In this document: positions 1-64,000 of the stretch, piece by piece
How the letters are laid out: each line of letters opens with the position of its first letter
How positions within the stretch are numbered: position 1 is the first letter of the stretch
The notes under the pieces: model-generated
What the model was told of the DNA's origin: nothing
Database searches by the model: none
Seen by the model: only the letters and a program-made list of their open reading frames with translations
Made by a program: the position numbers and the translations under genes
Assembly (NCBI GenBank): GCA_934757945.1
Contig: CAKVLT010000001.1
Coordinates: 4,612-68,611 of the forward strand
Source: an uncultured Bulleidia sp.
Lineage (GTDB): Bacteria > Bacillota_I > Bacilli_A > Erysipelotrichales > Erysipelotrichaceae
DNA: 64,000 nt
Reading direction: 5' to 3'

Positions 1-1178
1 GGGATACTGACTGTACCACTTTGTGGCTTATAGATGCCTGCTAACAGCTTTGCACATGTAGACTTACCACTTCCACTTTCACCTACAAAAGCCACTTTTT
101 TACCTGCCGGTATATGAAAAGACAGGGAATGTAAAACTTCTGAATAATCAGGATAAGAAAAACAAACATCATGAAAAGCAATTTCATCCATACCTTCTTC
201 ACGCGTATCCACCATTTCCGGCAGTCTCAGAATTTCCAGTAATCTTTCCTCATGAGGCAGTGCTTCTTCCAGGAAATTAGAATATAGTCCTATACTCACT
301 AATCCCTGCCATATAAGATCAATCATCGAAATACCTACCAGAATCTTAGAAAACGGTAAATATCCTTTTTCTGCAAGAAAACCTCCTGTAACCAGAATAA
401 GAAGATAAGAAAGACAATTCATTGTGATATGAATACAGAAACCACGTATACTCTGATATTTACCCGATGCTTTCAGGTTGTCAGATACTGGTTCAAAAAA
501 TTGAAATGCTTTCTTTTCAAAGCGCTTCTGCAAAGAAAAAGTGCGTATTTCTTCACTGCCATAGATAGCTTCAGAAATATATTTCAAGGCCAGGCCTTTT
601 GCTTTGCTTGCATTGCCTTCTGCTTCTGCTTTCTGTTTTGCATACAGATGTACTGAACCAAATCCAAGTAACGCACACAATATGCATACCATTGCCACTA
701 ACACATTCAGATGGAAAAGATAGATAACACAAAATATACCTGCCAGAAATGGCTCATAGACCCATCCTGCCATATACTCTCCAAACAAATGACTGACATA
801 TGGTAAATCAATTGTTAATCGATTTAAAATCTCTTCAGCAGTATATGTACCTGTCTTGCATTCTTCTCCATGAACATAAGCAGAAAGAATATCTTCTCGT
901 ATGGCATTTTGAACTGCATATTCCACTTTTGTAAAACATATAAGGCACAGAGAAGAAATCACTGTCGCAAGTACAACAAGTAATAAGTACAGTAAGGAAG
1001 AGGTTAAAATTGCACTTTCTTTCTCGCTCACCAAAGAAAACACATTAGATAACATGACACCTACAGAAGAAAACAATACTACATAGCTAAGAGCCAGAAA
1101 AACACAGGCAGCAAAGAATCGAATTCTATAAGGTTTAAAATATGGATAAAATGCAGAATATGCTTCTTTTCTTTTCAT
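1..1178 (-). CDS. ABC transporter ATP-binding/permease fusion protein (type-I exporter half-transporter); C-terminus runs off the window
   Basis: The minus-strand translation starts MKRKEAYSAFYPYFK. It shows transmembrane segments, then an ABC ATPase domain with Walker A GESGSGKST. An AAGGAGG Shine-Dalgarno sits about 10 nt upstream. The start codon overlaps the stop of the upstream ABC gene (ATGA), which points to a coupled heterodimeric exporter pair. Confidence 0.8.
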   Translation of the reverse strand, partial: MKRKEAYSAFYPYFKPYRIRFFAACVFLALSYVVLFSSVGVMLSNVFSLVSEKESAILTSSLLYLLLVVLATVISSLCLICFTKVEYAVQNAIREDILSAYVHGEECKTGTYTAEEILNRLTIDLPYVSHLFGEYMAGWVYEPFLAGIFCVIYLFHLNVLVAMVCILCALLGFGSVHLYAKQKAEAEGNASKAKGLALKYISEAIYGSEEIRTFSLQKRFEKKAFQFFEPVSDNLKASGKYQSIRGFCIHITMNCLSYLLILVTGGFLAEKGYLPFSKILVGISMIDLIWQGLVSIGLYSNFLEEALPHEERLLEILRLPEMVDTREEGMDEIAFHDVCFSYPDYSEVLHSLSFHIPAGKKVAFVGESGSGKSTCAKLLAGIYKPQSGTVSI

Positions 1179-2764
1179 TTTCCATACACCTCCTTATATT
1201 GAGGATAAGAACCATCAAAAACAACTTTCCCTTCTTTAAACACAAGTATCTGATCCATTTGTTTTAAATACTCTAATTGATGTAAAGAAAAGATACAGGT
1301 AGAAGAAAGAGAAGGCTGTAGCAGTTCTTGCAAAACGGCATGTGCATTGGCCGCATCCAATGCAGAAATGGATTCATCAAAAAGAAGGATATCCTTTGCA
1401 TGGTACAATGCTCTTGCCAGCGCAATTCTCTGTCTTTGACCGCCAGACAGATTTCCACCATTATTTTCAATTTCTCTGTTTTCCATGTTTTCAAGCTTTG
1501 CTTTAGACAAAGAATCTGTCAGCTTTTCCTCATCCACATGATCTTCTAAAGCAACATTGCCATACAGTGTGTCTGTAAACAGATAGGGGAACTGTTGAGT
1601 AAATACAGCCTCTTTACTAAGACAGGATCCTGAAGATGGCAGAATCATATGCGCTATCAGTTTCAAAGCAGTAGACTTACCACTTCCACTTTCCCCTATA
1701 AAAGCAACTTTACTGCCTTGCTTAAGAGTAAATGAAACATCTTGTAACGCATATGTATCTTCACCTGGATACGTATAATACACATGATTAAACACAATAT
1801 TCTGACTATCCGCAGCCGGATAGCTTTTTTCTTCCTGATTCAAAAACTGTTCAATACGCTGCACAGACACTCTCTCTTTTCTGTACGTCACGATGTAATC
1901 TGTATAGTGCAACTGAGATGGAACAATTTCCTGACACAGATAGAAAAAAGCCATAAACACTCCCAAAGAAATATGTGGATACAACAAAACAGAAGCAAGG
2001 CAAACAGAAAGCACTGGAAGGACACCACACAGTAAACCAATCACCTTAACCGGTGCAGTCACTTTTGTCATGTTTATCACCTGTTGCGTATATTCTTTCT
2101 GTGATGCCGCATATATCCGTTTAGAAAAAGCATATGCCTTGTTGGTCTGAATTGTCATTTTATGATCCAGTACATCTTTCAGATGTCCATTCAGATTCAC
2201 TTCTGCTTCCTTTGCTTTTTCACTTACCTTTTCTACACTATGTGAGGTCTTCCATTGTAAAAATACAGAAAGAAACACTGCACAGAAATAAACAAAGAAC
2301 AGCAAAGGAGATAACATGCACATATACACGAGAATAAAGAGAAGCCGTATAGTTTCAAACAGTATAGTTGTTAACGTATCACACAGACAATTCAAAGTAC
2401 TGTCACAATCCGTAGACAGCAATGTATACGTCTCTTTTGTATTTTGAAGGCTTTTTGAATCATATGGCAAGGCATTTATCTTATGCAGAATATCAGCATA
2501 CAGCTGTTTGAAAAATGAAGCCTGCATATGCATAATTACCTGTCTGTTAAGACTGTTGTTAAATACCCCCAGCAGTATATAGTTTCCTGTTAATAAAAAA
2601 AGAAGAGAAGAGATACCAGTTAACCCGTTTGCAGAAATATGCATGGTAAGCGAACTGATTTCAGAAGATATACAGATAGTCACTAACGTTGTAGCAACAG
2701 CCAGAATAAGTAGTAATGAATAATACCCTTTCACATGTTTTAAACGCTTCAATAAAGACAACAT
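1175..2764 (-). CDS. ABC transporter ATP-binding/permease fusion protein (exporter half-transporter)
   Basis: 529 aa with an N-terminal six-helix membrane domain. The ATPase motifs are all present: Walker A GESGSGKST, signature LSGGQRQRIALARAL, Walker B ILLFDESISALD and an H-loop. Confidence 0.9.
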   Translation of the reverse strand: MLSLLKRLKHVKGYYSLLLILAVATTLVTICISSEISSLTMHISANGLTGISSLLFLLTGNYILLGVFNNSLNRQVIMHMQASFFKQLYADILHKINALPYDSKSLQNTKETYTLLSTDCDSTLNCLCDTLTTILFETIRLLFILVYMCMLSPLLFFVYFCAVFLSVFLQWKTSHSVEKVSEKAKEAEVNLNGHLKDVLDHKMTIQTNKAYAFSKRIYAASQKEYTQQVINMTKVTAPVKVIGLLCGVLPVLSVCLASVLLYPHISLGVFMAFFYLCQEIVPSQLHYTDYIVTYRKERVSVQRIEQFLNQEEKSYPAADSQNIVFNHVYYTYPGEDTYALQDVSFTLKQGSKVAFIGESGSGKSTALKLIAHMILPSSGSCLSKEAVFTQQFPYLFTDTLYGNVALEDHVDEEKLTDSLSKAKLENMENREIENNGGNLSGGQRQRIALARALYHAKDILLFDESISALDAANAHAVLQELLQPSLSSTCIFSLHQLEYLKQMDQILVFKEGKVVFDGSYPQYKEVYGK

Positions 2765-2916
2765 ATTCTCTCCTTTCCGACAGAGTATATGTCTGATAAC
2801 TTTCTAAATACCTGTTCAACAGTCTTTTCTGTATATGACATTTTTGCCAGGCAAATCCCACATAATTTTCCAGCCGGCATTTCATGTATGACTTCTTCAA
2901 ACATTTCCTGTTGCAT
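2749..2916 (-). CDS. small hypothetical protein (55 aa, four Cys), translationally coupled to the ABC exporter
   Basis: The ORF is below the 60-aa cutoff of the supplied track. It reads MQQEMFEEVIHEMPAGKLCGICLAKMSYTEKTVEQVFRKLSDIYSVGKERICCLY. An AGGAAGGAG Shine-Dalgarno sits 7 nt upstream of the ATG. Its stop overlaps the ABC gene start (ATATGTTGTCTTTATTGA). Confidence 0.45.
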   Translation of the reverse strand: MQQEMFEEVIHEMPAGKLCGICLAKMSYTEKTVEQVFRKLSDIYSVGKERICCLY

Positions 2917-3080
2917 ACAAATACTCCTTCCTGTACCAATTATTCTTTATATATGGTTTGTTATAGCATATCCCCCCCAAAAAGGGATGACAGAAATGTT
3001 TTAACAAATGCAATACTTTATCTGACATTTTTTAACAAGTTTCTAACGTTACTTTTTTGCATTCGAGATGTAACAAAAAG

Positions 3081-3111
3081 CCCTTATCCATGCAGAATAA
3101 GAGCTTTAAGG
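3081..3111 (-). terminator. probable rho-independent terminator after the PTS IIB gene
   Basis: An 11-bp imperfect inverted repeat AAAGCCCTTAT/ATAAGAGCTTT is followed by a T-rich tract on the minus strand. Confidence 0.4.
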
Positions 3112-3129
3112 AGAAAATAATTGTTGAAA

Positions 3130-3435
3130 TTATTTGTTTAATGCTTTTTCAGCAATTGCCAGTGCGCCTTTACCGTCCATCAGACCATATACACGCATGT
3201 CGATAACATCGATTGGTGTATCCGGGAACATACCATGAATCTTATCCTTGGCAAAACGAACCTGAGGACCTAACAGGATGACATCCGCTGTCTTTCCTTT
3301 TTCAGGTGCTTCATTCATGGAATATGCAGCGATTTCATACTCCTTTCCTGCAGCACTTGCAGCTTCTTTCATCTTGTTGACAAGCAAGCTTGTAGACATA
3401 CCTGCTGAGCAGAATAATGTAATTTTCTGTGCCAT
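3130..3435 (-). CDS. PTS lactose/cellobiose-family EIIB component (orphan)
   Basis: 101 aa starting MAQKITLFCSAGMSTSLL, with the active-site Cys near residue 10. The size is typical of ChbB/CelA. No IIC or IIA gene lies adjacent. Confidence 0.8.
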   Translation of the reverse strand: MAQKITLFCSAGMSTSLLVNKMKEAASAAGKEYEIAAYSMNEAPEKGKTADVILLGPQVRFAKDKIHGMFPDTPIDVIDMRVYGLMDGKGALAIAEKALNK

Positions 3436-3571
3436 ACTTTACGTACCTTCTTTCTGTTTTTAGAATACTCCGGAAGCGGTTTCATTTCAATAAAAAAAAC
3501 GTTTTTCAAAACTTTTATACAGCTTATTCAGAAAAATGATGTAAGACTTACATTTTATGCCATGAAAAAAC

Positions 3572-3607
3572 GCATAAACAAAAAGAAGAGGTCTCCCTCT
3601 CCTTTTC
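3572..3607 (-). terminator. possible terminator of the pur operon
   Basis: A short GAGAGG...CCTCTT hairpin is followed by CTTTTTGTTTAT on the minus strand, just 3' of the purL stop. Confidence 0.3.
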
Positions 3608-3609
3608 TC

Positions 3610-6600
3610 TTACTTAAAGTAGTCTACAGCACCCTTGAACAGCAGTTCCTGTGTTTCGATTTCTCCTACGTTGGAATATAAACCTTCACCACTTCTTTCA
3701 CTGTGTCCCATCTTACCAAGAATTCTGCCATCTTTACTTGTAATGCCTTCTACAGCCTGATAGGAATTATTTGGATTGAAACGAATATCACTTGTAGGAT
3801 TGCCTTCCAGATCACAATACTGAGCCACAATCTGCCCATGTCTCTTTAATCTTTCAAACAGATCAGGTTCGATAACGAATCTTCCTTCACCATGAGAAAT
3901 AGCTACAGTCTGTACATCACCCGGTTTCATGTAACGTAACCATGGAGATCTGTTAGACGCAATTCTTGTCTTTACAAGCATACTCTGATGTCTGCCGATA
4001 GTATTGAAAGTTAATGTAGGACAATGTTCATCAGTATCCACTATCTTTCCATAAGGCACCAAACCAAGTTTAATCAATGCCTGGAATCCATTACAGATAC
4101 CTAACATCAGACCTTCTCTTTCTTCCAGCATTTCATTGACTGCTGAAGAAACCTTAGGATTTCTGAAGAAGGCAACAATAAACTTACCGGATCCATCAGG
4201 TTCATCACCACCGGAGAATCCACCAGGAATAGCAATAATCTGAGACTTCTTAATACTTTCCACAAATCTGTCTACAGACGCATTAATCTGTGCACCTGTT
4301 CTGTTTTGAATAACAAAGATTTCTGTTTCAGCACCATACTTTTCAAAAGCTCTGGCAGTATCCCATTCACAGTTTGTGCCTGGGAACACTGGAATCAGTA
4401 CATGTGGTTTTTCGCATGTATAGCTTGCATGCAGTACTTCATCTGTTTCATAAGTCACAGGCTCATACTGTTTTGCTTCTTTTTCTTCAAGATAAGGGAA
4501 TACTTTCTGTAATGTAGATTCATAATCCTGCTGTAATACATCAAGATCAATATCTTCATCTTTAATGCTTAATGTATACGCATCAAGTGTTACACCTACA
4601 AGAGTACCCACTTCCAGATCCTGATCCGTTTCAATTAAGAAGCTGCCTGTCTTATCTTTGAACAGTTCTTCCACATCAATATTAGAATCTGCTCTGCAAC
4701 CGATACGGTTACCTAAAGAGCACTTGAGAAATGCTTCGGCAAGACCATTTCTTCCAAGAGAATAGCAAGATAATACCTTTCCTTCTCTGATTAAGGATTC
4801 CATAGTGTCCATAGTTTCTTTAATGGAATCCCATACAGGTAATCCCTGATCATCATATTCCATTTCCAGAAGGTACAGATTATGACTTCCACCCTTCCAT
4901 TCATCAGAAACGGCTTTATCTGCTTTACATGTAGATACAGCAAAGGCAATCAATGTTGGAGGAACATCCAAGTCATCAAATGTACCACTGCTGGAGTCTT
5001 TACCACCGATAGCCGCAACTTCCAGATTTATCTGTGCCTGTAAAGCACCAAGTAATGCCGCAAATGGTTTACCCCACTTAAGTGGTTCTTCGTTAGTTCT
5101 TCCAAAGTATTCCTGGAAACTCATCCAGCTGTGCTTTCTGTTACCACCTGATGCAATCATCTTACTGATAGCGGAGATAACGGATTTTTCAGCACCGATA
5201 AACGGAGATTTTTCCATCTGATATGGGTCAAAGCCCCAGCTCATAATAGAAGCTGTATTAGTATTGCCTTTTAACATCGGAATCTTTGCACACATTGCCT
5301 GTGTTGGTGTCAACTGATGTTTTCCACCAAATGGCATGGTGACTGTATTGGAACCAATAGTAGAGTCAAATCTTTCACTTAAACCAACCTGGCTTGTGAC
5401 ATTGAGATCTTTTGCAAGAGCTGTAAATCTTTCTTCTGTTGTACCGTTAGTAACTGCAGTATTGTCTGCTGTTTCTGCAGGCACTTCCACAGTTGTATAT
5501 TTAGGAGCACCGTTTGTATCCAGGAATGCTCTGGATATATTCACAATAGCAGTTCCATCCAGATTCATAATCATTCTTGGATCTTCTTTAACAACTGCCA
5601 CAACTGTAGACTCCAGATTTTCCTCATCAGCAAGAGTCTGGAATTTTTCCACATCTTCTTTACGCACAACAACAGCCATTCTTTCCTGAGATTCACTGAT
5701 GGCAAGTTCTGTGCCGTTTAAGCCCTTGTACTTTACAGGGACTTTGTTCAGATCAATTTCCAGTCCATCCGCAAGTTCACCGATAGCTACAGAAACACCA
5801 CCTGCACCAAAGTCATTACAACGTTTGATCAGTCTTGTGGCTTCAGGATTTCTGAATAATCTCTGTAACTTTCTTTCTTCAGGAGCGTTACCTTTCTGTA
5901 CTTCTGCACCACAGGATTCCAAAGATTCTTCTGTATGTGCCTTGGAGGAACCTGTTGCGCCTCCACACCCGTCTCTGCCTGTCTTACCGCCTAAAAGAAT
6001 GACAACATCTCCTGGCTCAGGTCTTTCTCTGACTACGTTTTCACTTGGAGCAGCCGCGATAACCGCACCTACCTCCATACGTTTTGCCACATAGTTTGGA
6101 TGATAGATTTCATGTACAAGACCAGTCGCAAGCCCAATCTGGTTACCATAAGAGGAATATCCTGCTGCTGCAGTAGTCACAATCTTTCTTTGTGGAAGCT
6201 TACCTTCCATAGTCTTTTCAATTGGAACTGTAGGATCTGCAGCACCTGTAATACGCATTGCCTGATAGACATAGCTTCTTCCACTCAGTGGATCTCTGAT
6301 AGCACCACCTAAACATGTAGCTGCTCCACCAAATGGTTCAATTTCTGTAGGATGGTTATGTGTTTCATTCTTGAACATTAATAACCAGTCCTGGTCTTCT
6401 CCATCCACGTCAACCTTGATCTTTACAGAACATGCATTAATTTCTTCAGATTCATCCAGATCCTTTAACTTACCTGTCTTCTTCAGATATTTGGCACCAA
6501 TAGTACCAAGATCCATTAATGTTTCAGGTTTTGGTGTTCTTCCTTCATATACAACATCTCTTAGTTTTTCATACTCAGCATATGCCTTCTGTACATAGTC

Positions 6601-7326
6601 CGGAACGATTTCCACACTCTTTAAGACAGTGTTAAATGTTGTATGACGGCAATGGTCACTCCAGTAGGTATCTACTACCATCACTTCTGTAATTCTCGGA
6701 TCTCTGTGCTCGGTGTTTTTAAAGTACTCCTGTAAACACTGAATATCTGCAAGATCCATTGCAAGTCCTTTTTCTTTACGGAAAGCTTCCAGTCCTTCTG
6801 TATCCAGTTCGTTAAAGCCTGTTAACACTTCAGGAAGTTCAGGTTTTTCATAAGAATCCTGTAATGTTTCAGGTTTTGCAGGGGATGCTACACGTGCTTC
6901 TACAGGATTAATCAGTGTATGAGAAATCTTTTCTTTTTCTTCTTCACTGTAAGAACCTTTGATATAGTACACTCTTGCACTTTTGACTAATGGTCTGTCT
7001 TTTGCAGTCGCAAGCTGAATACACTGCGCACAGGAATCAGCTCTCTGATCAAACTGACCAGGCAGATATTCTACACATAATACCCATTCATCTTCAGATG
7101 GAGCCGGAGCAGTTTCGTCATACAGAGTATCTAACTGCGGTTCAGAAAGAATGGTGTGTTTTGCATTTTCATAATCTTCTCTGTCAATATTTTCAATGTC
7201 ATATCTGTTTAAAACTCTGACACCTTCTACTTCTCTCAGAAGTGCTGTTTCCAGGTCTTTCTTGACAGAACCTGCTTCTACAGCAAATGCCGGTTTCTTT
7301 TCTACAAAACAACGATATACGCTCAT
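3610..7326 (-). CDS. purL: phosphoribosylformylglycinamidine synthase, large single-chain form
   Basis: 1238 aa with AIR-synthase-like repeats and a C-terminal glutamine amidotransferase domain. Its position at the distal end of the pur operon fits. Confidence 0.92.
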   Translation of the reverse strand: MSVYRCFVEKKPAFAVEAGSVKKDLETALLREVEGVRVLNRYDIENIDREDYENAKHTILSEPQLDTLYDETAPAPSEDEWVLCVEYLPGQFDQRADSCAQCIQLATAKDRPLVKSARVYYIKGSYSEEEKEKISHTLINPVEARVASPAKPETLQDSYEKPELPEVLTGFNELDTEGLEAFRKEKGLAMDLADIQCLQEYFKNTEHRDPRITEVMVVDTYWSDHCRHTTFNTVLKSVEIVPDYVQKAYAEYEKLRDVVYEGRTPKPETLMDLGTIGAKYLKKTGKLKDLDESEEINACSVKIKVDVDGEDQDWLLMFKNETHNHPTEIEPFGGAATCLGGAIRDPLSGRSYVYQAMRITGAADPTVPIEKTMEGKLPQRKIVTTAAAGYSSYGNQIGLATGLVHEIYHPNYVAKRMEVGAVIAAAPSENVVRERPEPGDVVILLGGKTGRDGCGGATGSSKAHTEESLESCGAEVQKGNAPEERKLQRLFRNPEATRLIKRCNDFGAGGVSVAIGELADGLEIDLNKVPVKYKGLNGTELAISESQERMAVVVRKEDVEKFQTLADEENLESTVVAVVKEDPRMIMNLDGTAIVNISRAFLDTNGAPKYTTVEVPAETADNTAVTNGTTEERFTALAKDLNVTSQVGLSERFDSTIGSNTVTMPFGGKHQLTPTQAMCAKIPMLKGNTNTASIMSWGFDPYQMEKSPFIGAEKSVISAISKMIASGGNRKHSWMSFQEYFGRTNEEPLKWGKPFAALLGALQAQINLEVAAIGGKDSSSGTFDDLDVPPTLIAFAVSTCKADKAVSDEWKGGSHNLYLLEMEYDDQGLPVWDSIKETMDTMESLIREGKVLSCYSLGRNGLAEAFLKCSLGNRIGCRADSNIDVEELFKDKTGSFLIETDQDLEVGTLVGVTLDAYTLSIKDEDIDLDVLQQDYESTLQKVFPYLEEKEAKQYEPVTYETDEVLHASYTCEKPHVLIPVFPGTNCEWDTARAFEKYGAETEIFVIQNRTGAQINASVDRFVESIKKSQIIAIPGGFSGGDEPDGSGKFIVAFFRNPKVSSAVNEMLEEREGLMLGICNGFQALIKLGLVPYGKIVDTDEHCPTLTFNTIGRHQSMLVKTRIASNRSPWLRYMKPGDVQTVAISHGEGRFVIEPDLFERLKRHGQIVAQYCDLEGNPTSDIRFNPNNSYQAVEGITSKDGRILGKMGHSERSGEGLYSNVGEIETQELLFKGAVDYFK

Positions 7327-8615
7327 TTCTCTAATACCTTTCTACCAATATCCGTACGGTAATGCATGTCTTCAAATGTAATTTCTTTAATTGCACCATA
7401 ACATGTGTCCAGTGCTTCCTTTAAAGTTGGAGCAGTTGCTTCAATACCCAGCACTCTTCCACCATTGGTATAGAATTTTCCATTCTCTTTCTTTGTGCCG
7501 GAATGGAATACTGTTACACCTGCATGCTGACCATTTTCATCAAGTCCGGAAATCTCATACCCTTTCTTATAGGCTTCAGGGTAGCCTCCGCTTGCTTCCA
7601 TGACACATGCTGCACAGGCATCTTTCCATGTAATATCCACCTGATCCAGTGTGCCATCATGGACATGCTGGAAAATAGTCATCAGGTCTGTATTTAATAA
7701 TGGTAAGACTACCTGTGTTTCAGGATCACCAAATCTGCAGTTATATTCCACAACCTTTGGTCCCTGCTTTGTTAACATCAGTCCAAAGTAAAGAACCCCC
7801 TTGAAAGGTCTTCCTTCTTTGTTCATGGCTTCTACAGTAGGTTCAAAGATTTCTTTTCTGCATCTTTCCGCAATTTCTGCTGTATAGAAAGGACTTGGAG
7901 CAATCGTACCCATACCACCTGTATTCAAGCCTTCATCATTATCATTGGCACGCTTGTGATCCATACTGGAAATCATAGGAACGATAGTCTTTCCATCTGT
8001 AAAAGACAGAACAGATACTTCAGGTCCTTCCATGAATTCCTCTACGACAACTTCATTACCGCTTTCGCCAAACTTCTTATCCACCATCAGTTCCTGAATA
8101 GCTTCAGAAGCTTCTTCCAGATTCTTTGCAATCAGAACACCTTTACCTAAGGCAAGACCATCTGCTTTTAATACACATGGGAAAGAGTTCTGTTCTTTAA
8201 CATAGGCAAATAATGTATCGGCATCATTGAAGACTTCATACTTTGCAGTAGGAATATTGTATTTCTTCATCAGATTCTTGGAGAATACTTTACTTGCTTC
8301 AATAACAGCAGCTTTCTTATCCGGTCCAAAACTTGAAATACCAGCTTCTTCCATGGCATCTACCATGCCTAAAGCTAATGGATCATCTGGAGTAACCACA
8401 CAGAAATCCACCGCTTCTTTTCTGGCAAGTTCCACCATGCCTTGCACATCCGTTGCTTTGACATCAACACATCTTGCAAGAGCAGAGATACCGCCGTTAC
8501 CAGGAGCACATAAGATTTCTGTAATTTCTTTATTTTCTTTTAATTTTGTAATGACCGCATGTTCACGGCCACCACTTCCAACAACCAATACTTTCATATG
8601 TATTTCTTCTTTCAA
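7323..8615 (-). CDS. purD: phosphoribosylamine--glycine ligase
   Basis: 430 aa starting MKVLVVGSGGREHA, with an ATP-grasp fold. Confidence 0.92.
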   Translation of the reverse strand: MKEEIHMKVLVVGSGGREHAVITKLKENKEITEILCAPGNGGISALARCVDVKATDVQGMVELARKEAVDFCVVTPDDPLALGMVDAMEEAGISSFGPDKKAAVIEASKVFSKNLMKKYNIPTAKYEVFNDADTLFAYVKEQNSFPCVLKADGLALGKGVLIAKNLEEASEAIQELMVDKKFGESGNEVVVEEFMEGPEVSVLSFTDGKTIVPMISSMDHKRANDNDEGLNTGGMGTIAPSPFYTAEIAERCRKEIFEPTVEAMNKEGRPFKGVLYFGLMLTKQGPKVVEYNCRFGDPETQVVLPLLNTDLMTIFQHVHDGTLDQVDITWKDACAACVMEASGGYPEAYKKGYEISGLDENGQHAGVTVFHSGTKKENGKFYTNGGRVLGIEATAPTLKEALDTCYGAIKEITFEDMHYRTDIGRKVLEK

Positions 8616-9794
8616 TTAATGATGGAATAAACGTAATCCGGAGAATGCCATGACCATATCATATTTATCTGCTGTTTCAATGACATTATCATCACGAATA
8701 GATCCGCCTGGTTCACTGACATATTTCACACCGCTTCTGTACGCTCTTTCAATGTTATCCCCAAATGGGAAGAATGCATCAGAGCCAAGACTGACACCCG
8801 TGTTCTTCTTTAACCATTCTTCTTTTTCTTCTTTTGTAAATTCTTCAGGTTTTACCTTAAATAAAGATTCCCACTGACCATCGGCAAGAACATCTTCACA
8901 ATGATCACCAATGTAATTATCAATGGCATTATCTCTGTCAGCTCTTCTGATATTGTCCACAAATGGCAAATTCAATACCTTTTCATGCTGTCTTAACCAC
9001 CAGTTATCTGCTTTGGAACCGGCAAGTCTTGTGCAGTGTACACGAGACTGCTGTCCTGCACCAACACCAATAACCTGTCCGTTTTTAGCATAGGCAACAG
9101 AGTTGGACTGTGTATATTTCAATGTAATCAGAGAAATCATCAGATCACGTTTTGCCTCTTCCGGTAAATCTGTATTCTTTGTGACGATGTTTTCAAATAA
9201 AGACTCATCGATAACAGAATCATTTCTTCCCTGTTCAAAAGTCACACCAAATACCTGTTTACGCTCAATTGGATCAGGCTTGTAGCTTTCCTCCATCTGA
9301 AGTACTACATAATTACCTTTTTTCTTAGATTTTAAGATTTCCAGTGCTTTTTCTGTATACCCTGGCGCAATCACACCGTCACTGACTTCCACTTTTAACA
9401 GTAATGCAGTTGCTTCATCACACACATCACTTAAAGCAGCAAAGTCACCATAAGAGCTCATTCTGTCTGCACCTCTTGCACGTGCATAAGCACTTGCTAA
9501 CGGTGTCAGTTCTACATCACCTGTGAAATAAATCTGTTTTTCCACATCACTTAATGGGCAGGCTACTGCAGCACCTGCAGGAGAAACGTGCTTAAAACTT
9601 GCAGCACTAGGTAAACCTGTAGCCTGTTTTAACTGCTGTACCAGCTGCCAGGAATTCAGTGCATCCAGGAAGTTAATGAAACCGGGTCTTCCGTTTAATA
9701 CTGTAACAGGTAATTCAGAACCATCTGCCATATAGATACGGCTCGGTTTCTGATTAGGGTTCATTCCATACTTTAATGCTAATTCGTTTGCCAT
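8616..9794 (-). CDS. purH: phosphoribosylaminoimidazolecarboxamide formyltransferase (AICARFT domain only; no MGS-like IMP cyclohydrolase domain)
   Basis: 392 aa matching the C-terminal AICAR transformylase half of bifunctional PurH. The usual N-terminal IMP cyclohydrolase domain is absent. Confidence 0.8.
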
Positions 9795-9796
9795 TT

Positions 9797-10504
9797 CTAT
9801 TCTCCTTCGTTCTTATTGAAAATATAGGACATATATTCACCGGATGCAATGTCGATCTGTCTTGTGAATAAAGAGACTTTATTGTCTGCATTTAATGATT
9901 CCCATACATGTCTGGACCAGTCTTCAAATGGTTCTTTTACCATATCCCACTTTACAGGTTCTCCCTGAAAACTTGGAATTGGAGTGCCATTATCTACATA
10001 GGTATGAATAATTCTTCCTGTACCGTTTTTAACATGCTCATAGTCAAAGAAGAAACGTAATGTAGAACTTTCATCATTATCATCACTCTTTAAGATAGAC
10101 ATGGAGAAACCATCATTTTCAATAACTGCACTGATTCTAGGTGTCCAGTTAGGTCCATCTGGTTCAAAAGTTCTTGTACGCAGACTTTCTTCAAAGCTCT
10201 TACCTTCTGTATATCCATCATACACAGTATCTGTCTGATCCCCATTTGTCACAATGGTTTTGGAACCATGTACTCTGACAGGAGCATAAATGATTAAAGA
10301 CGGATCACTTAGTTTACTCGGATCATATGCCTGTGTACGGATACCTTCACCATCTTCTACAAACACTCTGTTTCTGGAGTTTTCACTTCTTCCCATGATG
10401 AAGTAAGCAACTCTGAGCTTCTTACCACACGGTGTTCTGCCGATGGCAATACCACGTCCAGGGTATTCTTTGGAAGATAAATATTCAAATAAATCTGCAC
10501 TCAT
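9797..10504 (-). CDS. purO: IMP cyclohydrolase, PurO (archaeal) type
   Basis: 235 aa starting [24 protein letters not shown], which is PurO-family-like. It sits where the missing cyclohydrolase activity of the truncated purH would be needed. Confidence 0.7.
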
Positions 10505-11109
10505 TTTGTTTTCTCCTTTTCAATTCTTTCTGCCAGCATTTCTGCTGCTTTTGGAAGTAAAATCCATTCAGCCTGTTCCATGACTCTTTTCTGTAAGATT
10601 TCAGGTGTATCTCCTTCTTCCACTTCTACTGCTTTCTGATAGATGATTTCTCCTCCATCAGGAATAGCATTCACATAATGCACTGTTGCACCTGTCACTT
10701 TGACCCCCTTTGCAAGAGCTGCTTCATGTACTTTCAGACCATAATAGCCCTTACCACAGAAGGAAGGTATCAAAGAAGGGTGAATATTGATGATTCGTTG
10801 TGGATACGCCTCAATAACCTTATCTCCTAAGATACTCAGGAAGCCTGCAAGTACCACTTCTTCAATGCCATGAGACTGTAATACTTTCAGTAAAGCCGCA
10901 TCATACTCTTCCAGTGTGGCATATTCTTTTCTTTTTACCACACAGCTTTTAATACCATGATTCTTTGCTCTTTCCAAAGCATAGGCATCTTCTCTTGAAG
11001 CTACCACAAGAACAATTTCTCCGTGAGGAATCTTTCCTGCAAGCTGCGCATCGATTAATGCCTGCAGATTCGTACCTCCTCCACTGACCAGTACCGCAAT
11101 ACGTGTCAT
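10501..11109 (-). CDS. purN: phosphoribosylglycinamide formyltransferase
   Basis: 202 aa starting MTRIAVLVSGGGTNLQALIDA. Confidence 0.9.
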   Translation of the reverse strand: MTRIAVLVSGGGTNLQALIDAQLAGKIPHGEIVLVVASREDAYALERAKNHGIKSCVVKRKEYATLEEYDAALLKVLQSHGIEEVVLAGFLSILGDKVIEAYPQRIINIHPSLIPSFCGKGYYGLKVHEAALAKGVKVTGATVHYVNAIPDGGEIIYQKAVEVEEGDTPEILQKRVMEQAEWILLPKAAEMLAERIEKEKTK

Positions 11110-11111
11110 AC

Positions 11112-12158
11112 TCAGTCCTCAAATACTACAGTGTGCTGACCTTTGACCATCTTTCCAATCACTGTAGCCTGTACGCCATCCTTATGTAAAATATCCAATG
11201 TTTTTTCAACATCTGCTTTATCTACAATTACCATCATGCCTACACCCATATTGAATGTATTGTACATGTCGTGTTCAGGGATATTTCCAACTTCCTGAAT
11301 CAGAGGGAAGATAGCAGGCATGTCCCAGGAACCCTTTGTAATGCATGCGTCTAATTCTTTTGTATAAGCTCTAGGCATATTTTCATAGAAACCACCACCT
11401 GTAATATGAGCGATGGATTTCACATTTACTTCTTTTAACAGATGTAATACTGGTTTTACATACAGAGCAGTAGGTGTTAATAATGTCTCACCTAATGTCT
11501 TACCACCAAGTTTATCTGCATATGTATCCAAAGAAGCTTTATCGGTAATATCAAATACTTTTCTGACTAAAGAGAAACCATTGGAATGTACACCTGTGGA
11601 AGGTAATCCAATCAGTACATCGCCTTCTTTGACATCTTCTTTATTCAGGATTTTCTTTTCATCCACAACACCTACAGTAAATCCTGCAAGGTCATATTCA
11701 TCTACAGGCATCATACCAGGATGTTCTGCTGTTTCTCCACCAATCAGAGCACAACCACTTTCCTTACAGCCTTCTGCTACACCATGAACGATCTTTGCAA
11801 TCACTTCAGGTTCATTCTTTCCACAGGCAATGTAATCCAGGAAGAATAATGGTTCTGCACCAGCACAGATAACATCATTTACACACATAGCTACACAGTC
11901 GATACCGATTGTGTCGTGTTTGTCCAATAAGAAGGCAATCTTCAGTTTTGTACCTACACCATCTGTTCCAGACACCAGTACAGGTTTTTCCATTCCCTGC
12001 GTATTTGGAGCAAATAAGCCACCAAATCCACCGATGGAATCCAATACTTCCGGTCTGTTAGTAGACATAACATCTTTTTTAATCAGTTCTACAGATTTAT
12101 ATCCTGCTGTAACGTCTACACCTGCTGCCTTATAGCTTTCTGAATAACTCTTTTCCAT
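11112..12158 (-). CDS. purM: phosphoribosylformylglycinamidine cyclo-ligase (AIR synthetase)
   Basis: 348 aa with the AIRS N- and C-terminal domains. Confidence 0.9.
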   Translation of the reverse strand: MEKSYSESYKAAGVDVTAGYKSVELIKKDVMSTNRPEVLDSIGGFGGLFAPNTQGMEKPVLVSGTDGVGTKLKIAFLLDKHDTIGIDCVAMCVNDVICAGAEPLFFLDYIACGKNEPEVIAKIVHGVAEGCKESGCALIGGETAEHPGMMPVDEYDLAGFTVGVVDEKKILNKEDVKEGDVLIGLPSTGVHSNGFSLVRKVFDITDKASLDTYADKLGGKTLGETLLTPTALYVKPVLHLLKEVNVKSIAHITGGGFYENMPRAYTKELDACITKGSWDMPAIFPLIQEVGNIPEHDMYNTFNMGVGMMVIVDKADVEKTLDILHKDGVQATVIGKMVKGQHTVVFED

Positions 12159-12167
12159 GTTGTCCTC

Positions 12168-12662
12168 CTATTTATTAAATTCCTTTTCTACTTTTGCATT
12201 CTTTTCCAGAACGCCCTGTTTCATAGTTTCTCTGTCTTCTTCCAGTTTCTTCTGCAGTTCTTCATCAGAAACCGCTAAGATTTCCATTGCCAGATACGCT
12301 GCATTCTTAGCTCCGTCGATTGCGACAGTTGCTACAGGAATACCACTTGGCATCATCACTGTGGATAACAACGCATCCACACCATCCAGAGCAGCACTCT
12401 TTAACGGCACTCCGATAACAGGCACAGTGGTGTGTCCTGCCACAACTCCTGCAAGAGCCGCAGCCATACCTGCACCAGCAATAATGACACCTACATTGTT
12501 CTTTCTTGCATTTTCAGCAAGTTCTGCCACCTTTTCGGGAGTACGGTGTGCGGAATACACATGTACTTCATACTCCACTGAGAACTGTTCCAATACTGCT
12601 GTTGCTTTTTTCATAACTGGCAGATCACTGTCACTGCCCATAACAATACTAACTTTTTTCAT
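12168..12662 (-). CDS. purE: 5-(carboxyamino)imidazole ribonucleotide mutase
   Basis: MKKVSIVMGSDSDLPVM is the PurE signature. I moved the start to this internal ATG, which has a GGAAGGAG Shine-Dalgarno 8 nt upstream. The track start at 12698 would lie inside the leader terminator hairpin. Confidence 0.88.
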   Translation of the reverse strand: MKKVSIVMGSDSDLPVMKKATAVLEQFSVEYEVHVYSAHRTPEKVAELAENARKNNVGVIIAGAGMAAALAGVVAGHTTVPVIGVPLKSAALDGVDALLSTVMMPSGIPVATVAIDGAKNAAYLAMEILAVSDEELQKKLEEDRETMKQGVLEKNAKVEKEFNK

Positions 12663-12684
12663 AAACGTACTCCTTCCAATACAA

Positions 12685-12720
12685 TAGAAAAAACCCATGG
12701 ATAGTATTAGTCCATGGGTT
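12685..12720 (-). terminator. intrinsic terminator/attenuator in the purE 5' leader
   Basis: A perfect 10-bp stem AACCCATGGA/TCCATGGGTT with a 9-nt loop is followed by TTTTTT on the minus strand, about 25 nt upstream of the purE Shine-Dalgarno. Confidence 0.6.
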
Positions 12721-12915
12721 TAGATTCCAAGTTGTTCTTTGCAGACAAAAAAATGGCAGTGTGCAACCAGACTGATTCAAAGCATGAAACACAATATCCC
12801 ATATTCTTGTCTCCTCAACGCCACTATATTATTAAAAAACAGGGTAAATGTAAAGTGGATTCTATTGACAAAACATACTATGCATTATACAGTACTGTTA
12901 TAAAGGAGGTATGCC

Positions 12916-13233
12916 ATGGATTCCCAATTAAAGAAGGGTGTTCTGGATGTTTGTGTCCTTACCGCTGTGTATTCCAAAGATTCCTACGGATACCAAATTA
13001 TCAAGGATCTGAAAGATGTGATTGAGATTTCAGAATCCACTCTGTATCCCATCCTGAGAAGACTGGAAAAAAATGGATATCTTACGGTCTACACTCAGGA
13101 ACATCATTACAGGCTGCGTAAAATGTACAGCATCACCCATGAAGGAAAGCAAAGAATTGAAGAATATCTCAAAGACTTACAGGAACTGAAAACTATTACG
13201 CATTTTATTGAAAAGGAGATTACGTATGATTGA
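12916..13233 (+). CDS. PadR-family transcriptional regulator
   Basis: 105 aa with a winged HTH (LDVCVLTAVYSKDSYGYQIIKDL...STLYPILRRLEKNGYL). Confidence 0.9.
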   Translation: MDSQLKKGVLDVCVLTAVYSKDSYGYQIIKDLKDVIEISESTLYPILRRLEKNGYLTVYTQEHHYRLRKMYSITHEGKQRIEEYLKDLQELKTITHFIEKEITYD

Positions 13234-14101
13234 AGAATATCTGCAGAAATTACAACAAACCTTACTGGCAAATCACTATGACGATGTAGAAAATGCCCTG
13301 GACTACATTATGGAATGTATCGAAGACAAAAAGGAAGAAGGGTGCAGTGAACAGGAAATCCTGGATACATTCGGCACAGTAGAAACCTTGGCTTCTTCTA
13401 TTACCGGCAAACAGGTTAAACCAGCCACCACCTCCTATTCCATCAAACACATTATCACTGAACTGACCAATACAGATCTTGAAATCAGTGAGTCAGACTG
13501 TTTTAACGTGGAAGTCAACTATCCAGATAACGGCAATTATGATGTACACGAAGAAGGAGACACCTTATATATCAAAGAGAAGAAAAACGGACGCTCTATT
13601 TTCTCTTTCTCCAGAAAGATCATCATTTCTTTACCTAAAGACTATCCTCTTTCTACCTTAAAGATTACAGCCGCCACCTCTGATACTCTGCTGTATCACA
13701 TCTTCGTTTCTGATGTGCAGGTACAGGCAGATTGCGGAGATTTACACACGGAAGACTGTTTCCTGTCACATGTGGATATTACAGCAAAATCCTCAGATAT
13801 AGACATAGAGAAAGGATCTCTGGAACAGGGGACACTGCATACAGCCTCTGGAGATATTCATATAGAAGATTGTTCCTTAGGTACTGTTTCCATTACTGCT
13901 GCTTCCGGCGATGTGTCCATAGAAGAATCCGATCTGTCACATCTGGATATTTCCACAAATTCCGGAGATGTAGACCTGGATCTTCCATGTGAAGAAGAAC
14001 AGTACACCATACATAAAAACTATGAAACAACAGGAACCGGATTAAAACAGATTACTATAAAAACAAAATCCGGAGATATCGACATTGACTTTGCCTATTA
14101 A
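13226..14101 (+). CDS. DUF1700/DUF4097 (putative adhesin beta-repeat) protein, the usual PadR partner
   Basis: The N-terminus is DUF1700-like. The C-terminus has SGD[IV]xIE repeats. The start overlaps the PadR stop as ATGATTGA. Confidence 0.8.
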   Translation: MIEEYLQKLQQTLLANHYDDVENALDYIMECIEDKKEEGCSEQEILDTFGTVETLASSITGKQVKPATTSYSIKHIITELTNTDLEISESDCFNVEVNYPDNGNYDVHEEGDTLYIKEKKNGRSIFSFSRKIIISLPKDYPLSTLKITAATSDTLLYHIFVSDVQVQADCGDLHTEDCFLSHVDITAKSSDIDIEKGSLEQGTLHTASGDIHIEDCSLGTVSITAASGDVSIEESDLSHLDISTNSGDVDLDLPCEEEQYTIHKNYETTGTGLKQITIKTKSGDIDIDFAY

Positions 14102-14112
14102 ATACTGAAACC

Positions 14113-14165
14113 AAAAAACCTCTTTGTACTTCACTACAAGTGTCATACAGAGAGGTTCTTTCTAT
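14113..14165. terminator. bidirectional terminator between convergent genes
   Basis: An AACCTCTTTGTA...TACAGAGAGGTT inverted repeat is flanked by an A-run on one side and a T-run on the other. Confidence 0.6.
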
Positions 14166-15454
14166 TTTTCTTTTGTATAGCATGGAACACTCACAGATTC
14201 TCTTATCTGTCCGTTACCATGAATGATATATTTATATGTACATAGTTCTTCCAGTCCCATAGGGCCTCTTGCATGCAGTTTCTGAGTACTGATACCCATT
14301 TCACAGCCCAGACCAAATTCACCTCCGTCAGTAAATCTTGTGCTGGCATTGACGTAGACAGCTGCACTGTCCACACATCTTGTAAAAAGATCTGCATTCT
14401 TTTGAGAATTGGTAAGAATCGTTTCGGAATGATGTGTAGAATGCAAAGCAATGTGATGAATAGCTTCCTGTACATCTTCTACAACCCCGACACTCATCTT
14501 ATAGTCCATATATTCTGTATCATAGTCTGCATCCTGTAAGGGGATACCGGGAATGATTTTCCCGGCAGTTTCATCCACATGCATTTCTACTTGTGGCAAC
14601 CCTTTTTTCTGCTTTTCTGTAACCAGCCTCTGATACAGTAATGGTAAAAAGGTGCCGGCAATATTTTTATGTACAAGTACGGTCTCTATGGCATTACATA
14701 CACTTGGTCTGCTGGTTTTGGCATTATCAATGACATTTAATGCCATTTCCACATCTGCACTTTCATCCACAAACACATGACAGATACCAGTACCTGTTTC
14801 AATACATGGCACCGTAGCATTTTCAACACATGCCTGTATCAGTCTTTTTCCGCCTCTTGGAATCAATAAATCTACCAATCCTCTTGCCTGCATCAATTCC
14901 GTAGCACTTGCATGACTTGTATCCTGCACAAGGCTGATACATTCTTCAGGCAATCCTGCACGTACAATACCTTTTCTTAAAGCCACTACAATAGCATTAC
15001 AGGTATTCCATGCCTCATGACCACATCGTAAAATACAGGCACTTCCTGCTTTTAAGGAAAGTGCAGCAGCATCACTTGTAACATTTGGTCTGCTTTCATA
15101 AATGATAGCAATGACTCCCATTGGTATACTGACTTTATCTATCTTTAAACCATTGGGTCTTTCTATGGTTTTCAATACTTTGCCCACTGGATCATCCAGA
15201 TACATCACATCCAAAATACCTTTGGCCATAGCCTGTATCCTATCTTCATTCAGCATAAGTCTGTCCAGCATTACTTCAGAGATGTGTTGTCTTGCGGCAT
15301 CCATATCTTTTTTATTTACCTCAAGAATTGAAGCTGTATTTTCTACAAGGGATTGTGCCATAGACTGCAGAGCATTATTTTTTACCTCTGTATCTGTCAG
15401 AGCAAGAAACAGTTTGGCTTTCTGACTTTGTTGAAGTATTTCCTTAGTCGTCAT
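14162..15454 (-). CDS. proA: gamma-glutamyl phosphate reductase
   Basis: Aldehyde dehydrogenase fold. The start is set at MTTKEIL; the longer track ORF would overlap proB. Confidence 0.88.
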   Translation of the reverse strand: MTTKEILQQSQKAKLFLALTDTEVKNNALQSMAQSLVENTASILEVNKKDMDAARQHISEVMLDRLMLNEDRIQAMAKGILDVMYLDDPVGKVLKTIERPNGLKIDKVSIPMGVIAIIYESRPNVTSDAAALSLKAGSACILRCGHEAWNTCNAIVVALRKGIVRAGLPEECISLVQDTSHASATELMQARGLVDLLIPRGGKRLIQACVENATVPCIETGTGICHVFVDESADVEMALNVIDNAKTSRPSVCNAIETVLVHKNIAGTFLPLLYQRLVTEKQKKGLPQVEMHVDETAGKIIPGIPLQDADYDTEYMDYKMSVGVVEDVQEAIHHIALHSTHHSETILTNSQKNADLFTRCVDSAAVYVNASTRFTDGGEFGLGCEMGISTQKLHARGPMGLEELCTYKYIIHGNGQIRESVSVPCYTKEK

Positions 15455-16217
15455 GTCTTTGCCCCATAAATCTTGTGCCAACTGATTTACCATCCATAAT
15501 ATCGTATAACACGATTGGGTTAGCACCGTTTGTAATAATCATATCTGTTCCTGCTTCTGTAACCATCTTTGCGGCAGAAATCTTTGTCTGCATACCACCT
15601 GTACCTAAAGCAGTACCTGCGCCTCCTGCAAGAGCTTCTATGTCTTCGGTTATCTCTGCAACTACAGGTATCAGTTTAGCTTCAGGATCTTTATGCGGAT
15701 CACTTGTATACAGGCCTTCGATATCTGAAAGTAATACCACCATATCTGCATGAATACATTTCGCTACCAGTGCGGCAAGGGTGTCATTATCTCCTACAGA
15801 ATATTCCTCACAAGCTACAGAGTCATTTTCATTAATAATAGGAATAACACGTAGCTGTAATAATCTTTCCAGTGTATTAGAAAGATTATGTAATCTTTCA
15901 GAATCTTCAAAATCCTGCCATGTCAGCAGCATCTGTGCCACTGTATGGTTGTACATACCAAACAGTCTGTCATAGGTATACATCAGTTCACACTGTCCTA
16001 CAGCTGCAGCTGCCTGTTTTGTAATCATGTCCGAAGGTCTTTCAATCTGTAATTTTCCTACACCAAGACCCGTTGCAGCACTGGAAACCACTACCAGTTC
16101 ATGTCCTGCATTAGCAATATCACTCCATACTTTCACAAGTTGTTCTACATGACGGATGTCCATACCTCCAGCTTCATGCATTAAAGTACTTGTGCCTACT
16201 TTTACTACTATTCTCAT
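15444..16217 (-). CDS. proB: glutamate 5-kinase (short form without a PUA domain)
   Basis: 257 aa with an amino-acid kinase fold, starting MRIVVKVGTSTL. Confidence 0.88.
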   Translation of the reverse strand: MRIVVKVGTSTLMHEAGGMDIRHVEQLVKVWSDIANAGHELVVVSSAATGLGVGKLQIERPSDMITKQAAAAVGQCELMYTYDRLFGMYNHTVAQMLLTWQDFEDSERLHNLSNTLERLLQLRVIPIINENDSVACEEYSVGDNDTLAALVAKCIHADMVVLLSDIEGLYTSDPHKDPEAKLIPVVAEITEDIEALAGGAGTALGTGGMQTKISAAKMVTEAGTDMIITNGANPIVLYDIMDGKSVGTRFMGQRHDD

Positions 16218-16220
16218 ATA

Positions 16221-17021
16221 TTATTTTCCTAAATCCTTTGTCTTTTCATATGCAGCAATAACACTGTCCATTACCGTCCCTCTGAATCCATGTTCTTCCA
16301 GAGTTCTTACACCCTGAATAGTGGAGCCACCCGGAGAACACACCTCATCTTTTAACTGTCCTGGATGTTTACCTGTTTCCAATACCATGGAAGCACTGCC
16401 AAACACCATCTGTGCAGCATATGTCATAGCCTTCTGTCTTGGCAAGCCACAAGCCACTCCACCATCTGCCAGTGCTTCTATAAAAGCATATACAAAAGCA
16501 GGTCCGCATCCTGAAACACTGCTTGCGGCATCCATATCTTTTTCACTTACTTCATCCAGTACCCCACACAGTTTCATTGCCTGTACCCATGTGTCTAACT
16601 GTGTATCGTTTACATTCTGATAACAATACTGAATCATCCCTTTACCTAACAGTACGGGGGTATTGGGCATGATACGGATAATGGGGTAAGTACCCTGTAC
16701 CATATCCAGAAGTTTGGACATGGATAGGCCAGTTGCCATACTGACAAGTACAAAAGAACCTGTATCTCTTCCTTTTAAAATATCCGCAATACCTTCCAGC
16801 ATATCTTTCATCATCTGCGGTTTTACACACAGGAAGATATAGTCACATGTAGAAGCCACTTCTTCATTTGTGCCATATACACATCCTAATTCCTGTGCAA
16901 GATTTTCTGCTTTAGACAGTGTTCTGTTAGCCAGTAACACTTCCTTTGGATCTACAACGGCACACAGTGCTTTAGCTACTGCGCCTCCCATATTTCCACA
17001 TCCTATAAAACCATATCGCAT
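16221..17021 (-). CDS. proC: pyrroline-5-carboxylate reductase
   Basis: 266 aa starting MRYGFIGCGNMGGAVAKAL, with an NADP Rossmann fold. Confidence 0.9.
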   Translation of the reverse strand: MRYGFIGCGNMGGAVAKALCAVVDPKEVLLANRTLSKAENLAQELGCVYGTNEEVASTCDYIFLCVKPQMMKDMLEGIADILKGRDTGSFVLVSMATGLSMSKLLDMVQGTYPIIRIMPNTPVLLGKGMIQYCYQNVNDTQLDTWVQAMKLCGVLDEVSEKDMDAASSVSGCGPAFVYAFIEALADGGVACGLPRQKAMTYAAQMVFGSASMVLETGKHPGQLKDEVCSPGGSTIQGVRTLEEHGFRGTVMDSVIAAYEKTKDLGK

Positions 17022-17086
17022 ACGTACATACCCCTCTTTTTCTTTTTGCTAACAACAATAGTACTATTTTCTTTTTATTTCTCAAG

Positions 17087-17136
17087 GACACAAAGAAAAA
17101 AGTGTGGAATCTGCATGATATACACAGATTCCACAC
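17087..17136 (-). terminator. strong hairpin plus T-run in the proC upstream region
   Basis: A perfect 12-bp stem GTGTGGAATCTG/CAGATTCCACAC with an 11-nt loop is followed by TTTTTTCTTTGT on the minus strand. It lies about 65 nt upstream of the proC ATG. Confidence 0.6.
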
Positions 17137-17137
17137 A

Positions 17138-17495
17138 ACTGACAGATAAAATTATTCACTCCAATGCCGTACCATCATCTCAATATCTTCCTCACGCCAT
17201 TCCACTTTCTCTGGCAAGATTTTGAATAGTCTTTTCATCCATGCCTGTCACATCCTGTATAAAAGAAATATTCATATTTTTCTTCAGCACTTCCCTGCTG
17301 GATACCTTTTTCTTCTCTTACCTGCATAAGTTCTTCTAGCTGCATATATTGACTCCTTATGTATTTGTCTTTCCTTAATTTCTGTACCTTCAGCTCGATT
17401 TCTCGGGAAAAGGTGCCTGTAGCTTCATGTGTCTGAATGTAGTGATAAAACCACTTTAAATCAGGATCTTCTACATTCAAAGCTGTTGTGTTCAT
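17138..17495 (-). pseudogene. decayed remnant, possibly the C-terminal part of an Rpn/YhgA-like gene
   Basis: An 86-aa ORF with no Shine-Dalgarno is followed by an overlapping 28-aa ORF in another frame. The residual EEKGIQQG and GMDEKTIQNLARESGM-type motifs resemble Rpn C-termini. Confidence 0.3.
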
Positions 17496-17520
17496 ATATA
17501 CTGTATATCGTTCATCTTCT

Positions 17521-17573
17521 CAAAAAAAGAGAAAAATGCAGAAGAATTTCCATTTAAGGAATCTCTTCCGCAT
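17521..17573 (-). terminator. rho-independent terminator after the ECF S-component gene
   Basis: An ATGCGGAAGA...TCTTCTGCAT stem with one G-U pair is followed by TTTTCTCTTTTTTT on the minus strand. Confidence 0.65.
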
Positions 17574-17594
17574 TTTGACTGACAATACTGATTC

Positions 17595-18185
17595 TTAATC
17601 CTTTGGTGCAATCTTCTGTAAGACACCGTTAGACTTTAATCTAGGATAAATTGCCACATATAACGCTGAAGCAATTACAATAGCCAGTACAGCATTCACA
17701 CCTGTTGTAACAAATTTAGCCACTGCTAAATACGTAGCTGCTTTTTCAGCATTTCCCAAAGCAATCAAATAATATAAATAAGAGATAACTGGCTCACCAA
17801 TCATGTTAAATACCATACCACCTGTGCAGGACAGTACAACACTTCTGTATAAGTCTTTACCTGTCTTCTTTGTGATGTGGAATACTTTATGTGCAAGCAA
17901 ACCGGTCACAAGTCCAATACCCATTTTCAGAATCAATGTTTTTGGTGCTACTGTAATATATACAGGATCTAACAGATCACCGATGCCCATACCTACAGCA
18001 CCTGCAATACCACCAGGCACCCCACCCAGCAATAATGCGGCCAATACACAGAATGTGTTTCCCAGATGGAATGAAGTAAAGCCAACTGGTGTTGGAATCT
18101 TAATCTGTAAGAAAGTGAAAGATACATAACATAAAGCTATCATCAATGCTGTTACAGCAAGCTTCAAAGTTTTTTCGTTTTTCAT
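17595..18185 (-). CDS. ECF transporter substrate-specific (S) component, substrate unknown
   Basis: 196 aa with six transmembrane helices and a Gly-rich GGVPGGIAGAVGMGIGD loop. Size and topology fit the EcfS family. No ECF A/T genes are nearby. Confidence 0.7.
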   Translation of the reverse strand: MKNEKTLKLAVTALMIALCYVSFTFLQIKIPTPVGFTSFHLGNTFCVLAALLLGGVPGGIAGAVGMGIGDLLDPVYITVAPKTLILKMGIGLVTGLLAHKVFHITKKTGKDLYRSVVLSCTGGMVFNMIGEPVISYLYYLIALGNAEKAATYLAVAKFVTTGVNAVLAIVIASALYVAIYPRLKSNGVLQKIAPKD

Positions 18186-18281
18186 ATGTCTAATCTCCTA
18201 TGCACACTAAGATACTCACTGCACAGAAGAATAAAAAGGACCAGTTCACATTATTTTTATATGTCCAGTATTCACTTTTTA

Positions 18282-18824
18282 TTATTTTTGTCCTTGAATC
18301 ACCATCTCTACCTTAGGCACGACCATATTCCTGAGGCTTCTGTAAGTACTGGCAGTAGCCCAGATATATACACAACCTGTGAATAACGTCTGTAAGGTAG
18401 AAGCCATTTCTTTTTGACCAGTTTCTTTACACAGTTCTTCCAGATAGTAATAAAAAGGATGTCTTGCCGTACCAGTCCTTGTATTGATCATCTTCTGTAT
18501 AACATTGAGATACAGTGCTCTTTTTACCACCTCAACCCCCATCTCTTCATAATAAGAAGCTAAAGAAGAAAACAGGAATACTACTTTTTCCTGATATGTA
18601 GAATACACATCTACTTCCTGACGTAATTCTTCTATATTCATTTTAGAAGAATCAAACTGTTCCAGGATAATATCATCTTTACTGTCAAAGTAATAGTAAA
18701 AGGTATTTTTGGAAATATTCGCAGCCTTAGCTATATCAATGACCGTCACCGCATCAAATCCTTTTTCTTTAAATAAAGCCAGTGCTTTATACCGAATTTC
18801 CTTTTTCTTTTCTGTCCCCTTCAT
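18282..18824 (-). CDS. TetR/AcrR-family transcriptional regulator
   Basis: 180 aa with an N-terminal TetR HTH (YKALALFKEKGFDAVTVIDIAKAANISKNTFYYYF). Confidence 0.9.
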   Translation of the reverse strand: MKGTEKKKEIRYKALALFKEKGFDAVTVIDIAKAANISKNTFYYYFDSKDDIILEQFDSSKMNIEELRQEVDVYSTYQEKVVFLFSSLASYYEEMGVEVVKRALYLNVIQKMINTRTGTARHPFYYYLEELCKETGQKEMASTLQTLFTGCVYIWATASTYRSLRNMVVPKVEMVIQGQK

Positions 18825-18858
18825 ATATTCGCACCTCCTGTAAGCGGTTTCTGTTTAC

Positions 18859-18888
18859 ATAATTATATTACCGCGGTAATATAATTAT
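18859..18888. promoter_or_regulatory. 30-bp perfect palindrome, candidate TetR operator
   Basis: ATAATTATATTACCG|CGGTAATATAATTAT has exact dyad symmetry. It sits in the divergent region between the TetR gene and the DUF871 gene. Confidence 0.6.
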
Positions 18889-18910
18889 ACAACAAGGAGT
18901 GAAAAAAAAT

Positions 18911-20086
18911 ATGAGTGAAATTGGTGTTTCCGTATATCCTGACCTCAGTCCTATTGAAGACATTGAAGCCTATTTAAAACTGGCTTCCAAATATGGGGTC
19001 ACACGTGTATTCTCAAGTATGTTCTCTGTGGAAGGTACAAATGAAGAAATTCTGGACTATTTCCGTAACTTCATCCGTATCGCCCATGAAAATCACATGG
19101 AAGTATCTTTGGACGTCAATCCTCAGTTCTTAACAAAACTGGGTGTTACCCCTGAAGATATTTCTTTATTCCATGAGATTGGTTGTGATATCCTGAGACT
19201 GGATATGTGCTATGGTCCTGAAAAAGACTATATCTTATGTAACAACCCTTATGGTATTAAGATTCAGTTAAATGCGTCCATGGGTGTGGCTAAAGAACTG
19301 GAATACTTAAAGGAAAAAGGTATTACCCGTGACCAGTTACTGTTAGGACACAACTTCTATCCTCAAAGATATACAGGATTAAAGTGGAAGTCTTTCTTGA
19401 AAACAAATGAAGGCTTATTCCCTTATGGCTATCCTGTAGATGCCTTTGTAGCGTCTACTGCAGAAGGTACACATGGTGTATGGGATGCTGTATGTGGTTT
19501 ACCAACAGTAGAAAGAATGAGAGATCTTCCTGTTGATCTGCAGGTAAGAGAATTACTGGCAGTAGGCATTGAAAATATTCTTATCGGTAATGCTTATGCA
19601 AGTGAAGAAGAATTCAAAGCTATTCAGTATGTCATGAGTGCCAAACCAAGAGATATCAAAGATTCTCCAGTCTATGAAATGTTAAAGGGATTCTCTTTAA
19701 TGGGTGAGCAGAAACCAGAAAAGATTCTGAAAGTAGTCTGTGATAAGGACATTACAGACGAAGAAAGATTCTTCTTATTTGATGTGTTCCCTCAGACAGA
19801 CTGGGGTGACAGCTCTGAATGGATCTGGAGAAGCCGTATCGGAAGATTCTTAAATAAGAACCATCCTGTACCTCACAGAATCGTTTATCAGCCAACATTT
19901 GCACCTGGTGACATCGTCATCGTTAACGATAACTATAAGCACTATGCAGGTGAAATTCAGATTGTAAGAGAACCAATCATCAATGATGGCACAAGAAACC
20001 GTATTGGTCATCTTGCCCCACATGAAGAAGAAATGTTTGAACTGATTAAAGACGGAGACAACGTTCGTTTCCTGGAAGAGAAATAA
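18911..20086 (+). CDS. DUF871-family protein (MupG-like 6-phospho-N-acetylmuramidase family)
   Basis: The N-terminus GVSVYPDLSPIEDIEAYLKLASKYGVTRVFSSM is typical of DUF871. I chose the ATG with an AAGGAG Shine-Dalgarno 11 nt upstream. Confidence 0.7.
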   Translation: MSEIGVSVYPDLSPIEDIEAYLKLASKYGVTRVFSSMFSVEGTNEEILDYFRNFIRIAHENHMEVSLDVNPQFLTKLGVTPEDISLFHEIGCDILRLDMCYGPEKDYILCNNPYGIKIQLNASMGVAKELEYLKEKGITRDQLLLGHNFYPQRYTGLKWKSFLKTNEGLFPYGYPVDAFVASTAEGTHGVWDAVCGLPTVERMRDLPVDLQVRELLAVGIENILIGNAYASEEEFKAIQYVMSAKPRDIKDSPVYEMLKGFSLMGEQKPEKILKVVCDKDITDEERFFLFDVFPQTDWGDSSEWIWRSRIGRFLNKNHPVPHRIVYQPTFAPGDIVIVNDNYKHYAGEIQIVREPIINDGTRNRIGHLAPHEEEMFELIKDGDNVRFLEEK

Positions 20087-20093
20087 TCTGAAA

Positions 20094-20120
20094 AGAAGAG
20101 AGCAATCTCTTCTTTTTTAG
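20094..20120 (+). terminator. rho-independent terminator
   Basis: A perfect 9-bp stem AAGAAGAGA/TCTCTTCTT with a GCAA loop is followed by TTTT. Confidence 0.75.
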
Positions 20121-20150
20121 TGGTAGACTAGACGCAAGAGGTAAAACGAT

Positions 20151-21152
20151 ATGATGATAGAAAACTACCATTCTGTACTGGATGTACGTACTACACAACA
20201 GGCAATCAAATATATTCGCGACACATTTCAAAGAGAATTCGGCAAAGAAATGTGTCTGGAAAGAATCAGTGCCCCATTATTTGTTACTAAAAAATCAGGA
20301 TTAAACGATAACCTGAATGGATTTGAACGACCTGTTTCCTTTGATGCCCAGGATCTTCCTGGAGATACTCTGGAAGTCGTACATTCTTTAGCCAAATGGA
20401 AAAGATATGCACTAAAGAAATATGATTTCAAAACAGGTGAAGGACTGTATACAAACATGAATGCCATACGCAGAGATGAAAAGCTGGATAACCTGCATTC
20501 CATGTATGTCGATCAGTGGGACTGGGAAAGAGTCATCACCAAAGAGGAAAGAACAGATGAAGTACTGGAAAATACTGTTCGTACCATTTTCAAAATTATC
20601 AAACATATGGAACATGAAGTATGGTACAAATACCCTGAAGCTGTATGTCACCTGGCAGACGATGTATTCTTTATCACTTCTCAACAACTGGAAGATATGT
20701 ATCCGGACCTGAGTGTAAAAGAAAGAGAAAACAGAATCACAAAAGAAAAAGGCTGTGTATTCATCAAACAGATTGGCTGGCCTTTAAAGCGCAGTAAGAA
20801 ACCGCATGACGGAAGAGCTCCGGACTATGATGACTGGAATCTTAACGGAGATTTATTATTCTATCTGCCTGTACTGGATATTGCCCTGGAAATATCTTCC
20901 ATGGGTATCCGTGTAGATGAAAAATCCATTGTGGATCAATGTAAAGCTTCTCATTGTGAAGGAAGACTCACGTTGCCTTATCACTCCTCCATTCTCAATT
21001 CAGAACTACCTTATACTATAGGCGGTGGTATTGGTCAGTCCAGACTATGTATGTTATTGCTGAATAAGGCACACATCGGAGAAGTACAGGCTTCCATCTG
21101 GCCTGAAAAGCTCATGGAAGAGTGTGAAAAACAGGGAATTCATTTACTATAG
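20151..21152 (+). CDS. asnA: aspartate--ammonia ligase (asparagine synthetase A)
   Basis: 333 aa with close motif agreement to E. coli AsnA: [39 protein letters not shown] and [11 protein letters not shown]. Confidence 0.9.
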
Positions 21153-21177
21153 TCACAATTTACAGTACACTGAAATT

Positions 21178-22230
21178 ATGAGGAAATTATTACAGTTACT
21201 ATGCTTAAGTTTGTGCCTTTTATGGTGTACACCTGTTCATGCAGAAGATATTACAAGCATGCAGGAAGACAAATTATATATTTTTGATATCGATATGAAT
21301 GATCAGGATCCATTATCTACTTTAAAAACAGCAGTGCTGAAAAGCAGATGTGCGTATGACGCCTCCATCAACTACGATGATATCAATATGGATCTGGCAA
21401 CGATCTCCACAGATGCCTTTGACAGAACAAAAGCAGGATTACAGAAGATCAATCTTTCAGCAAACATTATCAGAAATGACAGCACTTCTTACAACTTCAC
21501 GCAGTTGATTGCAGTAAGAATGCTGCAACCTGATGGTCCACAGATCATCCTCAAACAAAACACTGTCAATATTGATTTAAACTCCAGTTTCAACTATGGA
21601 GATAACATAGGGTACGTTGCCTGTTCAGATGGCAAATTACCTGCCATTAAAGAATGGGACAATGTGGATACTGCCAATGAAGGAACATATTCCTGTTCTT
21701 TAGAACTACTGGATTCCTCTGGAAAAGAAACAGAAATCACCTATACAGTCATTGTACAGAAACCTGTAGAAGTGATTCGTGCAGAGGAAGAAGAAGCCGC
21801 AAGAAAAGAAGAAGAGGAAAGACAGGCACAGCTTGCTTTACAGGCTGGTATTCCAAATTATGGTAAAACATTTACACTGGATGCCTCAGCAACAGATATT
21901 ATCTCTTATGCACGTCAGTTCCTTGGCTGTAACTATGTATGGGGCGGTACTTCTCCTATTACAGGATTTGACTGTTCCGGATTTACACAGTATGTCTATG
22001 CAGCATTTGGTATTTCTTTACCTCACAGTTCCGATGGACAATCCGCTTATGGAAGAATTGTCTCTCCTGATGAAGCATTGCCGGGAGATCTTGTCACCTA
22101 TAACGGGCATGCAGCAATCTATATTGGTGGCGGCATGATTATCAATGCCATGGATTATAACCTTGGCGTCAGAGAATGCAGTATGTACGGTGTCTCCAAC
22201 GGCAATATGCAGATTCACAGATTATGGTAA
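21178..22230 (+). CDS. secreted NlpC/P60 peptidoglycan endopeptidase with an Ig-like middle domain and an E/A/R-rich linker
   Basis: Signal peptide MRKLLQLLCLSLCLLWCTPVHA. The C-terminal NlpC/P60 domain carries the catalytic Cys in FDCSGFTQYVY and the downstream His. The start is uncertain because there is no clear Shine-Dalgarno. Confidence 0.75.
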   Translation: MRKLLQLLCLSLCLLWCTPVHAEDITSMQEDKLYIFDIDMNDQDPLSTLKTAVLKSRCAYDASINYDDINMDLATISTDAFDRTKAGLQKINLSANIIRNDSTSYNFTQLIAVRMLQPDGPQIILKQNTVNIDLNSSFNYGDNIGYVACSDGKLPAIKEWDNVDTANEGTYSCSLELLDSSGKETEITYTVIVQKPVEVIRAEEEEAARKEEEERQAQLALQAGIPNYGKTFTLDASATDIISYARQFLGCNYVWGGTSPITGFDCSGFTQYVYAAFGISLPHSSDGQSAYGRIVSPDEALPGDLVTYNGHAAIYIGGGMIINAMDYNLGVRECSMYGVSNGNMQIHRLW

Positions 22231-22233
22231 TTT

Positions 22234-22260
22234 AAGGCTCCTGGAGAGCCTTTTTTATTT
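22234..22260 (+). terminator. rho-independent terminator
   Basis: AAGGCTC/GAGCCTT stem followed by a T-run. Confidence 0.65.
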
Positions 22261-22269
22261 GCTGGAAAA

Positions 22270-22298
22270 TATAAAAAAAGAGGTTTTAACGCCTCTTT
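22270..22298 (-). terminator. rho-independent terminator for trkH
   Basis: AAAGAGG/CCTCTTT stem followed by TTTTTTAT on the minus strand. Confidence 0.6.
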
Positions 22299-23743
22299 CT
22301 CCATGTTCTTCTTGAGAACAGAATAATGATTGGATATATTTCCAGTCTTCCTGCCAGCATAGCAAAGGAAAAAATCAGTTTACTGAAATTACTGTAGTAT
22401 GCAAAGCTTTCCACAGGTCCCACCTGATCCAGACCAGGTCCGATGTTATTAAAGGTTGCCATAACTGCAGAAAAATTGGTTTCCACTGAGAATCCATCTA
22501 AAGATACCAGTAAAAAGCAGACAATGACAATGCCGACATACGCCGTCAGATACGCACTAACATTACGCATAACCCCTTCATCCACTTTCTTCCCGTTGAC
22601 TCTTACAACAGAAACTTCTTCAGGATGCAGGTTTTCATGTACATTTCTTCTCAATCCTTTTCCAAGCAATAATAAACGAATAACTTTGATACCGCCTCCT
22701 GTACTGCCTGCACAGGCACCACAGAACATACAGAACAGAATAATTGCTTTACTAAACGGATTCCATAAGTTGAAGTCCGTAGTTGCATAACCCGTCGTGG
22801 ATAATAATGTTGCGACCGTAAAAGCACAATGACGTATGGTTTCACTCATGGAAGAATACAAAGGTCTTACATTGAGAACAAGTAATGTTGTGGCACCTAA
22901 CACAATGGCAATAAACAGCCTTAATTCCTCATCTTTTCTGACATCCTTGAAATGTCCCAGTAAGAGAAGGAAATAAATGGAAAAGTTAACAGAGAACAAC
23001 AACATGAAGATAGTTGTCACCCATTGGATGTATGGAGAATAACTTGCAAAAGAATCTCCTAACAGACCAAATCCACCAGTACCTGCCGTACCAAAGGCAA
23101 GACAGCAGCTGCTGAACCAGTCAAGTCCTCCACAAAGTAAGAAGATAATATCCAGAAAGGTCAGTCCAAAATAGATACCATACAGAATCATTGCTGTATT
23201 TTTCATATGCGGAACCATCTTACCAACAGATGGACCAGGTGATTCAGCACGAAGAATATGTAATGTAAATCCCTGACTCTTTTTACCTAACGGAACTATG
23301 GCCATCAAAAAGACAAGGACACCCATACCTCCTACCCAGTGAGAGAAAGACCTCCACCATAACAGGCCCTTATCCAAAGCTTCCACATTTGTCAAAATAG
23401 AAGAGCCTGTGGTTGTAAATCCGGAGACCATTTCAAAGAAACAGTCTGCAAAATTAGGAATTTCTCTGGAAAAGAAGAAAGGTAAACAGCCCAGTAAAGA
23501 CATCAGTATCCAGCATAAGCCTGTACTTACAAAGCCTTCTCTTTGATAGAACCCATCTTTTGCGTTTTTCGATAACAGAAACAGAAGTCCCGAAACAAGC
23601 AGAATCACAGGTAATGTAACACAATACCCATAGACAGCACGAGGTTCGTTATATAAAAGAGAAATACCCAGTGCCGGCAACATCAAGCCTGCTTCTATAC
23701 ACAGAATCCAGGCATTGACTTTAGCTATCATTTTCCAGTTCAT
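22286..23743 (-). CDS. trkH: TrkH/KtrB-family potassium uptake membrane protein
   Basis: 485 aa polytopic membrane protein with repeated pore-loop motifs. Confidence 0.88.
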   Translation of the reverse strand: MNWKMIAKVNAWILCIEAGLMLPALGISLLYNEPRAVYGYCVTLPVILLVSGLLFLLSKNAKDGFYQREGFVSTGLCWILMSLLGCLPFFFSREIPNFADCFFEMVSGFTTTGSSILTNVEALDKGLLWWRSFSHWVGGMGVLVFLMAIVPLGKKSQGFTLHILRAESPGPSVGKMVPHMKNTAMILYGIYFGLTFLDIIFLLCGGLDWFSSCCLAFGTAGTGGFGLLGDSFASYSPYIQWVTTIFMLLFSVNFSIYFLLLLGHFKDVRKDEELRLFIAIVLGATTLLVLNVRPLYSSMSETIRHCAFTVATLLSTTGYATTDFNLWNPFSKAIILFCMFCGACAGSTGGGIKVIRLLLLGKGLRRNVHENLHPEEVSVVRVNGKKVDEGVMRNVSAYLTAYVGIVIVCFLLVSLDGFSVETNFSAVMATFNNIGPGLDQVGPVESFAYYSNFSKLIFSFAMLAGRLEIYPIIILFSRRTWRKRR

Positions 23744-23746
23744 GTG

Positions 23747-25111
23747 TTACCCCTCAAAAATATCGTTGAGATTCAGGATAGGATTTTCTCTTGCGACAAC
23801 TACTACAACCGTATCTCCCACATGGAACTTCTGCTGTCCATCTGCCACAGAGGAAACCCCTTTGCTTGTAATGGACGCAATCAGAATATTCTTCTTGATG
23901 GAAATATCTTTTAAAGACTCTCCGATATGCTTTGTATTCTCATCTACCATAAATTCCAGCACTTCGGCATTACCGTTGGCAATCTGATGCACACTTAATG
24001 CCGCAGATCCACTGGACTGCATCATGGCACGTACATAACGTACAATATGGGACGTACATAAGTTCTTAGGACATACAATAGGCCCCATAGGCAGTGCATC
24101 CAACATCCTTGTATTACCGCCCCTTCCAAGCTTGGTGATGGTTAAAGGTACTTTGCAAAGTGCTGCATACATGGAGATAATCACATTCAGTTCATCAATA
24201 CCTGTACAGGACACCACAGCATCATAGTCTGAAAGATCTTCTGCATCAAGTACCGCCTGGCTGGAAGCATCTCCTTTGACAATCGTAGCTTCAGGCAATA
24301 ATTCCGCCAGTTCATTACATGTATTTTCATCAATCTCAATAATATTGACAGTCATGTGTGACTTCAGCAGTTCCTGAGCCAGATAATAGGCAAGCCTGCT
24401 GCCTCCTGCAAGAAGTACATGCTTGATTGGTTTTTTAATAATGCCTACAGAATACAATAAAGAGTGTAAGGATTCAGACTGTGCAGCAACGGAGATCTTA
24501 TCATTCACACGCAGTACAAAAGATCCATCAGGCATAATTGCCTTTCCATCTCTTTCTACAGCACATACTAAAACTTTAGTATGTACGATTTTCTGAAGGT
24601 CCTGAAGTTTGACACCAACAAGTTTGGAATACTCTTCAATCTTGATTTCAATCATTTCCATTCTTGCCTTGGCAAAGAACTCTCTGGATAATGTTCCAGG
24701 AAGTTTTAGAAGCTGTGAGATTTCCACTGCAGCCTGTTTCTCCGGATTGATTACCAGAGACAAACCAAACTCTTCACTCATTTTATATGCCTGTGCCACA
24801 TATTCAGGATTGCGGATACGTGCAATACAGTTGATTTCAGGATTAATATTCTTTGCTGTAATGCAGGCAAGCATATTCACTTCGTCTCTGCTTGTTACAG
24901 CAATTAAAAGATCATTATTCTGTATGCCTGCATCCTGCAGTGTTGCCATGGAAGCACCATTACCTGCCACAGAAATAATGTCGTATAACCCCTGAGCATT
25001 TTCCAGCACGTCACTCTTTGTATCAATCACTGTAATGTCATGCCCTTCTTTTGACAATTGAGCAGTAATGGTAGTACCTACCTTGCCTGCACCAACAATC
25101 GTGATTTTCAT
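23747..25111 (-). CDS. trkA: Trk system K+ uptake NAD-binding subunit (two RCK domains)
   Basis: 454 aa starting MKITIVGAGKVGTTI, with a second Rossmann repeat (LLAGGSRLAYYLAQ). Confidence 0.88.
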   Translation of the reverse strand: MKITIVGAGKVGTTITAQLSKEGHDITVIDTKSDVLENAQGLYDIISVAGNGASMATLQDAGIQNNDLLIAVTSRDEVNMLACITAKNINPEINCIARIRNPEYVAQAYKMSEEFGLSLVINPEKQAAVEISQLLKLPGTLSREFFAKARMEMIEIKIEEYSKLVGVKLQDLQKIVHTKVLVCAVERDGKAIMPDGSFVLRVNDKISVAAQSESLHSLLYSVGIIKKPIKHVLLAGGSRLAYYLAQELLKSHMTVNIIEIDENTCNELAELLPEATIVKGDASSQAVLDAEDLSDYDAVVSCTGIDELNVIISMYAALCKVPLTITKLGRGGNTRMLDALPMGPIVCPKNLCTSHIVRYVRAMMQSSGSAALSVHQIANGNAEVLEFMVDENTKHIGESLKDISIKKNILIASITSKGVSSVADGQQKFHVGDTVVVVVARENPILNLNDIFEG

Positions 25112-25157
25112 ATAAACCTCTCCTTAAAGATATATGCTATTGTAACACTTTAAAATA

Positions 25158-25679
25158 TTATTTCCTGAGTTTATCAAAATAAGGGCCCAGCAGCTTCATA
25201 AACGCATTCCAGTATGACGGATACGCATCTACTCCCTTGAAAGTATACTCTTCATCATCACTGATCAGAATATCCAGTTCCCATTCATTATTTCCACGCA
25301 ATTCTCTGCCATCATTTGCAGGATAATACACTCTGTTCCAGTCAAAGACAAATAGTTTATCCACAAGCTCTTCTTTAAAAGACTCCCATTCTTCCATACT
25401 CATGACGTCAGCAACTTTGTCTACACCCCCTCCATAGGAATCGTAGATTTCATAAACGCACTGTTCTCCATCCTGTAAGAAGTGTGCTCTTACACTTCCA
25501 CTGATAACATCTCCATATCTGAAACGAATATCACTGATACAGTCTTTCAGTAATTTCCCTTCATCACTTACAGCAGGTCTGCCAAAATCTTTTGTACAGT
25601 CCTTACACTGATAATAGTTCCCTACTGCTATACTATTTTTACTTCCACAATGTGGGCACATTTTTATTTTAGCCATCAT
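25158..25679 (-). CDS. hypothetical protein with an N-terminal zinc-ribbon (CxxC-x15-CxxC)
   Basis: MCPHCGSKNSIAVGNYYQCKDCTKDF is followed by about 140 aa with no motif I recognise. The start overlaps the stop of the upstream kinase gene (ATGATGA). Confidence 0.6.
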   Translation of the reverse strand: MMAKIKMCPHCGSKNSIAVGNYYQCKDCTKDFGRPAVSDEGKLLKDCISDIRFRYGDVISGSVRAHFLQDGEQCVYEIYDSYGGGVDKVADVMSMEEWESFKEELVDKLFVFDWNRVYYPANDGRELRGNNEWELDILISDDEEYTFKGVDAYPSYWNAFMKLLGPYFDKLRK

Positions 25680-26278
25680 TTACTCCTTATCCTTTGTTCA
25701 TCACTGTCATATATAACATCTGCATATTTTGCAGGATCTTTCTGCGCAAAATACATTTCCTCCAGAGGAATCCATTTCTCCAGGAACATCTTCAGTCCCT
25801 GTTCCCCGTTTCTTTTCAGTATCCGCTGTTTCTGTTTTTCAGCGGAAATGGTAAAGAAGACAGTATAGTCATAAAACGGCAACAGATCTCTGTGAAAACT
25901 GTAAGTTCCTTCCACAACAAGATATTCATGTACCACAGGCAATTGTACCTCAGTACCTAAAGACAGGGTAGTACAGTCAAATTTCCTGTAGGAAAAAGGT
26001 ACTTTCTTTTTCCATTCAGTCAGCACCTGTACTACTCTTTCATGATCCACATTTTCTCCCGGTGTTGCATATCTTTCAGCAGTTCTCTGTTCTTTCTGCA
26101 AAAAGAAATCATCCATCTGTATAAGATCTGCCTGCAATGCCTCACACAGTTCTTTTGCAAAAGTAGATTTACCGGAGCCACATCTTCCATCTATGGCAAT
26201 CACATGCCCATGAGTTTCTTTTACCTGTTGAATACTATCCTTTACCAGTTCACTGTACATACAAATAGTTTGTACCAT
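25676..26278 (-). CDS. P-loop nucleoside kinase, nicotinamide-riboside-kinase/uridine-kinase-like
   Basis: Walker A IDGRCGSGKST. LIQMDDFF, YLVVEGTYSF and TVFFTISAEKQKQR parallel human NRK1 (VISQDDFFKPE, ILIIEGFLLF, SYFLTIPYEECKRRR). Confidence 0.6.
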   Translation of the reverse strand: MVQTICMYSELVKDSIQQVKETHGHVIAIDGRCGSGKSTFAKELCEALQADLIQMDDFFLQKEQRTAERYATPGENVDHERVVQVLTEWKKKVPFSYRKFDCTTLSLGTEVQLPVVHEYLVVEGTYSFHRDLLPFYDYTVFFTISAEKQKQRILKRNGEQGLKMFLEKWIPLEEMYFAQKDPAKYADVIYDSDEQRIRSK

Positions 26279-26528
26279 ACATTCGACAAAGAGAAAAGAC
26301 CCTTTCGGGTCTTTCTCATCATTATTTAATTAAGGGGATTAGAATGACAGAGTCTTAGGGGGTCGACTATGTCAGCACTTCTTTGTGCATTCTTATAATA
26401 CAAAATGATTGTCATATAAATTTCGTATAAATATGTGAATTTGTGTGATTTTCAGGCAACCCCCTGTCTTTTTTTTGAAATCCTCCTATGCTTGTAATAG
26501 AAACACGCTTAAAGAAAGGATAATCTGT

Positions 26529-27656
26529 ATGAATAAAAAACTGCCGGCAGGATTAGAAGAGTTTCAGTGGAACGCCATCATTTCCCATTTAAATCCGGAA
26601 ACCACTACCATTGGTGATTACAGAAAAGTATTAGACGCACTGCATACGTATGACCATTCCAGATTTAACATCATTACCATGACAAAAGAAGATGCCAGAG
26701 ACTATTATGCCTATCTGGACTCCAAAGTACAAAACAAGGAATTATCTGAATCTACATCCCACAGATATAAAAGTACTTTACGTGCCATTGCCAGGCACAT
26801 GGAATCAGAACCTGAAGTCTTTCCAGGATATTCCAACCCTTTTTCAAAGCTCATAGAAAAAGATGTACGTCCTAAATCTGCGTTTGATCTTTCTGATTTT
26901 GCCACATACAGAGATATCCAGACTTTTTTAAGTGTTCTGCCTTCTGCTTCCCTCAAAAATCAGATGTTGCTGAGACTGATGATTCATGCAGGTTTACGGC
27001 CTCATCAGTTAAGATCTCTCACATATGCTAACTTCACCATGGGCAAGCATCATTTATATTTAACCTATAAAGATTCCACTTTTATCCATAAACCACACAC
27101 CATGAAATTAGATGCATCAGACAGAGAATTTATGAAACTGGAAAAATGTCATAAAAACGGTTCTGCCACCTATACAGTATATTGCAAATACAGATTCAAC
27201 AAAGACATGACCAGAGAATTATTACAATGGAACCCTCAATTAGGTGTCTCCACCTCTGCAACCCCTGTCTTCACCCGTAACAATGAGAATATCATTGATT
27301 CCAGTTATATTGATTCTCTTGTTTCCTCTCTTGTCAGAAAAGCTAATCTGCCCCCAAAGGCCGTTTCACCAAAAAAGCTATGTCTGTATGGAGATATTGC
27401 AAGTACTGTCATGTATTACCATTTTCATGATCACGAAAATGTCAAATCCTCCATTTCACATCTCAAGACACAGACTCAGCGGAATCAGGCCATGCAGAAT
27501 CTCAGAAAAATGGAAAACGAATATGCCTTACTTTCTTCCAGAAATGCCTCACCTGGCATCTGGTACCATGCCTGTCCTGTTACAAAACGAGTGACAGTCA
27601 AGGAAATTTACAATACATTAGGACAGCCTTTCCTGTATGCACAGATGGGTATTTAA
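26529..27656 (+). CDS. tyrosine-recombinase (phage-integrase) family protein, divergent and probably catalytically degenerate
   Basis: An N-terminal SAM-like core-binding region is followed by LLRLMIHAGLRPHQLRSL, which looks like recombinase box I. No clear HxxR or YxxH boxes follow. The start is set at MNKKL, which has an AAGGA Shine-Dalgarno. Confidence 0.5.
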   Translation: MNKKLPAGLEEFQWNAIISHLNPETTTIGDYRKVLDALHTYDHSRFNIITMTKEDARDYYAYLDSKVQNKELSESTSHRYKSTLRAIARHMESEPEVFPGYSNPFSKLIEKDVRPKSAFDLSDFATYRDIQTFLSVLPSASLKNQMLLRLMIHAGLRPHQLRSLTYANFTMGKHHLYLTYKDSTFIHKPHTMKLDASDREFMKLEKCHKNGSATYTVYCKYRFNKDMTRELLQWNPQLGVSTSATPVFTRNNENIIDSSYIDSLVSSLVRKANLPPKAVSPKKLCLYGDIASTVMYYHFHDHENVKSSISHLKTQTQRNQAMQNLRKMENEYALLSSRNASPGIWYHACPVTKRVTVKEIYNTLGQPFLYAQMGI

Positions 27657-27685
27657 AAACGATAGATTGCTCTATCGTTTTTTTT
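27655..27685. terminator. bidirectional terminator
   Basis: A perfect 10-bp stem AAACGATAGA/TCTATCGTTT with a TTGC loop, flanked by an A-run and a T-run, sits between convergent genes. Confidence 0.75.
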
Positions 27686-27687
27686 AT

Positions 27688-28296
27688 TCAGAACTTAAAT
27701 GTATCTTTTAAGCCAACCCATTTCTGATCTTTATCAGAAAGATTTAAAGGTGTGCCATCTTCCAGAGTATATCCTTCTGCTGTTGCAGATCCTGGGTATT
27801 CTCCTTTTAACTGAGGCCATGTAATACCAATTTCCGGATCATTCCATGCAAGACCACCTTCATCATTGGCATGCCAGAAATCATTCACCTTGTAGCAGAA
27901 CTCTGCTTCATCGCTTAACACCAGGAAACCATGAGCAAATCCTTCAGGAATCAGGAACTGCTTTTTATTTTCAGCTGTCAGTTCCACACCATACCATTTG
28001 CCATAGGTTTTGGAATCACTTCGCAAGTCTACTGCCACATCGAATACAGAGCCTCTGACAGCTCTTACCAGTTTGCACTGAGGATAGTGTTTCTGGAAGT
28101 GTAAACCTCTTAATACACCTTTTACGGACATGGACTGGTTGTCCTGAACAAATTTCACATCCAGTCCGGCTTCCTTCATATCATTCTCGTTATACGTTTC
28201 CATGAAGTAGCCTCTGTTATCTCCATGAACTGCAGGTGTAATAACACAAAGTCCTTCAATACCACCTACATTCTTCTCAACACTGATCTGTCCCAT
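27688..28296 (-). CDS. rmlC: dTDP-4-dehydrorhamnose 3,5-epimerase
   Basis: 202 aa cupin (GDNRGYFMETY...LRGLHFQ). Confidence 0.9.
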   Translation of the reverse strand: MGQISVEKNVGGIEGLCVITPAVHGDNRGYFMETYNENDMKEAGLDVKFVQDNQSMSVKGVLRGLHFQKHYPQCKLVRAVRGSVFDVAVDLRSDSKTYGKWYGVELTAENKKQFLIPEGFAHGFLVLSDEAEFCYKVNDFWHANDEGGLAWNDPEIGITWPQLKGEYPGSATAEGYTLEDGTPLNLSDKDQKWVGLKDTFKF

Positions 28297-28297
28297 A

Positions 28298-29221
28298 TCA
28301 CAAATTCTCCATATCTAATTCATCAATATATCTCTTGACCGCATCCTGCCAGGAAGGTAACGGTGTAAAACCGTTTTCTGCCAGTTTGGATTTATCCAGT
28401 CTGGAATTAAAAGGTCTTGCGGCTTTACTCAATCCATATTCTTCTGTTGTTACAGGTATGACTTTTGTAGTATATCCTGCATCCTTATAGATTTCTTTTG
28501 TGAAATCATACCAGGAGATATATCCACCTTCATTTGTGGCATGATAATAGCCGTATTTATCTGTTTCAATCATATCCACAAGTAATCTTGCAAGGTCAAA
28601 TGTATAAGTTGGTGTACCAATCTGATCATTGACTACTCTGACTTCATCATGAGTCTTGCCTACTTTCAGCATTGTCTTGATAAAGTTTTTGCCATTTTTA
28701 CCAAATACCCATGCAATTCGTACAATAAAGTATTTTGATAAAGTATTGGCCACTGCAAGTTCACCTTCCAGTTTAGTCTGTCCATAGACATTCATTGGTT
28801 TATAGTCCTTGCAATCAGGATCCCATGGTTCTGTCCCCTGACCATCAAAGACATAGTCTGTAGAAATATAGACCATCTTTGCATCAATTGCCTTAGCAAC
28901 ATCAGCAATATTCTGGGTTCCACCGGCATTGATAGCTCTGACTTTCTCAACTTTGTCATCATCTTCAGCCATATCTACAGCTGTCCAAGCTGCACAATGC
29001 ACAATTACATCCGGATGAATGTCTGTGATGATTTTTGTGACAGCCTGCTTATCTGTAATATCCAAAGAGACATATGGAGCCTTGGTTACAGCCGTTCCAT
29101 CCTGTACACCTGCATATTCAGGTGCAATATCTGTACCAATACCTTCATACCCTCTTTTGGACAGCTCATTCATAACATCATGACCAAGCTGTCCGCATAC
29201 ACCAGTAACGAATACTTTCAT
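28298..29221 (-). CDS. rmlD: dTDP-4-dehydrorhamnose reductase
   Basis: 307 aa starting MKVFVTGVCGQLGHDV, short-chain dehydrogenase fold. Confidence 0.88.
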   Translation of the reverse strand: MKVFVTGVCGQLGHDVMNELSKRGYEGIGTDIAPEYAGVQDGTAVTKAPYVSLDITDKQAVTKIITDIHPDVIVHCAAWTAVDMAEDDDKVEKVRAINAGGTQNIADVAKAIDAKMVYISTDYVFDGQGTEPWDPDCKDYKPMNVYGQTKLEGELAVANTLSKYFIVRIAWVFGKNGKNFIKTMLKVGKTHDEVRVVNDQIGTPTYTFDLARLLVDMIETDKYGYYHATNEGGYISWYDFTKEIYKDAGYTTKVIPVTTEEYGLSKAARPFNSRLDKSKLAENGFTPLPSWQDAVKRYIDELDMENL

Positions 29222-30252
29222 CAGTCGATTACTTCCTTCTTACCATACATTTCATTGTAGTAGTTCTGGTAGTCACCGGAAATGATGTCTTCCCACCATT
29301 CCTTGTTATTCAGATACCACTGAATTGTCTTCTTAATGCCATCTTTGAACATTGTTTCAGGTAACCAGCCAAGATCTGCATGAATCTTGGCAGGATCAAT
29401 GGCATATCTCTGGTCATGACCAGCTCTGTCTGTAACATGTTCAATCAAAGATTCAGGTTTGCCTAATTCTTCAAGAATAATCTTAACAATATCAATATTT
29501 CTCATTTCATTATGTCCACCGATATTGTAAACTTCGCCAACTTTCCCCTTACGGATAATCAGATCAATAGCTTTACAATGATCTTCAACATATAACCAGT
29601 CTCTGACATTTAAGCCTTCTCCGTATACAGGAAGTTTCTTATCAGCCAGTGCATTGGCAATCATCAGAGGAATCAGTTTTTCAGGGAACTGATAAGGTCC
29701 GTAGTTATTAGAACATCTGGAAATGGTTACAGGTAAACCAAATGTTCTGTGATAAGCATTTACAAGTAAATCTGCACCTGCTTTGGAAGAAGAATATGGG
29801 GAAGATGTATGTAAAGGTGTTGTCTCTGTGAAGAACAGGTCAGGTCTGTCTAATGGAAGATCACCATACACTTCATCAGTAGATACCTGATGATATCTCT
29901 TAACACCATATTTTCTGGAAACATCCATCAGTACACTTGTACCGATAATATTTGTATCCAGGAAAATTTCCGGATTTTCAATAGATCTGTCAACATGGCT
30001 TTCTGCCGCAAAGTTGACAACGATATCCGGTTTTTCATCCGCAAAGATTTTATCAATAGCTTCTCTGTCGCAGATATCTGTCTTATAGAATTTGAACTGA
30101 GGGTTATCCATGACATCTTTTAATGTCTTCAGATTTCCTGCATAAGTTAACTTATCTACGCAGATGATTTTATCTTCCGGATGTTCCTTTAATTCCAGAA
30201 ATACAAAGTTACTTCCGATAAATCCTGCTCCGCCTGTGACTAAAATATTCAT
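29221..30252 (-). CDS. rmlB: dTDP-glucose 4,6-dehydratase
   Basis: 343 aa starting MNILVTGGAGFIGSNF, with the YxxxK catalytic motif. Confidence 0.9.
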   Translation of the reverse strand: MNILVTGGAGFIGSNFVFLELKEHPEDKIICVDKLTYAGNLKTLKDVMDNPQFKFYKTDICDREAIDKIFADEKPDIVVNFAAESHVDRSIENPEIFLDTNIIGTSVLMDVSRKYGVKRYHQVSTDEVYGDLPLDRPDLFFTETTPLHTSSPYSSSKAGADLLVNAYHRTFGLPVTISRCSNNYGPYQFPEKLIPLMIANALADKKLPVYGEGLNVRDWLYVEDHCKAIDLIIRKGKVGEVYNIGGHNEMRNIDIVKIILEELGKPESLIEHVTDRAGHDQRYAIDPAKIHADLGWLPETMFKDGIKKTIQWYLNNKEWWEDIISGDYQNYYNEMYGKKEVID

Positions 30253-30257
30253 ACTGT

Positions 30258-31172
30258 TTATTTCTCCTTTTCCTGTTTATTAATTGGTCCCTGAATACTG
30301 TTATTTGCCAGATTTCTCAGATACTCCCCATAAGGGCTCTTACCATAGACATCTGCTGCAGCAAGAAGCTGTTCTTCATTGATCCATTTGTTATAGAAAG
30401 CAATTTCTTCCGGTACAGAGATACGAATTCCCTGAATATGTTCGATACTTCTGACATAGTTAGTAGCTTCTGCCATGGATTCAATAGTTCCTGTATCAAT
30501 CCAGGAGAAACCTCTTCCCAATACCTGAAGATCAAGATCACCTTCTTCAAGATAAATCTTATTCAGATCGGTAATTTCATATTCGCCTCTTGCACTAGGT
30601 TCCAGCTGTGAAGCGTACTGTAATACTCTGTTATCATAGAAATACAGACCAACTACTGCATAGTTGCTCTTAGGGTGAGCTGGTTTTTCTTCAAGAGAAA
30701 TGACCTTACCGTCTTCATCGAATTCTGCAATACCAAATCTTTCCGGATCATTGACATATTTACCGAAAACAGTAGCTCTGTGATTATCTTCTGCATTTCT
30801 TACTGCTTCTCTCAGCATTCTGCCAAAGTGGTTACCATAGAAAATGTTATCTCCAAGAACCAGACATGCCGTGTCATCACCGACAAATTCCTTACCCAGA
30901 ACAAATGCCTGTGCCAGTCCATTAGGAACTTCCTGCACTTTATATTCAAAGTGCACACCAAATTCACTTCCGTCTCCCAGCAATTGTTCGAAGTTAGGGA
31001 GATCATGAGGGGTAGAGATAATCAGAATATCTCTGATACCTGCAAGCATCAATGTACTGATTGGATAAAAAATCATTGGCTTATCATACACAGGTAATAA
31101 TTGTTTACTTGTTACACGTGTCAGTGGATATAATCTTGTTCCTGATCCACCGGCCAGAATAATACCTTTCAT
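30258..31172 (-). CDS. rmlA: glucose-1-phosphate thymidylyltransferase
   Basis: [18 protein letters not shown] with a GGAGGTG Shine-Dalgarno. The track start at 31187 lies upstream of that Shine-Dalgarno. Confidence 0.9.
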
Positions 31173-31205
31173 TATAGGCACCTCCATTACAAGTGTATCA
31201 TAAAA

Positions 31206-31228
31206 GATGACGTAACGTCATCTTCAAG
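31206..31228 (-). terminator. perfect palindrome: terminator for the MerR-methyltransferase gene, overlapping the spacer of the candidate rml promoter
   Basis: AAGATGACGT|AACGTCATCTT is followed by TTTATGATAC on the minus strand. TTGAAG and TATGAT flank it with 17-nt spacing. Confidence 0.5.
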
Positions 31229-31252
31229 TATTTCTTTTCAAATTCCACAATT

Positions 31253-32425
31253 TCACATAATTGAGCAAAGAAAAATACCGGCATCTTTAGTGATAGTAAA
31301 TCCCTTTTCAACTTTCTCTTCTACAAACTGTTTAAATTCTCTGTATCTGTCCAGCAGGATGTGGTTCTGATTACCATGACAAGATAAGATATAGGCAATA
31401 AGCGGTTCCGCTTCATTTACCTCTATTCTGTCTTCGTATTTTCTCATTTCCACTTCTTTAAAGTGTCTCTGTAAAATTTCCTTCCCATTTTCCAGTCCGA
31501 ACACTTCATACAGACATTCATTGGACAAAACGATATCCTCATGAAATTCCTGCACAAGATCTGTAATCTCCTTCATATGTTCTGAACTGTAGGTACTGCA
31601 TGAAAAAGTGCCTTTAGGGCTTAGGATCCTCTTACATTCTTCTATTACCGCATCCACATCTTCAAAGTAAAACAGCACATGATTGGCAATCACTATATCA
31701 AAGGTATTATCCTCATACGGAATATGATGGCAATCCACTTTTGCATAGCTAAACCGTGTATCTTTTCCTATAGACTCTCTGGCATCTCTCAGCATCCCTT
31801 CTGAGATATCTGTAAGGGTAATATGGATATTCTCCGGCAATACATGCAGATTTTCTTTCCATAATGCGCCATTACCACACCCTATTTCCAGTACACGGAC
31901 AGTATCTTTTAACGGCAATTGTTTTAACATCCATGGAAACCACCCTTCTTTATTCACACTGTATTCAGAATGTAATCGAATACGTGCAGAAACATTTGTG
32001 GCATCCTGATATTGTATCTTTAAGGACTGATCCACACTGGTCATATGAATCAGATCCAGCATCTTATTCCAGTGCATAGTTTCATGATTTTCAATAGCTT
32101 CTACTGTATCACATAACGCTTTATGTACATCTTTTAATTCTGCGATTCTTTCCTGTACAAGTTTCTTCTGAATCTGCAGAGAATCCAGAAGAAAAGCCTC
32201 TTCTGCAGAGCCCACCGTCATTTCACGAATATCATCCAGAGAAAATCCAAGATATTTAAACAGCAATATCTGCTGTAATCTTGCAAGATCTGCATCTGTA
32301 TAGACTCTGGTGCCGTTTTCCTTTCGATAAGACGGTTTCAATATATTCTTATTGTCATACCAGCGTATGGTACGTAAAGTCACATGTGCCTTCTTGGCAA
32401 ATTGTCCGCTTGTATAATATTTCAT
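31253..32425 (-). CDS. MerR-family HTH regulator fused to a class-I SAM-dependent methyltransferase domain
   Basis: The N-terminus MKYYTSGQFAKKAHVTLRTIRWYD is a classic MerR start, followed by a coiled coil. The methyltransferase part shows LEIGCGNGALW (motif I) and IVIANHVLFY. Confidence 0.75.
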   Translation of the reverse strand: MKYYTSGQFAKKAHVTLRTIRWYDNKNILKPSYRKENGTRVYTDADLARLQQILLFKYLGFSLDDIREMTVGSAEEAFLLDSLQIQKKLVQERIAELKDVHKALCDTVEAIENHETMHWNKMLDLIHMTSVDQSLKIQYQDATNVSARIRLHSEYSVNKEGWFPWMLKQLPLKDTVRVLEIGCGNGALWKENLHVLPENIHITLTDISEGMLRDARESIGKDTRFSYAKVDCHHIPYEDNTFDIVIANHVLFYFEDVDAVIEECKRILSPKGTFSCSTYSSEHMKEITDLVQEFHEDIVLSNECLYEVFGLENGKEILQRHFKEVEMRKYEDRIEVNEAEPLIAYILSCHGNQNHILLDRYREFKQFVEEKVEKGFTITKDAGIFLCSIM

Positions 32426-32475
32426 ACCTCTATTTAAGCACAAAAAAACCACATCTTTCAATGTGGTTTTTCAGG

Positions 32476-32548
32476 CGCCTTAAACAGGGCTCGAACCTGT
32501 GACACCCTGGTTAACAGCCAGGTGCTCTGCCGACTGAGCTATTAAGGC
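32476..32548 (-). tRNA. tRNA-Asn (anticodon GUU)
   Basis: The manual cloverleaf is acceptor GCCTTAA/TTAAGGC, D-arm GCTC-AGTCGGCA-GAGC, anticodon stem CCTGG/CCAGG with loop CTGTTAA, variable loop GTGTC and T-arm ACAGG-TTCGAGC-CCTGT. Discriminator G, then CC. Confidence 0.85.
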
Positions 32549-32597
32549 ATCCGCATGAATTATTATACGCATCCTCAACTCAATTGCAAGCACTTTT

Positions 32598-33740
32598 TTA
32601 TTTTGTTTTATCCAAAAGTTGGTTTAAAGTCAGACCGCAATAATACAGTTCCATCTGGAACCAGTTTTTAACGTCTTTAATTGTCTCTACAGTAGTATCT
32701 TTACACTCACTGCCTGTCACATCATTTGTAAAATCTACAGTACAGGTGCCCATAGATCCCTGATCACTCAACCAGTTATATACATAGTGAATCGTTCTGT
32801 TAGAATACTGGAACACATGTTTATCAAAATCTATAAGATACTGTTCATTATCACTGTTAAAGTTGGATATATAGGTTCCATCTTCCTGCTTTGTATAATT
32901 CAGTCTGTTGACCAGTCTCTTCTTAAATGTGGCTTCTACACTGTCTTCTGGAGAATCATCGTCATCTGTTAATGTCGCTATGGCATCTGTATCAATCTTG
33001 TCTGTAGATACATAGCTCTTTTCATTTTCTTTTGTCTCATCTGAAATGATGACTTCTGTTGTGCCCAGGCTGGAATATTCCACACTGGAATCATACGTCA
33101 CATCTACTGTCTGTCCGGATAAAGTAATCGTACAGGTAAACACTGCCGTTTCTGACAGGAAATACCCGTTTTCATCAAAAGTGTCTTCCACCTTTCCGGA
33201 TTTCACTTCAAAATCATCGTACTGATCCAAGCCATATTGATCATATCTGTTTAAAAGAATCTCTTTAGCAGCTTCTTTAGTCAGATTTACTGTACAGGCA
33301 GTCTCCTTCACACTTAAAGATTCTATCTGTTCTTCTGTGTACTTTATTGGCGTCAATGGAACAAGAAGGATCTGCTTCAGATGGCTTTCGTCCATATCTT
33401 CATAATAGGTTACCCCATTAAAAGTACTGTATAGTCTTCCCTCATAGTAATCTCCTGAAAACTGAGATTTCATACCATTTGCATCAATGTGCTGTGTATA
33501 GGCACTTGCATCCCGGCCAACCTGTAATACACCATCCATGGTATATGCACTCATAGAAGAATCACTGTAAGACATGGTGTAAGTATTACTGACAGCTACT
33601 GTATAATTCTCAGAAAAAGAGGCGGTATCCACCAGTTTTGCATAGTCTGCATACTCATCAGCAGTTGAGCTTACCGGTTCTGCGGTTTTACATCCTGCGC
33701 AAAGGCACAGGGATAATAATGCTAATATTTGTTTTTTCAT
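32598..33740 (-). CDS. hypothetical lipoprotein
   Basis: MKKQILALLSLCLCAGC is a signal peptide with a lipobox. The rest is Ser/Thr/Tyr/Asp-rich with no motif I recognise. Confidence 0.6.
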   Translation of the reverse strand: MKKQILALLSLCLCAGCKTAEPVSSTADEYADYAKLVDTASFSENYTVAVSNTYTMSYSDSSMSAYTMDGVLQVGRDASAYTQHIDANGMKSQFSGDYYEGRLYSTFNGVTYYEDMDESHLKQILLVPLTPIKYTEEQIESLSVKETACTVNLTKEAAKEILLNRYDQYGLDQYDDFEVKSGKVEDTFDENGYFLSETAVFTCTITLSGQTVDVTYDSSVEYSSLGTTEVIISDETKENEKSYVSTDKIDTDAIATLTDDDDSPEDSVEATFKKRLVNRLNYTKQEDGTYISNFNSDNEQYLIDFDKHVFQYSNRTIHYVYNWLSDQGSMGTCTVDFTNDVTGSECKDTTVETIKDVKNWFQMELYYCGLTLNQLLDKTK

Positions 33741-33780
33741 ACTCAAAAAGTATAGCAAATAAATATCGTTTCGTTTGTGA

Positions 33781-33810
33781 ATCTTAAAAAAAGAAGCATT
33801 TCTGCTTCTT
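33781..33810 (-). terminator. terminator after ychF
   Basis: AAGAAGCA/TGCTTCTT stem overlapping the ychF stop codon, followed by TTTTT on the minus strand. Confidence 0.55.
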
Positions 33811-34909
33811 ATACGTTAAATCTGAAGAATACAACATCTCCGTCCTGCATGATATATTCTTTGCCTTCAATACGAAGTTTGCCGTGTTCTTTTAAAGATA
33901 GTTCCGTTCCGTATTCCATCAGATCTTCATAACTGTAAACTTCTGCCTTAATGAAGCCTTTTTCAAAATCTGTATGGATAATACCTGCACACTGAGGTGC
34001 TTTCATTCCTTCATGAAATGTCCATGCTCTGCATTCAGGCTCCCCTACTGTAAAGAATGTACGCAGGCCTAAAAGATGATACGCTGCCTGAATAATCTGA
34101 TCCAGACCACTTGTTTCAATGCCTAGATCTTCCAGGAAAGCCACTTTTTCTTCTTTGCTTAACCCTGACAATTCTTCTTCAATCTTTGCACAGACAGCAA
34201 TGCATTCACTGCCTTCTTTCGCAGCATATTCTTTTACTTTTGCAAAATAAGCATTTTCTGATGGATCAGCAATGTCTTCGTCAGACATGTTTGCTACATA
34301 AATAACAGGTTTACTTGTTAATAAACCGTAGTTCTTTAACATAGCTTCATCCTCTTCTGTAAGATCAAGCAAGCGGATGGAGGTACCTGCTTCCAGTGCA
34401 GTCTTGAACTTTGTTAAAGAGTTCATTTCTTTCACAGCATCCTTATCTTTTGTCTGTGCTTTTTTAGCCACTTTACCAATTCTGTTTTCTACTGTATCCA
34501 GATCTGCAAGACATAGCTCCATGTTAATTTCTTCAATATCTCTGATTGGATCCACACTGCCTTCTACGTGTTCAATGTTCGCATCATCGAAACAACGTAC
34601 CACATGTACAATAGCATCTGTCTGACGAATATTAGCCAGGAACTGGTTACCTAAGCCTTCACCTTTGGAGGCACCTTTTACAAGACCTGCAATGTCTGTA
34701 AATTCGAAAGTAGTATAGATGGTCTTCTTTGGATTAAACATCTTTACAAAATCATCCATTCTGTGATCAGGCACTTCTACTACACCTACGTTTGGTGCAA
34801 TAGTTGCGAACGGATAGTTTTCTGCCAGTACCTGGCTGTTTGTGATGGCATTAAATAATGTGGATTTTCCTACGTTAGGCAATCCAACTATACCTGCTGT
34901 TAATGACAT
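33809..34909 (-). CDS. ychF: ribosome-binding ATPase YchF (Obg-family GTPase)
   Basis: 366 aa with GLPNVGKSTLFNAIT and a C-terminal TGS domain. Confidence 0.92.
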   Translation of the reverse strand: MSLTAGIVGLPNVGKSTLFNAITNSQVLAENYPFATIAPNVGVVEVPDHRMDDFVKMFNPKKTIYTTFEFTDIAGLVKGASKGEGLGNQFLANIRQTDAIVHVVRCFDDANIEHVEGSVDPIRDIEEINMELCLADLDTVENRIGKVAKKAQTKDKDAVKEMNSLTKFKTALEAGTSIRLLDLTEEDEAMLKNYGLLTSKPVIYVANMSDEDIADPSENAYFAKVKEYAAKEGSECIAVCAKIEEELSGLSKEEKVAFLEDLGIETSGLDQIIQAAYHLLGLRTFFTVGEPECRAWTFHEGMKAPQCAGIIHTDFEKGFIKAEVYSYEDLMEYGTELSLKEHGKLRIEGKEYIMQDGDVVFFRFNV

Positions 34910-34914
34910 ATATC

Positions 34915-35118
34915 TTATTCTCCCTCTGTATGTTCTACGACTTTTTTCAGTTTCTTTTCAAATATATACCGGTCAAACATGATGATAGCACCACATCCCT
35001 GACACTGAATCTTGATGTCTGCACCAACACGAATAATTTTCCACAGTTTACTTTTATGACATGGATGCTCTTTCTTCATCTCCACAATATCATTCAGCCC
35101 GTATTCCATTACCTGCAT
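34915..35118 (-). CDS. DUF951-family small protein
   Basis: 67 aa with CxxC motifs. This family commonly sits beside ychF in Firmicutes. Confidence 0.6.
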   Translation of the reverse strand: MQVMEYGLNDIVEMKKEHPCHKSKLWKIIRVGADIKIQCQGCGAIIMFDRYIFEKKLKKVVEHTEGE

Positions 35119-35966
35119 ATATGTTCTCTTTCCTCATAAGATTGTAAAGTATTTAGAAGCAAAGCACAAATGGTCATTGGGCCAACGCCCTTTGGAACCG
35201 GAGTAATATAGCTGACTTTATCCAGAACATCCTGCGTATCCACATCACCGCATAAATGTCCGTCAACTCTGTTAATACCCACATCTATGACTACTGCACC
35301 TTCTTTAACATAATCCGAGCGGATTACCTGGGGTCTTCCCATTGCCACAACAAGTATGTCGGCATTTCTTGTAACAGAGGCAAGATCCTTTGTTTTAGAG
35401 TGACAGATAGTAACAGTTGCATTGGCATCCTGTAATAATCTTGCGACAGGATTACCCACAAGTCTGCTTCTTCCAACTACTACTGCCTGTTTGCCTGTCA
35501 GATCCACATGCAAAGCTTCTAATATTTTCATAATACCGAGTGGTGTACAAGGCACAAATCTTGGTTCTCCTGAAAACAGATGTCCTATATTAATAGGATG
35601 TAATCCATCTACGTCTTTAGAAGGAGCAATTTTCAGAATAGCCTGATTTTCATCCAGATGAGAAGGTAACGGCATCTGTAAAAGAATGCCATCACAGTTA
35701 TCGTTTTCATTACACTTCTGTATTTCTTCTTCCAGCTGAGATTGTGTAGTCTGCTCCTTGAGATGATGAACTACATTTTCTATACCTGCCTGCAGGCATT
35801 TATTGTTTTTCCCCTTAATATAAGAAAGAGAGGCAGGATTATTTCCTACAATGATTGTATCCAGACGAGGTGTTCTTCTTCCCTGTAATCGATACGTATC
35901 TACTTTGGTCTTCATTTCAGCCAATAAAGTGCTGGATAATTCGCTTCCATAGAACAATTCTCCCAT
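35109..35966 (-). CDS. folD: bifunctional 5,10-methylene-THF dehydrogenase / methenyl-THF cyclohydrolase
   Basis: 285 aa with the typical FolD architecture (GRSxLVG NAD site). Confidence 0.9.
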   Translation of the reverse strand: MGELFYGSELSSTLLAEMKTKVDTYRLQGRRTPRLDTIIVGNNPASLSYIKGKNNKCLQAGIENVVHHLKEQTTQSQLEEEIQKCNENDNCDGILLQMPLPSHLDENQAILKIAPSKDVDGLHPINIGHLFSGEPRFVPCTPLGIMKILEALHVDLTGKQAVVVGRSRLVGNPVARLLQDANATVTICHSKTKDLASVTRNADILVVAMGRPQVIRSDYVKEGAVVIDVGINRVDGHLCGDVDTQDVLDKVSYITPVPKGVGPMTICALLLNTLQSYEEREHICR

Positions 35967-36013
35967 ATTTCTTCTCCTTCTTATGTGTAATATCCGATAT
36001 TATACCTTATTCA

Positions 36014-36463
36014 TCACTTCAAATCATCGGAATCCAGAAGAATCGTTACAGGTCCGTCATTTAATAATGTAACTTTCATATCTGCTCCGAAAATACCTTC
36101 TTCCACTGTAAACCCAAGTTGTCTCATGTACTCGTTGAAGTACATATATAATTTGTTTGCATGATCAGGTTTACCCGCTTTGGAAAAAGATGGTCTGTTT
36201 CCTTTATGACAGTCTGCATAGAGGGTAAACTGGGAAATGGAAAGAATAGCTCCATCTACCTGTCGCAGATCCAGATTCATTTTATCTTCATCATCTGTAA
36301 ATATACGTAATTTTGATATTTTATCTGCAACTTTTTTGACAATTTCCTCTGTATCATTATCTTCGATTCCGACCAGAATCATAAATCCCTTTTGTATAGC
36401 ACCATGAGTTTTCCCGTCAATGACTACTTCCGCATGGCTTACTCTCTGTATTACTGTACGCAT
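36014..36463 (-). CDS. dtd: D-aminoacyl-tRNA deacylase
   Basis: 149 aa starting MRTVIQRVSHAEVVIDGK, with the SQFTL motif. Confidence 0.9.
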   Translation of the reverse strand: MRTVIQRVSHAEVVIDGKTHGAIQKGFMILVGIEDNDTEEIVKKVADKISKLRIFTDDEDKMNLDLRQVDGAILSISQFTLYADCHKGNRPSFSKAGKPDHANKLYMYFNEYMRQLGFTVEEGIFGADMKVTLLNDGPVTILLDSDDLK

Positions 36464-36644
36464 ATATCTTCCTTCTTTCGCACCTTATTGTACCAAATAT
36501 CCAACCAATACTGCACATTTGATTATTAACACGACAATTCCTGCATTTTGTCGCGTTTTCCTTGTGGTAATGTGGGACACGTATGTGAATTCACCCCATA
36601 AACTTGTAATTTCTTAAGAATTATTGTTTGATAGGGTCATGTTG

Positions 36645-37787
36645 ATGAGAAAAATGAACAAAAAACCACTAAAGGGAATCGCAGTTTCACTGGCAAGCTT
36701 CATGCTTTTAACAGGCAGTGCACTTCAGGTTTCCGCAGAAGAAACTACATCAAGCGACCCTATTCTTGATGCAAGCAATGGAAGTATTGCCATCTACGAA
36801 CTCGACATGAACGACCAAACTCCAATGGATACACTCAAGCAGGAGGTCATTACCAAATATGTAGACAGTGATCCAACATTGAGTTTAGATGACATTGACA
36901 TGGAGAAATCCATTGTCGTAACTAACGCATTTGACCGTACAAAGGCTGGATTACAGTCTGTAAACGTAAGCTTAGACATTGTAAAAAAAGGCGAAAACGT
37001 AACACAGCAAAACACGGTTGGATATGATTTTACAGAAAAAGCTGCTATTAAATTAGTTGAACCGGATGGTCCGCAGATTATTCTGAAAGCTACTGAAGTA
37101 ACTATTGATCTTGGAAGTACATTTAACTATTCTGATAACCTCGGTATTGTACAGACATCCGATGGCAAGCTTCCTGCTATGAAGGAAACTGACAATGTAG
37201 ATGTCAATACTGAAGGTACATATACTTGTGATGTGACTGCTATTGATGCCAAAGGTGAAAAGACAGAGGTTACATTTACAGTAAACGTAAAGAAACCTGC
37301 AGAAGTAATCCGTGCTGAAGAAGAAGCAGCCGCTGCTGCGGAAGCTGCTGCAGAAGAAGCCGCAAGACAGGAACAGTTAGCACAGGAACAGGCCGCTGCC
37401 CTTGCAGCGTCTTATGCAAACTTAGGCGCAGGATTAGCTGCTAACGCTGATGCAAGTTCCATTGTCTCCTATGCCTTATCCTTTGTAGGTGTTCCATATG
37501 TATGGGGTGGTACTACTCCTGCCGGATTTGACTGTTCTGGATTTACACAGTTTGTCTATGCACAGTTCGGTATCTCCATGGCACACAGTTCCTATGCTCA
37601 GGAAAATATGGGCACACTGGTTTCTATTGATAACGCACAGCCTGGTGACCTTGTCACATGGAACGGACATGCAGCAATCTATATCGGTGGTGGTAATGTT
37701 GTGAATGCCATGAGTTATGGTACAGGTGTTGCAGTATGTTCTATCTATGCCATCGGTAATGGCAATATGCAGATTCACCGTTTATAA
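36645..37787 (+). CDS. secreted NlpC/P60 endopeptidase, paralogue of the 21178..22230 gene
   Basis: Signal peptide MNKKPLKGIAVSLASFMLLTGSALQVSA. The architecture matches the paralogue: Ig-like middle domain, Ala/Glu-rich linker, then an NlpC/P60 domain (FDCSGFTQFVY). The start is uncertain, either 36645 or 36654. Confidence 0.8.
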   Translation: MRKMNKKPLKGIAVSLASFMLLTGSALQVSAEETTSSDPILDASNGSIAIYELDMNDQTPMDTLKQEVITKYVDSDPTLSLDDIDMEKSIVVTNAFDRTKAGLQSVNVSLDIVKKGENVTQQNTVGYDFTEKAAIKLVEPDGPQIILKATEVTIDLGSTFNYSDNLGIVQTSDGKLPAMKETDNVDVNTEGTYTCDVTAIDAKGEKTEVTFTVNVKKPAEVIRAEEEAAAAAEAAAEEAARQEQLAQEQAAALAASYANLGAGLAANADASSIVSYALSFVGVPYVWGGTTPAGFDCSGFTQFVYAQFGISMAHSSYAQENMGTLVSIDNAQPGDLVTWNGHAAIYIGGGNVVNAMSYGTGVAVCSIYAIGNGNMQIHRL

Positions 37788-37797
37788 GAAACTTTTT

Positions 37798-37824
37798 AAG
37801 ACTGCCAGACAGCAGTCTTTTTTT
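37798..37824 (+). terminator. rho-independent terminator
   Basis: AAGACTGC/GCAGTCTT stem followed by TTTTTTTAT. Confidence 0.7.
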
Positions 37825-37873
37825 ATCCAGTTTTGTTTTCCAGCCCTTTCAAAATCCTGTATAATAAAGGCCT

Positions 37874-38863
37874 ATGAAAAACTTAATGATTAACAGTGCT
37901 CTTTTAGACATATTTGATTTTCCATCCAGAAATATCGTTCTTTCTGAAGAAACGATGAATCTGGATGATCAAATGGTGGAAAAGTATGTAAGAGCTCAGA
38001 TTGTAAAATGCTTTCAGGATATTCGTTGTCAGGATGGCTTCTTTCACGAAGGAAGTCCTTTTCTGAATACACTGAAAAGCTATACACGATTGCCTTCTTT
38101 CTCTTCAGAACTGGCTGAAACTTTCATTACACCGTATAAGGATCAGATAGACACAAGTTTTGACGTTCTCTATGTGGACTTTCAATGTGATGATGTGCCA
38201 TATATCGGCATGTTCTTTCTCGAAAGCCAAAGAGCCATTACCCACCACACACAGATCAGTGATCAGCTGTATAACACTGTTGTCCCAAGTACATGTGTTT
38301 TACCTTCTACAAGTAAGAAGCTGAACACTTTTGCCATTATTAACAGAATCAACTGCAATATTAAATATTGTGATGTAAAACAATGGCCGGAATCTGTGCC
38401 GAATTTCCTGCAAAAACAGATATTAGATTGCACCAGTGAGAAATCAAAAAAGGAAATTCTGCAGGATGTGCAGACAATTGTAGAAGAAGTGGCCGAACAA
38501 AGTGAAGAAAACAACACCGTTGTCCTTTCAAAATTCAAAAACTACGTCAAAGAAAACAGTGAAATCTCTGATACCTTATCTTTTGATTCCATTGCAGAAC
38601 ATGTATTCCCGGAATCCAAGGCTTTACAGGAGTCTTTTCATGCTAAGACAATAGAAAAAGAGCTTCCTAAAGAAGTAGAATTACCTCCTCAGTCTGTCCA
38701 GAGAACCATGAAAAACCAGCGAATCAAAACAGATACGGGTATTGAACTGTCTTTCCCTACTACTTACTTTCAAAGCCCGGAATACATTGAATTTATCAAC
38801 AAACCCGATGGAACTATCTCCATTGAAATCAAAAACATAGGAAAAATCATTCCTAAAGGATAA
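37874..38863 (+). CDS. nucleoid-associated protein, NdpA/YejK (NA37) family-like
   Basis: 329 aa. The N-terminal (NIVLSEE...) and C-terminal (TDTGIELSFPTTYFQSPEYIEF...ISIEIKNIG) regions align in pattern with E. coli YejK. Confidence 0.5.
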   Translation: MKNLMINSALLDIFDFPSRNIVLSEETMNLDDQMVEKYVRAQIVKCFQDIRCQDGFFHEGSPFLNTLKSYTRLPSFSSELAETFITPYKDQIDTSFDVLYVDFQCDDVPYIGMFFLESQRAITHHTQISDQLYNTVVPSTCVLPSTSKKLNTFAIINRINCNIKYCDVKQWPESVPNFLQKQILDCTSEKSKKEILQDVQTIVEEVAEQSEENNTVVLSKFKNYVKENSEISDTLSFDSIAEHVFPESKALQESFHAKTIEKELPKEVELPPQSVQRTMKNQRIKTDTGIELSFPTTYFQSPEYIEFINKPDGTISIEIKNIGKIIPKG

Positions 38864-38890
38864 TCACCAGTGGTGATTATTTTTTTATTA
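38862..38890 (+). terminator. rho-independent terminator
   Basis: AATCAC/GTGATT stem followed by ATTTTTTTATT. Confidence 0.65.
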
Positions 38891-38968
38891 CTTTACGCAA
38901 AATGACATTTTATGTTACTTATTTCGTTGTATACTGAAACTAGAAAACTTTAAAAGGAGTTATATAAC

Positions 38969-40612
38969 ATGCATGAATGGTGGAAAGAGGAAGTGGTCTA
39001 TCAGATCTATCCTCGCAGTTTTAGTGACAGTAATCACGACGGTATAGGGGATATCCCCGGTATTATTTCCAGGCTGGATTATTTACAGCAATTAGGTATC
39101 ACAAGCATATGGGTATGTCCTGTCTATGCTTCTCCACAGGCAGATAACGGCTACGATATCTCTGATTATTATTCTATTGAACCTGCTTATGGAACTTTAA
39201 AAGATGTGGAAACATTAATTGAAGAAGGTAAAAAAAGAGGCATCAAGCTGATTATGGACCTGGTCATCAATCATACTTCTGATAAACATGAATGGTTTCA
39301 GCAGGCTTTAAAAGATCCTCATAGCAAGTACAGAAAATATTACATCTTCAAAGAAGGAAATAACGGATGTCCTCCGAATAACTGGAGATCTGTATTTGGA
39401 GGCTCTGTATGGGAAAAAGTACCTGATGAAGAAAACATGTACTACTTCCATGCTTTTGCAAAAAAACAGCCTGATTTAAACTGGGAAAACGAAGAAATGC
39501 GTGAAGATATCTACAAAATGATTAACTGGTGGCTTGATAAAGGGATTGCCGGATTCAGAGTAGATGCCATAAATTTCATTAAGAAAGACCAGACATGGAA
39601 AGATGGAGAACCTGATGGTGCAGATGGGCTGAGCAGCTGTATGCACTTCTGCAGAAATGCCCGTGGTATTGACGTGTTCTTCAAAGAATTAAGAGAACGA
39701 ACGTTTGATACACACAGATGTATGACTGTAGCAGAAGCAGTGGATGTCCCATATACACAATTAGATATGTTCATCGGTGACAAAGGCTGTTTTAATATGC
39801 TGTTTGATTTCAATTACTGCAATATTGATATCTCGCCGACAGAAGAATGGTTCCCTGAACAGAACTGGACAATCAGAGAGTATAAAGAAAAGATGTTTGA
39901 AGGAATGTCAGAAATTAATAAGACAGGATGGTGTGGCACGTTCCTTGAAAACCATGATATGCCTAGAGTTACTTCCCGACTGATAAAAAACAAAGAAGAA
40001 AGAACTCCTGTAGCTGCCAAATGTCTTGGTATGCTGTATATGTTCATGAAAGGTACACCTTTTATCTATGAAGGGCAGGAATTAGGTTGTTTAAATAACG
40101 AAAGAACCTCGCTTGAACAGTTTGACGATATTTCCAGTAAAAACCAGTATACGCGTGCTTTACAGGAAGGATACACAGCCCAACAGGCCATGTCCTTTTT
40201 GAACAGAAGAAGCAGAGATAATACACGTTCTCCTATGGCCTGGGATGGAAGCACTTATGCAGGTTTCTCTGATGTAAAGCCTTGGCTGGAATGCAATGAG
40301 CACAGTTCTGCAATCAATGTGGCAAATGAGATAAATGACCCTGCATCAGTTTTAAGCTTTTATAAGAAGCTGATTCAAATCAGACAGGAACATATAGACC
40401 TGTTTGTGGAAGGGGATTTTATCGCTTTAGATACCGAAGACAATGTCATTGCTTATCAAAGAAAACTAAAGGATACATCTTTCACCATTGTATGCAATAT
40501 GCAGGGCAGTGAAACAGCATTCTCTTTTGATCCCAACGCCTGTGTTTTAAGTAATGCAGAAATCAAAAAAAATACACTGTCTGGATGGCAGTGCATTCTC
40601 CTGAAAGGATAA
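38969..40612 (+). CDS. GH13 alpha-glucosidase (trehalose-6-phosphate hydrolase / oligo-1,6-glucosidase family), cytoplasmic
   Basis: 547 aa starting WWKEEVVYQIYPRSFSDSNHDGIGD, with the GH13 catalytic regions. It is close to B. subtilis TreA/MalL along the length. There is no signal peptide. Confidence 0.85.
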   Translation: MHEWWKEEVVYQIYPRSFSDSNHDGIGDIPGIISRLDYLQQLGITSIWVCPVYASPQADNGYDISDYYSIEPAYGTLKDVETLIEEGKKRGIKLIMDLVINHTSDKHEWFQQALKDPHSKYRKYYIFKEGNNGCPPNNWRSVFGGSVWEKVPDEENMYYFHAFAKKQPDLNWENEEMREDIYKMINWWLDKGIAGFRVDAINFIKKDQTWKDGEPDGADGLSSCMHFCRNARGIDVFFKELRERTFDTHRCMTVAEAVDVPYTQLDMFIGDKGCFNMLFDFNYCNIDISPTEEWFPEQNWTIREYKEKMFEGMSEINKTGWCGTFLENHDMPRVTSRLIKNKEERTPVAAKCLGMLYMFMKGTPFIYEGQELGCLNNERTSLEQFDDISSKNQYTRALQEGYTAQQAMSFLNRRSRDNTRSPMAWDGSTYAGFSDVKPWLECNEHSSAINVANEINDPASVLSFYKKLIQIRQEHIDLFVEGDFIALDTEDNVIAYQRKLKDTSFTIVCNMQGSETAFSFDPNACVLSNAEIKKNTLSGWQCILLKG

Positions 40613-40615
40613 CAG

Positions 40616-40646
40616 GAAGTTCTGATATCAGAACTTCTTTTTTTAT
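40616..40646 (+). terminator. rho-independent terminator
   Basis: A perfect 22-bp palindrome GAAGTTCTGATATCAGAACTTC is followed by T8. Confidence 0.8.
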
Positions 40647-40650
40647 TAAA

Positions 40651-40686
40651 AAGGACTTGTCGTACCCTTAATCAACAAGTCCTTTT
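40651..40686 (-). terminator. rho-independent terminator for the PTS EIICB gene
   Basis: AAGGACTTGT/ACAAGTCCTT stem followed by a T-run on the minus strand. Confidence 0.65.
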
Positions 40687-40721
40687 CTTAAAAGAGATAA
40701 ATTAATGTAATGAATCAGTAA

Positions 40722-42188
40722 TTATTTAACTAATTTTTTGAATTCGTCAGCAACGAACTGAACTTTCATACCAACGACTACCTGAACATCAGTTTTGCTT
40801 GGACGGATAATGCCGCTAACACCTGCAGACTTGATTTTCTTTTCATCGATGATAGAAGAATCTTTAACTACAAGACGTAATCTTGTGATGCAGTTATCAA
40901 CGCTTACTACGTTTTCTTTTCCACCAACACCTTCTAAGATAATCTTAGCAACTTCTGTGAAGTCATCGTTAGCAAGAACTGCAGCCTTTTCTTCGTCAGA
41001 AGCATCGTCGTCTTCACGACCTGGTGTCTTAAGATCCCACTTAAGAATAGCGAACTTGAATACTGCGTAGAATACTACGAATGCTGCAATGCCTAATGGA
41101 ATGATCAACCATGTCTTTGCTGCAGCTGGTAAGGAAGCAGAGAATAATAAGTCAGTAGCACCTGCGGAGAAGCAGAAACCAGCTCTGAATCCAAGAGCAA
41201 CTGTGATAGTTGTGAAAATACCATACAGAACGGAGTAGATTAAGTATAAGCCTGGTGCTAAGAACATGAATGCGAATTCGAATGGTTCTGTAACACCACA
41301 TACGAATGCGGAGATAGCAGCGGAAGCTAAGATACCAATAGCAATCTTCTTCTTGTTTTCTTTAGCTGTCTGAATCATAGCTAATGCAGCACCTGGAATA
41401 CCGAACATCATACATGGGAAGAATCCGGACATGTACATACCTAAGCTCCATGTTACATCTGCACTTGTTTCACCAGCCCAGAAGTGAGAGAGGTCACCAA
41501 GACCAATTGTATCGAACCAGAATACGTTGTTTAAAGCGTGGTGTAATCCGAATGGGATGAGTAATCTGTTGAAGAATGCATAGATACCAGCACCAACAGC
41601 GCCCATGCTTGCAATACCCTGACCTAAAGCAACTAATGCACCGAAAATTACAGGCCATACGAATAATAATACAACACTGACTAAGATGGAAGTAACACCG
41701 GATACAATAGCAACACAACGTTTACCGGAGAAGAAGGACAGCCAGTCTGGAAGTCTTGTTCCCTTGAACTTGTTGTAGCATGTAGAACCGATGATACCAG
41801 CAATGATTGCGATGAATGGGTTAGCAATCTTGTTGAATGCGATAGTAGCTGTTTCGTTCAATGTCATGAATGTTGTAACAGTACCTGTAGATAAAAGTGT
41901 TGTGATCATTAACCAGGAAACAAGAGCTGCTAAAGCACCTGTACCATCGTGGTCATCAGTCATACCAACACCGATACCGATGGCAAATAAGATTGCCATG
42001 TTATCAATGACAGCACCTCCGGCCTTAACTAAGAAGAAGCCGATCTGCTGTAAAAGACCAACTACGTCACCACCCTGAATTGCGGATGGACATAGAAGGT
42101 AACCTAGTCCCATGAGAATTCCACAGATTGGAAGACATGCGACTGGAAGCATTAGGGATTTCCCTAACTTTTGGACAAATTTCATCAT
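40722..42188 (-). CDS. PTS glucose-family EIICB component
   Basis: 488 aa polytopic IIC domain plus a C-terminal IIB domain with the phospho-Cys motif NCITRLRL. Confidence 0.85.
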   Translation of the reverse strand: MMKFVQKLGKSLMLPVACLPICGILMGLGYLLCPSAIQGGDVVGLLQQIGFFLVKAGGAVIDNMAILFAIGIGVGMTDDHDGTGALAALVSWLMITTLLSTGTVTTFMTLNETATIAFNKIANPFIAIIAGIIGSTCYNKFKGTRLPDWLSFFSGKRCVAIVSGVTSILVSVVLLFVWPVIFGALVALGQGIASMGAVGAGIYAFFNRLLIPFGLHHALNNVFWFDTIGLGDLSHFWAGETSADVTWSLGMYMSGFFPCMMFGIPGAALAMIQTAKENKKKIAIGILASAAISAFVCGVTEPFEFAFMFLAPGLYLIYSVLYGIFTTITVALGFRAGFCFSAGATDLLFSASLPAAAKTWLIIPLGIAAFVVFYAVFKFAILKWDLKTPGREDDDASDEEKAAVLANDDFTEVAKIILEGVGGKENVVSVDNCITRLRLVVKDSSIIDEKKIKSAGVSGIIRPSKTDVQVVVGMKVQFVADEFKKLVK

Positions 42189-42252
42189 GTGATTTTCCTC
42201 CTTTGTCTCTTTTTTTTCTCTATTTCAACTGTAATCCCCAGCTAAATTAGAC

Positions 42253-42729
42253 TTACTTTTCGATTTCCATAATCGTATCTTTTGGCTGTACAGATTTACC
42301 GGTAACACCCTCGATTGATTTGAAATCCGGTGTATTTGTAACAACTACAGGAATGACTGTGTCATAACCTGCATTCTTAATAGCATCTAAATCTGCTTCT
42401 AATAACAGATCACCCATTTTTACAGTATCACCCATCTGAACATGGCCCTTAAACCCTTCACCTTTCAGATTTACTGTATCAATACCTACATGAACCAGAA
42501 GTTCTACACCTTCTTCACTCTGCAGGCCAACTGCATGTAATGTAGGGAAAATCATAGAAACTGTACCATTGACAGGGGAGTAAATCTTCCCATCTGTCGG
42601 TTTTACAGCTATACCTTTTCCTATCATTTCCTGAGCGAATGTAGGATCATTGACTGTGTTCAGTGCAATGACTTCACCCTGACATGGGGAACCAATTTGA
42701 ATTTTTTTCTTTTTAAATAAGTTAAACAT
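42253..42729 (-). CDS. PTS glucose-family EIIA component (Crr-like)
   Basis: 158 aa with the EIIA-Glc fold (GIAVKP, HAVGL and LLVHVGIDTV motifs). Confidence 0.85.
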   Translation of the reverse strand: MFNLFKKKKIQIGSPCQGEVIALNTVNDPTFAQEMIGKGIAVKPTDGKIYSPVNGTVSMIFPTLHAVGLQSEEGVELLVHVGIDTVNLKGEGFKGHVQMGDTVKMGDLLLEADLDAIKNAGYDTVIPVVVTNTPDFKSIEGVTGKSVQPKDTIMEIEK

Positions 42730-42739
42730 GTTTTCCTCC

Positions 42740-43579
42740 TCATTCTTCTGTTGTAGAAGCTATATGTCGTATATGGATTGCCAGATACATCAATTCTTCC
42801 TGAGATAATATACATCCAGTAGATTCAGAAATGTAACCGGCAATTTTCTCACTACAGCTAAATTCTGCAGGATATTTCAGTTTCACAAATTCAGATAATT
42901 CTTTATCTCCCTGTTCCAGGAACTCATTTCTGTACACTCTCTGCAAAAGAAATTTCACATGAGTTATCAGTCTTTCGTAATACAGGCTGTTATCATCAAG
43001 AGTAAGATGCATTTCCTCTCTGACAATATCCAGTATTTTTTTTACCTGCTCAGGGAACTTTGCCACATCCGCAATATTTGTACCATATTCCGAGTTCACA
43101 AAGTGTAATGCGATAAATCCAGCCTCATCTTCTTCTAAAGTAATTCCTAATCTTTCCTTCAGAAGATCCAGAGCATAGCAGCCTACAGCAAACTCTGTCG
43201 GATAAAACCTTTTAATCTCCCATAGCAGTGCATTGGTAAAGCGAATATCGTTCTCATATCTCTGGATGGCAAAACTTATGTGATCTGTCAATGTCAGATA
43301 AATACTTGAATTCAGATGTACAGGAATTGTATCTTTTGCATAGGAAATAATGTCCTCTGCTATTTTTGCATGTTCCAGAGGAATACGTTCCAGTAATTCC
43401 TTATACTTCTCACCTGCATCACTTTTTTCAATGCGGAAAACCTTCTCGATTCTATCTTCGTTAATGTCAAAACCTGCCTTCACTCCAAACCCGATGCCTT
43501 TGCCCATGACAATCAGTTCATCCCCATTTGAGTCCGTTGAAGATACTATGTTGTTGTTAATGACTTTTTCTACAATCAT
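42740..43579 (-). CDS. BglG/LicT/SacY-family transcription antiterminator (co-antiterminator RNA-binding domain plus two PRD domains)
   Basis: MIVEKVINNNIVSS is the RNA-binding-domain start. Two PRD domains with conserved His follow. The start is set downstream of the leader terminator, with a GAAGGGGAA Shine-Dalgarno. Confidence 0.85.
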   Translation of the reverse strand: MIVEKVINNNIVSSTDSNGDELIVMGKGIGFGVKAGFDINEDRIEKVFRIEKSDAGEKYKELLERIPLEHAKIAEDIISYAKDTIPVHLNSSIYLTLTDHISFAIQRYENDIRFTNALLWEIKRFYPTEFAVGCYALDLLKERLGITLEEDEAGFIALHFVNSEYGTNIADVAKFPEQVKKILDIVREEMHLTLDDNSLYYERLITHVKFLLQRVYRNEFLEQGDKELSEFVKLKYPAEFSCSEKIAGYISESTGCILSQEELMYLAIHIRHIASTTEE

Positions 43580-43596
43580 ATCAGTTCCCCTTCTAA

Positions 43597-43650
43597 CAAC
43601 ATAAAAACCAAACATGTTCAGAAAAAAGTTTCTTAAATCATGTTTGGTTT
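43597..43650 (-). terminator. leader terminator upstream of the licT-like gene
   Basis: A 12-bp perfect stem AAACCAAACATG/CATGTTTGGTTT is followed by TTTTATGTT on the minus strand. Confidence 0.65.
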
Positions 43651-43670
43651 AGCCTTTTCAGTAACTATCC
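43638..43670 (-). promoter_or_regulatory. ribonucleic antiterminator (RAT) site overlapping the 5' arm of the leader terminator
   Basis: The minus-strand sequence GGATAGTTACTGAAAAGGCTAAACCAAACATGA compares with the B. subtilis LicT/SacY RAT consensus GGATTGTTACTGATAAAGCAGGCAAAACCTAAA. Confidence 0.65.
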
Positions 43671-43875
43671 AGTTTTCTTTAAGCAAACTTAATATACCAT
43701 GTTTTTTTATTATCATACTAGAAAAAATCTTTGATGTATCTATAAAATACTTCTTTTCCAAACTTTCAAAATGAAAACGGTATCATTTGTAAAAAAGTGA
43801 TTTATGTCATCATTTTTCTATTTATTTACGTGTTTTCTTGAATATTTTTTGATTTTCTTTTATTTTTCTCATTTT

Positions 43876-43910
43876 TAATCAAAAAAGCATTTCCTTTTTT
43901 GGAAATGCTT
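43876..43910 (-). terminator. terminator of the pyr operon
   Basis: AAGCATTTCC/GGAAATGCTT stem with a T6 loop, followed by TTTTTTGATT on the minus strand. Confidence 0.7.
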
Positions 43911-43914
43911 CAGT

Positions 43915-44991
43915 TTACAGCTTTTTCTCCTGTTCACAATAAATACAGCGATAAACATTATCATGTATCTTTTTGAAAGTGTGTGGAAGTTCCTGTTCAC
44001 TACTGCAAATACATCTTGGATTATCGCATTTTAATATATCTGTAATAGTTTCTTCCTGTATTGTCTGGCGCTTCTTATCTGCGGAATGTAACAGATAATA
44101 CATCAGTGCCATTCTCATATACTTGCCAAACTTTACCTGTTTGAAGTAACAAGCCCTTGGGTCTTCATCCACTTTAACGGAGATTTCATTAACTCTTGGC
44201 AACGGATGTAATACAATTGCGTCCTTTTTAGCCAGTTTCATTTTTTCGGCATCTAATACATACAGATCTTTTACCTGTTCATAGACTTCCAGAGAATCAA
44301 AACGTTCTTTCTGGATTCTGGTCATATACAGCACATCCAGCTGAGGAATTGCTTCCTCCAAAGAGGCTACTTCCGTATAAGGAATACATTTCTTTTGCAG
44401 AACATCTTCTTTTACCCATTGTGGTAATGCCAGTACTTCAGGAGATATGAGAATTACCTTGAGACCGGCATATCTTGCCAGTGCGTTTAATAAAGAGTGC
44501 ACTGTTCTGCCGTATTTTAAATCTCCGCAGAATCCTACTGTCAGATTCTCCAAAGTTCCCTTTTCATGGTAGATAGTTAACAGATCCAGCAATGTCTGCG
44601 TAGGATGATTATGTCCTCCATCCCCTGCATTAATTACCGGGATATCGCAACTGTTTGCAGCTACCAGAGGAGCACCTTCTTTTAAAGTTCTCATGGCTAT
44701 AATATCAGCAAGCTGTGATACTACGATACTTGTATCATGTACACTTTCTCCCTTGGAAACTGAAGCATTCTGTGCCCCGGAGAATCCAATAACACTTCCA
44801 CCCATGCTTAACATCGCACTTTCAAAAGAGAGTCTTGTTCTTGTACTTGGTTCATAGAATAAAGTTGCAAGTATTTTGCCTTTGCAGGCTTCACTGTATT
44901 TCTCAGGATGATCAATCATATCCAATGCGATATGCATCAGTTCATCAATCTGTTCAACAGTAAGATCTAATATATCTGTGACGTCTTTCAT
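43915..44991 (-). CDS. pyrB: aspartate carbamoyltransferase catalytic chain with a C-terminal PyrI-type zinc-binding domain fused
   Basis: The N-terminal 300 aa is ATCase (STRTR, HPxQ). The C-terminal 55 aa, ILKCDNPRCICSSEQELPHTF...RCIYCEQEK, matches the E. coli PyrI zinc domain CPNSNCISHAEPVSSSF...KCKYCEKEF. Confidence 0.85.
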   Translation of the reverse strand: MKDVTDILDLTVEQIDELMHIALDMIDHPEKYSEACKGKILATLFYEPSTRTRLSFESAMLSMGGSVIGFSGAQNASVSKGESVHDTSIVVSQLADIIAMRTLKEGAPLVAANSCDIPVINAGDGGHNHPTQTLLDLLTIYHEKGTLENLTVGFCGDLKYGRTVHSLLNALARYAGLKVILISPEVLALPQWVKEDVLQKKCIPYTEVASLEEAIPQLDVLYMTRIQKERFDSLEVYEQVKDLYVLDAEKMKLAKKDAIVLHPLPRVNEISVKVDEDPRACYFKQVKFGKYMRMALMYYLLHSADKKRQTIQEETITDILKCDNPRCICSSEQELPHTFKKIHDNVYRCIYCEQEKKL

Positions 44992-45626
44992 TTGTTCATC
45001 CAGCTTTCATCAGATGGATTGTTTCTGAAGGCAATGACTCTGTCAATATCTGTATTTGCAATATATCCTTCTTCTGCAGCTGCTTTTGCAATTGTATCAA
45101 AATCTGTCAAAGAAACATTCTTGACATTATTTGCCTGTAATCTGTCTGTAGCTTTCTGCATGCCGTATGTGACGATAGATACAATGCCAAGAACTTCTGC
45201 ACCCGCTTCTCTTAATACGTTAACTACGTCAACACAGCTTCCTGCAGTAGAGATAAGATCTTCTACTACTACGACCTTCTGGCCTTTTTCAAGTTTGCCT
45301 TCAATCTGGTTTTTACGTCCATGGTCTTTAGAACCAGTGCGTACATATCCCATTGGCATGCCTAAAATCTGAGCAGTAATAGCTGCATGAGCAATACCTG
45401 CAGTGGATGTTCCCATTAAGACTTCTGCTTCAGGATATTCTTCTTTTACAAGTTCAGCAAGACCATTTTCAACATCTGTTCTTACAGCTACATCTGTCAA
45501 GGTCAGTCTGTTATCACAATAGATAGGGGATTTAATTCCGCTTGCCCATGTGAATGGTTCATTTGGTCTGAAGAACACAGCCTTGATTTTTAATAAATCT
45601 TTTGCAATTAATTCACTTCTTGTCAT
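44988..45626 (-). CDS. pyrE: orotate phosphoribosyltransferase
   Basis: 212 aa type-I phosphoribosyltransferase (VVVVEDLISTAGS PRPP motif). Confidence 0.88.
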   Translation of the reverse strand: MTRSELIAKDLLKIKAVFFRPNEPFTWASGIKSPIYCDNRLTLTDVAVRTDVENGLAELVKEEYPEAEVLMGTSTAGIAHAAITAQILGMPMGYVRTGSKDHGRKNQIEGKLEKGQKVVVVEDLISTAGSCVDVVNVLREAGAEVLGIVSIVTYGMQKATDRLQANNVKNVSLTDFDTIAKAAAEEGYIANTDIDRVIAFRNNPSDESWMNK

Positions 45627-45631
45627 TTTCC

Positions 45632-46336
45632 TTATTCTCCTTTAACAAATTCTCTGACACATCTCTCATATGCAGCTACAGGATCTTTTGCAGCTGTAAT
45701 AGATCTTCCTACTACAATATAATCACTGCCGATTTCTCTTGCATCTTTTGGTGTCATAACTCTCTTCTGATCGCCCTTTGCATCATCCGCAAAACGAATA
45801 CCAGGTGTAACTGTCAGGAAAGATTCTCCACAGGTCTCATGAACCTTCTGTGATTCAAGTGGAGAGCATACCACTCCATCAAGACCAGCTTCCTGAGCGC
45901 ACTTTGCATAATGCATAACTACCTGATCAATAGGTTCTTTAATCAGAAGATCTTTTTCCATGCTTTCCTGATCTGTACTTGTTAACTGCGTAACTGCGAT
46001 CAGTAATGGACGTGTACCATCTTCTCTTGTCAAGCCTTCCAGAGCAGCTGTCATCATCGCTTTTGTACCTGCAGCATGTAAGTTTACCAGGTCAACATCC
46101 AGGGAAGATAATACATGCATGGACTTCTTAACTGTATTTGGAATATCATGAAGTTTCAGATCGAGGAATATCTTATGTCCTCTCTTTTTAATTTCTTTTA
46201 CAATTTCAGGGCCTTCTGCATAGAATAATTCCATTCCGATTTTCACAAATGGTTTTGTGTCTTGAAACTTGTCAAGGAAAGCAAATGTGTCTTCCTTGGA
46301 ATTAAAATCACAAGCAATAATTACATCTTTTGGCAT
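45632..46336 (-). CDS. pyrF: orotidine 5'-phosphate decarboxylase
   Basis: Start [11 protein letters not shown], with [11 protein letters not shown] containing the catalytic Lys. Confidence 0.88.
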
Positions 46337-46338
46337 AT

Positions 46339-47250
46339 TTATTTCACTCCTTTTATACACTCTTTAAGATTTTCAATGTTATATTCATCCATTACTTTCG
46401 GAAGATCTTCAATAATCTTTTTGCAGATCCATGGATCCACAAGATTCTGTGCTCCGATTTCTACTGCACTGGCACCAGCAAGCATCATTTCAATGACATC
46501 TTCAGCCTTACTGATACCACCGATTCCTATCACAGGAATATCCACTGCATGAGCCACCTGATACACCATTCTTAAGGCAACCGGGAAAATAGCCGGGCCT
46601 GAGAACCCACCCATGGTGTTGGCGATTACAGGTTTTCTTGTTTTTAAATCAATACGCATTCCAAGCATGGTATTAATCAGGGAGATACCGTCTGCGCCTG
46701 CTTTTTCACATGCTTTTGCAATAGCAACAATATCTGTTACATTCGGGCTCAGTTTCATAATAACTGGTTTAGTTGTGACTGCTTTAACAGCTTTTGTCAC
46801 TTCATAAGCTGCTGTTGGATCTGTACCAAAAGCCATTCCTCCACCATGCACATTTGGACAGGAAATATTCACCTCAATCCATCCAATATCTTCTTCCTTA
46901 TCTAATAAGGCACAGGTATACGCATAATCTTCTATGGAAAAACCAGAGACATTTGCCATCACCTTTTTATGAAACACTTTTCGCATTTTAGGTAATTCTT
47001 CTGCAATCACCTTTTCTACTCCTGGATTTTGAAGACCAACTGCGTTAATCAGGCCTCTTTCACATTCTGCAATTCTAGGTGTAGGATTACCGAATCTTGG
47101 ATCTTTTGTTGTTCCTTTGAAAGAGAATGTGCCTAAAATGTTGATATCGTAAAGATCGGCATACTCATAGCCATATCCAAATGTTCCGGAAGCCGGAATA
47201 ATCGGATTATCCAGAGGAATTCCACAGAGTTCTGTTTCTAGTCTTCCCAT
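46339..47250 (-). CDS. pyrD: dihydroorotate dehydrogenase (class 1B) catalytic subunit
   Basis: TIM-barrel FMN enzyme ([14 protein letters not shown]). The start is uncertain, either 47250 or 47289. Confidence 0.85.
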
Positions 47251-47975
47251 ACAATTTCCTCCTTTGCAAAAACTGGTCCGTCTTTGCATACTCTCTTATA
47301 ACCGGTTTTAGTTTTCTTTGAGCATCCCATGCAGGCACCAAAACCACATCCCATTCTTTCTTCAAAGGAATATTCCGCATCACTGGTGATGACTCTGTCC
47401 AAAGCTTGAAGCATAACCATCGGTCCACAGGCATATACGTAGGTATATGATGGAATCTGCTTTAACGCATCTGTTACAAAACCTTTAATTCCATACGATC
47501 CATCTGCTGTAGTTACATAGACAGTACATCCAAGCTCTATAAATTCCTGTTCAAAGAAAATTTCGTCTTTTGTATTAAAACCGAGAATCACCTGAATTCT
47601 TTTCCCTTGTGCAAGTAATTCCTTTGCAAGATAGTAGAGTGGTGGGACACCTACACCACCTCCTGCCAATAATGGAGAATCTCCGCTTTTTGAAAGATCA
47701 TATCCATTTCCCAGATTTACCAGTGAAGGGAAAGAAGTACCTTCTTGCATTGTGGACATTACTTTTGTACCCTTACCCACCACTTTATAAATCAATGTTA
47801 ATTCGTCATCATGTACATCACATACACTGATAGGTCTTCTCAGATATAACTCAGGAAGACGCAGATCTACAAACTGCCCCGGTTTTAAAGATTCAGTTAA
47901 ACCTGTCAGTTTCATTTTAAATACTGTACTTGTAAGCTGTGTCTGCTCGCGAAGTATCAATGTATTTTCTTTCAT
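47238..47975 (-). CDS. pyrK: dihydroorotate dehydrogenase electron-transfer subunit (FAD plus 2Fe-2S)
   Basis: About 245 aa with the C-terminal cluster motif CGFGACMGCS. Confidence 0.85.
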   Translation of the reverse strand: MKENTLILREQTQLTSTVFKMKLTGLTESLKPGQFVDLRLPELYLRRPISVCDVHDDELTLIYKVVGKGTKVMSTMQEGTSFPSLVNLGNGYDLSKSGDSPLLAGGGVGVPPLYYLAKELLAQGKRIQVILGFNTKDEIFFEQEFIELGCTVYVTTADGSYGIKGFVTDALKQIPSYTYVYACGPMVMLQALDRVITSDAEYSFEERMGCGFGACMGCSKKTKTGYKRVCKDGPVFAKEEIVWED

Positions 47976-49192
47976 TTTGATTCCTCCCATACTATATTAC
48001 CGTCATGAATTGTAGCAACGCATTTACTGAAAACATTCATTCCATCAAATGGTGTGGATCTGGCTTTAGACAAGAATGTATCAGAATGAATAATGTACTC
48101 CTCTTCTAAATCATAAATTGTAAAATCCTTAGGATTCACAGGTATAGAAAATATCTTTCTTGGTGCATAAACTAAAGAATCGATGACTCTTTCTAAAGAA
48201 ACTTCCCCTGTCTTTATAAGATGTGTATACACTGATGGAAAAGCTGTTTCAAGTCCAATAATTCCATTTGCAGAATTTTTTAAACCCCTGCTTTTTTCTT
48301 CGACAGAATGCGGAGCGTGGTCTGTCGCCAGACAGTCAATTGTGCCATCTCTATATCCTTCAATTAAAGCAAGCTTATCTTCCTTACTGCGAATAGGAGG
48401 ATACATTTTCCATCTGGCATCTTCCTGCAAGTCTGCATCAGTAAATATCAGATAATGCGGAGCTGTTTCACATGTAATTGCAATACCGTCTTTCTTTGCC
48501 TGACGGATCAGTTCCACAGATTCTTTTGTAGAAATATGACAGACATGATATGCACATCCTGTTTCCTTAGCAAGAAGAATATCGCGTTCTACCTCTTTCC
48601 ATTCGGATTCAGAGCAGATACCTTTATGCCCGTGGTTTCTGGCATACTCACCATCGTGTATATAGCCTCCATGAACCAGAGATTCTACTTCACAATGTGC
48701 ACTAAGAACCTTATTGTATTGTTTACACAGCATCATAGCTTCTTTCATGAGCTGTTCGTTCTGCACACCTTTTCCATCATCGGAAAACCCGCAGACTTTT
48801 GAATGCATTTCCGCTATGTCAGACAGTTCTTTTCCTTTTTCTTCTTTGGTTAAAGATCCAAAAGGGTAAACAGAAATCCGTGCGTACTTATCAATCAGAT
48901 TCTGTTCAATTTGAAGATGTTCCAGTGAATCCGGAACCGGGTTCAGATTTGGCATAGTGCAGACAGTTGTATATCCACCATGCGCTGCTGCCATAGATTC
49001 ACTTTCAATTGTTCCTTTGTAAGAAAAACCCGGCTCTCTGAAATGTACATGGACATCACAGAAACCGGGAAAAATAGTAAAACGATTAGAATTATAAAGA
49101 GATAAATGTTCATCCAATAACAAAGAGGACTCTACATTCTTTATGAAAATTGAATCAGCTGAGTAGATTTTTGCGTCAAGTCTCTTCATCAT
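47972..49192 (-). CDS. pyrC: dihydroorotase
   Basis: The metal-binding HVHFREPG motif is present. The start is set at MMKRLD, which has a GGAGG Shine-Dalgarno 5 nt upstream. The track start at 49204 lies upstream of that Shine-Dalgarno. Confidence 0.88.
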   Translation of the reverse strand: MMKRLDAKIYSADSIFIKNVESSLLLDEHLSLYNSNRFTIFPGFCDVHVHFREPGFSYKGTIESESMAAAHGGYTTVCTMPNLNPVPDSLEHLQIEQNLIDKYARISVYPFGSLTKEEKGKELSDIAEMHSKVCGFSDDGKGVQNEQLMKEAMMLCKQYNKVLSAHCEVESLVHGGYIHDGEYARNHGHKGICSESEWKEVERDILLAKETGCAYHVCHISTKESVELIRQAKKDGIAITCETAPHYLIFTDADLQEDARWKMYPPIRSKEDKLALIEGYRDGTIDCLATDHAPHSVEEKSRGLKNSANGIIGLETAFPSVYTHLIKTGEVSLERVIDSLVYAPRKIFSIPVNPKDFTIYDLEEEYIIHSDTFLSKARSTPFDGMNVFSKCVATIHDGNIVWEESK

Positions 49193-49303
49193 AATTTCCT
49201 CCAAAAAAAAGCCAGATGTTCAGAATACTTTTTCAATATTTTGTATTCTTTCTTATCCGCTTATTTTTCACCAACAATATGAAACAACATTAAAAGGAAT
49301 TTG

Positions 49304-50080
49304 TCAACCTAAATAATACTCTTCCATAGTTAAATTAGATTCGTGTATTTTTTTAGCTTCTTCCACACCGACATATCTGTAATTCCATGCGGATGGCTGG
49401 ATACCTGTAATAGACTGTTTTCCCTCAGGATACCTTTCTATAAAGCCATATAGATAGGCATTGTTTCTGAGCCATTCTGCAATAGGGAGATCGTTAAAGC
49501 AATCCTGTAATAAACATGTACCATCTGACAACCCAATATCTACCATCAGACCAAGCTGGTGTTCACTCTGACCAGGTTTGTCGTCAATACTGTCAGCATA
49601 GTCGGTTCCATATCTTTGAGAATAAACATTGTATAGATATACCTGTTCATCATAGCTTCTATATCCGCTTACCAAGTATAAACTATACCCATTTTGTGCT
49701 GCTGCCTGAAATAATTGTTGCAGTGGTGTAACTGCATCGGCTCTGATAAATTCATCTGTATTCTCAAATTGGACTAAATTTTCAGGTATATATTCTTTAT
49801 TTAAAGGCGCAGAGGAATTCACAATCCTTTGAAGGGAATTATCAGAAGAAGTGTCAACTTTAACTGTTTCCGGAGGTTCAGATGGGGCAGGCGTTGCAGT
49901 CATAACAGGAGAAACGGACGAAGCAGATACTGCAGGTGTATGAGTTGGCGCTATGGTGACGAGATCCTGTTGTTTTTTATCCAATGTATGTAACTGATAT
50001 AATGCGATACACAACAGAGCAATATTCAATAACGCTACAGTCATAATGATTGTAAGTCTTTTTTTCAGATTTCTAGTCAT
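49304..50080 (-). CDS. membrane-anchored M15B (VanY-like) D,D-carboxypeptidase
   Basis: N-terminal transmembrane helix, with the VanY motifs SGYRSY, SEHQLG and DxG. Confidence 0.75.
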   Translation of the reverse strand: MTRNLKKRLTIIMTVALLNIALLCIALYQLHTLDKKQQDLVTIAPTHTPAVSASSVSPVMTATPAPSEPPETVKVDTSSDNSLQRIVNSSAPLNKEYIPENLVQFENTDEFIRADAVTPLQQLFQAAAQNGYSLYLVSGYRSYDEQVYLYNVYSQRYGTDYADSIDDKPGQSEHQLGLMVDIGLSDGTCLLQDCFNDLPIAEWLRNNAYLYGFIERYPEGKQSITGIQPSAWNYRYVGVEEAKKIHESNLTMEEYYLG

Positions 50081-50170
50081 GTACTAATTATACATTTATT
50101 CAAAAAATAGAGTATAAGAAACCTGTAGCATTCATGTATTTGTTATACTAAAAACAGAAAGTAGAGGTAA

Positions 50171-51646
<1,476 letters not shown>

Positions 51647-51649
51647 TAT

Positions 51650-52400
51650 CAAATCATGACCACCCGTGAAACGGGTGGTTTGCTCTAAGGCTATAAGCCT
51701 TTTATCACCAGCCAATGTCTTAAGGCATTGGCTTTTCCATTATGTAATGTCAAAGCCACCTTTGCATTTGTAACTATTACCGGTCGTTAACGACCTGTTT
51801 ATCCTTGTTTGCTTTCCTTATTACTATATCTTTCCCAAACGGATCTTCATATTCTTTCACGCTTAATTTATCTTTTGCTATATCATCTTTCTCTTGTTCT
51901 CGTATATATTTTCGAACCGTTGCTTCATTCAGTCCTATTGTACTTACATAATATCCGTCTGCCCAAAAGTGTCTGTTCCCATACTTGTATTTCAAGTTGG
52001 CATGATATTCAAAAATCATCATTGCTGACTTTCCCTTTAAATATCCCATAAATGAAGACACTGACATCTTTGGAGGGATAGATACCAATATATGTACATG
52101 ATCTGGCATCATATGTCCTTCTATGATTTCTACCCCTTTATACTTACACAGCTTCTTAAAGTATCCTGCTATATCCTTTCTTAATTGGTTATAGATTACT
52201 TTTCTTCTATATTTTGGGGTGAATACTATGTGATATCTTGTATAATACTTCGTGTGTGCCAATGAATCATATTTTTTGGCCATTTGCGTCCTACCTCTCT
52301 TTCATAGTGACCTTGACAATCTCTATGTTAGTTCTGTAGGACGCTTTTTTCTATACGAAGCGCCTGCCTTCCACCTGCCTAGCAGGTGGTTTTTCTGTTT
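51650..52400 (-). mobile_element. IS200/IS605-family insertion sequence carrying tnpA only; ends are approximate
   Basis: A Y1/HuH transposase is flanked by clusters of perfect short hairpins. On the right end these are ACCACCCG..CGGGTGGT, AGCCAATG..CATTGGCT and GGTCGTTAACGACC. On the left end they are GCGTCCTAC..GTAGGACGC and CCACCTGC..GCAGGTGG. Such hairpin clusters are typical of IS200 ends. Confidence 0.55.
51777..52283 (-). CDS. tnpA: IS200/IS605-family transposase TnpA (Y1 HuH)
   Basis: 168 aa with the HuH motif in HVHILVSIPPK and the catalytic Tyr region GYYVSTIG. Confidence 0.85.
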   Translation of the reverse strand: MAKKYDSLAHTKYYTRYHIVFTPKYRRKVIYNQLRKDIAGYFKKLCKYKGVEIIEGHMMPDHVHILVSIPPKMSVSSFMGYLKGKSAMMIFEYHANLKYKYGNRHFWADGYYVSTIGLNEATVRKYIREQEKDDIAKDKLSVKEYEDPFGKDIVIRKANKDKQVVNDR

Positions 52401-52469
52401 CGCACAACTTTATTTTCTCCCCTATTCCTTATCTTCCATTGTGCTCAACTGTCCATCAAGACGAATAAA

Positions 52470-52497
52470 AATGAGGTGATTTTTCACCTCATTCACT
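52470..52497 (-). terminator. terminator after the YbaK-like gene
   Basis: AATGAGGTGA/TCACCTCATT stem followed by TTTTATT on the minus strand. Confidence 0.6.
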
Positions 52498-52974
52498 CTG
52501 TGCTTTAGTCACATCAATCCACGCTGCAGGCTGTACCACCTTTTCCATATCCTGTAATGTAATTCTGACACAGTTATTATGTAAACCTGCTGCAGGCCAT
52601 ACAGTATCCCAATGCTTTAAAGAGATATCAAAATACACAAGAACATTGTCTCTGACTCCAAAAGGACATACCCCTCCCGGTTCATGATCAATGTATTCCT
52701 TTAATTCTTCAGCTGACATCATTTTAGCTTTGGCATGAAAGAAACTTTTATATTTGTGATTATCCAGCCTGGCGGTTCCTTCCATGACTATCAGTATGGG
52801 CTTTTCCTTCACCATAAATGCCATGGTTTTGGCAATTTGTGCTTCCTTTACGCCAATTGTCTCTGCCGCAAGAGCTACAGTGGCTGAACTGTGAGGAAGA
52901 ATCTGTATATCTTTATCCAGACCATATTTCTCCAGTTGGTTTTGAACCTCTATGTAAGACATGTGGTATATCAC
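52489..52974 (-). CDS. YbaK/ProX-family aminoacyl-tRNA editing domain protein
   Basis: About 160 aa with YbaK-like deacylase motifs. The start could be the internal Met at 52962. Confidence 0.65.
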   Translation of the reverse strand: MIYHMSYIEVQNQLEKYGLDKDIQILPHSSATVALAAETIGVKEAQIAKTMAFMVKEKPILIVMEGTARLDNHKYKSFFHAKAKMMSAEELKEYIDHEPGGVCPFGVRDNVLVYFDISLKHWDTVWPAAGLHNNCVRITLQDMEKVVQPAAWIDVTKAQSE

Positions 52975-53207
52975 TCCTTTGTAAACTGCTCAACAGTAAA
53001 ATCGCCGTATGCAATTCTTGCTAAAGAGTATACTCAGTATCCTTGATTCCTCAAGTTTTTTGCTCAGGCTCAAAAATTTATCAATGATCAGTACTGCTTT
53101 TATCAGAACTTTAACGATTCTTTTCTGCATTCTGCAATGACTCTGGTACGTGCAAAAAATTACAGTGATGTCCTTCAGCTCCTTTAAAAAACTCTATTTT
53201 CACTGAT

Positions 53208-54704
53208 TTATAAGTTATACAGTTTGGAATACTTCTCTTCCAGATAGTGCAAATAGTACTCTACATCAAACGGTTTACCTGTCACTTTTTCTACCAGTTC
53301 ATCACCGTTATATAAGAATCCGTATGTATGAATATGTTCTTTCAGCCACGCAATACATGTATCGTAATGATTGTTTTCAAGCAAATCATCCACATCCATA
53401 TCCTTACGCATGGTATCCATGAACTGGGCTGCAAATGCTGAACCAAGTGCATAAGTAGGAAAATATCCGAAATCACCGGAACTCCAGTGTACATCCTGTA
53501 AAATGCCGACAGAGGCATCCTGAGGTCTTACACCAAGATATTTTTCATACATATCTGCCCATACTTCATCAAGATGATCCGTTCCGATAGTATCGTTGAA
53601 TAATCCCTTTTCAATTTCGTAACGCACTAAAATATGCAATGGATACGTAAGTTCATCTGCTTCAGTTCTTACAAGACTTGCCTTTGCCACATTCATGGCA
53701 TTTACAAACTGTTCTAATGTAATACCGGATAACTGCTGAGGAAAATGCTTCTGTAATCGAGGAAAGTTATACTTCCAGAAAGCAAGTGTTCGTCCAAGAT
53801 AGTTTTCACATAAGCGGGATTGTGATTCATGCAGTCCGCAGGAAATACCTTCAGAAAGAATATTTCCGTCAAATGCAGGATCACAATTATGTTCATAATA
53901 CGCATGTCCAACTTCATGTACTGTAGATAGGATAGCTGAAACCACATTGTCTTTTAAATACTTTGTGGTCGTTCTGCAGTCATTTTCACATGTAAAGGAA
54001 GTGAATGGGTGCTCGGATTCATTCTGGTATCCCCATTCAGGATCAAAGTGAAGATATTCCAGTAATTCCACCATGAATTTCTTCTGTTCTTCCACAGGAT
54101 ACTCCGTAAACAGAAAACTGTCATCAATCTGTTCAGCCTGTTGTATTTTATGTAACAGAGGAACCAGCCTTTCTTTGATTTTATCAAAGAAAACATCATA
54201 CTTTTCCTGCGTCATGCCAGGCTCAAAATCATCAAGCATCTGATCATAGGTATTCATAGAACTGTTTCTATAACCATAAAATTTCTTTTTAGTTTCTATG
54301 ATTTTCTTTAACGCCGGTGCATACAATGCGTAATTCTTAGTTTGTTTAGCTTCAAGCCATATATTGTACGATTCAGCCTGTAATTGTGTAAAAGCAACAA
54401 ATTCTTCTTTCGGAATACAGACAGTATCCATCACCTGCTTATAATAAAGTTTCATGGCTCTTTGATCTGCATATTCTAAAGATGGATCGTCTTTCAGTTC
54501 TTTCAAAATATCCTGTATTTCCTTTTCAGTCTCTATGGAGAAAAGTTCACCGGCAAGATAGGCTGTTCTTTCATCACGATATGCACTTCCACCTTTAGGG
54601 GCGACTGTATGGGCGTCAATGGAAATAATTTCGATTGCCATGTGATACGCACTCATGCGGAATACCCAGTCTTTATACTTTTGTAGTTTTTCTTCTTTTG
54701 TCAT
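53208..54704 (-). CDS. M32-family metallocarboxypeptidase (carboxypeptidase Taq-like)
   Basis: 498 aa with the HEVGHAYYE HExxH motif and the GxxQDxHW-type region (ILQDVHWS). Confidence 0.85.
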   Translation of the reverse strand: MTKEEKLQKYKDWVFRMSAYHMAIEIISIDAHTVAPKGGSAYRDERTAYLAGELFSIETEKEIQDILKELKDDPSLEYADQRAMKLYYKQVMDTVCIPKEEFVAFTQLQAESYNIWLEAKQTKNYALYAPALKKIIETKKKFYGYRNSSMNTYDQMLDDFEPGMTQEKYDVFFDKIKERLVPLLHKIQQAEQIDDSFLFTEYPVEEQKKFMVELLEYLHFDPEWGYQNESEHPFTSFTCENDCRTTTKYLKDNVVSAILSTVHEVGHAYYEHNCDPAFDGNILSEGISCGLHESQSRLCENYLGRTLAFWKYNFPRLQKHFPQQLSGITLEQFVNAMNVAKASLVRTEADELTYPLHILVRYEIEKGLFNDTIGTDHLDEVWADMYEKYLGVRPQDASVGILQDVHWSSGDFGYFPTYALGSAFAAQFMDTMRKDMDVDDLLENNHYDTCIAWLKEHIHTYGFLYNGDELVEKVTGKPFDVEYYLHYLEEKYSKLYNL

Positions 54705-54715
54705 ATGATTTCTCC

Positions 54716-54749
54716 TTTTCCAAAAGAAACGCCGGGATATCCGGCGTTT
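54716..54749 (-). terminator. terminator after the Cof hydrolase gene
   Basis: A perfect AAACGCCGG/CCGGCGTTT stem is followed by CTTTTGG on the minus strand. Confidence 0.6.
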
Positions 54750-54752
54750 GCA

Positions 54753-55595
54753 TTATATGAGATTCAAATATTTAAAAGCATTATACAGACCATCTTCATC
54801 CACATCTGTAGTGATATAATCTGCTGCTTCTTTGATCTCCGGGCCACCATTACCCATGGCTACATTATACGCACACAGCTCAAACATAGATAGGTCGATT
54901 TTGGCATCTCCAAAAGAAATGGTATCTTTCTGATCTGCTCCCAAATAGTCTAATAAGACTTCAATGGCATGTTTTTTGGTAATACCTGATGGACCAAGAT
55001 CGCCAAAAAGAGCGTGTTCACCTTTACCACCCCATGTATTGGCTTCAAGTTCTGGAAATTCTTTTTCAGAATCCAGATGATCCTGATAAGAATCAAGGAT
55101 AAAACTGATTTTGTTCACATCATCTCTGTATTGCTCATCACCTTTGACAAGAATAAAAGAATTGATAAAGGAATCTGCAGAATTTTTAGCTTTTGATAAA
55201 TCTGCTCCTTTCCCTAAAGAATATTTCACCATAGTTTCAGGTCCTTTGACATGCATCATTTCATTGCAGTAAATTCCTGAATTAGCTTCCAGATAAAACG
55301 CAAGATTTCTCGCATTACACCAGTCAGCAATCTTTTTCACTTCTTCTCTGGATAATCTCTGATGCATGACTACTTTACCATTATCTTCTACATATGCACC
55401 ATTACCACCAATCATACCGTCAAGATCACATAGATTTCTCTGTTCAATTTCTGCTTTTGAACATCCGGTGCAAATATACACTTTATGCCCATTGGCACGT
55501 GCTTCATTGACTGCTATTGCAGCACTTTCCGGAAGCTTTGCTTCATAGTTAATCAAAGTACCATCCACATCCAAAAATACAATCTTTCTTCTCAT
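54753..55595 (-). CDS. Cof-type HAD-IIB phosphatase
   Basis: 280 aa starting MRRKIVFLDVDGTL, with the C-terminal GDxxND motif. Confidence 0.85.
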   Translation of the reverse strand: MRRKIVFLDVDGTLINYEAKLPESAAIAVNEARANGHKVYICTGCSKAEIEQRNLCDLDGMIGGNGAYVEDNGKVVMHQRLSREEVKKIADWCNARNLAFYLEANSGIYCNEMMHVKGPETMVKYSLGKGADLSKAKNSADSFINSFILVKGDEQYRDDVNKISFILDSYQDHLDSEKEFPELEANTWGGKGEHALFGDLGPSGITKKHAIEVLLDYLGADQKDTISFGDAKIDLSMFELCAYNVAMGNGGPEIKEAADYITTDVDEDGLYNAFKYLNLI

Positions 55596-55612
55596 TTCAT
55601 CTATCCCTTTCC

Positions 55613-56533
55613 TTAAGGCAGCTGATTACCTTCCACTGAAGTATAAATTCTGTACCAGTCTTTTCTGGATAATGTAATATCTGCTGCTTTTGCGGCACTC
55701 TGAAGTCTTTCAGGTTTGGTTGTCCCTAAAATCACCTGTGTAGAGCAAGGAATACGTAATAACCATGCATAGGCAATCACATCCTTATGTAATCCATATA
55801 TATCCGCAATCTGCTGTAAGGTCTCATTAAGCTTTGCATACTTTTCATCATTGAGGAAAACGCCTTCAAAATATCCTTTTTGAAGTGGAGACCACACCTG
55901 CAGTCCCATATGATGCAACTGCATATAAGGCAATATACAAGAATCATGTTTTACACTTAAAGCATCTGCCATATCTTCATGAAGCAGATTGTCAATAACA
56001 GGTGTATGAACACAGCTCATCTGCAACTGATTTACTGTCAGTTTCTGCTTCATTGCGCTTTGAAGATATTCGATATGCCCGGAAGTCATATTACTTACCC
56101 CAAAAGATAACACTTTCCCCTGTGCATAGAGCAAATCTAATGCCTCTGCAACTTCTTCAGGTTCCATCAACACATCAGGTCTATGCAGTAACAAAGAATC
56201 CAGATGATCTGTATGCAGTCTTGAAAGAATACCATCCACCGATTCCAGAATATGCTCTTTGGAAAAATCAAAAAAGTCTTGTCGGATACCACACTTGGAT
56301 TGAAGAAAAAAACGTGATCGAAGAGAAGGATATTTTGCAAAGACTTCACCAACGACTTCTTCACTTCTGCCTGCTCCATAAATATCCGCTTCATCAATAA
56401 AATTAATTCCTGCTTCCAGACCCGTTTTTAAAAACGTCTCTGCTTGCTGAATGTCCATACCTGCAATACGCATACAGCCAATGCCAATGGTACTGACTTG
56501 AGGAAGTTCCTGAGAAAATTGTATATATTTCAT
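55613..56533 (-). CDS. aldo/keto reductase
   Basis: 306 aa with AKR TIM-barrel motifs (GIGCMRI, IDEADIYG). Confidence 0.85.
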   Translation of the reverse strand: MKYIQFSQELPQVSTIGIGCMRIAGMDIQQAETFLKTGLEAGINFIDEADIYGAGRSEEVVGEVFAKYPSLRSRFFLQSKCGIRQDFFDFSKEHILESVDGILSRLHTDHLDSLLLHRPDVLMEPEEVAEALDLLYAQGKVLSFGVSNMTSGHIEYLQSAMKQKLTVNQLQMSCVHTPVIDNLLHEDMADALSVKHDSCILPYMQLHHMGLQVWSPLQKGYFEGVFLNDEKYAKLNETLQQIADIYGLHKDVIAYAWLLRIPCSTQVILGTTKPERLQSAAKAADITLSRKDWYRIYTSVEGNQLP

Positions 56534-56602
56534 ATATTCACCTCTATGTACGACTATACAAGAAGCTTAAATGATGTGCAAGAATTTACAATGGCATAAA
56601 GT

Positions 56603-56641
56603 ACCTAAAAAAGAAGGGCAAGCCTATTTCTTACCCTTCTT
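56603..56641 (-). terminator. terminator after the TVP38 gene
   Basis: AAGAAGGGTAAG/CTTGCCCTTCTT stem followed by TTTTTT on the minus strand. Confidence 0.6.
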
Positions 56642-57322
56642 TAAGAACCATTCTTTCTTCCATATTACCAGACCTATCATACTGATCTGGAATGTAAAAG
56701 ATAATACCACAAAGATGTATTCACCTCTTATGAGAAAATGTCCTATCCAGCAATTGGATAAGATAGACATCATACAGGCAATTGCAACAGTCATGGCAAA
56801 TTTTGTAAATCGAATATCTGATTTAGCAGCAATATACGGAACAATACCATTGGGAATGCCTGGAATCATATATGTCAAAGCAAAAACAAATTCAGGTTTT
56901 GTACTGTTGATCTTATCAAGAATCCAATTAGATTTACTGTCAAAATTCAGATTATTCTGCACAAATTTATGGAAGTGCCTTGCAAAACGAAAAACCAGAA
57001 GATTTCCCACTACAAATCCCAAATGACAGGCAATGAAAGCTTTCCACCAACCGTAAATAAGACCAGATACAAATTGTATAAACATCGCAGGAAAGAAGAT
57101 GGTAATTACCTGAAGTACGGACAGAAAAAAAATAGAAGTCATTCCTGATACTTCATCTTTGGAATTAAGATAATCCATCAAAGCCTGTTTATCATGCAGT
57201 TTCAGTAATTCCAGCAATTCTACGCATGTATCTTTCAACATATAATACGCAATTCCAAGCACTAAACACACAGCGAATACTGCCAGAAATGTAAACACAA
57301 TCTTCTTTTTCTTTTCCATAGC
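56624..57322 (-). CDS. TVP38/TMEM64 (DedA-like) family membrane protein
   Basis: The start is set at MEKKKKIVF. Polytopic, with a YMIPGIPNG motif. The longer track ORF begins at a TTG inside the upstream gene's terminator. Confidence 0.65.
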   Translation of the reverse strand, partial: AMEKKKKIVFTFLAVFAVCLVLGIAYYMLKDTCVELLELLKLHDKQALMDYLNSKDEVSGMTSIFFLSVLQVITIFFPAMFIQFVSGLIYGWWKAFIACHLGFVVGNLLVFRFARHFHKFVQNNLNFDSKSNWILDKINSTKPEFVFALTYMIPGIPNGIVPYIAAKSDIRFTKFAMTVAIACMMSILSNCWIGHFLIRGEYIFVVLSFTFQISMIGLVIWKKEWFLKKGKK

Positions 57323-57351
57323 TGCATAATCATAGCACAATCTTAAGAATT

Positions 57352-57387
57352 TAAAAGAAAGAAAACAGGATAGTTGCCTATCCTGTA
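57352..57387 (-). terminator. terminator after the flavin reductase gene
   Basis: ACAGGATAG/CTATCCTGT stem followed by TTTTCTTTCTTTT on the minus strand. Confidence 0.6.
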
Positions 57388-57400
57388 AAGAAATCAATGA

Positions 57401-59284
57401 TTATTTAGCATTTTCTGCTGCGTTTGTACCGGCAATTCTACCAAATACTACGAAGTCAGCAACTGCATTACCACCAAGTCTGTTAGCACCGTGAACACCA
57501 CCTGTGACTTCACCTGCTGCATACAGACCAGAGATAACATCACCATCTTTATTTAATACACATGTATTTGTATCAATCTTCAGACCACCCATTGTGTGAT
57601 GAACACCTGGCTGAACCTTAATTGCATAATAAGGAGCTGTATCCAGCTTATTTGTGAAAGCTGTTCTTCCGAATTCTGCATCAGACTTGTTATCCACACA
57701 TGTATTCCATGTTTCCATTGTCTTTGCGAATGTATCAGCATCTGCTTCCATAGCTTCAGCTAATTCTTCATAAGTTTTACCTGTTACAGCATAACCCTTG
57801 TCAATGTAACCCTGAACAACTGCACTTGCATCAGCCATAGCCTGGTCAACAACTAACCATGCAAAGCCGCCTTCCTGTTCATTTTCAGCAGCAGAAACTA
57901 CGTCTCTTGTACCAACTTCATCAGTGAATCTTTCACCCTTGGAGTTAACTAAGATAGCACCGTCTCCACGAAGACCTTCTGTAATTAATACAGCGTTGCT
58001 GCCTTCAACATGAACTGTTGGATGTAACTGAATTTGATCCATATCAACTGTAGCAGCATTAACATCATCAGCAGTAGCCATTGTGATACCCTGACCTAAG
58101 ATACCTGCAGCATTTGTTGTAATGTATCCTTTTAATGCAGGATTCTGTTCAGATACCATATCATTGTTAGCACCGAAACCACCTGTAGCAAGAACAACGG
58201 ACTTAGCATTGATTGTAACTTTGTTACCTGTCTTACCTTCTGCTTCTACACCTGCAGCCTTACCATCTTTCATGATAATCTTGTTAGCAGTAGTGTTGTA
58301 GAATACTTCAACACCTCTGTCTTCTACAGTTTTTTCGAGAATTGGAACAATGTAAGAACCAACAGAAATAACTTTACCGTCATCATTTACAGGACGATGA
58401 ATTCTCTTAACAGCAGCACCACCGAACTGACCTACGTTCTTAAGATCAGCACCGATTGTGGATAGCCATTCAATAGCATCAGCGGAATTACCTGCAAGTG
58501 TCTTAACAAGCTCAATATTGTTAACACCTTTACCACCAATCATTGTATCTAATTCCATTAATTCAACAGAATCAAAATATCCTGTAGGATTTGCCTGATA
58601 AGCTTCCCACTGTTCTTTAACTGTAGATGCTAAAGCCTGAATATCTGCATTGTCAGCATATTTTTCAGCAGATTTTAATGTTTTCTCTACACCAGCGGAT
58701 TCTTCGAATTCGTTGTTATCCTGATATACTGTCTTTGCAGCGTTCATACCACCTGTAGCACGTACGGAGTTACCACCGGCAACTTCCTGGCTTTCCAGAA
58801 TAACTACGCTCTTACCTGCATCAGCAGCTGTAATAGCAGCAGTCATACCTGCTCCACCGGCACCTACGACAACAACATCAACGTCCTTTTCAACGTCTTC
58901 TTCTTTTTCGCCTTCAGCAGCTGTCTGATAATCTTCTGGATTCAGACCTGCAGCTTTGATTGCTTCTGCAGCAGCGGATTTGATAGCATCACTTGTAATT
59001 GTAGCTGTAGCTACACCGTCAACGTTAATGGAATTGGCTTTGACCATTTCATCAGGCATCTTTTCAATAGCTTTTGTACCGATACCTTCTGTTTCGTTAT
59101 CACCCTGTACTTTAACATCTGTAATAACGGAATCTTTGAGTGTGATGGTTACTGTAACATCTCCTCCCATGCCTTTTGCAGTACCGGAGAATTCACCAGA
59201 AACACCACCACTTGCCTTCTGACCACAAGCTACTAAACTGGCAGCCACGACAGCGGACAAAAATAGTTTAGAAATTTTGTTCAT
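57401..59284 (-). CDS. lipoprotein flavin reductase: N-terminal FMN-binding domain plus fumarate-reductase/flavocytochrome-c-type FAD domain (FrdA/UrdA-like extracellular reductase)
   Basis: Signal peptide and lipobox (LVACG). The FMN_bind domain carries a candidate flavinylation motif DGVATATITS. The FAD domain shows GAGGAG, and it retains the fumarate-reductase active-site signatures QLHPT, LRGDGAIL, HHTMGG and GANRLGGNA. Confidence 0.8.
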   Translation of the reverse strand: MNKISKLFLSAVVAASLVACGQKASGGVSGEFSGTAKGMGGDVTVTITLKDSVITDVKVQGDNETEGIGTKAIEKMPDEMVKANSINVDGVATATITSDAIKSAAAEAIKAAGLNPEDYQTAAEGEKEEDVEKDVDVVVVGAGGAGMTAAITAADAGKSVVILESQEVAGGNSVRATGGMNAAKTVYQDNNEFEESAGVEKTLKSAEKYADNADIQALASTVKEQWEAYQANPTGYFDSVELMELDTMIGGKGVNNIELVKTLAGNSADAIEWLSTIGADLKNVGQFGGAAVKRIHRPVNDDGKVISVGSYIVPILEKTVEDRGVEVFYNTTANKIIMKDGKAAGVEAEGKTGNKVTINAKSVVLATGGFGANNDMVSEQNPALKGYITTNAAGILGQGITMATADDVNAATVDMDQIQLHPTVHVEGSNAVLITEGLRGDGAILVNSKGERFTDEVGTRDVVSAAENEQEGGFAWLVVDQAMADASAVVQGYIDKGYAVTGKTYEELAEAMEADADTFAKTMETWNTCVDNKSDAEFGRTAFTNKLDTAPYYAIKVQPGVHHTMGGLKIDTNTCVLNKDGDVISGLYAAGEVTGGVHGANRLGGNAVADFVVFGRIAGTNAAENAK

Positions 59285-59285
59285 T
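58925..59285. repeat. copy A of a roughly 350-bp near-identical duplication (5' end of the reductase gene plus its ribosome-binding site)
   Basis: Almost base-for-base identical to 59625..59990. The mirror-strand ORFs at 58956..59222 and 59649..59990 translate to identical 84-aa stretches. Confidence 0.85.
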
Positions 59286-59617
59286 TTTCCTCCAAAAACA
59301 CTTCAACTGAGTGCACATAAACTATAACACACTCAACTTTTTCTACAAGAGAATTGTGAAAGAATTGTGAAAAAGCATGATAAAAAGTATTCAAAATTTG
59401 TCATCTGTATTGCAGATTTTCTACCATTCAAATAACCCTCGCACACCTGTATTTTCTTTCCCTTTGAATATTTTATTTTTCTTCCCATAATAAAAAATCC
59501 CACCGTTGTACTTCCACACAGATGAAATTTTTTTAATTTATTCGTGTGTCTACTTTAGTGGGATTGTATCAATAAACTGTGTTTTTTCAAGCTTTAGAAA
59601 CAGGTAACAACTGAATC

Positions 59618-59974
59618 TTAATAATTATTAGGATCCAGACCTGCAGCTTTGATAGCTTCTTCAGCTGCGGATTTGATAGCATCACTTGTAATTGTAGCTG
59701 TAGCTACACCGTCAACGTTAATGGAATTGGCTTTGACCATTTCATCAGGCATCTTTTCAATAGCTTTTGTACCGATACCTTCTGTTTCGTTATCACCCTG
59801 TACTTTAACATCTGTAATAACGGAATCTTTGAGTGTGATGGTTACTGTAACATCTCCTCCCATGCCTTTTGCAGTACCAGAGAATTCACCAGAAACACCT
59901 TCGGTTTTTTTCTGTCCACAGGCTACCAGACTGGATACCATAACAGCAGATAAAAATAATTTAGAAATTTTGTT
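59618..59974 (-). CDS. stand-alone FMN-binding-domain lipoprotein, a recent duplicate of the reductase N-terminal domain
   Basis: MNKISKLFLSAVMVSSLVACG then an FMN_bind domain that is at least 95 percent identical to residues 1-110 of the 627-aa reductase. A GGAGG Shine-Dalgarno is present. The protein ends right after the domain. Confidence 0.75.
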   Translation of the reverse strand, partial: NKISKLFLSAVMVSSLVACGQKKTEGVSGEFSGTAKGMGGDVTVTITLKDSVITDVKVQGDNETEGIGTKAIEKMPDEMVKANSINVDGVATATITSDAIKSAAEEAIKAAGLDPNNY

Positions 59975-59990
59975 CATTTTTCCTCCATAA
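59625..59990. repeat. copy B of the roughly 350-bp duplication
   Basis: See copy A. Confidence 0.85.
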
Positions 59991-60178
59991 AATTCTTTTA
60001 TATACTTCATACTATACCATACCTTTTTTTTACCACAAGACGTCAAAAATCATTTTCCACACAATAGACGCATAGTTGTTATCAGCTCCTCATTCCTTGC
60101 AGAAGAACAGATGTAAACAGGCATTTTTCCGTTTCATTTTAAATAAGACCTGAAACCCCTTACATCAATAGCGTGCTA

Positions 60179-60207
60179 TTGACAGTGTGCTGTTATTTTA
60201 TAATAAT
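60179..60207 (+). promoter_or_regulatory. sigma-A-type promoter for the activase/dehydratase-like genes
   Basis: TTGACA, a 17-nt spacer, then AATAAT, about 40 nt upstream of a GGAGG Shine-Dalgarno and the ATG at 60248. Confidence 0.55.
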
Positions 60208-60247
60208 ACATAAGTATTTTTATAAAATATATACTTGGAGGAACACT

Positions 60248-63181
60248 ATGCGTATTGGATTAGATATTGGTTCTACAACAATTAAGTGTGTAGTACTGGA
60301 TGATACAAATAACATCCTGTATTCCTGCTACGAAAGACATTTCAGTCATATTGTCTCTAAATCTAAAGAGATATTACATAAAATTGAAAACACCTTTCTT
60401 CATGGTGAGAAAGCTGTAATTGCCATATCAGGTTCTGCCGGTATGGGACTGTCACAAAGCTGCGATGTGGAATTTGTTCAGGAAGTCTATGCAGAAAAAG
60501 TAGCCACTTCCATTTATCACCCTGAAACAGACTGTATTATCGAACTTGGCGGAGAAGATGCCAAAATTCTTTTCCTGACCAACGGGGTGGAAGTACGGAT
60601 GAATGGTTCATGTGCAGGTGGTACAGGTGCCTTTATAGACCAGATGGCTGCTTTGTTAAAAATGAGTGCAGAAGAAATGAATATTGTTGCTTTGCAGGCA
60701 GATCACACATATACCATTGCGTCCAGATGTGGTGTATTTGCAAAAACAGATGTACAGCCACTGATTAATCAAGGTGCTAAACCTTCTAATATTGCCGCCA
60801 GTATTTATCAGGCAGTTGTCAATCAGACGATTGCAGGATTGTCCCAGGGACGTACCATCAAAGGAAATGTATTGTACCTGGGTGGTCCTTTAACCTTTGC
60901 CACATGTCTCAGAAATACTTTTGACGCTACATTACATCTTCATGGGGTATGTCCGGATAATTCTCTGTACTATGTAGCTCTTGGTGCAGCTTTATATGCG
61001 AATAAAGAGGTCAACCTTTCTGAAGTGTGTAAGAAAATAGATGTCTATGATTCTGTTTCAACTTATGCTTCCTTGCCTCCACTGTTTGAGAATCGAGAAC
61101 AATACTGGAAGTTTCATAACAGACATGCAAAAGCACATGTACCTGTAGTTCCTTTTAATGAAACCTGCGGACCGGTACACATTGGCATTGACTCCGGTTC
61201 CACAACCATCAAAATTGTTGTAATCAATACTAGAGGAGAGTTGTTATATAAGCGGTATGAACCTAACGATGGTAATCCTTTGCCTGTAGTTAAAGAAACA
61301 CTGATTGCTCTTTACAGGCAACACCCTCACCTGCATATTCTTTCTGTTACCACAACTGGATATGGAGAAGCTTTGATGAAGAAAGCTTTCCATTGTGATT
61401 ATGGAGTAGTAGAAACCGTTGCACATTTTACTGCAGCAAAACACTTTATGCCTGATGTGGATTTTATTATCGATATAGGTGGGCAGGATATGAAGTGCTT
61501 CAAAATAGAAAATAATGCTATTTCCGATATTTTTCTGAATGAAGCATGTTCTTCAGGGTGTGGCAGTTTCCTGCAGACATTTGCACAGGCAATGGGGTAC
61601 AGTGTAGAAGAATTTGCCATGCAGGGATTATTTGCCAGACATCCTGTAGATTTAGGTTCCAGATGTACTGTATTCATGAATTCTTCTGTGAAACAGGCCC
61701 AGAAAGACGGTGCTCAGCTGGATTGTATTTCCGCAGGTTTATCACTGTCTGTTGTCAAAAATGCCTTGTATAAAGTCATACGAGTCTATTCACCAGAACA
61801 GTTGGGAAAACATATTGTAGTACAGGGGGGAACTTTCTATAATGAGGCTGTTTTACGTGCATTTGAACAGGAGATGGGGGTCGATGTTGTAAGACCTGAC
61901 ATTGCCGGTCTGATGGGCGCTTATGGTGCAGCCTTATATGGTGCTTCAAAGAGTGCTGTTTCTTCCACTTCAGGTGTTTTATCTTTGAAAGAATTGCTTT
62001 CTTTTTCCATGAAGAATCAGAGTATAACCTGTCAGGGATGTGGAAATCATTGCTCTTTGACTATCAACACATTTTCCGATGGTGAAAGACTTGTTTCAGG
62101 GAACAAATGCGAAAAACCTGTTACAGGAAAAGCAAGTGATGATTCTTTAAATCTGTATGCCTATAAAATGCAGTCTCTTCTTGAATATGCAAATACTAAG
62201 ACAGAAGGAACCAGAGGAAAGATTGGTATTCCACTTGTATTAAATATGTATGAACTGTTGCCTTTCTGGCATGCTTTCTTCACTTCTTTAGGCTTTCAGG
62301 TAGTTGTCTCTCCTGTAAGTTCTCATAAGTTATATCAGGATGGGCAAAATACGATTCCAAGCGATACAGCATGTTATCCAGCTAAAATGACCCATGGACA
62401 TATAGCCTGGCTGTGCAGTCAAGAAGACGTACATACCATCTTCTATCCATGTATGACCTATAACTTTGATGAACATCTTGGAGATAATCATTACAATTGT
62501 CCTGTAGTCGCTTATTATCCTGAAGTACTGGCAAATAACATTCCTGATCTGAAGAAAAAAGATTTCTTATATGAGTATATCAACCTCTCAGATGAAAAAG
62601 AATTCAGAAAGCATTTTCCTGGAGTCTTCAGAAAACATTTTCCTTCCGTTTCCTATAAAGAAATAGACAATGCAATCACTGATGGATATGCAGAATACAA
62701 GAGTCACATGGAAGCAATTCGCCGTAAAGGAAAAGAAATCATACAAAAAGCCCGTCAGTGCCATAAACAGATTATTATTTTAGCCGGAAGACCGTATCAT
62801 GTCGATCCTGAAATTAATCATGGTATCGACAAACTGATCATCAGACAAAACGCTGCTATCATTACTGAAGACAGTATCAGTGATATTCTTCCTAAATTTG
62901 AAACTTCTGTTTTAAATCAGTGGACATATCATTCACGCCTATATGCAGCTGCAAAGTATTGCACTACCCAAAAAGACATGAATCTGATTCAGCTAGTTTC
63001 TTTTGGATGTGGACTTGATGCCATCACAACAGATGAAACAAGAGAAATTCTGCAGGCAAAAGGAAAATTATATACACAGCTAAAAATAGATGAAGTCACT
63101 AATCTTGGAGCTGTCAACATACGTATTCGTTCCTTGTTTGCAGCACTTGAAGAACAGCAAGAGGAGGAAAGCCAGTCATGA
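60248..63181 (+). CDS. giant fusion protein: two tandem BadF/BadG/BcrA/BcrD-type ATPase (activase) domains plus a C-terminal DUF2229/HgdB-like dehydratase-component domain (YjiL/YjiM-like)
   Basis: Start MRIGLDIGSTTIKCV, an acetate/sugar-kinase-fold ATPase. A second copy begins VHIGIDSGSTTIKIV. The C-terminal region of about 400 aa has CQGCGNHC and further Cys. Confidence 0.75.
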   Translation: MRIGLDIGSTTIKCVVLDDTNNILYSCYERHFSHIVSKSKEILHKIENTFLHGEKAVIAISGSAGMGLSQSCDVEFVQEVYAEKVATSIYHPETDCIIELGGEDAKILFLTNGVEVRMNGSCAGGTGAFIDQMAALLKMSAEEMNIVALQADHTYTIASRCGVFAKTDVQPLINQGAKPSNIAASIYQAVVNQTIAGLSQGRTIKGNVLYLGGPLTFATCLRNTFDATLHLHGVCPDNSLYYVALGAALYANKEVNLSEVCKKIDVYDSVSTYASLPPLFENREQYWKFHNRHAKAHVPVVPFNETCGPVHIGIDSGSTTIKIVVINTRGELLYKRYEPNDGNPLPVVKETLIALYRQHPHLHILSVTTTGYGEALMKKAFHCDYGVVETVAHFTAAKHFMPDVDFIIDIGGQDMKCFKIENNAISDIFLNEACSSGCGSFLQTFAQAMGYSVEEFAMQGLFARHPVDLGSRCTVFMNSSVKQAQKDGAQLDCISAGLSLSVVKNALYKVIRVYSPEQLGKHIVVQGGTFYNEAVLRAFEQEMGVDVVRPDIAGLMGAYGAALYGASKSAVSSTSGVLSLKELLSFSMKNQSITCQGCGNHCSLTINTFSDGERLVSGNKCEKPVTGKASDDSLNLYAYKMQSLLEYANTKTEGTRGKIGIPLVLNMYELLPFWHAFFTSLGFQVVVSPVSSHKLYQDGQNTIPSDTACYPAKMTHGHIAWLCSQEDVHTIFYPCMTYNFDEHLGDNHYNCPVVAYYPEVLANNIPDLKKKDFLYEYINLSDEKEFRKHFPGVFRKHFPSVSYKEIDNAITDGYAEYKSHMEAIRRKGKEIIQKARQCHKQIIILAGRPYHVDPEINHGIDKLIIRQNAAIITEDSISDILPKFETSVLNQWTYHSRLYAAAKYCTTQKDMNLIQLVSFGCGLDAITTDETREILQAKGKLYTQLKIDEVTNLGAVNIRIRSLFAALEEQQEEESQS

Positions 63182-64000
63182 CATATCTGACTCCCAATTT
63201 TACAGCAGACATGCTGGAAGACTATACAATACTGATTCCAAATATGGCACCTGTACAATTTCGTTGTATACAGGCTGCCCTTGAGTCAGAAAAATACCAT
63301 TGTGAACTATTACAGAATACAGGAACGCAGGTGGCTGAGCTCGGTCTGAAATATGTACATAACGATACATGCTACCCGGCTTTACTGGTTATCGGTCAGT
63401 TTCTGGATGCCTTAAATTCCGGAAAATATGATGTGCACCACACTGCCCTTCTCATAACCCAATCCGGTGGTGGATGCCGTGCATCCAATTACATCAAGCT
63501 CTTACGTAAAGCACTTGTCAAAGCAGGATATGAGTATGTTCCTGTTGCCTCCTTCAATCCAAGCGGGCTTGAAAAAAATTCACAGATGCCAGTATCTGTA
63601 CGTTTATTCAGAAAGCTTCTGGCAGCTTTGGAATACGGAGATATGCTGGACAGCCTTTGCAATCAGCTAAGACCCTATGAGAAGGAAAAAGGCAGTACTG
63701 ATGCGTGGTGTGAGACATGGATTCATACTATCCATCAATGGTTTATGAAAAATAAAAATTATTCCACTCTGGCTATGCGCTCCGTTTTCAAAAAAATAGC
63801 CAGAAGTACACGTGAAGTTCAGATTCAGCGTACAGACAAAATCAAAGTTGGTGTTGTTGGAGAAATCTATGTTAAGTTTTCTCCTATGGGAAACAATGAT
63901 CTTAAAGCCTTTCTGGAATCACAGGACTGTGAAGTAAACATGCCAGGAGTGATGGGATACGTAGAATACTGCATAGCAAACTTTGCATTGGATATAAAAT
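63178..64000 (+). CDS. 2-hydroxyacyl-CoA dehydratase (HgdB/YjiM-like) family protein; partial, runs off the window
   Basis: The ATG overlaps the upstream stop (ATGA), with a GAGGAGG Shine-Dalgarno. The protein MTYLTPNFTADMLEDYTILIPNMAPVQFRCI is HgdB/DUF2229-like. Confidence 0.65.
   Translation, partial: MTYLTPNFTADMLEDYTILIPNMAPVQFRCIQAALESEKYHCELLQNTGTQVAELGLKYVHNDTCYPALLVIGQFLDALNSGKYDVHHTALLITQSGGGCRASNYIKLLRKALVKAGYEYVPVASFNPSGLEKNSQMPVSVRLFRKLLAALEYGDMLDSLCNQLRPYEKEKGSTDAWCETWIHTIHQWFMKNKNYSTLAMRSVFKKIARSTREVQIQRTDKIKVGVVGEIYVKFSPMGNNDLKAFLESQDCEVNMPGVMGYVEYCIANFALDIK

Follow-up and report, generated by a model that had tools for sequence, protein, structure and literature searches.

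Genes and regulatory elements of the locus

The window (the whole 64-kb stretch of DNA that was analysed) contained two related genes, both on the minus strand. The long gene (57401..59284, minus strand), read from the ORF list and from Pfam and NCBIfam matches, encodes a 627-aa lipoprotein with an FMN_bind and a FAD_binding_2 domain. The short gene (59618..59977, minus strand), an ORF starting from the matching ATG at 59977, encodes a 119-aa stand-alone FMN_bind lipoprotein, and judged by sequence it is a paralog of codons 1-119 of the long gene. An intergenic gap of 333 bp separates the two. The neighbours of the short gene were a BcrAD_BadFG/DUF2229 activase-like gene, the reductase, a VTT/DedA membrane protein, an aldo-keto reductase and a HAD hydrolase.

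The RBS GGAGGAAAA and promoter-like -35/extended -10 elements were present in duplicate, one set at each gene. At the long gene, alignment of upstream regions across loci and resemblance to the consensus marked a promoter-like element (59321..59350, minus strand) of TTGTAG followed by the extended -10 TGTTATAGT. The upstream alignment placed the RBS and promoter-like element of the short gene at 59975..60040 (minus strand), with TTGTGG followed by TGGTATAGT and then GGAGGAAAA. The -10 region of the short gene was closer to that of the outgroup locus L012 (TATGGTATAGT) than to that of the long gene. Just upstream of the long-gene -35, a tandem direct repeat TTTCACA-N4-TTTCACA (59355..59372, minus strand) was found as an exact match in the window, where such a match taken alone was not above chance. 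All Bulleidia loci, and also L012 with its 85%-identical ortholog, have the repeat at the corresponding position, and it is possibly a regulator site. The promoter of the short gene lacks one TTTCACA unit.

A terminator-like hairpin with a T-run directly follows the long-gene stop codon (57365..57386, minus strand), and RNA folding gave a second terminator-like element in the intergenic gap, where a long imperfect hairpin precedes a U-run (59489..59565, minus strand). At this position a sister clade carries another terminator-like hairpin, of simpler form. The short and long genes are predicted to be separate transcription units, since each has promoter-like and terminator-like elements of its own.

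Domains, active site and flavinylation motif of the long protein

The long gene product is, by its profile matches, a flavin reductase of the fumarate-reductase (flavocytochrome-c-like) class, and it is predicted to be lipid-anchored and extracytoplasmic. Its export signal, MNKISKLFLSAVVAASLVAC, has a lipobox LVAC at aa 17-20 that was read from the sequence; the signal peptide with the lipobox and Cys20 spans 59225..59284 (minus strand), and Cys20 was at least 90% conserved among 27 homologs. The FMN_bind domain (aa 38-110; 58955..59173, minus strand) matched PF04205 over the full profile (1-77 of 77) with E 7e-12 and 46.2 bits against a cutoff of 22, and the FAD_binding_2 domain matched PF00890 with E 2e-81. 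The score for TIGR01813 was 455.6 bits (cutoff 285), while that for the NCBIfam equivalog NF005064 "flavocytochrome c" was below the cutoff (482.8 vs 542 bits). This shortfall coincides with an insertion of about 45 aa that divides the match into two stretches. The insertion (aa ~190-235; 58580..58717, minus strand) was located by the split Fcc3 alignment and the split Pfam match; it is missing from Fcc3 and UrdA, is conserved in the subfamily of the long protein and holds invariant residues. Its two predicted helices (195-209 and 213-231) had pLDDT values of 85-95 in the AF2 model.

The first-pass annotation had described a lipoprotein signal joined to FMN_bind and a fumarate-reductase-class FAD domain, with four fumarate-site signatures, and these matches bear it out. 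All four signatures were found: QLHPT (419-423), LRGDGA (438-443), HHTMGG (562-567) and GANRLGG (599-605). Residue-by-residue alignment of the FAD/catalytic domains (57407..58885, minus strand) with Fcc3 paired H421, T435, E436, R439, R460, H562/H563 and R602 with H365, T377, E378, R381, R402, H504/505 and the GANRLGG Arg, respectively, and these residues were invariant in 27 of 27 homologs. The best solved relatives were Shewanella Fcc3 (E 1e-107) and UrdA (E 6e-70). The AF2 model of the long protein led Foldseek to Fcc3 with E 3e-41; the quality of this model was moderate (pLDDT 75), and its active-site loops had low confidence.

Fcc3/FccA (PDB 1qjd, 1d4c) is the closest solved structure, with 39-41% identity and all catalytic and substrate-binding residues conserved. 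It differs in having an N-terminal tetra-haem domain in place of FMN_bind, in being a soluble periplasmic protein and not a lipoprotein, and in lacking the insertion. UrdA (PDB 6t85-6t88) shares the FMN_bind plus FAD architecture, the carboxylate-binding Arg/His pair and the proton-donor Arg, but is the weaker sequence match. The residues that confer UrdA specificity are Tyr373 and Asp388/Phe391 (PMC7921117). Tyr373 is replaced in the long protein by His421 within QLHPT, and the Asp388/Phe391 helix by the fumarate-type helix L-I-T-E-G-L-R; these residues speak against identity as a UrdA urocanate reductase.

Reduction of fumarate to succinate is the most likely reaction of the enzyme, because the active site of its FAD domain is that of the soluble fumarate reductases, and this assignment is based on sequence conservation. 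A substrate other than fumarate (urocanate, acrylate/methacrylate, cinnamates or itaconate), as in many gut flavin reductases, is unlikely but deserves some weight. Erysipelotrichaceae have large reductase arsenals whose substrates are poorly predicted by sequence, and few changes suffice for related flavin reductases to switch substrate (bioRxiv 10.1101/2022.12.26.521950); the NF005064 score below the equivalog cutoff and the conserved insertion also speak for another substrate. Against it, every Fcc3 residue that binds either carboxylate of fumarate or takes part in proton delivery (two His, a Thr, two Arg and the Glu/Arg proton path) is kept and invariant in the subfamily, and a T-E-x-x-R helix of the fumarate type stands where UrdA has its Asp388-bearing helix.

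The ApbE flavinylation motif is defined as D-x-x-[S/T]-G-A-[S/T] (PMC12052999). The predicted motif of the long gene, D89-G-V-A-T-A-T95 (59000..59020, minus strand), is a variant in which the Asp, the Ala and the acceptor Thr are retained, while [S/T] is changed to Ala and Gly to Thr. A census of homologs gave TGAT in 36, SGAT in 35, STAT in 7, ASAT in 6 and ATAT in 5; the ATAT and STAT variants together were found in 12 of about 95 homologs, which were intact. The closest orthologs have DGVSGAT. For comparison, a G-to-A change at the motif Gly of the Klebsiella FRD lowers flavinylation by about 50% (PMC12052999). Thr95 in the FMN_bind domain of the long protein is the predicted attachment site of the FMN, which an ApbE/FmnB-type transferase encoded elsewhere would add. 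None of the 56 ORFs of the window encodes ApbE, Ndh2, EetA/B or DmkA, in agreement with the annotation's statement that flavin transferase and extracellular electron transfer (EET) genes are missing from it, and quinone-biosynthesis and NADH dehydrogenase genes were likewise not found in the 64 kb.

The covalent FMN would be the entry point for electrons from a membrane donor, which would then pass to FAD, as in Listeria FrdA; a flexible linker probably joins the two domains. This path is drawn solely from homologous systems, because the window lacks transferase and donor genes. FrdA of Listeria monocytogenes (Lmo0355) is described as an extracellular, flavinylated enzyme that reduces fumarate with electrons from the EET chain (Light et al. 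2019, summarised in PMC8238504). The Bulleidia protein has the same order of parts (a secretion/lipoprotein signal, a single FMN_bind domain whose predicted Thr site is of the ApbE type, and a FAD_binding_2 fumarate-reductase domain), and the inferred path from membrane donor to covalent FMN, FAD and fumarate would be alike. It differs from FrdA in its score under the NF005064 cutoff, in the extra conserved insertion, in the motif ATAT instead of SGAT, and in having a stand-alone paralog of its FMN domain encoded beside it.

Age and origin of the duplicate

Alignment of the two DNA copies showed 342 of 373 identical positions (92%), unevenly distributed. Identity was 61/80 (76%) in the first 80 coding nt, 233/235 (99%) in nt 81-315 and 36/45 (80%) in the last 45 nt. 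The excess of differences in the flanks over the core was significant (Fisher P = 3e-12), and the probability of two or fewer differences in 235 nt at the 17.7% divergence of the paralogs was 2e-17 (binomial). The annotation had called the copy a near-perfect duplicate that included the RBS. The duplicated RBS and promoter and the near-identical core agree with this, while the uniformity implied does not hold, as the copy is a mosaic.

The sister clade (L001 and L013-L018) belongs to the same species, with flanking DNA about 94% identical, and is represented by more than 100 metagenomic contig blocks. It has the same synteny as the window and carries the short gene at the same place. There, the core of the short gene was identical to that of its own long gene at 190-192 of 232 positions (82%). 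A Nei-Gojobori comparison of the long and short genes of L001 gave dS 0.84 and dN 0.097 (ratio 0.12). In the window, the signal-peptide and tail segments of the short gene differ from the long gene as much as they do in the sister clade; compared with the sister-clade short gene, these segments are near-identical, with 0 synonymous differences in codons 1-27. Flanks clustered by gene type, short with short and long with long. Orthologs of the short protein fell into P0121 (97%), the converted cluster with 12 sequences from NCBI and ENA, and P0122 (85%), in 118 contig blocks from many samples; the latter spread makes a chimera in the sister clade unlikely.

Site-by-site classification against the sister-clade paralogs gave 20 short-type sites on the 5' side of a tract that itself held about 40 long-type sites, and a return to short-type sites on the 3' side. 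The maximal extent of this tract in the short gene was 59662..59900 and the minimal extent 59669-59851 (both minus strand); in the alignment the maximal tract corresponds to 58969-59207 (minus strand) of the long gene, and a four-way alignment marked the long-gene FMN_bind domain as its donor. Within the core of the window short gene, substitutions were found that are common to the two window copies only, both L001 copies having the other base. The locus thus presents a near-identical tract between diverged, paralog-specific segments, together with unconverted orthologs in a sister lineage, which is the criterion for gene conversion. The near-identity was shown to be a long-to-short conversion tract of about 183-239 bp over an old paralog, because the flanks are old and the sister-clade core is unconverted.

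Two other explanations of the near-identity were weighed. The first is an assembly artefact, in which reads of two repeats or of two strains were collapsed or chimerically joined to give the near-identical core. The window probably comes from a metagenome-assembled genome, and short-read assemblers can mis-join repeats of about 235 nt; even so, an artefact is extremely improbable. L019 and L020, two independent metagenome assemblies from other samples, match the window in the converted 119-aa allele, the 333-nt spacer, the mosaic and the tract boundaries, the 12 sequences of P0121 come from two archives, and the post-conversion differences vary by assembly (2 in the window vs 4 in L019 and L020). 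The duplicate is not an assembly artefact, given that L019 and L020 share its mosaic, and the conversion is fixed in the sub-lineage of the window, where it was seen in three independent assemblies.

The second is a fresh partial duplication whose few differences are new mutations, as the annotation had proposed in calling the domain freshly duplicated in a very recent event. The two differences in the 235-nt core and the identity of the RBS and first codons would suit this reading, which nevertheless has hardly any chance of being right. Differences were found at 19 of the first 80 coding nt and at 9 of the last 45 nt; those in the signal peptide were mostly synonymous (dS 1.3 between the long and short copies); the flank states are common to the short gene of the sister clade; and the sister-clade core is itself only 82% identical to its long gene. 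Orthologous diverged copies in both clades are impossible under a recent origin, and a fresh duplication was rejected.

The duplication was instead a head-to-tail event of about 475 bp that took in promoter, RBS and ~120 codons from the start of the gene, in an ancestor of the Bulleidia species. The sequence past the short-gene stop codon matches the outgroup upstream region at -118..-100, which marks the tandem junction; the junction lies at codon 120, now a stop (CAG to TAG/TAA). L012, the 85%-identical ortholog locus with the same neighbouring BcrAD/DUF2229 gene, has no short gene, and the duplication postdates the split from its lineage. The unconverted short domain was closest to the Bulleidia long domain (82.6%), the next ortholog being at 75%. 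The copy was long retained under purifying selection (dS about 0.85 and dN/dS about 0.1 in the sister clade), where a dS near 1 is near saturation and earlier rounds of conversion could hide a greater age of the duplication. Conversion later overwrote the FMN_bind core in the sub-lineage of the window, and the signal peptide and tail stayed old. In another lineage, P0053 has an independent in-frame duplication of the same FMN_bind domain.

Taken as a whole, the locus is likely to be a lipid-anchored fumarate-type reductase with an old tandem duplicate that was later converted and whose product is a probable electron carrier. The order of events was a tandem duplication of promoter plus 5' end with a stop at the junction, then a long time under purifying selection and then homogenisation by gene conversion. 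Near-identical DNA of neighbouring paralogs is accordingly not readable as a recent duplication unless the flanks and sister strains are checked.

The short protein and related systems

The 119-aa FMN-binding lipoprotein that the annotation had placed upstream of the reductase is intact, its reading frame having no frameshift. Its lipobox is LVAC as in the long protein, the motif DGVATAT lies at aa 89-95, and a complete, single FMN_bind domain was matched with E 9e-14. The mature short protein aligned over 82 of 85 residues with PDB 8p2b ("FMN4 domain 1"; PMC10339131), and a single FMN domain can stand alone, since 8p2b was solved as a separate chain. 8p2b differs in being excised from a four-domain protein and in having a canonical SGAT site, and its identity to the short protein is low (E 2e-9).

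The short protein is probably a flavinylated, membrane-tethered carrier of electrons with one flavin. It would share its donor and its flavin transferase with the FMN_bind domain of the enzyme, and may pass electrons on in trans, whether to the reductase or elsewhere. The annotation had suggested that it could act as an electron relay much as PplA does; purifying selection on the short gene lends this idea indirect support, and an ISL3 insertion in the gene of one strain and the lack of EET genes nearby take some away.

A functionless, decaying by-product, or pseudogene in waiting, with conservation only apparent through repeated repair by conversion, is quite unlikely. In L001 the short gene is broken by an ISL3 element after codon 5, and one metagenomic variant (P0136) has an internal deletion and lacks the flavinylation site; the missing EET partner genes nearby and the TTTCACA unit lost from the short-gene promoter also speak for decay. 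The sister-clade core, although unconverted, still has dN/dS of about 0.08-0.12 and no stop or frameshift across 118 codons, and it is present in over 100 contig blocks; the short gene has kept its lipobox, its target Thr and a complete Pfam domain; and three-point subtraction against the outgroup L012 gave the short branch alone dN of about 0.06 and dS of about 0.3-0.7. A carrier under selection is the preferred reading. The ISL3 insertion and the site-less variant indicate that the short gene is dispensable in at least some strains.

In Listeria, the EET locus consists of fmnB, ndh2, eetA, eetB and dmkA, and PplA, which has two FMN_bind domains, lies in the EET locus with fmnB, ndh2 and eetAB. 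The short protein is likewise an FMN_bind lipoprotein with a predicted, variant ApbE site, but of a single domain, and none of fmnB, ndh2, eetA, eetB and dmkA accompanies its gene within the window. Meheust et al. (2021, PMC8238504) reported 189 fumarate-reductase-like clusters with a separate FMN-binding protein in 171 genomes, and 3070 FMN_bind-containing fumarate-reductase-like proteins were catalogued (PMC8238504). The Bulleidia locus resembles these clusters and PplA in that a reductase gene adjoins one for a small FMN_bind lipoprotein of extracytosolic location, which is presumed to be flavinylated by ApbE and to carry electrons. It differs from the clusters in that the reductase also keeps its own FMN_bind domain, to which the small protein is demonstrably paralogous. 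Both this class of enzyme and its association with separate FMN-binding proteins have been catalogued before, and no new system is revealed; the locus is a dated, population-supported example of a stand-alone flavin carrier born from the electron-entry domain of an enzyme.

A narrower role, in which the free lipoprotein acts in trans as an electron relay dedicated to the neighbouring reductase and derived from the "liberated" electron-entry domain of that enzyme, with conversion keeping relay and built-in domain compatible, is speculative and rather improbable. If true, gene conversion would be not neutral noise but a means of keeping both domains compatible with the donor, flavin transferase and docking surface that they share, amounting to concerted evolution of an electron-transfer pair. 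The locus would then also be a natural experiment on extension of a one-flavin "wire" by domain duplication, the first step toward multi-flavinylated proteins, which have been proposed to act like multi-haem cytochromes. The independent in-frame duplication in P0053 suggests that the FMN_bind domain is duplication-prone, a point relevant to how multi-flavinylated proteins arose. For gut microbiology, a probable extracellular fumarate reductase, as predicted here, is added to a Bulleidia lineage. This lineage was present in metagenome assemblies from Hadza and other studies.

Mosaic identity and gene conversion in the short gene

The long gene (57401-59284, minus strand) encodes a 627-aa lipoprotein, and the short gene (59618-59977, minus strand) encodes one of 119 aa from an ATG that matches that of the long gene. 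Comparison of the two copies over 360 coding nt and 13 upstream nt showed 342 identical positions out of 373. The identity was 61/80 in coding nt 1-80, 233/235 in coding nt 81-315 (the core), and 36/45 in coding nt 316-360; the short gene is a mosaic and not the near-perfect duplicate described in the first-pass annotation. The dS between the window copies (Nei-Gojobori) was 1.32 in codons 1-27, 0.037 in codons 28-105, and 0.25 in the tail.

The best genomic match of the window was L001, a locus from an uncultured Bulleidia MAG with ~94% DNA identity and syntenic flanking DNA. The long proteins of the window and L001 were 99% identical, and L001 also carried a short gene upstream of its long gene; the two L001 genes shared only about 82% identity in the core, where the short gene had a one-codon deletion. 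A four-way site-by-site comparison of the short and long genes of the window and L001 showed that the signal-peptide segment had 20 sites at which the window short gene was in the L001-short state and the window long gene in the L001-long state. At the next about 40 consecutive informative sites the window short gene was in the long-gene state, and short-type states returned in its final ~45 nt. The conversion tract (long-gene sequence copied into the short gene) was placed by this comparison at 59669-59851 (minimal) and 59662-59900 (maximal). Given the 17.7% paralog divergence in the unconverted clade, the probability of two or fewer differences in 235 nt was 2e-17. The donor was the window lineage's own long gene, because three sites had a base that was common to both window copies and differed from both L001 copies.

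Six loci (L013-L018), several of them from Hadza samples, were read from the unconverted sister clade (clade A, which includes L001). All six had the same gene order, with a divergent BcrAD_BadFG/DUF2229 gene followed by the short gene, the long gene, VTT/DedA, aldo-keto reductase, and HAD genes, and a core identity between short and long genes of 190-192/232. The unconverted short protein (P0122, 118 aa) was found in 118 contig blocks and the converted type (P0121, 119 aa) in about six contigs. Two P0121 loci, L019 and L020, had the tract boundaries and 333-nt spacer of the window, with a core identity of 231/235, which indicates a single conversion event in the ancestor of this sub-lineage (clade B: the window, L019, and L020). 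Mis-assembly of the window's duplicate was ruled out by the same boundaries and spacer. The opposite polarity, in which the diverged core of clade A was imported and that of clade B is ancestral, was rejected because the clade B flanks are old (dS 1.3) and match the clade A short gene.

Age, origin and dispensability of the duplicate

The short gene was not present at L012, the syntenic outgroup locus whose ortholog shows 85% protein identity, and was also missing at the more distant ortholog loci L002 (79%) and L003 (71%). The nearest relative of the unconverted short domain was the Bulleidia long domain (82.6%), with 75% for the L012 domain, and the derived ATAT motif was common to the unconverted short domain and the Bulleidia long gene. 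Outgroup-like states were kept by the unconverted short gene at AAEEA, GLDPK-Y, and the -10 region TATGGTATAGT. For the outgroup upstream region and 5' end, the match to the long copy began at -92 and the match to the short copy spanned -44 to codon ~119, and the clade A sequence right after the short-gene stop (TAG GATACAATAAGCATGCT) matched outgroup positions -118 to -100 (TATACAATAAAAGCATGCT). These matches are the hallmark of a duplication, head to tail, of about 475 bp, with its junction at codon 120, now the stop codon. A search by tblastn and blastn-short for FAD-domain relics in the window spacer (333 nt) and in that of the sister clade (164 nt) gave none above noise; the duplication was therefore either partial from the outset or its remainder has since been erased.

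The unconverted paralogs had a dS of 0.84 and a dN/dS of 0.12 (0.08 in the core), and the dS between the long genes of clade A and clade B was 0.16. These values indicate that the duplicate is several-fold older than the clade split and evolved under purifying selection, and the earlier proposal of a very recent duplication was wrong. Three-point subtraction against L012 placed amino-acid change mostly on the short branch (dN about 0.06 vs about 0.01). The locus illustrates cleanly, with population support, how a domain is liberated via tandem duplication and then undergoes gene conversion, and it warns against using a homogenised core to date duplications.

Analysis of L001 showed a 1708-bp ISL3-family element (4293-6000) after codon 5 of the short gene, encoding a 452-aa transposase (DDE_Tnp_ISL3, E 1e-65) and bounded by imperfect terminal inverted repeats (GGCTCTTCTAACATACATGTGGGTAA / GAACCTTCGAACATATGTGTGGGTAA) and an 8-bp target duplication (AAAATTTC); no copy of it was found within the window. 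A rare clade A variant of the short gene (P0136, 117 aa, 2 contigs) was without the flavinylation site, owing to an internal deletion that starts immediately ahead of the flavinylation Thr and extends into the spacer, so that the variant reads through into ...FFTILSQFSCRKS. P0136 is either mis-assembled or a loss-of-function allele that exists in nature. Given the insertion and this variant, the short gene, though conserved, is not indispensable. The IS end in L001 also supplies an in-frame ATG (MYVRRAKISKLF...) that would rebuild a plausible predicted signal peptide.

Predicted chemistry of the two proteins

The architecture and the four fumarate-site signatures (QLHPT, LRGDGA, HHTMGG, and GANRLGG) assigned to the long protein in the first-pass annotation were both confirmed. 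Profile searches showed a full-length FMN_bind match (PF04205, aa 38-110, E 7e-12) and FAD_binding_2 (PF00890, E 2e-81) behind a lipoprotein signal (MNKISKLFLSAVVAASLVAC, lipobox aa 17-20), and the signatures lie at aa 419-423, 438-443, 562-567, and 599-605, respectively. The long protein passed the TIGR01813 'flavo_cyto_c' cutoff (455.6 bits vs 285) and did not reach the NF005064 equivalog cutoff (482.8 bits vs 542).

Among solved structures the closest were the Shewanella flavocytochrome c3 (Fcc3) fumarate reductases (E 1e-107), with UrdA next (E 6e-70), and Foldseek with the AlphaFold model (pLDDT 75) left this ranking unchanged. Residue-level alignment matched Fcc3 H365, T377, E378, R381, and R402 to H421, T435, E436, R439, and R460 of the long protein, and H504/H505 and the GANRLGG Arg to H562/H563 and R602. 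All of these were invariant across 27 homologs with 67-85% identity, in agreement with the fumarate-type active site claimed previously. One specificity determinant of UrdA is Tyr373, which sits where Fcc3 has His, and the structural paper also points to a different helix bearing Asp388 (PMC7921117). Since the long protein differs from UrdA in having the fumarate-type state at both positions, fumarate is the best substrate prediction. A caveat is that the substrate range of gut flavin reductases is hard to infer from sequence (bioRxiv 10.1101/2022.12.26.521950). Unlike Fcc3 and UrdA, the long-protein subfamily is marked by an insertion of about 45 residues (aa ~190-235, VYQDNNEFEESAGVEKTLKSAEKYADNADIQALASTVKEQWEAYQANPTGYF; 58580-58717, minus strand) between the first FAD-binding segment and the remaining FAD domain. 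The insertion was modelled confidently as two helices and is conserved in the subfamily, with D189, N191, E195, T202, L218, V222, Q225, and Y229 invariant.

In the ApbE motif, D-x-x-[S/T]-G-A-[S/T], FMN is carried by the final residue (PMC12052999). Both window proteins contained D89-G-V-A-T-A-T95, which retains the Asp, the Ala, and the acceptor Thr and has Ala for [S/T] and Thr for Gly; the nearest orthologs of the long protein (85% and 80% identity) had the canonical DGVSGAT. A census of about 95 homologs gave TGAT (36), SGAT (35), STAT (7), ASAT (6), and ATAT (5), so the ATAT variant is in the minority, yet recurrent among intact enzymes. A G-to-A change in the motif of Klebsiella FRD lowers flavinylation (PMC12052999), and the ATAT variant may have a similar effect.

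The short protein had the lipobox of the long protein and a complete FMN_bind domain (E 9e-14) with no further domain, as expected of the independent 119-aa FMN-binding lipoprotein proposed at first. An FMN_bind module of this size can fold alone, because PDB 8p2b, a single FMN-binding domain, was solved as its own chain and the mature short protein aligned to 82 of its 85 residues. The proposed role as electron relay is plausible.

A metagenomic homolog (P0053, 737 aa, 70% identity) showed a separate in-frame tandem duplication of the FMN_bind domain, with two nearly identical repeats of ~99 aa and a DTVSGAT site in both. At least two duplications of this domain have thus occurred in the enzyme family, one fused (P0053) and one free (the short gene). 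In a relative of Erysipelotrichaceae bacterium 7770_A6 (L025, 3501-5380), a frameshift within the GAGGAG dinucleotide-binding motif broke the reductase ortholog into two ORFs, FMN_bind (145 aa) and FAD (481 aa); the split, seen in six Logan contigs, points to a pseudogene or to a sequencing error that recurs among them. Stand-alone FMN_bind lipoproteins of about 114-128 aa (P0129, P0133, P0134, P0143, and P0122) occurred in various lineages. Most full-length reductases have GMGGD, and these five, which include the unconverted Bulleidia short protein, share a one-residue deletion (GMG-D), which may reflect convergence or hint at an older family of free FMN carriers. A recurrent reductase pairing was sought for two of them of about 119 aa, P0143 and P0129, and their contigs were uninformative, ending at or beside transposases. 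In the window, the reductase locus has an IS200-type Y1 transposase gene (51777-52283, minus strand, PF01797 E 1e-39) about 5 kb downstream, and at L021 a Y1 transposase resembling it adjoins a stand-alone FMN_bind gene that is unrelated.

Genomic context and expression signals

The other 54 ORFs of the window were housekeeping genes (purine, pyrimidine, proline, and rhamnose pathways, PTS, Trk, and others). As noted before for the flavin transferase and Ndh2/EetAB, no ApbE, Ndh2, EetA/B, or quinone-biosynthesis genes were found among the window's ORFs, and the electron donor and flavin transferase would have to be encoded outside it. The sole flavin-related neighbour was a RibU-like ECF S component (17595-18185, minus strand), about 40 kb from the locus, which could supply flavin for extracytosolic flavinylation; no FMN riboswitch was found for it at Rfam gathering thresholds. 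A TetR-family regulator (18282-18824, minus strand) adjoins the RibU-like gene. Divergent from the short gene is a 2-hydroxyacyl-CoA-dehydratase-activase-like gene (60173-63181, plus strand, about 980-1000 aa, two BcrAD_BadFG domains and DUF2229), which is beside the reductase in L012 too.

Fumarate-reductase-like enzymes that contain FMN_bind abound (3070 proteins in 1236 genomes), and 189 clusters with a separate FMN-binding protein at most two genes away are already catalogued (PMC8238504). The Bulleidia locus belongs to this catalogued kind. No relevant literature was retrieved for Bulleidia in combination with fumarate reductase or flavin.

Both genes had a GGAGG ribosome-binding site and a terminator-like hairpin on the 3' side, and their promoter-like elements resembled each other (TTGT[A/G]G and an extended -10, TG[T/G]TATAGT); this layout suggests separate transcription units. 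An exact tandem repeat, TTTCACA-N4-TTTCACA (59355-59372, minus strand, 11-bp period), was found just upstream of the long gene's -35 and at the same position at L012 (3601-3618) and L013 (4432-4449); the L012 spacer around it was only about 70% identical, with the repeat itself kept. The short-gene promoter has lost one TTTCACA unit. With the tandem kept upstream of the long gene only and conserved in L012, the two genes may be regulated differently, and the repeat is a candidate binding site of a response regulator or activator. The tandem was not enriched in the window (1 match vs 1.8 expected, up to 2 mismatches), and its positional conservation alone is suggestive.

A whole-window Rfam scan gave one tRNA only; neither the spacer nor the region upstream of the RibU-like gene yielded a riboswitch or other known RNA. 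Folding of the whole spacer showed no unusual stability (z = -1.3), with the local terminator-like hairpin alone notable. The spacer between the short and long genes was 333 nt in clade B (59285-59617 in the window; also L019 and L020) versus 163-164 nt in clade A (L013 4358-4520), and homology between the two was confined to the last ~90 nt. At 59563-59590 the clade-B-specific part has a promoter-like site (TTGAAA-16-TACAAT with TG); it also includes a long hairpin followed by a U-run and, at 59333-59503, a GTG ORF of 56 codons.
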